Positions 1 through 64,000 of a stretch of DNA of 64,000 nucleotides are shown one piece after another. The notes beneath the pieces were generated by a model. That model did no database searches. It was not told the origin of the DNA and saw nothing but the letters and a program-made list of their open reading frames with translations. Source of the DNA: Amoebidium appalachense (taxonomy: Eukaryota > Protista > Ichthyosporea). The translations under genes and the position numbers were made by a program. How positions within the stretch are numbered: position 1 is the stretch's first letter; each line of letters begins with the position of its first letter. The stretch is taken from assembly GCA_963693365.1 (NCBI GenBank), contig CAVNZM010000010.1:2108001-2172000 (forward strand). Direction: 5' to 3'.

Positions 1-50
1 GGTTGTTGGGCGAGTAGGATAAATTTTGCATTCTCACTCCGTTCCTCCCC

Positions 51-83
<33 letters not shown>

Positions 84-92
84 TGTGTACAG

Positions 93-358
93 AAATGTAT
101 CGATGTATTGGACAGATGCCAGCAAGTCAAAGACCTACTCAGGGAGAGATATACCAAAAAACTATCTCGTCCACCCACCCCTACCGCCCCCGTCACAACA
201 ACAGGCCTAGGCAGGGAGGAAGATGATCTAGAGGCACGGTTGGCTAGATTAGGGGTATGCGACCTTTTCTTCTTCTTTTTTTTCTCTTTTTTTTTCGTGT
301 ATCGGATGTTTTTTTTCGTTTTGGTTTGTTTTTCTCTTCTTGGGCGGAGAGGGGGAGG

Positions 359-392
<34 letters not shown>

Positions 393-1361
393 AAGTAACT
401 GACATATGTGATATAGTACATGTGCCGGCCTGTTCGTGTTTGTTTTGAAGAGAAAAAAGGAGAGTGAGAGAGAGAGGGAGGGAGAGAGAAAGCGCTATCG
501 TTTCAGCACAAAGACTACGTTTCACTGAATGTTCCCCCGTATGGTCGGAATTGCAGATAGCTGCCCCACCCAGCCCCCCTCCTTTGAGCCCCCTCCCCCG
601 CCAGTAGACCGGACCAGAAAACCGACCACCATACCTTCTATTGCACCGGCCGTGGCCCCGGCAGCCGACCTGTGGGGTAAGCGTTTTATGGTATTTTGGT
701 GTGAGGTCGTCCTAACGAGTTAGAGTGGTTTTTACTTCGTTTATTTGTTTTTTTTTGTAGTGCTTTGTAGTGGTTGTTACTTCATTTTTTTGTTTTTTTG
801 GATGGTTTTTACTTCATTCATTTGTTTTTTGTAGTGGTTTTTTACTTCATTTAATTTTTTTTTTTTTTGTAGTGGTTATTACTTCATTTATTTGTTTTTT
901 GTGCTGTTTTCACTTTGTTTTTTGTTTATATCATAGTGGTTTTTACTGCTTGTTTTTTTTTTTTTTTTTTCTTTTTTTTGCCCCTTCTGTGTTTCGGCTT
1001 GTGACCGAAGCAGGGCTGGGTAGTACGAAATTATCGGGAACAGCGATAGACACCGGGGGCAAAAGGGGAGGGGGGGGGGGGGGAAGATACTGGTCTAACC
1101 GTTGCTCAGGAATGGGAATGTCAGGCTGACACATAGGGGGAAGGGGGAGGGGAGGGGGGGGGGGGGGGGGGGGGTTCTAAAGTGTGTTTTTTCACCAACA
1201 CACACCGGTTATTTATGTTGGAATTGCAAGTCACAGCTGTGGGCAGGAAAGGGGGGGGGGGGGGGGAGAGGGGGGGTCTTAACGAGCCTTTTGGTCAGCA
1301 CACTTACTGTAGAGAATTATATTTTGATTGCAATCACATTTGCTGCCCACGGGGAGAGGAA

Positions 1362-1409
<48 letters not shown>

Positions 1410-1599
1410 ACGAGTGCTGTGGCAAGTCCACTGGAAATTGCATATTACACATGTGATGAATTCTCGTGTTTCAGCTGCAGGCAGGCGGGGGGTTGCCGAG
1501 CAGAGGTGGGGGGGGGGGGGGGGGGGGGGTCTGGCAAGTGTTTCAGCCATTGCACGGGCAGAAAATGATGAATTTTCATTTCAATTTTCACTTCCAATT

Positions 1600-1636
<37 letters not shown>

Positions 1637-2601
1637 CCCCAGGTCTGCGTGATGTTGTTGTGCCCCTTGATATCAGCAGCTGGTTTCTGAGCCTGGCTGC
1701 AACAAACACAACACGAAATTGCGAAACTTGCGGGGTTCTTGCCGGCACACTGGTAAACAACCCCCCCCCCCCCCTCTCCCCCGGGCGCCGCGGCCGAGAC
1801 CATCACTAAATATGCCACAGTTGGAGGATATGACGTTTTCTTGCTTATCAGCTTAGGTTACCTGAATAAATCCCATCCCCCCCCCCCCCCCCCCCCCCCC
1901 CCAAATAAAATGAAACAAACGTATGGAATCGCATGAAAACCACAACACAGCACATGAATATCTAGACTCTTTTTTTATTTTATAAAAAAAAAAAAAATCA
2001 AAAGCTCCACTCCGTCACAAATCGCACACACTCCCTTTGTTTTTGATGCGAATGTAATATATGATCGTTGTCAAGCTCATTATAATTTCTTTAGATTTTA
2101 AACAAACTTAATGGGTTGCTTCAAATTTTAACAATACTTGCGCTGCATCACGGGCGGCTGCAAGTCACGCACCTTGTGATACCCCGCCAGAGCGGCACAC
2201 TATAACGGCCTTTAAAATTTTAGCATTGTCGTACATACGACAGTTAAACACATAATTACTTTAAATTTTAGATTTTTAGCGTTTTATCCTTTTACAGCAC
2301 CACGGGAGACTGCAAGTCACGCACCTTCTGATACCCCGCCAGACCGGCAGCTCTGACAGTTGCGCAGCAACCAATGAGGAGGAGCTTTTTTTATACCAGG
2401 ATGCCCATAACCTGTTGACCCTGGGCTGGATACACGTATGTCTACCCCCCCCTCCCCCTTCTGCCGGCCCCACCCTCGCACGGTCTCTTACTACCATTTT
2501 TGTTTCCCTCCTCCCTCCCTCGGTCCCCCCTGTCTCTCTCTTCCTCCGACCTCCGTCCCCCCCCCCCCCCCCCTCCCCCCCCTCCCCCCAATCCCCTACG
2601 T

Positions 2602-2655
<54 letters not shown>

Positions 2656-3087
2656 TCTCTCTCCCTCCCTCTCTCCCTCCCTCTCTCTCTCTTCTTCCCC
2701 CCCCCCCCCCACCCTCTCTCTCCCCCTGTCTCCCTCTCCCCCCCCCCCCCTGCCCTCTCTCTCTCCCCCCTCTCTCTCCCTCTCCCCCCCCCCTTTCCCT
2801 CCCTCCCTCCCTCCCTCCCCCCTCTACCTCCCTCACTCCCCCCCCCCTCCCCCTCCCCCTCCCCCCCCCCCCCCCCCCCCCCCCCCCGTAAAACCCCTTC
2901 ACCCCTCCCCTCTTCACCTACCCCATACCCCTCCCCCTTTGCGCTCGTTCTTTCCCTTAGTGGTCGGGTGGTTGGTGGTGGAGAGAGAAAGGGTGGGTGT
3001 TGAACCGGGGGAGAAACGTGTTGAATGGAGAAGGTCGGGTGTTTCTGATGGTTTTCCGTTGGCATTTCGTGCATATTCAGACTCCAA

Positions 3088-3121
<34 letters not shown>

Positions 3122-3208
3122 TTGGCCGCCACCGCCGCATACCCTTCTGTGTGTTTTGCAAACTCTCTACATTGTGTTGTCCGTCGTGCATGTGTACAAA
3201 GTACTCTG

Positions 3209-3246
<38 letters not shown>

Positions 3247-3564
3247 TGCCCCCATGCATCGTGTTATCCGTTGTCCATGTGTACTTCGTACTTTATGACA
3301 CATTCAACCCTCCCCCTCCCCCCCCCCCCCCCCCCTCCCCTCCCCCCTTTCCCCGGCTTGGCTTCCTCCTCTTATCCACCCCCTGACCTCCCCCCTTCCC
3401 CCCTCCTCCCCCCCCCCCCCCCCCCCCCCCCCCTCACCCCCTTTGCAGACACACCCGAGCCAGACGTGTTTCCTCTCGTCTGTGGACCTGCACAACCACT
3501 GTGCCTACCAGCTGATGCTGCCTGAGGCAATAGCAATAGTGTGCTCACCAAAGACGGACAGGTG

Positions 3565-3633
<69 letters not shown>

Positions 3634-3774
3634 TGTTCGGTGTTTTGTTTCACGCACCCGCAGGTGCGTGCACGTGGGAACCCCACCCACGCACATGACT
3701 GTTGCTGGGGCATGCCGCCATCATGCTGACGTTGCATTCCCAACCACACACACACACACACACGTACACGTACA

Positions 3775-3850
<76 letters not shown>

Positions 3851-4397
3851 CAGGAACGAGACCTATTCTCTCACTGGGTACGGTCTCTCTTTCATCTCCA
3901 AATGCACTAAGTCTGGCTTCCACCCCCACCCCACCGAGCCTGTCCTGTACGAGGTAATCCCCTTGAATATCGCCAACCCCCCCCCCCCCCAAAAAAAAAA
4001 AACCCCCCCAACCCCGAAACCCCCCACCCCCTTACGCTCCCACACAAATCCACACACACATCCAGTCCTCTGCGCCTCTCACCTTTTATCCAAACCCCCC
4101 CCCCTCCCCCCCCTCCCCCTCCTCCCTCCCCCCTCCCCCCCCCCCCCCCCCCCCCGCGCACGTGTTGATGTCTGGCTATGGGAAGGTGGGGGAGCATGTG
4201 TGCATGAGTGTCAGTGCCAGTGTGTTTGTGTGCGATGGGTCTTTGGGTTGGAAGGCGAGTAGAAATGTACAATTTTCAATAGGGGGATACATTTTAGGGA
4301 GATCTTATATTGACACCTTTATTGGTCACAGGCGAATCCGGCACACGTCAAATACGACAACGTGCCACTGGAAGTGGTGGATATGCGTGTTGGATAA
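93..4397 (+). CDS. STAMBP: AMSH/STAM-binding protein (JAMM/MPN+ K63 deubiquitinase), 5'-partial, spliced
   Basis: GT-AG exons 93-254, 557-676, 1643-1752, 2298-2435, 3449-3561, 3854-3953, 4332-4397. They give ...[118 protein letters not shown]...GFHPH...[18 protein letters not shown]. The JAMM motif E..HTH..S..D and the GFHPH motif are intact. The phase between the first two exons does not match (0 vs 1), so that junction is uncertain. Confidence 0.95.
722..975. repeat. Degenerate minisatellite of about 30 bp (TAGTGGTTTTTACTTCATTTATTTGTTTTTTG), about 7 copies
   Basis: Directly visible just after the AMSH donor at 677. Confidence 0.8.
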
Positions 4398-5127
4398 CCG
4401 GCGCAATTGCGAGGGGGTTTTTACTGTGCCTCTGCCCCATAACTAATAAGTATGAGCGAAAAATCGATTTTAAGGATAGATGGAGCAAATAGAGAATCCG
4501 GTTGCAGCTTCTGTTGACGAGATAATCTGCTAAAATACCAATATTCGCGGAATTTGATGCCTGTGTTTTCATAATAGTGGTTTGAGTAGTTGAAGATTGA
4601 TCCTGACGTGTAGTGTGCAGGTGGCTGTACTATAGGAATGGTAGAATTAATGTAGGTCTTGGATATCTAGAGCTTTCCGGGCATCCTCTAAGCATATAAC
4701 GTCAGTTCTGATGTTGGATATGTATCAATATATCTGATAATGGCATATTGTGATGGCATGTGTGTACATAAATTCAGACATATAGCCTGCCTGATGTTTT
4801 TTTTTTTGTATCAGTTCAGAGCTACCATTTCCTCCCATCCTGTTTAAGATTGTTATACTTGAATGCGTATAGATAAGTAGGGTCCCTGGTTTCACTGAGA
4901 GTGAACATGTGGGTTAAAAATGAACTGCCTTGCGTAGTGCAGCCCATAGAATGGTCTTACTCAATAACTTAGTAGCATGTGCATGCATATATATGCATGT
5001 TACTGGATGATTGCATGCGCAGACCGGTTCACACGTGCATCTGAGAGCAGCAATGCCGCTATGTTAGCCATATAAGGAAATTCAAAAAAACCGTTTTTAC
5101 GAAAGGGGGCCCTACGTGACCCTCCCT

Positions 5128-5182
<55 letters not shown>

Positions 5183-6026
5183 ACCCACCGCCACTACTTC
5201 CCTCCCCTGCATGCTTAAAGAAAACGAACTGAAATGTGCACACACATGTACATGCGTACACGCATGTACATGCACACGCATCACACACACGAATGTGCAT
5301 GTGTTTTACGAACAGACTCGTTACGTACTGCAGCATGCAAGGTGTGACTAATATTAGTTAACTTGGCACACGAAAAGTATACCTAAAACCAACACTGACA
5401 TGCATGCATCCACATTGCGCCCACAAAAGATCGCATATTCTGATGATCTATCATAAAATTTCGTTTCATTTTATTTTGGCGTCACCCCCTCACCAGTAGC
5501 ACGCAAGCACAGTAACCACGAATTTCCTCATGTGTCTCATGCGCACATATCCAATATATCCCTATCGTATTTACACATAACATAGCTTGGGATTGAGCCC
5601 TGATTTGGAAATGTTTTCATGTTGTGCAAGCAGGTGGTCATATACTATCAATCCTGGGTAAATGAATGATACCTTTAAGGTCATAACATACATGTTCGAA
5701 AGGTGTAGAAGTCCATGCGCGAATACCGCATCCACATATATTTGCTGTCGGAACAATGAGGTATAGTCTATTTTTTCTTTTTGGTTCTATTATTAGGCCC
5801 CACCAACGAGCCAAAACTACGTGCAGCGTATCTCTATTTTGATAACATGTAACCTCCCCCCCCCCCCCCCCCCCCCCCCCTGGCCCTCTCTCTCCCTCTC
5901 CAGTCATATTTCCTTCTCCAGCACACTACAGAATATGCCTCCTCTCACATCACCCACCAAGCCATACACGAAAAGACCAAAACACCATTCGGGTCAAGAG
6001 CATGCTCTCCTTCGGGCCGAATCGGG

Positions 6027-11026
<5,000 letters not shown>

Positions 11027-11955
11027 GGTCACTAAAGAGCCGCCCGCTCTTTCTTGACGAGAAAGTAAAGATGAAACTTCCCACAACTATGCGTTCTACG
11101 ATAAGACAAAAAACACTGCAGCGTTAAAAAAAGTTTTCTCCCAGGTGCCTCGGGTCAGACGGTGGGAACAGCTAGATTTCAATGAAAACACGTTGAAAGT
11201 TACTAGGTTGTAACCAATGAGTGGGTTTGCCTTCGTGGTTGGGTCAAAGTTATAGCCCTCAATGTGTAGAAAAGATCCAAAAATCTTTGTGTTGGGGTCG
11301 GTGCCTCTGGTGGCAAAAAAGAACTGAACCCCCCTTCAAGCACCTAAAAAAAAAAGAAGAAGAAGAAGAGCAATAGGGGATACATTGAACTTCTGGCTCC
11401 TGATAAATATTCTAGTCAGAAAAAAATTCTAACGTGCATTTATAGAAGTCGCCTTGCATCACTAGTGCGCACCGTTAGCTAAGGTGAGTAACTCGACTGA
11501 AAAGTGAAACTTTGGCAGCGTGACAACGCTGAGCTGGAGGACTCTTTAAAACCAGAACACCAATCAAATTGCGCGTAATAACACCCAATATGGCTTATCG
11601 GGTTGCCATCATCCGTGTCCAATCACGCTCCTCCAATCACAAGCGATCTTTTTTTTCTGTGGAATCCAAGGAATTAATTTTTCAAAAACCGTTTTTCGAA
11701 GTTTGTCAACTTGACACACTCGGCCAACTTTCCTCAGTTGACAAGGTAATTATAGTAACCGTCCGACTTTTTGTGAGGATAGCTTTTGTTATACATATAG
11801 TATAGAGCTCTAAAGACAACGTAGAAAGGGGTTACCCACGGAAGAGCGACCAGGGTGAAAGCTTTCACCCCTATTCGGTCGTGGATGCTGAGTTTCTTGA
11901 CAACCAGATCTAAAAGCAATCAACCTGAGCTTGACAACGGACAAAAACCAGAACA
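11027..11955. promoter_or_regulatory. Divergent (bidirectional) promoter region, TMEM9-like / GILT-like
   Basis: Microsatellite-poor 930 bp between head-to-head ATGs; CCAAT at 11214, 11560, 11585, 11619, 11633. Confidence 0.6.
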
Positions 11956-12662
11956 ATGATCCAGAAAAGTGTACTGGGGCACATGTCCCCACGCCTTTTA
12001 CTAATACCCATTCTCCTTCTGGGTTTTCTTGTCATCTGGAAGAGCCTCGGCCAGAATAGGTGGGTGACACGTTGCACGATGCTTGTACTGTACTGTACGC
12101 CAGTCGAGCCTTCATCGAGCAGACTTTCCCCCTTTGCATTCCCCCCAGCATGAAAAAAACAGGACACACACACACACACACACATAAACAGACACACAGA
12201 CACAAAGAAACACGCACGCGCGCGCACAACCATCCACCAACCCACCCACCCACCCACACCCACCCACACCCACACCCACACCCACACCCCCCCACACACG
12301 CAGACACACATCTCAAATCCCTACTGGTAACTAGACCTTTTTTCAAGCGCGCATGACTCGCTTGGGCATCTGATTTCAAGTTCTACCCTCCATTTCCGAT
12401 ATCAGAGTGTGTCACCTTCTTTGTTTCATGGTGCATCCCACAACTTTGCAAGGGATGGTGCTGGATCTAACACGTTCCCACCCGTTAGCCCTGGCGCTAT
12501 CGTGGAACAAGACATAGGGCACGAGCCACACTCACCACCCATGCCCCCTGCTGTCGAGTCGATACCGGTGCGAATGCATGTTATGTCCAAATGCCCAGGT
12601 ATGACGAAGTTCCCCCCCCCCCCCCCCCCTTTTTTTGGGGGGGGGGGGGGGAGGATGGGGGT

Positions 12663-12696
<34 letters not shown>

Positions 12697-12920
12697 GGAG
12701 GCAGGCGGGAAGACAGAGGGGGAAATACATACTTTTTGGAAAAGAGATGGTGGACGTGGGCATGAACAATGGTAAATCTGTTATGGGGGTTGGTCCCGCC
12801 AAAAAGACAGATTGGTATGTGTTTTGCTAGGTGTTCCAGTCGATTACCATTGGCTTTTTTTTTTCTTCCGTGTGTGTTTGAGTCTGTGTGGATGGTGGTG
12901 GTGGTGGTGGTGGTGGTGGT

Positions 12921-12956
<36 letters not shown>

Positions 12957-13329
12957 GGGGGGGGGGCGGGGGGAGTAGGAGAGCACCTCCACACGTTTTG
13001 GAGACGTGCACTCAATTGGTTATCACCTAGAGACACATTCCAATTGAGCAGAGACGTTTCCGATGTGTCGTGGAGTATATTTCGTGACGATCTATGCATT
13101 GACTGTCTGGTTTTGGGGGTCACAGATGCAGTCAAGTGTGAGGCAGTGATGAGTGAGGTGAAGAAGATTCTGGGCCCGGCCGTTACACTTGACCTGCAGT
13201 ATATTTTGCGCAACGGGAACTGCCCCCATGGAGAGCAGGAGGTGGGTGGAATGTGTGGGTGTGGACGTGGAGATGTGGATGTGGATGTGGGGAGAGGGGT
13301 GGGTGGGGGCCGAGGGAAAAGGTGCTAAG

Positions 13330-13367
<38 letters not shown>

Positions 13368-13451
13368 TTTTTGTTTTGATGAAAGGGTGTGAGTGTCGGT
13401 GTGGGAGGTCTTTGCGTGGAGGGGGGGGGGGGGGGGGGGGGGGCATGTTTA

Positions 13452-13508
<57 letters not shown>

Positions 13509-13532
13509 GTGTGTCTGTGTGTGTGTCTGTGT

Positions 13533-13564
<32 letters not shown>

Positions 13565-13847
13565 GGGGGGGGGGGGGTGCTGGTAGAGGGGCAGGAGGGG
13601 GGGGGGGGGGAGGGGGGCTGTATTTGTGCATGTGTGGGGTGAGAAGCAGGTGGGGGGGGGGGGGGGGGGGGGGGGGGGATGGATTGGGGGCCTGTTCGTG
13701 GGATGTATGCCTTTAGGTGGTTCGATTGATATTGAGCATTTCTTGCGTGCACACATCCACACACATTCGACATACACATGTGCACGTGGGTATGGGCATG
13801 CACACACAGAGATGCACACACACACACACACATACACGCACACACAA

Positions 13848-13913
<66 letters not shown>

Positions 13914-14612
13914 GTGAGGGTAATTACCAGCAACTGTGTGCAAAGAAGGTGGGGACCTATGATCAGTGGTGGTCATTCGTTCAGTGCCAGAGTGAGTTGC
14001 CCTCCCTCCCTCCCCCCCCCTCCCCCCCCCCCCCATCCCCCCACCCCGAGCCCGCGCCGTGTTCTACTTACTGCTTCACTTAAACCCCCGGCCATTCCCA
14101 CTGCCCTTGCCTGTTGCCTGCTCGCGTAACTTACCCTGGTCGCCTCTGATTAAGACGGGTGACCCGCCCATGTTCAAGTGAAGCAGTATCAGAGTTGGGT
14201 TTCGTTGACGAGGGGAATGGGTCGAAACTCGGGTACTGTGGATGACGTGGGCCCCCCCTGATTATGGGCTCTGCTTATTATGCATACCCTTTATTTGTGT
14301 TTGCACTCTGCATCGTGTTGTCCGTTGTTCTTGTGTACTTCGTGCTTTACGCCGCATTCATCCCCCCCCCCCCCCCCCCCCCCCCCCCTTCTCCTCCCCC
14401 TCTTGCGCAGTCTGTTTCCTTTTATGTGTGCTCTTTGGGGGTGCACCTGTTTGGCATAATCTGTCATGTGTTGGGCCTATGTGAACATCCCCTTTTCTCG
14501 TCTCTGGATGACTGGGGTATCCCCAGTCTGTACTTTTTTCTGAACACGTCAGCGTTTTTCCATCTGCTTTGTTTTTTCGCATTGATCTCCTTAGTCCATA
14601 CTGTGAAACAAA

Positions 14613-14645
<33 letters not shown>

Positions 14646-15717
14646 AACCCCACCCCACCCCACCCATCCCCCCCCCCCCCCCCCCCCAAAAAAAAAAAAA
14701 AAAAAAAAAATGAAACATGAAACATGAAAAAAATCCAACCATTAACACCCTCCCACCACCCATTGTTTGTAATAGGTTTCTTCTAGGAATTCAGCCCGCC
14801 AGTGAATTAGGGTTTGTACCTGGAGAGATGCTCATTAAACAGCATTTTGGCCTGAACTGTAAAGGCCTATAATTCGGCCTAAACAAAACCCCCTTCTAAT
14901 GCATACTATGTGTGGCGTGCAATCTCCATTGTGTTGTTTGTCGTGATGTGTACTTCCTACTCTGTAACACATCCTAACCCCCCCCCCCCCCCCCCCCCCG
15001 CTCTTCCCCTTCCCCTCCCCCTTTCCACACACACACTCCCCCCTTTCCCCCCCTCTTCCCCTTCCCCTCCCCCCTTCCACACACGACACTCCCCCCGCTT
15101 ACTGCTGCAACTTTAACCCCCGGCCTTTCCCACTGCCCTTGCCTGCATAAGCAACCCTGCTCGTCTCTGATCAAGACGGGTGACCTACTCATGTTCAAGT
15201 GAAACAGTATCTGAGTTGGGTTTCGTTAACGAGGGGAATAGGTCGAAACTCGGGTACTGTGGATGACGTGGGCCCCCCCTGAGGATGGGCTCTGCTTATT
15301 ATGCATACTCTTTATGTATGGCTTGCATTCTGCATCGTGTTATCCGTTTGTTCTTGTGTACTTCGTGCTTTTTGACGCATTCAAACCCCCCCATAAGCAA
15401 CCCTGCTCGTCTTTGATCAAGACGGGTTGACCCACCCAAGTTCAGTTGATGCTGCTGTCTGAGTTGGAGCGTCGTATATACGCGGGCTAAGGGGTCGAAA
15501 CTCAGACGCAATTGATGACTTGGGCCCTCCCTGAGGATGGGCTCTGCTTATGACGCATACTGTGCGCATGGCTGATGCTGCATACTTGAATGTTTGCCTT
15601 TGCATGTGTCCTGCATCATGCTTCTCATCGTCTATGCGTACTTCGTACTGTGTTCCGCATTCAAACCCCCCCCCCCCCCCCCCCCCCCCCAACAACAACA
15701 ACAACAACAACAACTAC

Positions 15718-15756
<39 letters not shown>

Positions 15757-15777
15757 CGAAAACTCAAACAATCCCTT

Positions 15778-15839
<62 letters not shown>

Positions 15840-15868
15840 ACACACACACAAAAAAAAACCCAACCGCC

Positions 15869-15903
<35 letters not shown>

Positions 15904-15962
15904 CCCCCGCCCCTCAAACACACACACACACACACGCACTCACACACAAGCACACGAACGCG

Positions 15963-16003
<41 letters not shown>

Positions 16004-16432
16004 GCAGATGCCAACTGGGGCATGGGCATACCGGGCAATATGGGCGAGTGTGCAAACTCGGCCAAAATCGACCAGACGGCACTGAAGCAGTGTGCATGCA
16101 GTGAGGAGGCAAAGACTATGCTCAAGGACTCGGCAGAATACTCGGAGAGTGCAGGCGCACTGTAAGTGTGTTTGTGTGTGTGTATGTGTTTGTGTGTGTG
16201 CGTGTTTGTCTCTCTCTCTCTGTGTGTGTGTGTGTGTGTGTTTGTGTTTGTGTGTGTGTTTTTGTCTCTCTCTCTGTGTGTGTGTGTGTGTGTGGAGGGG
16301 GGAGGGAGGGGGGGCGGGGGGGAAGGGGGAAATGGGGAGGGAGGGAGAGGAGGGTGGAGACTATAATCAAGGATTCGGCGGAATATTCGGATAGTGCAGG
16401 CACGTTGCAAGTGTAAATGTTTGTGTGTATAT

Positions 16433-16469
<37 letters not shown>

Positions 16470-17276
16470 CGGCGACGGAGGGCGTGTGGGTGTGCGTGAC
16501 TGTGTGGGTACGCTTGTAGGTGCTCGTGTCTGTAAAGTGCGCCCGCGTGTGTATGTCTGTCTGTCTGTCTGCTCTCTTGCATGTGGTTTCTGTGTGTAAC
16601 CTTGCATGGTTACGTGAGCGTACGTGCAGGAGCGTATGCCTGGACATTTGCACACCCTGGGCACTGTTATTGCGGCCGCAGCTGTGTCCCTGTGTGCCTC
16701 TGTGCAGAGTGTGTGTACGTGCTTCTATGCATGTTCTTTGTGTGTGCTTTAATTGCCGAACATCTGTCGAGAATGTGTGCTTCGTACTCTCTAACACATT
16801 CTGACCTTCCCCCCCCCCAACACACACGCACACATACGCACGCACGGACGCATGCACGCACGCACGCGCACAGACATACACACACACTGTGCAGAGTGTG
16901 TGTACGTGCTTCTATGCATGTTCTTTGTGTGTGCTTTAATTGCCGAACATCTGTCGAGAATGTGTGCTTCGTACTCTCTAACACATTCTGACCTCCCCCC
17001 CCCCCCAACACACACGCACACATACGCACGCACGGACGCATGCACGCACGCACGCGCACAGACATACACACACACACGCGCGCGCGCGCGTGCACACACA
17101 CACACACACACAATAGGCGGTCATGCACAGTGTTCATCAACAATGAGCAACACTGTGTGTTGGACGGTGGGTCATGGAGCCCCCCTGTGTGCGAGCACAC
17201 GGAGCAGGACTTGGTCAGGAAAATTTGCTCCTTGATGAAAAACCCCCCTGAAGCGTGCAAGCCAAAGACACGGTAG
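11956..17276 (+). CDS. GILT/IFI30-family lysosomal thiol reductase (fungal/protist MSKCPD type), 6 exons
   Basis: Exons 11956 (or 11983)-12063, 12406-12598, 13126-13241, 13913-13991, 16008-16161, 17117-17276. N-terminal hydrophobic segment, then [74 protein letters not shown]. Confidence 0.88.
14066..14361 (+). mobile_element. Poly(C)-tailed structured repeat, subfamily B copy (more decayed)
   Basis: Colinear with 15096-15385; ends CCGCATTCAT(C)n; CTGAGGA is changed to CTGATTA. Confidence 0.85.
15096..15385 (+). mobile_element. Poly(C)-tailed structured repeat, subfamily B copy
   Basis: Shares CAACCCTGCTCGTC..AAGACGGG, GGTCGAAACTC, CCCTGAGGATGGGCTCTGCTTAT and the terminal CGCATTCAAA(C)n with subfamily A; homologous to 14066-14361 and 62830-62963. 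Confidence 0.88.
15392..15552 (+). ncRNA. Candidate split/pseudoknotted hammerhead-like ribozyme domain of the repeat (representative copy)
   Basis: GUU 15463-15465, GAAA 15497-15500, CUGAGGA 15531-15537; stems I, II and III covary between subfamilies A, B and C (see findings). Activity untested. Confidence 0.6.
15392..15665 (+). mobile_element. Poly(C)-tailed structured repeat, subfamily A copy (GILT intron 4)
   Basis: Reverse complement of the 7011 copy; ends CCGCATTCAAA(C)n; sits directly behind the C-tail of a subfamily B copy. Confidence 0.9.
16701..17077. repeat. Near-perfect tandem duplication of a unit of about 188 bp containing a repeat-family tail and C-run
   Basis: 16701-16887 repeated at 16888-17077. 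Confidence 0.85.
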
Positions 17277-17335
17277 CCTGTCTGAGGATTCTGAAATTTT
17301 GGGGTTTTTTCCAACGCCTGTGTGTCCTTTCACCA

Positions 17336-17372
<37 letters not shown>

Positions 17373-17741
17373 CTCCTTGCCTTTCTGCTTTTGTTATTTT
17401 TCTGTTTTGTTTTGGAAAGGTAAATGTTAGACCTCTTTTTGTGTATGATATGTAGTGCATTTGTGGATTCTTAGGCGAATGTCAAGCTATGAGTTTTAGA
17501 GTTTTTTTTAAGTTTTTTTTCCTGGCTGAAGGGCCCAAACAGTCACACTCCTGCTCAGTCACGCGGATGTGTCCAGGCACGCACGTGCAAACACACTCAC
17601 ACACATACGCGCACGCACACGCACAAGCACGGACACCACGCAACACACACACACACACACGCTAACACATTCACATACACCTTGTGGATCGCATCACAGT
17701 GTGGTTTTGGCGCCACTGTGTACACACCAACACACACACAC

Positions 17742-17823
<82 letters not shown>

Positions 17824-18361
17824 GACCTCCCTTCGCGGAATGAGAGTATCGAATATCATCTGTATGTATTCTACGAACAAACCTTATACTCCAGAAAATT
17901 TTCTCCTTGTGTCAAACATCGTGTGCACATGTGTGTTTTCATGCAGGCTCTTTAACATATCTGGCACGTTTTGTTCACGAGACATGTACAAGCATGTAGG
18001 TACAGTGGTATTGTATGCTTCAGATCGCTACACGACAAAAGCTATACATGTACATATGCTTTTTCAGCCCTCGTATGAGATATTATAAATGATTTAGTTG
18101 AGCCAATATCTGTTGATTCAGTGAATTTCGATATCCTTGTCCGATCGAAGGAAAGAACTTGTGTGGAGTTATTTCAACACCTAAAGCCCCCCCCCCCCCC
18201 CCCCCCATTCCAACGCGCACACACACACACACACACACAGACACACACAGCTTATTATGCATAATTTTTATGTGTGCTTTGCACTTGGCATTGCGTTTGT
18301 GATTTATGACGTGTTGTTCATGCATGAACGCGTACTTCGTGCTCCATATTAAACAATCTTT

Positions 18362-18398
<37 letters not shown>

Positions 18399-18557
18399 GC
18401 CCCACCAAAAAAAAAGAAAAGAGAAAAAAACACCCACGACCAACCACCCCCATGTGATTCCAATAGCCCTGTGCCGGGTTTTTTCTCTGATAAATTTTTT
18501 TACGCAAAATATGCATAGGGCAACAGAACACACGTGGCAGTGCCCGTGCACAGTCAA

Positions 18558-18605
<48 letters not shown>

Positions 18606-19171
18606 ACCACCACCACCACCACCACCACCACCACCACCACCACCACCACACACACACACAACACACAGACAGACACGCACCCAGTGGCGCACACACACAC
18701 ACACACACACACACACTCATACGCACATGCACATGCACACACGCACACACACATGCACATGCACACGCACACGCACACGCATGCACAAGACAAACCGGAG
18801 CGATCACACCATCGCACACATGCACATATAGACATATACATAGTTTCTGACCAGGTGTAACAAAACATAACTGTTCAGCACCTTTTGTCGTCTATATTTT
18901 GTGACAGTGATACACAGCAGGAAACCGCTCCCGAACTTTGTGCCCACACATTCATACACACCAAGAAGAGAAACATCCCCATATGCATAATAAAATTTTG
19001 TGACTGCATCAACATAATCGTATAATCGCATACATACACTCCCGCGATATACAACATATGAGAGTGCACGTGCAAATATTTCCATTGTACCAATGTGACC
19101 GAAATAATCAATTATCTCTCACGTGGTTATCAACTACCAATAAGAGCACGACAAGCGTGATTTTGAGCCAA

Positions 19172-29750
<10,579 letters not shown>

Positions 29751-30328
29751 TTTCTTGTATAGTAACGTTTGATAAAAGGTTTATCGACAAGAACTCAGTA
29801 CACTATTGTCGAAATATCAAAACACGCCCTTTGAATTCAATAACTTACTGCAAAGAAATAGGCCTACTCTCTTTAAACGAAAAAGGGATCCGGAAGGAAG
29901 AAAAAGGTTGGGGGTTTACACACTTCTTATTGCGTGGACACTTGTAAACAAGGTTTTGGTTGCCAGGTGAACGTTGAAACTCGGAAAATTGAAAACACAA
30001 CTTGTGAGCCACCAGGCACTGATTGGCTATGGTTTAACCATATTTGGCTAATTTTTGGCCCGTTTATGGTATTAGATAAGATGACTCGATTCTATTGGTT
30101 CATTTGAAAAACGTAACACAAACGTTGGTGTGCCAGTCTGGCAGTTGTGTGACCACTTCTCGCTATGCAGCTGTCTCTTTGCCAGACGTACGAAACACAG
30201 GAGGGAGCTCGAGAAAGAGAGAAAAAGTACAAAACTAAAATACCGGCATATATGAACACACCTTCATCTTTGATTTCCAGAATTCCTCCTCGCTACCCTT
30301 TATCACCACTTATACCCCAATTGGGCTC
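29751..30328. promoter_or_regulatory. Divergent promoter region, SORD / unknown gene
   Basis: Short repeat-free gap between head-to-head genes; ATTGG at 30022 and 30094. Confidence 0.5.
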
Positions 30329-31138
30329 ATGGTGCACACAGACATGACTGGGACCAAAACCCCGTTTTTCTCATTCACCAAGCATCCTCACGGCTTCCCT
30401 CATGTTCCGTGGCATACACTAGCACTGTTATTCCTAAATTTCTGCCCTATTTTTACTCTTTTTACGTCCACAAGCATTCACTCTCTTTCTTTGCAAAGCG
30501 ACCACCCCGTTTACAATCCCCCTCCGCTCACGCATTCATGGCCCCCACAGTATTCTTCGCACATTGACACAATCCCCCTTATAACCCGCTGGAAAAGTAC
30601 CCTATGTGTTTACTTTCCCACGGCATGCTCTTTGCCAGCTGCCATTCCGCACTCCACAACAACGCCCACTGAAGATGCTACAACATGCATCAATGGTAAA
30701 CGGCTGTGTGAGGCTGGTGCACGTTACATCCGTGTTACGACTTCGGAACTGTCGGCTGCAGGAGACGAAAAGAAGCAAGATGGGTGGTGTGAGAAGGTTT
30801 GCCTACGGGGAGAGAAAGAGTGCACCTGCGAGATGTGCGCCTGTAAAAGTATGGATTTTCAATTGTTGAGTTGTTTGTGATGCCGCCCTTTCCGCACTGT
30901 AGATCCTGCATGGTTTGCTCATTGACACCTTTGTGATATCATGCTGGACAATACACGCAACTATAGGAAATTAGGGAATGGACTATTATATTCGAGTTTT
31001 AAGGAGGGGATGAGGTTTGGGTGGAGGGGGGGAAAGGGGGGGGGGGGGGGGACAGAGAGGGTGCTTGTGGGTTTCTGGAACGAGAGTGCATGTGGGTGGG
31101 TGTTGTGTGGATGTGTATGTGTATATGTGTGTGTGTGT

Positions 31139-31179
<41 letters not shown>

Positions 31180-31399
31180 GGGGGGGGGGGGGGGGGAGGG
31201 GGAGAGGGGGGGGGGGGGGAGGAGGAGGGGGCTGGGGAGGGGGAGGGGGAGAGAGAGAGAGAGATAGAGGGGAGACGGACTGCATGTATTAGATTGAAAA
31301 AGGGAGTAGGGGCAATACCTGGCTAGAGCCTCGTGCGGTTGCATGTTTTGTTTGCAAAGGGTAGTAAATGGGTAAGGTTGGCAAGATTTTTTTCTTCCC

Positions 31400-31441
<42 letters not shown>

Positions 31442-33805
31442 CCCCCCCACCACCACCACCACCACCACCACCAACACATATGCATCTTCCTCCAGTGGAT
31501 GTGTGGGAACTGGTTTCAAAGGAGGGTGTGAGGGTGAGTGGTGTGTGTGAGCATGCGGGATGGGGAGCGGAGGGGGGAAGGAGGGAAAAGGTAAATGATT
31601 GGGAAAACAGGCATCATCCCGCCCCCCTCCCCCCCCCTCTCCCCGGGGTGTTCCCAGTGTCTTTTCCCTTACTTCGTGTATTTTTCCCTGTTAAGCCACT
31701 GTAGCAATAAATCTGTTGGTATAAATTCCCTCTGCAACAGGCCCTCCCTCCCCTCCTTGTTTAGCTCTCTCTCTCTCTCCCGTTCAAGAAATCCGATCAC
31801 TTTTTAAATATTCCATTTTGGTAATTAGAATAACAACTAGAAAGAACCAGTACTCCAGACCCCCCCCCCCCCCCCCCCCCCCCCCCGCCTTCCCACACCA
31901 CCACCACCAACACCACTTCCCACCTACCCACTCACACATACACATACCTCTCCTACCCCCCTTCTACACCGGCACGACAACCGTCTCCCACAACAAAAAA
32001 TACACTGCATTGCACACACACCATATCTCTCCCTCCCTCTTCCCCCCCTCCCCCCTTCCCCTAACCTCTCCCAACATCATTTGCTTGCCTCCCCTTCCCC
32101 CCCCCCTTCTGCCCCCGCCCCCTTCATTCCCCCTCCCCCCCCCCCCCCCCCCCCCCCCGCCCCGCCTTTCTCCTGCCCAGATCCATCAGACGGGGAGTGC
32201 CCCTCCTCCCTACAGCCTCCACCTTCCATATTAGGCAAGTCGTATCCGATTGGCTGCATTGCGCAACTCTGGGCGATGGCCGGGTGCAACAGCACGTGGC
32301 ACGATGCTGCTTTTGCGCAAAAGGTGCCGCGACCTGATTGGCTGGGATTGGTGGACCTGTTCAAGGAAATGAGGGCGTTCTGTGCACCAAATGAAGGTGT
32401 ATTTTCCCTTTATTGTATTTGTATACCTTAATAGTTATTATTACTATTATTTTGTGGATTGCCGGGGGAGGGGGTGGTGGAGGGGGGGGGGGGGGGGGGG
32501 GGGGGGGGTGCCCTTCTATTGACCACCTTTTCAATCTTGATGATCTCTGCTCAGCAGTGTTAGACCGATGATTTCCCCGAGTTGCATTAGGTTTTTTAAG
32601 GCTGTTCGCGGGTTCAATGAACGTTTCAAGGGGTTGGGGGGGGGGAAGGGGGGGACATGTCAAGGGAAATGAAGCAAGATGTGTGCGTGTGTGTTGGGGC
32701 AGAGGGGCAGAAGAGGGGGGGGGGGGGGGGGAAGGGGAACGGTTGTTCCCGTGTGTGTGCATGTGTGCACGCACATGTGAAGGCTGTGTTGCATTAAATT
32801 TGTGTGTGTGTATGTGGACATGTGTGTGGGGGGGTGTCAGGTTGGGGGGGTGGGTGGGTGCTTATGATTAGGCAATGTACACAATCACATGCAGGTGCCT
32901 GTGCGCCCACTTGGCATTGCAATATTCCTGGTGGTTGGTGTGGTTGGTTTGTTAATTGCTGGCGTCTTGCTGTGCCGTTTGAAGTAGATGTCTGGGTGGT
33001 GACCCCCCCCCCCCCCCCCCCCTTTTTTCAGCCCCCCCCCCCCACACACACACACACAGAGACACACGTACACACACATCCTCCCCCCCAACACCTCCCC
33101 CCCCCCCCCCCCCCTCCCCCCCCTCGGTCCCCTACCTCCCCCCGTGCCAACAGATGTCTTATCAAGACTAAAGAGGGTGTGTGCATTCACACAGGTGCTC
33201 GGGAGGCCCTAAGGATCAATAGAGCCCCCTACCGCAAGACTTTCACGGTGGACGGGAAGGCGCGAAACTTCTACAACACCGGAAATTCGGAAATAAACGG
33301 GTTGAACCCCGGAGACTGGTCCAGGGGGATAGGCAGCCCAACCTTCACAAGAGGCCATATTGACTCCCACGACCCCAAGACAAAGATAAGCAAAGTGGTG
33401 AGTTTATACCAGGCAATGGTCCCCCACCTACCGGAAAAACACAATTACCGGGTTTTCCATCACGATTTCCGCAATGTGACGTATATGGTGGTACAGGCGG
33501 TTCTGATCCAAACCCACGCAGTGTCGCGCCAACAAACTCGAACGGATTCACCGGAATACCTGAAATTCTATACGCCTATGGACTGGCGATCAGATCCCGG
33601 GGGGGAAAATTCGCCAACATCTCTGATCTATGTATTTGGTGCGCCCATGCCAGCGCCTCTGTCGAACAGAAACGCAACGGTGACGGTACGAATTTCGATG
33701 CAAACGAATGAGAAATTTCCGTCGCGTGTGTCTGTGGAAGTTTCTGGATTGGAGGAGAATGTGGATGCAGTGTGCCACGTGAATATGATGGTGACTACCG
33801 AATAG
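30329..33805 (+). CDS. Uncharacterised Cys-rich, probably secreted or membrane-anchored protein (start uncertain)
   Basis: Phase-1 linked exons about 30329/30344-30847, 32181-32396, 32895-32933, 33195-33805. Non-repetitive open frames: DGWCEKVCLRGEKECTCEMCAC, YPIGCIAQLWAMAGCNSTW, and a 200-aa terminal exon ending VCHVNMMVTTE*. No family recognised. Confidence 0.65.
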
Positions 33806-33909
33806 CTATGATGGATGTGCTTGAACTGATTGGATATCGCAGATTAGATGAAGATACCGAAGAATCTTTTGCGCCTTTGCTTTTAATTTTATCATTTTTT
33901 TGAAGAAAG

Positions 33910-33940
<31 letters not shown>

Positions 33941-35026
33941 TTCTCCCATGTGTATATATCAAAATCGATTTAAGATCACAACATATGTAAAGGTTTTTTT
34001 AAAGAGCACTTTCTTGTTTGATTACATGTTTATTTGTTTGTCCTATCTCGTTTATTTACCTCCATTTTATCTATCGTAAGTTATTTGCGATGATGTGGAC
34101 ATCATGGGCATGAACTTAGCTGATGTAAGAGTATTTACACCGTGACGAAACCTTATGTAATTACATATGTTTAAAGCGATGAAGCCCTGAGAAATGATTA
34201 TCAACTCAGGAAATCTTATTGAATGTCTCTCCCATATGTATACAGAACCAAAAGGTTAACCACTATTGCATATCTTTTTATGCAATCTGCACCGACTGTA
34301 CATGTAAGACAGTGTGAATACCCCCCAAATACATAATTATCTGAAATGAGCCATCAAAGATCACGTCAATATATCAAAAACTCTTCGCTTTATTATTGCA
34401 ACAGCCTTACCGGTTTCTGCCTTTTAGGCTTTTTGCCTAAGCTGTGTGCGTGTATGTAATTAAACAGTTGCTGCTTTAAAGTTATGCCTGAACCGGGCAG
34501 AGAGATGAAAGAGTAGTCCGACAGGAAAATTCAATTGCCCCCACAGAAACACAATTTGATGGACTAAACTTCCACTAACCATTATACCAAAGGGTACCAG
34601 ATTCAGACTTCCGGGAAGGCTACAAACAGTTATGATTTTACAGGAATCCTTACGGTATTACCATTTAAACTTAGTCATATGTCTCTTTAGAAGTGGATTT
34701 CGGCCCACGCTTCAGAAGCATCGAAAGCACGCCCCTTTTTTCCCGCCAACGTTCAGTTTGATATTCCCTTTTTTAATGGAAGTATAGTATGAAGCTACCA
34801 ACTAGCACAGCAATCATGTTGCTGTAGCCTCCTGCCAATGTGGCACTTTGCTCTGCGCATAACCTAAGTATGCCGATTGTGAACAAGATAGAGATTTGCA
34901 TGGCTGGGGTTTCTACTTTCTACTCTCCGAACCACCACACTCACATGTTGGAAACCCATAAGCGTGCCTACAACACAACCTAGTGCTTCTCAAGGGTCAA
35001 TCATCGGTATTGCCGAGACTTGTCAA

Positions 35027-35062
<36 letters not shown>

Positions 35063-35162
35063 CCCCCCCCCCTCCTCCCTCGCATCCTTCCCCCGCTTCT
35101 TCGAGCAAAGTAAGTGCACTTGATGGTTGTGGTTTTTGTTTTTTTTGTTTTGTGTGTGTGTG

Positions 35163-35208
<46 letters not shown>

Positions 35209-36270
35209 GAGAGGAAGGGGTATGCGCGGATGTGCTGCTGACGTTGTGGACAGTCTTGTCAATAAAGCCGCCTTTTCTTTCTTCCCCCCTCCCCCCGCCC
35301 CCTCTTTTTAAAGCTCATTTCTGAACCTAGGTATATATATTGGATGTAGTTAAAGTACGGACATACAAGCCTCGTACAATCACAAACACGACAATATTCA
35401 CACGATTCAACCTGGTGAGATTCATGGTGCCAAACTGGTGATCGACAAAGCCCAACTGCTGCTACCACTATAGCATCGTTTTTTTCTTCGAAACCGACAC
35501 CTTCTCGGGTTAAGGGAACATTGGACGTCTTGGTCAGCCCACATTGTTGCTGACTCAAAAAAGCATACTGTTGGTGCTTATCTACCCCATCCTCTCCTTT
35601 CACGCCCCTTATACGGTACCCCACCATGGCCATATATACGCACCCCTCTTTTCATTTTCACCATTGTTCACGCTGTTGCGCACGTTGGCCAATTCGTCCT
35701 GAGACATTTCATATAAGTTAGAGTGCGGAGATGGTGGAGTACACAATCACAACCTTCTAGGGGATCATTGCACTTTATTGGCAGCTCCCTCCGGCCAATT
35801 CGGAAACACGACATGTGCCCGGGGACCGGGGAAGAAGTGGGGGGGAGGGAGGGAGAGGGAGAGGGGAGAGGGGGGGGGGGGGAGGGGAGCCTCAGGCCCT
35901 GGGAAGGAGGGTAATTGTGAGAAAAAAAATACTGCCGATTATCAAATAAATCCGCTTTTTAGTATATGACCTTCCCAACTGGCCCAAGTTCTGCAAATCA
36001 GAAATCTTTTGCCAAACTTCTTTTCGTCCCACACTCACATTTTCATTTACCACGACACAGCCTCAGCTCGTGGAGGTCCCGGCACAGTGGCTGACAACTC
36101 GGAAAAAAGGTGCCGCTATCGTTGAGGCACTTCGGCATTTCTGTTTCAGTATGCACCTATAAACTTTAAGGCATACTATTTGGTCGCCCCTAGAAGGTCG
36201 CTGAAAAGTATGAGGCTTCTTCCTGGTGCTACGGGCGATCATTCAGTCAGCCATGCCCGGCACTTCTGGA

Positions 36271-36318
<48 letters not shown>

Positions 36319-36526
36319 CCCACAAACCCCAACCCCAACCCCAACGTTCCCGGGCCGCCACCACCACCACCACACAGTGATACGTACATATGTACAGACC
36401 AACCTCGTCTTTAACCCTCAATTACAGATGTTCGAATTCCGTGGCTTCTGTTTCCAAATTTTGCTTTTACTTCTTTTTTCTTTTTTTTTATTGTGGCGGC
36501 GGCAGCGGATGTGTGTTGCGTGTGCA

Positions 36527-36582
<56 letters not shown>

Positions 36583-36837
36583 TTCCGGCCACCACCTCCA
36601 CCCTTATAAAGCAATCTCCACCCCCCCCCCCTCCCCGGCCCGGGGCCCCCGACCACTACCACCACCCTTCCGGACCCCTAGATCTACCCCCCCCCCCCCC
36701 CCCCCCCCCGCCCGCAGGGTCCCACAGCCTCCAAACACATCCTAGGCAGGGACTACATGCACCAGCTCCATCATCATGTCCCGGACAGTCATACTGACAT
36801 CACATATTCAAAAACACGTACTGAGGGGATATCGATT

Positions 36838-36946
<109 letters not shown>

Positions 36947-37513
36947 AAGAGAGACAGAGATGCATGCACACTTCATGGTTGTCACGCACAGGTGCAGGGT
37001 AAGTTAATGAAAAGCTCTTGCATAGTTTTTTTGCATTTTCCGAGATACATTGACTCCTGAAATGCAATTAATATGTATATCCATCTCTCGTGCACGTGCA
37101 AGTGATTGAATGTGATAAACCCTTTTTGCATGCACCTTCTAATATTAGTCTAAAACTAATGTAAATGCACATTGCCGAAGGGTTCCATCAACTGTCTATC
37201 CCCTGAGTCAGCACATTGAGCTGTTAACACACGCACAAATACACCAAAGTCACAGTCGGAACATCTATACAGTGACCTTACTTTTTATTTGCATAAGACA
37301 CATCACCAAACCACCCAAAGGACATCATAATGCCTTACTATACCTTTTCAGAAATTTCCTATTATAGGTTCAGCCCCCTCCCCATTTATTCAGCCCAAAA
37401 AAACACAAACTAAAGTCTCTGTATCTAACACTCTCAACCCCGCCACAATTACAAAACTTCATGACATAGAATTTAGAGCATCAGAAAATCACAAGGTAGA
37501 TCCCCCCCCCCCC

Positions 37514-37544
<31 letters not shown>

Positions 37545-37967
37545 CACCACCGCCACCACCCACCCACCACCCACACACACACAACCCACCCACCCACCAA
37601 ACAGACACCCACACACCACATCTACATGCCCACCAACTCACAAATCAGAAGAAGAGAAAAAAGCAACCAAAAAAAAAAAAAATGACATGAACGGCCATTT
37701 TATCCGTCTAAAGCCTAAGTTAAGTTTCAGTCCAAAGATTAGCTAGCGGCACACAACATAATGATTTTTTTCACCGCTCACACTCACATGCAACAAATAC
37801 ACAACCATCACACAATGAGATAACTTAACACAGGTTCCAGTTTAGTTCACGGTTTTCTTCTAAGATGGTGTTCTAAAAAAGGTGTCCTAAGTGATAAGGA
37901 CGGATATGAAGAGGCGAATGAACACTATATTTTGGCAAGAGGCATGTGTATGTGTTTCACTGTGTGC

Positions 37968-38027
<60 letters not shown>

Positions 38028-38343
38028 ATGTGCACACACCCGTGCGTGCTTGTGCATGTGTGCGAGTCGGGTACTTTGGTGCCTGCATCTATCTTCTTTT
38101 GTGAGAACAAACAATCTCAAAGTGCATAATATAACATATACACATTTACACCCGCAGCCATCATATCTCGACCACGGCACTTAAAGCATAGCAGAGGGTA
38201 AATTTTCCGTCCAGGTTCGCCAAAAGCCCCCACCCCACTCGCACCGTCTCACACCTTCTAGACGACGATATCTGGACCTCAAAAAAACCCCGCCCACCAG
38301 GTAATTTTCAAGTGAGTCGTGGGGATTTTTGTTTTGTTTTTCA

Positions 38344-47837
<9,494 letters not shown>

Positions 47838-49149
47838 CTTTGCAATGGGGATGGTGCGCAACCACTATGGTGCGCCAACAGGAAAAAACGATGTTCTTCG
47901 GCAGAAGCACTGATGTGGAGGTTTCCTGGCAAAATGATGCAAAACTACACACTATCGAGCCAAGCTCCTACCAAGCAGGAAGAGTGGCTTACGCGCTGAA
48001 AAGAAATAACCAGCCCGCAGTAACACCACTTCTGGAAACCAAGAAGGAAAAAAATGTGCTGGAAAGGATGAGCCAAAGGAGCGGCGACGAGCGCCCCAAG
48101 AAACAAACTGGAAAGAGACCCGCTTGTATGAATTCTTCCTAACAGCAGCGTCGCAAGCTGCTGTATCCACCCACGGCAAAGCGTTCCAGCATCCTTTCTC
48201 GACGCAAACCCCCTAACACCGCGTGGTCCTGCCTCTGCCGGCAGGGCTGGGAGAGGAAGCAGTAGAGCGAAAAAAAGTGGTTGACGGAGCCCCCCCCCAA
48301 AAAAAATGTTGTACGAAACCGTAGAATAACAGGCGTGCAGGTCGCTTAAAAAAACTAATCGGTGCACACTATTTGGTAGCAAAGGGTATACGCGAATGCT
48401 GCTCGTTCAAATTTTTCTCACGTAGACTCTCTCCCCTGTGATGTGCTATACCCAAAGGGTTGTGTAACAACTAGCGAGAAAAAAAAAGGATGCCGAGAAA
48501 AAACTCAACAGATCTTTTCAGCAGCTATATGTATACCAGAACACCTAAAAGCAATGTTTTTGACCTGAGAGAATGACACGTAGAAAAAAACTATATAAAA
48601 AAACGAACTTCGCAAGCAAAAACTGATATGGCTGAAGGCACAAAGCGTTGAAAAACGAGACAGAGCGAATCATCATTCGCCGATCGCGAGGAGGTGACAT
48701 GCCGACAGTCTGCGACCCGACTCGAAAAAGATCTTCGGGTTCGTTTTTGACCTGGTTCGTATTAGCATGACTCAACTGAGCCCTGTGACTGAGCCGCTTC
48801 ACGTAGGGGCTAGAATTTAGAAATGCGGCAAATCTGGAAGTTCTAAATTGTCTTTAGAACGTTCTAAATTGTTCCGGTTCGCACAGGTATGATTTAGATA
48901 ATTTAGAAACAATACATTGTTTCTTGCTCTGTTTAATAAATAAATGTAAAAACTTAACACTGAGACTGTGATAAATGTTTTATAAGCTCATAAATATGCA
49001 TATTAATATTTTATGCAAGGTTTTTATATAAGTATCGCTGAAAACTTCATAACAAAACAGAAGACAGAAACTACAGCATAGCACAGGTATGCAAAAAACT
49101 CCTTTTAGACCAATGATCTTTGGGGCCGGTAGGCTCCTTTCTACTCCAC

Positions 49150-49644
49150 GAGATCAAATAGAAGTAGGGTTCGAAAGATCCGGACGTGGAGGGGGGGAGG
49201 TGAGGGGAGGCCGGGGTAGCTGCGAATATATGCGATTTGATTGGCTAATGGGAGGAGGGTAAACGAAAAAAACGCTTTTGCCCAATCGCTGACACGGATT
49301 TTGAAGAGCAAATAAGTGAGTGTTTATAGCCCCAATAACAAACGGAGAACGGATACCGGGGACAAATACTGTAATTTAAACTTTTGGGGTACAAAATTTG
49401 ACTACTTTGGGGGTCTCTAAATGCGCTTCGAGAATTTTTGCCAATCTCGGTACCGATTGTCTAAATCGTTGCGCTGTTTGCAGCGAGCGCGGCAATGCGT
49501 TTTGGGCAGCTATGGCTCGTTACGACCCAGTAAAACATAACGGTGGCACTCAGTAAACGTACTGAAACAAACCAAGCACACTCCTTTTCAAAAGTACTTC
49601 GCGTAGCCACGTAACGGCGTTGTTGAGTCATTTGCCCACACAAT
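49150..49644. promoter_or_regulatory. CCAAT-box cluster upstream of the 49645 exon (and divergent from G-alpha)
   Basis: ATTGG at 49240; CCAAT at 49282, 49332, 49441; CpG-rich and repeat-free. Confidence 0.45.
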
Positions 49645-49731
49645 ATGGGTTCCCGCAAGGTTGGTTCTGGTGGTGGAATGAGGACCTGGCAGGTCGTTCT
49701 GCTCCTGTTTGCTGTCGCCCTGGGTGCACAG
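49645..49731 (+). CDS. Putative first exon encoding a signal peptide of a small unknown gene
   Basis: MGSRKVGSGGGMRTWQVVLLLFAVALGAQ ends at a CAG|GTGTGT donor followed by poly(C), as at many validated donors in this window. CCAAT cluster upstream. Possible downstream exons 50551-50631 and 50865-50899 are weak. Confidence 0.42.
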
Positions 49732-49740
49732 GTGTGTATA

Positions 49741-49789
<49 letters not shown>

Positions 49790-49876
49790 CCCCACCCCAC
49801 CCCTCTCTTCCTGTCCCAAACGCCCAAAGACTTTCCCCGCACATGTACCTCCTAGTTTCTCGCGACAGGAACCATG

Positions 49877-49922
<46 letters not shown>

Positions 49923-50673
49923 CACACACCCACACACACATGTGCACACTGTGATACACACAGAGACACACACACGCACACACGTGTACACACATGAGCA
50001 CATGCACACACACACGACGTGGATCACAAACACACACACTCTTCAACATTCGTTTTCTCATAACATTTTTGGATTGTACCTGCGCGAGGGCCGGGACCGG
50101 CCCCATCTAGCAGACGGGAGCCCCGCATTCGCCTGTTCAATAAGGTCATTGATTGGTCTAGACAAAATGCAGCCGACCAATCGGAGATCAGTTCAATTTC
50201 TAGATTGGCTCCAGACATCTGGAAGACCCCCCTCCCCCCTCTTCCAGATTGCGACATCTGGAAGAGGGGCATCCAGATTCTAGACCCCGATGGAATGCAT
50301 TAAATTTAAAGCGATCGATCGGAATGGACATTGTTTAACGCTAATTATCTAGATTCCCATTATCTAAATTCTACCCCCCACGTGAAGCGGCTCACTCACT
50401 GACTCACTGATAACTCCCCTAAACGTTCGACTGTAGAGGACTTTACACAGGGTGCTTGTTTTTCTGACTGGCATCTGGGCTGAAGAAACGAAGAAAGCAG
50501 TGATTTATAATGGTGGCTGTTGATGCAAATCAATTTTATGTTGCTAGCAGGCAATTTGTGTCCAGTGCACCACCAACCCAATCCTGCTGGATGCTGCCCA
50601 TCTGATGGTGCTTGGCGAGCAAACCAAGGGAGGTGGTGGTGGTACTGGCGGTGGTGATGGGGGTTGTCTGGGG

Positions 50674-50735
<62 letters not shown>

Positions 50736-51764
50736 GGGGCAGGGGGGGAAGGGGGGGGGGGGGGAGGGGGGGGGGGAGGAAGACTTCGCTCCCAGAATAC
50801 CATACCGCATGGGAAAAGGGGCCCATTTTTTATGTATAAGCTAATAGGAACATCTGATAAGTAGGCGACACGGACAACGAGGGGGACCTGGGGGCCTAGC
50901 TAAACGGCAAGGGCACTACTGGATAGAAACAAAATATGAAGTTCCGACCTGCAATTGGGGTGCACTTGGCCAGCCCATGCATGGCCAGCAAGCTTGCAGG
51001 TGACTAGTTCGGAAACCTGACCTCGTGAAGTGCTTGGGCCACGGTGATCTCGAGCTGACGTGTCTGTAAACATCAAAACCCACTTGCGTCCGATTGCCAT
51101 GCATCCGGAGTGCATTGAAACTGATCGTGCCTGCGCATGGCATGTACCACTAAATCCCTGGGCATGCCATGAATTATACTTTGTCATGATTTATTTCCCG
51201 AACGTCAAAGAAAAAAACGTTGCCTTTCACCCTGTTAGACGTAACGAGCTTCTCAAGATCTAGATAATGCATAGGCAAATGCCTACCCCGAGCCTATTTT
51301 CCTACTGTGTGAACTGTGACATGTCCACACATACACGTGCACCCTTACGCATGCACTGTGTGCCTGTACAGTCACCTCGCCGGGACTAGCAGCCCTGCCA
51401 GCAACACCAACCCAACAATGACATAAGGCGCTTCTCGCCAGTGAACTGTGCAACACATGGCTACACCTCCATGGCCATTCTTGCAAGTGTGTTGGCAATA
51501 TTGCCCACGGTCCAGCACTGGTGGACTCCCTATCATGTCAACACATTCCTTGCACTAATTTGCACGATTTAGAAGCTTAAACACCATGGTATTTTTAAGT
51601 TTAATTTTCAAACGGCCTGCATAGGTGATGCATATGCGTGCCAAAGAAGACACTTTGGCGCCGTGTACATGCATATGCCCACCGTATGACACGGTTGTAC
51701 AAGCATTGAATATCATTGAAGCACAACTGATAACAAAATTCATTCATCCTTGCCTTTGGGTCCA

Positions 51765-51795
<31 letters not shown>

Positions 51796-52125
51796 ATTAT
51801 GATTAAAAATAATGAAAATAAAATCATGATAAATAAACGAATAAATAGACATTTCCCTCCCTCCATGCTCTGCCATGGGGCTGCCCACGGGCCCCGGGCC
51901 CATCACTCCTGTGTTACAAGTAACAGAACACAAGGCAAACATTTAAACATGCCTTCTCCTACACTCCAGCCACGCACATATGTGCGTGCACCTCTGTTTG
52001 CTATAAACAAACCCACTTCAGCTGCCTACTAGTAAAACAAATACAAATCTAGGCTATAGCCATATATATTGGATATCTCAATGCCAAAAGTGTCTTTTAC
52101 ACAGCCTTGTCAAACCAACCCCAAA

Positions 52126-52156
<31 letters not shown>

Positions 52157-52252
52157 GGTCACAATTCGGAAGTGAGTGGCCGAAAACTTTGAGGTGCCTC
52201 AGACGGAAGGGAGAGCCAAGTACTTTGCCATTTTTGGCGGTGTGTGCTATTT

Positions 52253-52775
52253 TTAGGCCATGGCGCCTAGTAGGGCCTGTGTTGCCCCCCGACACACTGC
52301 TGTCCAAAGAATATAGCCGATAGTCCCTGCACGTGTACTGTCAGCACTCCAGAGGAGAAGGGGAAGGGGGGGGGGGGGGGGGGGGGGGGGAGGGGGGGGG
52401 GGGGGGGGGGGGGCTGGGAGGGGGAAGGGGGGAGGCAATAAGTTAACAGTAAAAAAAAAAAAAGTACAAAGAACATGAATATTTTGTTTGCTGCGGCTAA
52501 ATCCGTGGGATAAAGGCGTAACTAAAAATAGTGCCAGTTGGGGTCGATTTAGAATCCTGACATATAGGTGTGCTATACAGTACGATCTGTGTCTACGCGG
52601 AAGACGTTAATCTCCCCTGGGGCAGTGCCTCACCGGGAGTGAAACGGGATAATAATAAAAAAAATAATAAAAAAATGAAAATTTTGTCCGGAGAGGAGGA
52701 GGGGGAGAAAGGGGGAGGAGGGGGAGAAAGGGGAGAGGTGTGGGTCGGAGGGGGGGGGGGGGGGGGGGGGGGGGG

Positions 52776-52870
<95 letters not shown>

Positions 52871-53405
52871 GAGGTGGGAGGGGGCGGGGGAGGGAAGGTT
52901 GCGCGGGGAGGGGGGGGGGGGGGGGGAGTGGGGAAGAGGGCAAGAGGAATGAAAGGGAAGTTCTTTTCAAACGTGGTTGATTTACAGGCTAAGCGCGACT
53001 TACTTTCCATATATGGAGATTATTTTTTTTGGCTTTTCATTGCATCATGCGTTGTAATGTCGATCAAGTGTGGCAATCTGCAACAATATTAAACTTTGGC
53101 CTCCCTCCTCTATTGAAGAATAGTAATAAAGCAAAAATAAAGGCCCCCCCCTCTCTCCTCCCTCCCCCCTCCCCCCCCTCCCCCCCCCCCACCACCACCA
53201 CCACCACCACACACACACACACACACAAACATGCAGTCTACCTTGCCGTGGGTATTTGTTTCCAACAATCAATCTCGACAACCTATAAAAAGGCTACATA
53301 AATGCAGAAGTAACATAAACATGTGCATCTAACTGTGTGTGTGTGTGTGTGTGCTTGTGAGAGAGAAGGGGAAAGGTGAGAGGCCGAAGGGGAGGGGGAG
53401 GGGGT

Positions 53406-53440
<35 letters not shown>

Positions 53441-54092
53441 CAACCTGCGGCATGGCCTGGGAAGGCAAACAGCCAACTGGCAGGAGACAGGGCGGAGGCG
53501 GGCAAAAAAAACATTGGCTCACTTCGGTAGGTCAGGAATAGAACACTGTGTACCACCATCTGTGACAGAAACGAACTTTTCAGTAGAAGTAGTGCAAGGC
53601 TGTTTGCTGCACGGAGGGGCACAAGCCAGCGCGGGGTGGTGGGGGCTTGAGTCGAGGGGGGCGGCGGGGGCGGGGGGGGGGGGGGGGGGGGGAGGGGGGG
53701 GGAGGGGGGGGGGGGGGGGGGGGGGGGGGAGGGGGGGGCCGATGGGGGGATCGGGGAGAAGCTCAATATTGATTGCGTGATATCTTCAACCCCTCTCCAG
53801 CCATCGATAGATGAAAATTTTCCAACCACACAAGATTCCAAACCCCTCCCCCCCCCCCCCATAGTGCAAGTACTTAGTTACTAAGCGGCTCAAAATATGC
53901 GTTTACCGGCTTCCATAGCATGGGGGCCCATTGTAAGTGGGTGAGGAAGGGCAACTTACAGCATATATACATGGATACAATATGGCTACAACAAACAGCA
54001 CACAAGGGGAAAACGAAGAAATTAAACCACAACCCCATGTGTTGTGACTTCGGTCTTCCAAATATTTTTTTTTTGTTTTTTGTTTTTTTTCT

Positions 54093-54125
<33 letters not shown>

Positions 54126-54563
54126 TGTATGCGTTAGACGGTTGGAAATATGGAGGAGACAACAAAGAGCAACAACAAAACGTCACAAACGTGGGAAATC
54201 CAAAATCAAAGGAAGGAAGGGAGGAGGGAACGAATGAAGCAGTACATTCGAGGTTACGAAGAACGACCTTCTCGACTATTTAACATGTCTAGCTACACTA
54301 TTTAAAAATCAAACAAGCACGCCCACAGACGCGCAATGAACCGGACCAGGTGCGGTAGAGCAATGAAACGGGGGGGTAAGGGGAGGGGAGTGGACGGTAC
54401 AGAGCGGGGATGGGGGTGGGAATGGGGGTGGTGGTGGTGGTGGGGGGGGGGGGGGGGGGGGGGGGGGGGGAGAATGATGAGTTGCATACAGAGTGCGAAG
54501 TACACGTTCAGCACAGACAACATGATGCTGATGTTTTCCACAGAACACACACAAAGAACATTG

Positions 54564-54605
<42 letters not shown>

Positions 54606-54776
54606 ATCCACTTACCACCAGTGCACGTTTGACATTTGCGAGACTTGCAGCAACCTTGGCATCCTCTGCTGACTTTTGCACAACTGCAGCGAATAAATTA
54701 AAACGTATCCAATGTTTTTTCCTTATTTTATTTTATTTTTAATATTCGTTTTCATCCTTTTTTCTTTTTTTTTTTT

Positions 54777-54818
<42 letters not shown>

Positions 54819-54944
54819 GTTACCAAAGATGGTACACTCTTCACGGACAGAATCATAGGCATGGGAATTAATAGGCGGCGCAGACCCCCCCATCCCCCCC
54901 CCCCCCCCCCCCCCCCCCTTCCACCGCCACACACGCACACACAC

Positions 54945-55009
<65 letters not shown>

Positions 55010-55024
55010 CAGACACGCACGCAC

Positions 55025-55117
<93 letters not shown>

Positions 55118-55313
55118 AGACACACACAAACACACACACGCGCGCACACACACACACCACCAACACCACCGCCACCAACACCACTACCGCCACACACATC
55201 AACACCACAACACACATACACATGTTAAGGCGATGGATATAACGATTGTTTAATTGTGTGTGCTGGGTGGTGGCAGGCGGGGGCAGAGAGTGGGTGGGTG
55301 GGAAGGGTGTTGT

Positions 55314-55344
<31 letters not shown>

Positions 55345-56311
55345 GGGAGGTGGAGGAGAGAGAGAGAGAGAGAGAGGGAGGGAGGGAGGGAGGGAGGGAG
55401 GGAGGGGGGAGAGAGGGAGGGAGGGAGGGAGAGGGAGAGAGAGTGTGTGTGTGTGTGTGTGTGTGTTGTGCGAGCGTGTGTGAAGGGAGAGCTGGGTGAT
55501 AGGGGGAAGAGGATGACAAACATACGAGCAGGTACATAGGTGGGCGGCCAATCCTATTTAGAGGGGGGGGGGGGGGGGGGAGGGGGGGGGGGGGGGGCAG
55601 CAAAGGCTCAGTCACGAATCAAAACAGCCACAGAATTGAAAACTGGCAAGACACACCCAATCAGCACATTACCCCCATAACCAAACAAGGCTGTTCCACT
55701 GCAGGATACGTACCCAGGGTTTCGAATTCAGCCTGGACTTTGATCTTTTGCCTTGACAACCTCGCATGCTGTGCAAATTCGTCCTGAGACAACAGAGCAA
55801 CGTGTTAAAAAGAAAACAGAGTATCTTTGGTCTCTCTCCCTCGCTCACACACACACACACACACACTATCTCTCTCTCTCTCCCCTGTCTCCCTTTCCCT
55901 CTCTCCCTCCCTCCATCTTTCCCTTACTCCCTCCCTCCCTCCCTCCCTCCCTCACTCTCTCTCTCCCTCCCTCCCTCCCTCCCTCCCTCCCTCCCTCCCT
56001 CCCTCCCTGAGCCCCCACAACAACCCCCCGCCGTTCGCCCCTTACCTCCCTCCAAAAACTCACACACATACTCCAACTGCCCTGCTGCCCACACCACCCC
56101 TACCGATCCACCTACTCACCCGTTCGCCCAAACTCCCACCCATTCGCCCACCCACCCACCCACCCAAACGCTCAAACGCACAAAGACACCCAGGCATAAA
56201 AAACAATAAACAAGTGGACCTGCACGTGTGCACACACACATGCGCGCGTGCGCGCGCAAGCACGCACGCACACATACATGCACTCACGCATGAACGCATG
56301 CACGCACGCAT

Positions 56312-56361
<50 letters not shown>

Positions 56362-56509
56362 GTGGGCTGATGGTAGCTAGCTCCTTTGCCATTTCCTTCA
56401 GTTCCTGCGCCTTGTTACCCAACTGCTCCTTCAAAACCTGTGGCCGGAATTTCTGCTGCAGAAACCCTTGTAGCTGTGTGTGTGTGTGCGCGCGCACGCG
56501 TGCGCGTGC

Positions 56510-56540
<31 letters not shown>

Positions 56541-57772
56541 GGTGCGTTTGTGTGTGTGAGTGTGTGCGTGTGCGTGTGCATGTGTGCATGTGTGCATGTG
56601 CATGTGTGTGTGCGTGTGCGGGCTTGCTTGTGTGTGCCCGTTTGCGGGTCTACGCGTGTTGGGCTTGTAAGTGGGCCAAGAAAGGGGAGGAAAGGGGGTT
56701 TAGAAAGTGTTAAAAAGTAAGAAGTACACCTCCACGATTGGCAACACAATGCAGAGAGAAAGCATCCAGGGGTCACACAGAGAGAGGTTACTTTTCCTCA
56801 AACGGCTAGACAATAAACCTGCTTGCCCGGTTTCTTTTCGCGCCAATCCACGGGGGGGGAGGGGGGGTGGGGGGGGGGGTGGGGGGGGGTGGGAAGGGGG
56901 GTTGTGTGTGTATTGTGTGTATGAGTGGACAGGGGGGGGGGGGGGGGGGGGGGGGCTTTTAATCCTGGGATAGGCGGGAAAAGAACAGGGTTAATAGCTC
57001 AACAAAAAATACACACATAGACGCACGTACAGGACAGGACATCTCCATCCAATGTAGCTGACCCTCCTCCCCCCCCCCCCCCCCCCCCCCCCGCAAAAAA
57101 AAAGAAAGGAAAAAAAAGCGGGGGGGGGGGGGGGGGGGGGCTGGGGGACTGCAAACGAAGAAAAAGAAAAGCACGGAAAAGACAATTGGGGATAAGAAAA
57201 GGAACAGCATCACAGATCTTCAAACTCACCCTTTTCCAAACCTTATCCTCCCTCCCCCCTCCTCCCGCCCCCCCCCCCAAAAAAGAAAAAAAAACACTGA
57301 AACAAACTCTACCCTCCCCGGCTCCCTCCTTCCCTCCCTTCTCCCTTCTGCCAACCTACTATTCTTCCTCCCTCCCTCCCTCCCGTAACCCTTTTCCCCC
57401 TCCCCCCTCCCCCACCCACCCACCCACCCTTCCTCCCTTTCCCCTGGCCCCCCCCTGCCTCTCTCACCCACTCTCTCTGCCCCCTGGCCCCTCCTCACCC
57501 ACCCCTTCTCTCTCCCTCGCCCTCCCTCGCTCTCGATCTGGCTCACTGACTATACTCTCTCTGCTTTAGCCCAGCTCTCCCATCTTCCCCCTCTCCCTAC
57601 CCCCCGCCCCTCCCGCTCCCCTCAACCCCCTCCACCTTCCCCCCCCCCCCCCCCCTCTCTTTCCCCGCCACCACCACCAAATCACATTCCTTCCTGCTTT
57701 AGATCTCTCTCCATGTGCCCCCCCCCCCCCCCCCCCCCCTCCCCGGTTCTCCCCTTCCCCCCCCCCCCCCCC

Positions 57773-57804
<32 letters not shown>

Positions 57805-58422
57805 GCCACCAACCCACCTCCTCTTGGCCTTCCGTGTGTAAAGCATTTAACAAGAAAAAGAGCAACTGTGAGATCTCTCACGAATCGACTATAGTTTGCA
57901 TTTCTTTTGGAAACTCACACTAGCGGGGGGGGGCGGGGGGGATATGAGGATGGGGATGGGGGTGGGGAGAGGAGGGAATGGAAGTGGCGGCTTCAGCAGG
58001 GGAGGGAGGGGAGGGGGGGGGGGGGGGTTAAACTATGTAGAGAGAGGTGCACCACGTAGACGGTGCTGGGATCTAAACACAACCTCATTTTACCACCACT
58101 GTGGTCTCTTTGGAGAAAAAGAAGAACGAGGGATCAAGAATTCAGTCGAAAATGCTCATATGGTTCAACCCTGTGGCATGCTCGAGCCCTTCGAATCTAC
58201 ATGAACTACTATTCTTGTAGCACACGCCAGCACACGCAGAAACCACCACACACACACACACAAATGCTTACACCAAAATATATCCATGCAGCCACAAGCA
58301 CAGTAACCAAGAACACGAAATCACCGACACAGATGCACACAGGGACGCACTATTGGTAGCAGAGCCTCCAGCAGCACAAGACCGCAGCTGATTAGAGCCA
58401 CAGTCAACGCAGGAAGAACCAT
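52253..58422 (-). CDS. GET1: GET1/WRB tail-anchored protein insertase subunit (about 170 aa), 6 exons
   Basis: Exons 58422-58351, 56473-56360, 55783-55714, 54683-54616, 53559-53445, 52326-52253 in frame. TM1, coiled coil [47 protein letters not shown]. Confidence 0.9.
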
Positions 58423-59043
58423 GTTGAAGTCTATACCCTTCAGCTTACTTAGCACTCGCTATTGTAATTCCCACCTCCTTTATCCCCCTTTGTTGCAATT
58501 GGATATGACCTTCTGCAATTCCCTCACATGTGATCACCTCAGGGATCCCACTAAGCTTTATACCGTGTATTGTTACCAAAACACCAGATCAATTGTGTAA
58601 CATGTACATGTAGCAGATGCTAAAGCGTATGTGGTCTGAAATGTCGCCACTACCAAAAAATCTACGTATGTAGTAATCTAACCTAGCTTGCAGTGAACAT
58701 TACGGTATAGCTACTAATAAAGCGCTACTAAGGTTCAAGTGTCACGGCCCCGGCGGCGGGGGAGTATCGCAGAATCCCCCTTATCAACTTAGATAGATAT
58801 ATGCACCTGCCCCACAGTAGCCTCAACCATGTATAAAGCCGCCAGGTGCCTTGATACCATAAGTCCCTCTCTTTGCCTCGAGTAAACAGCGTAAAACCCC
58901 TATCCAACTACACTGACCTCACCGTGATATGATCTTCAGACCCGGGGGCCGGGGAGGGGGAGGTGGGGGTTGACTCTTTCAGCCCCTGTTATGTGTGTCT
59001 ATGCACGTTTGTGTGTGTGTGTGTGTGTGCGTGTGTGTGTGTG

Positions 59044-59082
<39 letters not shown>

Positions 59083-59627
59083 CAGTGTGTATGTGTGTTT
59101 ATGTGTGTGTGTCCAGGCCGTGTGTACATTTGCATGTGTGCGTGTGTGAGCCTCAGTCACGGTGTGTCAGTGCCCTTGTGTGCGCATGTTTTTAGCACAT
59201 CGATTATAAGCCGGGAGGGTAAGGCCTTGGAGCCCTCAATAATTGGGAAGAGCAATGCGGATCGGTACCGGTGTGTGTGTGTGTGTGTGTATGCGTACGT
59301 GTGTGTGTGCACGTGTGTGTGTGTTTGGGGGGGGGGGGGAGGGGGGATGTGTGTGTGGGTGTGTGCACGTGTGTGTATGGGGGGGGGGGGGGGGGGGGGG
59401 GAGGGAGGGGGAGGGAGGGGGAGGGGTTGGTTACACGGGGCCCGGGCTCGAGCCATGATAAGCGCCTTCGCTTTATTTTTAACCCATCCATATGATCAAG
59501 CAGATATTTATGTATTTACATTGAAGTGAAGCAAAATAATATATACATGTACTTACATTTAAACATTATGAGATAAAACAGGAAAGTGCTAGTACTAAAG
59601 AAAAAAAGGAATCTGATAAAAAAACAT

Positions 59628-59716
59628 AGAAGAAGAAGGAGGAGGAGGAGGAGGAGGAGGAGGAGGAGGAGGAGGAGGAGGAGGAGGAGGAGGAGGAGGA
59701 GGAGGAGGAGGAGGAG
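59628..59716. repeat. (AGA)n-(GGA)n trinucleotide repeat
   Basis: Directly visible. Confidence 0.95.
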
Positions 59717-59756
59717 AACGTCGTGTGTGGGTGTGAGAGAGCTTTTTTTTTTTTTT

Positions 59757-59785
<29 letters not shown>

Positions 59786-59788
<3 letters not shown>

Positions 59789-60181
59789 TGAATGCGGAAC
59801 AAAGTACGAAGTACGCATACACGATGAGAAGCATGGTGCAGGACACATGCAAAGGCAAACATTCAAGTATGCAACATCAGCCGTGCGCACAGTATGCGTC
59901 ATAAGTAGAGCCCATCCTCAGGGAGGGCCCAAGTCATCAATTGCGTCTGAGTTTCGACCCCTTAGCCCGCGTATATACGACGCTCCAACTCAGACAGAAG
60001 CATCAACTGAACTTGGGTGGGTCAACCCGTCTTGATCACAGACGAGCAGGGTTGCTTATGCAAGCAAGGAGAGCAAAACGGTGAAGATGTGTGTGCAAAC
60101 TAATGCAGTGCAGCGAAAAACGCGTATGTGCTTACGGATGCACGACACAGAGCAACCATGCCCGGTTGCATGGAAGTAAAG
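59786..60181 (-). mobile_element. Poly(C)-tailed structured repeat, subfamily A, long copy
   Basis: Aligns over about 390 bp with 61333-61719; G-runs on both sides. Confidence 0.9.
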
Positions 60182-61130
60182 AGGGGGGGGGGGAGGGGGG
60201 GGGGGCAAGAAAGGAAGCGCCAAACAGCTACACTCCAAAATAATACTACACAGCCATGACCCAATTATCGAGCAATTTGAATGAAGGTTCAGGTATCCTC
60301 ATACAGGACGAAGTAACTGTTGGTATCTGGCATACGGAAGAAAGCGAAGACTTATTCCGACGATTATAGTAGGTAGTATGTATTCACGACACCCGATAAA
60401 AACTACGCAAATCGCGTGGCGCATACTTAACCTGCAAAAAATATCAAAACCTTGTGTATTCAGCCACGCATTGCTTAGGCGTTCAAGAAGCAAATATCTG
60501 CGTACATCATTAAATTTGAAAAAAAAAATAAAAAAAACAGAAAAGAAAAGAAAAAAACCAAATCACACTTGTACGTCCAAACTTTTTAACAAGCTTTCAT
60601 GGTACGTCCAAACTTTTTAACAAGCTTTCATGTAGTGTGCTCTAACAGTCCCTTGCACCAAGAGCTCCTACTTCACAAAACCCACACCTTCATACACCTT
60701 TAAAAGATCCTCCGAATGCTTCATACAGTGCACACACACACACAACACCGCATGCAGTCTGCACACATCCAAAACCAGAACCAACAAACCAAACACATTC
60801 ACATCGATATCACACACCATACAGGCAGATGGCTGGAGCCGGGCCAGATGCTGGTAGAACTTCGGAGCGGACCCGACCCACGCCCCACACCCCCTCCACA
60901 AAGACTCAGAACCCCCGGTGGTTTTTCAGGTAATCACATACATAGCTGTTAGGGGCAACACATAGTTAGAAAACAGCAGTTTATACTTATTAGTACTCAA
61001 AAAAGATGAAGGTGGAACTAGAAATAAAACCATAACTGTGCATCGGAGTCCAGCAGCAAGCAACAAAGAGGCCAAGCTTTAGTGGTGGTGGTAGTGGCAG
61101 TAGTGTGTGTGTGTGTGTGTGTGTGTGTTT

Positions 61131-61169
<39 letters not shown>

Positions 61170-61172
61170 GAT

Positions 61173-61203
<31 letters not shown>

Positions 61204-61332
61204 AGAATGGCTTACAGTACAAGCGCTCTCACGACGGAAAGCATGGTGTAGATTGCAAAGGACACGGGAAGAGTATGCATCGTTAGTAGAGCCCATCCCC
61301 CCCCCCCCCCCCCCCTGGGGGGGGGGAGGGGG

Positions 61333-61719
61333 GTTTGAATGCGGAACACAGTACGAAGTACGTATACACGATGAGAAGCATGGTGCAGGACACATGCAAA
61401 GGCAAACATTCAAGTATGCAGCATCAGCCATGCGCACAGTATGCGTCATAAGCAGAGCCCATCCTCAGGGAGGGCCCAAGTCATCAATTGCGTCTGAGTT
61501 TCGACCCCTTAGCCCGCGTATATACGACGCTCCAACTCAGACAGCAGCATCAACTGAACTTGCCCGTCTTGATCAAAGACGAGCAGGGTTGCTTATGCAA
61601 GCAAGGTGAGCAAAACGGTGAAGATGTGTGTGCAAACTAATGCAGTGCAGCGACAAACACGTATGTGCTTACAGATGCACGACACAGAGCAACCATGCCC
61701 GGTTGCATGGAAGTAAAGA
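61333..61719 (-). mobile_element. Poly(C)-tailed structured repeat, subfamily A, long copy with small internal deletion
   Basis: Same sequence as 59786-60181 but GAACTTG[GGTGGGTCAA]CCCGTC lacks the bracketed segment at about 61562. Confidence 0.9.
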
Positions 61720-61749
61720 TGTCTCCACACAGTGGGGCTTGAGTGTCTT

Positions 61750-62054
61750 GTCAATGAGGTGTGTGTGTAAGTGTGTACACCCTCAAGTGTGGGCATGCAA
61801 CGTGTGTGCGCTTGTGTTTGTTTGTGCGTGTGTGTGTGTGTATGTGTGTGTGTGTGTGTGTGCTTGTGTGTGTGTGTGTGTGTATGTGTGTGTGTGTGCG
61901 TGCTTGTGTGTGTGTGTGTGTGTGTGTGTGTGTCTGTGTGTGTGTGTCTGTGTGTGTGTGTGTGTGTATGCGTGTGTGTATGTGTGTGCTTGTGTGTGTG
62001 TGTGTGTGTCTGTGTGTGTGTGTATGTGTCTGTGTGTGTGTGTCTGTGAATGTG

Positions 62055-62141
<87 letters not shown>

Positions 62142-62211
62142 TGTGTTCGTGTGTTCGTGTGTGTGTGTGTGCGCGCGCGCCCGCGCCCGCGTGTGTGTGT
62201 ACGTGTGTGTG
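61750..62211. repeat. Long degenerate (GT)n tract
   Basis: Directly visible. Confidence 0.9.
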
Positions 62212-62396
62212 GTCACTGGGGCAAAATACAGCCAGCAGTCAGGTGTGACGGGTGTGTAAACGGACGAAAGCGGGGGGGGGGGGGGGGGGGGGGGTTGTCG
62301 ATTAAATATGCTACAGAGTGCAGACTACACCTTATTGAACAACAATATGCAGATTTCAAGACACACAAAAATGAATCATACGCAGAGCCCATCTTC

Positions 62397-62427
<31 letters not shown>

Positions 62428-62454
62428 AGGGGAGGGGGGGAGGGGAGAGCAAGT

Positions 62455-62488
<34 letters not shown>

Positions 62489-62617
62489 ATGCTTGATGAT
62501 GTGGTATTATAGATTTTTTTTAGTTTTTAGTTTTGGCAGCGGTGGGTTGGTGGGTGGGTGGGTGATTGGGGTGGTGGCAATGGTGGTGGTGGTGGTGGTG
62601 TTATTAAGGGAAAGAGG

Positions 62618-62648
<31 letters not shown>

Positions 62649-62829
62649 AGGGGCAGCCATGCAGATGCAGAGGAATCAGAGGGCGGAAGAAGAAGAGATT
62701 GAGGTTTAAACACAAAACACGACAAAACCATCACAATTCAATTGCGCAAAGCCCCGCAATAGACACACTCGAGCAAGAGACTCGAACAAATACATCCCAA
62801 GAGCTGGGGGGGGGGGGGGGGGGGGGGGG

Positions 62830-62963
62830 TTTGAATGCGTTAAAAAGTACGAAGTACACAAGAACAAACGGATAACACGATGCAGAATGCAAGCCATACA
62901 TAAAGAGTATGCATAATAAGCAGAGCCCATCCTCAGGGGGGGCCCACGTCATCCACAGTACCC
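62830..62963 (-). mobile_element. Subfamily B, 5'-truncated copy between two G-runs
   Basis: Nearly identical to the 3' 135 nt of 15096-15385. Confidence 0.85.
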
Positions 62964-63067
62964 GGGGGGGGGGGGGGGGGGGGGGAAGGGAGGGGGGAGG
63001 TAGGGATCTGGAGATGTGGCATGCTGGTAGGAGGAGAAGAACGGGGAGAGGGGTTTTGGCGGGCGGG

Positions 63068-63099
<32 letters not shown>

Positions 63100-63732
63100 A
63101 GGGGGGAAAAGGGAGTGTGGAAGGAGCAAGAATGGGCGCACGTGCGTATGTTGATGTTTTGTGGGTTTCTCTTCCTTTCCTTTTATCTTGTCCCCCCTTT
63201 CCCCCCTTCCCCTACAGGCACGCACGCACGCACGCACGCACGCATGCACGCACGCACGCACGCAAAAAAAAAAAAAAAAAAAGGGGGCAGCTCAAACTAC
63301 TCAAATTCAAATCATTGTGCACACAACCCAGTTTTCTTCTGCACCCCCTCTGCTTCTTACCCTTTTTTCCGTGTTGGAGAAGGCATAGTTCGCGGGAGGG
63401 GGGAGGAGGGGGGAGGCAGGGGTTGAAGGGGGGAGGGGGGAGGGGGGGGGGGGGGGAGCGGCTGGATAGAAAGTTCACGTGTGCGTCTGTGTGGTCTGTG
63501 CCTTTTTACCCACAAGACATTACACCCCCTCCCCTCCCAACCCCCCTCCCCCTCCCCCCTCTTCCCTTCTTTCCCCCCCCCCAATCACACACACAAAAAC
63601 CAAACACAAACATACCCCACAAACACCACCAGAACCATTTCACCACACCCACCCAAGCGTCTCTCTTTCCTTCACTCCCATCTTCATGTAGTGAAGGTGG
63701 TGGTGGTTGGGGGAGGGGGGGGGGGGGGGGTA

Positions 63733-63763
<31 letters not shown>

Positions 63764-64000
63764 GGGAGAAGGGGTACACCCACCGTAAAAAAACTCACTG
63801 TGCGATCGGCAACGACTTGATCAGTTCAGCCAACTCCGGTATGGCCCAAACAGATCCACCAGCTGGCCCTCCCCCTCCATTTCATCTGTCGGCACCGCGA
63901 ATCGGCCCCTTCACCTACCCAGAAACAACTTGACAAACGGCACGAGCACGTCCCCGCTATCCCCACACTTCCTAAGGACGCTCAAAAGCAACACAAGCAC

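Follow-up and report, generated by a model that had tools for sequence, protein, structure and literature searches.

Poly(C)/poly(G) tracts and (CA)n tracts are common in the 64,000-nt stretch of Amoebidium appalachense DNA analysed here (the window). Its minus strand contains two exons of a G-protein alpha subunit (38347-38532 and 39269-39422), for which the best named match is in Sphaeroforma arctica. The last exon (38347-38532) was 94% identical to one EukProt protein and 88% identical to three more, including those of Sphaeroforma arctica and of CFRG, a label that we take to mean Creolimax. The same exon was 75% identical to insect matches, with 8 matches among 37 candidates. This one exon thus indicates a likely ichthyosporean host. 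An exon of a zinc alcohol/sorbitol dehydrogenase (ADH_N) was found at about 25220-25385, also on the minus strand, and the introns beside it, at 23-27 kb, contain several fragments of the repeat described below.

A BLAST search of the window with four long copies of this repeat, which is about 300-440 nt long and has no ORF, identified 27 loci that together occupy about 6% of the window and are mostly 3' fragments. The whole motif considered here was present in seven loci, four of subfamily A, two of subfamily B and one of subfamily C. All seven full copies ended in a C run, their 5' ends were variable, and partial tandems were present. On the forward strand, a subfamily A element (15392..15686, hereafter copy A), 5'-truncated at its basal stem and ending in a poly(C) run, was inserted at the short C tail of a subfamily B element (15096..15391). 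The latter has a C6 tail and an intact motif, with G10.1 at 15182, the k-turn bulge at 15198-15200, U17 at 15217, G12 at 15245 and C3 at 15279. An older B-type copy (14046..14378, forward strand) kept its stems and lost G8. The other full copies lie on the minus strand: a subfamily C element at 6536..6975 (G10.1 at 6763, U17 at 6729, G12 at 6709, C3 at 6673) and subfamily A copies at 6991..7367 (motif intact, U17 at 7212), at 59767..60185 (the longest A copy, motif intact, U17 at 59987) and at 61317..61719, where a 10-nt deletion removes the 5' strand of stem II. At 27154..27340 (minus strand) there is a 5'-truncated C copy, which begins some 5 nt on the 3' side of the predicted cut and in which A6 of the core is changed.

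No reverse transcriptase or GIY-YIG motif was found in the six frames of the window, and a Pfam scan of 26 of 370 candidate frames gave only host genes; an autonomous partner element was likewise not seen in the window. A covariance model (R1) run on the window recovered no full copies beyond the seven used for training and just three fragments. At least half of the A words were present in 7 further public studies, and 17,922 contigs of run X2 mapped on 15100-15700, a contig depth that is not equated with copy number; the repeat family is thus large and varied.

The sequence-only reading of this locus had proposed a hammerhead-like ribozyme with a split core and a double pseudoknot. When the copies were read by position, the hammerhead core, the double pseudoknot, the RNA strand and the exclusion of types I, II and III were supported, and the coordinates and pairings given for copy A, the B element, the older B-type copy (at 14161) and the 6.7 kb C copy were all verified. 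The motif has a full hammerhead core in the order S-G-C, with block C split. Block S of copy A (15457..15469, forward strand) contains the stem III 5' strand (15457-15464) with U16.1 at 15464, U17 at 15465, 3' of which the cut is predicted, and the stem I 5' strand (15466-15469). Block G (15492..15507, forward strand) contains the stem II 3' strand, G12 (15497) to A14, A15.1 and the stem III 3' strand (15500-15507). Half of block C (15527..15544, forward strand) consists of the stem I 3' strand (15527-15530), the core from C3 to A9 (15531-15537) and a 7-nt segment after A9 that is common to A, B and the C majority. Stem II (15429-15433 with 15492-15496, forward strand) includes the G10.1-C11.1 pair, and its 5' strand, G10.1 first, is displaced upstream of the cleavage block.

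The core reads CUGAGGA in subfamilies A and B and CUGAUGA in C, while GAAA and GUU were invariant in the six copies read by position. Among the seven full copies, CUGANGA was whole in six, and GAAA and GUU were present in all seven. Stems I, II and III, together with G10.1-C11.1 and A15.1-U16.1, paired in all six copies scored; in the seventh, the 5' strand of stem II is missing. The core and the three stems were undamaged in five of the seven full copies and damaged in two. Stem I is short (3-4 bp), the cleavage-site triplet is GUU, and stem III is irregular in the sole full C copy of the window. Two C pairings had earlier been composited from the 6.7 kb and 27.3 kb copies; they match the C-family majority letters at places 6659 and 6699 in runs X1 and X2 (X1 possibly having the same source as the window), and the mismatches of the 6.7 kb copy at these places are private to it.

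Stems I and II are connected at their far ends by a tether helix, P4, with spacers of 1 nt and 6 nt. In copy A the P4 5' strand (15435..15444, forward strand) pairs with 15516-15524 as 6 bp, a bulged U and 3 bp; P4 is equivalent to the 'I' helix of type-SGC ribozymes. Four of its nine pairs changed on both sides in the seven-copy alignment. Between P4 and stem III, a standard k-turn sequence was present in all six copies scored, each with a helix of 3 bp and a bulge of 3 nt, the last of them U, before G.A and A.G. In copy A, the bulged strand of the k-turn spans 15445..15452 (forward strand), with the bulge at 15445-15447 followed by G.A and A.G with 15515 and 15514. The G.A and A.G pairs, the U at the third bulge position, the bulged U and the 6-nt spacing were fixed in 6/6 copies scored, and the 3-bp helix of the k-turn covaried between A/B and C.

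According to PMC5061560, a standard k-turn is a 3-nt bulge followed by G.A and A.G that bends the duplex to about 50 degrees, and the k-turn of the SAM-I riboswitch makes it possible for an end loop to dock with its receptor. The predicted fold resembles SAM-I in its kinked long helix and docking end loop, whereas the k-turn here would serve the hammerhead core instead. At position 3b.3n the B and C k-turns have A.G (3n = G, the ion-folding type), as does Kt-7. In subfamily A the same position is U.U and is followed by G-U, a pattern shared with box C/D k-turns, which fold poorly without L7Ae/15.5K according to passages of PMC5689011. By analogy, we infer that the subfamily A k-turn would require such a protein (L7Ae/15.5K). 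The sequence-only reading held that the core could form only if the long stem folded back or through a dimer. A standard k-turn, overlooked at that time, is the likely answer; a monomer fold is plausible because the k-turn would bend the long stem back.

The discontinuity between A9 and G10.1 is real: the two are some 100 nt apart, G10.1 being the upstream one, with two helices between them. The sequence-only reading had placed a whole junction between the two; their separation was confirmed, but instead of a loose junction they are likely bridged by two helices with spacers of 0-1 nt. One is the closing helix P0, the basal stem of copy A, in which 15392..15399 pairs with 15545-15552 on the forward strand. 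The other is the hairpin H1 (15405..15427, forward strand), which had been noticed before but is longer than described, with 9 bp, and lies directly 5' of G10.1; it starts with the pairs G-U, C-G, U-G and C-G and has a self-complementary loop. In folding calculations the pair probability of H1 was 0.9-0.98 in A and 0.25 in B, with the hairpin ending at G10.1. In addition, 15401-15403 of copy A likely pair with 15539-15541, starting one U past A9; these three C-G pairs had weaker folding support (pair probability 0.32 and 0.19). A pairing of 15400-15403 with the 3' end of H1 was discarded (-7 vs. -14 kcal/mol, pair probability zero). One viroid hammerhead tolerates a single additional nucleotide between A9 and G10.1. 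In none of the six window matches does a stem II pairing follow straight after A9, as it would in an uninterrupted block C of the canonical SGC form.

Only A showed strong nested folding (z -3.25); the z scores of B and the C copy were -1.19 and -0.33, and the minimum-energy fold of B sequesters the core. The H1 loops of A (15411-15420) and C (6772-6779, minus strand) contain 8-nt palindromes with different centres. The linker between stems I and II contains a perfect 10-nt palindrome in copy A (15473..15482, forward strand) and another 10-nt palindrome in subfamily B, and both palindromes are lost in the older B copy. These self-complementary loops of H1 and of the linker are possible dimerisation signals. 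Calculated self-dimer energies were given no weight, since every hairpin becomes more stable when it opens into a longer duplex.

A split-SGC descriptor gave five matches in the window and four in total in 100 block-wise dinucleotide shuffles, with at most one per shuffle. In a MAFFT alignment of the seven copies, 93.3% of 314 cells paired and 11 of 48 pairs changed on both sides. None of 500 shuffles equalled this result, and slid controls paired at 27-43%; these scores are not a probability, since the relatedness of the copies inflates them and the structure was derived from the same copies. Just one of the three pseudoknot changes is visible in this alignment, the others being masked by MAFFT misregistration; the stem I column is gapped, so that its change is unseen there. 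Read by position, the three subfamilies show two both-sides changes in stem II (pair 4 in subfamily C and pair 5 in subfamily B) and only one in stem I (pair 3, A-U in A and G-C in B and C).

Variation in public runs was also compared with the predicted structure. For copy A, four runs including X2 showed variation at 3% or more in just three motif places out of 161, namely 15434, 15470 and 15525, all of which are unpaired spacers at helix ends; six places varied in the 93 nt after the motif in the same four runs. In the B element, the stem II partners 15186 (2.7%) and 15240 (4.1%) varied in the pair-keeping direction in X2, a U-G pair was changed to C-G at 15189 (44%), and a variant at 15235 sits in a linker. 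Against the structure, the last P4 pair of B (15272/15273) was altered in about 4.5-4.6% of the X2 depth. The C majority letters in X1 and X2 at 6659, 6664, 6699, 6749, 6781 and 6799 restored pairs or the shared post-A9 segment, among the 40 of 124 entries listed. In each of runs X15 and X20, one contig resembled B but differed from it at several places within 15230-15276 and had 4 nt inserted near the 3' strand of the tether; this variant is possibly a fourth subfamily.

In the scheme of Eckert et al. 2023, a hammerhead is made of three blocks, S, G and C, that can follow one another in six orders, and type SGC was shown there to cleave (PMC10085705). [quoted passage not shown] The same paper reports that type-SGC ribozymes cleave during transcription, that rates were 0.007-0.19 per minute and that the tether helix is necessary in SGC-3. 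There, block C is assumed to be uninterruptible, and CUGAnGA is said to lie within 1-2 nt of its stems in every hammerhead known (PMC10085705). In the motif described here, A9 and G10.1 are joined neither directly nor by 1-2 nt, the rule for the hammerhead class. Type SGC has a whole block C, whereas the block is split here, leaving the molecule open between A9 and G10.1. In the alignment of HRIMA-1 (PMC10085705), the core is followed by one U, stem II, one purine and the tether; the same run of U, stem II, purine and tether occurs here, but it lies upstream, and A9 precedes a U and a different helix. Furthermore, the tether joins stem III on both strands through the k-turn, and the linker between stems I and II is 11-23 nt compared with about 3 nt in type SGC as shown in those passages. 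The SGC RNAs described there came from metatranscriptomes and none from the genomes of known organisms, whereas the host here is a eukaryotic genomic repeat (PMC10085705).

The novelty of the predicted ribozyme lies in the split, that is, in the upstream position of the stem II 5' strand and in the closing helix and hairpin inserted between A9 and G10.1. The motif can thus be read as an SGC ribozyme whose ends were joined, tether to stem III, and which was reopened at the bulged U, where P0 and H1 are placed. It belongs to none of types I-III and, because block C is split, is not strictly type SGC; most likely it works as a hammerhead. The sequence-only reading had suggested comparison with Rfam hammerhead models, a match meaning that the motif is not novel. 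No match to the motif reached the gathering score; the three local matches were sub-threshold, the best being a partial match to Hammerhead_1 (14.2 bits vs. 34, E 3.2). In an Rfam scan of the window, no hammerhead occurred among the 150 of 442 matches listed, which contained just low-complexity miRNA noise. Of 74 loci from pattern scans, 48 in metagenome contigs and 26 in viral contigs, one fitted the descriptor; it reads as unrelated bacterial sequence and was discarded.

In open-licence papers and bioRxiv, the literature searched, we found no published description of a split-core architecture, nothing on hammerheads in ichthyosporeans, nothing that combined hammerhead, k-turn and Penelope, and, in the passages on Naiads, Penelope-like elements and ribozymes, no permuted ribozyme named. 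The nearest relatives in way of life are the non-LTR retrozymes and the hammerheads of Penelope pLTRs, which are likewise short non-coding ribozyme repeats thought to be mobilised by Penelope-like elements (excerpts of PMC7229834, PMC6765202 and bioRxiv 10.64898/2026.07.22.740005). Their ribozymes as described there are of type I, often minimal and dimeric, whereas the motif here is doubly pseudoknotted and split and has a long stem III. Tandem monomers with a type I hammerhead, a trait of animal non-LTR retrozymes, were not seen; the order is S-G-C with a split block C.

Naiads are Penelope-like elements in which, according to passages of Craig et al. 2021 (PMC8557442), there is no canonical hammerhead, and no ichthyosporean is listed there. 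In the supplement of that paper, the same wiring with unrelated stem sequences was readable in seven Naiad consensus tails from four animal phyla: Naiad_Bfor (Beroe), Amil, Aacu and Anas (Acropora), Plae (Pomphorhynchus), and Obim and Ovul (Octopus). These tails were read by eye and unscored, from passages returned by motif searches, with names assigned by file order; they are seven of the 54 Naiad records there. They count as four independent types, because the three coral records are nearly identical to each other, as are the two octopus ones. The order in the tails is closing helix, then hairpin and stem II strand, then 1 nt, the tether and the hinge, then stem III, UH and stem I, followed by a short linker (3-5 nt as read by eye), stem II-GAAA, stem III, tether, stem I-CUGAUGA and closing helix. 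The coral stem II is GGCUCC/GGAGCC, unlike that of the window, and stem I of the Beroe record has just 2 bp. H1 starts with the same four pairs, GCUC/GGGU, in the ctenophore and coral tails as in copy A, and the helix right after A9 is also readable in Naiad tails. At the hinge, the octopus tails have a reversed k-turn and the other tails a bulge or a junction. In several Naiad tails from nematodes and arthropods (Craig 2021 supplement, parts 14-16), the hammerhead-like core has the ordinary order instead, with CUGANGA, a later stem plus GAAAC and long inserts; Naiads may carry two ribozyme wirings. The split wiring was not seen in the Chlamys passages of the supplement that the motif searches returned (PMC8557442).

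A fixed 3' end, 5' truncation, partial tandems and a microsatellite target, all traits of Naiad and Chlamys elements, were found in the carrier repeat, whose ends are bound to (C)n as in many Chlamys elements; (C)n targeting is given as a Chlamys trait in passages of PMC8557442. Naiads encode an ORF and the carrier repeat has none, and the polarity of the k-turn is opposite to that in the octopus Naiad tails. The carrier is likely a non-autonomous Penelope-like retroposon of Naiad/Chlamys type. The best reading of the motif is that it would be the missing hammerhead of Naiad-type elements, carried in a non-autonomous derivative.

We consider it probable that the motif is a split-core S-G-C hammerhead that folds as a monomer and likely cleaves its own strand 3' of U15465 in A, of U15217 in B and of U6729 in C, as part of what is likely a non-autonomous Naiad/Chlamys-type Penelope-like retroposon. 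In such a fold, the k-turn would bend stem III back along P4. The end loop of stem III, with the cleavage site and GAAA, would then dock both on the 5' strand of stem II and on the strand of stem I that bears CUGANGA, while P0 and H1 would project as an insert where type-SGC ribozymes have the bulged U. The monomer would be cut 3' of U17. Because P0, P4 and stem III (more than 25 bp) would staple the products together, they would probably not be released and the cut would amount to a reversible nick, which might help to form the ends of the element RNA or to circularise it.

All seven copies that span the site retain both of its sides, and none of the 27 loci in the window begins exactly there. 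Such uncut genomic sites fit templates that were re-ligated or not cut, and fit an inactive scaffold equally well. The motif might accordingly be a non-cleaving scaffold derived from a hammerhead and serve as a recognition or packaging signal for a partner reverse transcriptase or for 15.5K/Snu13, a reading that we regard as unlikely. It would agree with the uncut site, with the U.U at 3b.3n of the A k-turn, as in protein-requiring box C/D k-turns (passages of PMC5689011), and with a split between A9 and G10.1 that has no tested precedent in the open literature searched. However, C3, G5, G8, G12, U16.1 and H17 (never G) are kept across the three subfamilies and the seven Naiad tails read, while the stems turn over. 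For binding alone, such conservation of the catalytic letters would be needless, which disfavours a pure binding scaffold.

Improbable, too, is a hammerhead that is active just as a dimer or across tandem copies, in which one molecule would give blocks S and G and the other the stem II strand and the core, aided by the self-complementary loops. Partial tandems exist, the H1 loop stays self-complementary while its sequence differs between A and C, and the palindromes of the linker differ between A and B. However, template switching can perfect palindromes without selection, the older B copy lacks both palindromes, and the k-turn is conserved exactly at the bend required by the monomer. Penelope hammerheads are reported to cleave as dimers in passages of PMC6765202, but those of PMC10085705 describe type-SGC ribozymes with the same tether that cleave in transcription, and the Naiad tails read keep some hinge at the bend, together with a linker of 3-5 nt. 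Chance pseudoknot pairings in related hairpin-rich repeats are strongly disfavoured: there are just seven related copies from three subfamilies, and stems I and II are short, G/C-rich and beside C runs in a structure drawn from the same sequences, but the descriptor control, the slid controls and the variant pattern in public runs speak against chance, as does the recurrence of the entire wiring with other sequences in the published Naiad tails that were read.

The monomeric split-core hammerhead could be extended to a broader proposal, which we put forward tentatively and short of calling it probable. The motif would then be a seventh natural hammerhead architecture, beyond the six block permutations regarded as possible, with a core that is open between A9 and G10.1, a closing helix that cages it and a k-turn that folds it. 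It would be the active, hitherto unrecognised ribozyme of the Naiad clade and older than animals, and in subfamily A it would be switched on by binding of 15.5K/Snu13 to the k-turn, with a reversible nick circularising the retroposon RNA.

If the motif cleaves, the stated rule that block C is uninterruptible would be broken, and it would be explained why descriptor searches missed hammerheads in Naiads, which are among the most abundant retroelement groups of invertebrates. Cleavage would also establish a non-circularly permuted hammerhead in a eukaryotic genome and a natural k-turn-gated ribozyme, and Naiad-type elements would extend to a unicellular relative of animals. An RNA of 160 nt, for which a cut site is predicted and natural compensatory variants exist, would make the role of hammerheads in Penelope-like transposition accessible to experiment.

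Several degenerate pieces of the repeat were also observed in the window. At 14941-14998 (forward strand) and at 8.7 kb (minus strand), 3' fragments of an older subfamily have a 10-nt stretch before the C run that matches the last 20 nt of the Naiad_Obim consensus, a likeness that could reflect either a conserved end signal or coincidence. At 16690-17060 (forward strand), about 187 nt are directly duplicated; they contain a degenerate repeat 3' end, followed by short C and CA runs. At 24592-25151 (minus strand), three pieces of 24-40 nt resemble part of the subfamily C 3' region, and two of them precede C runs.
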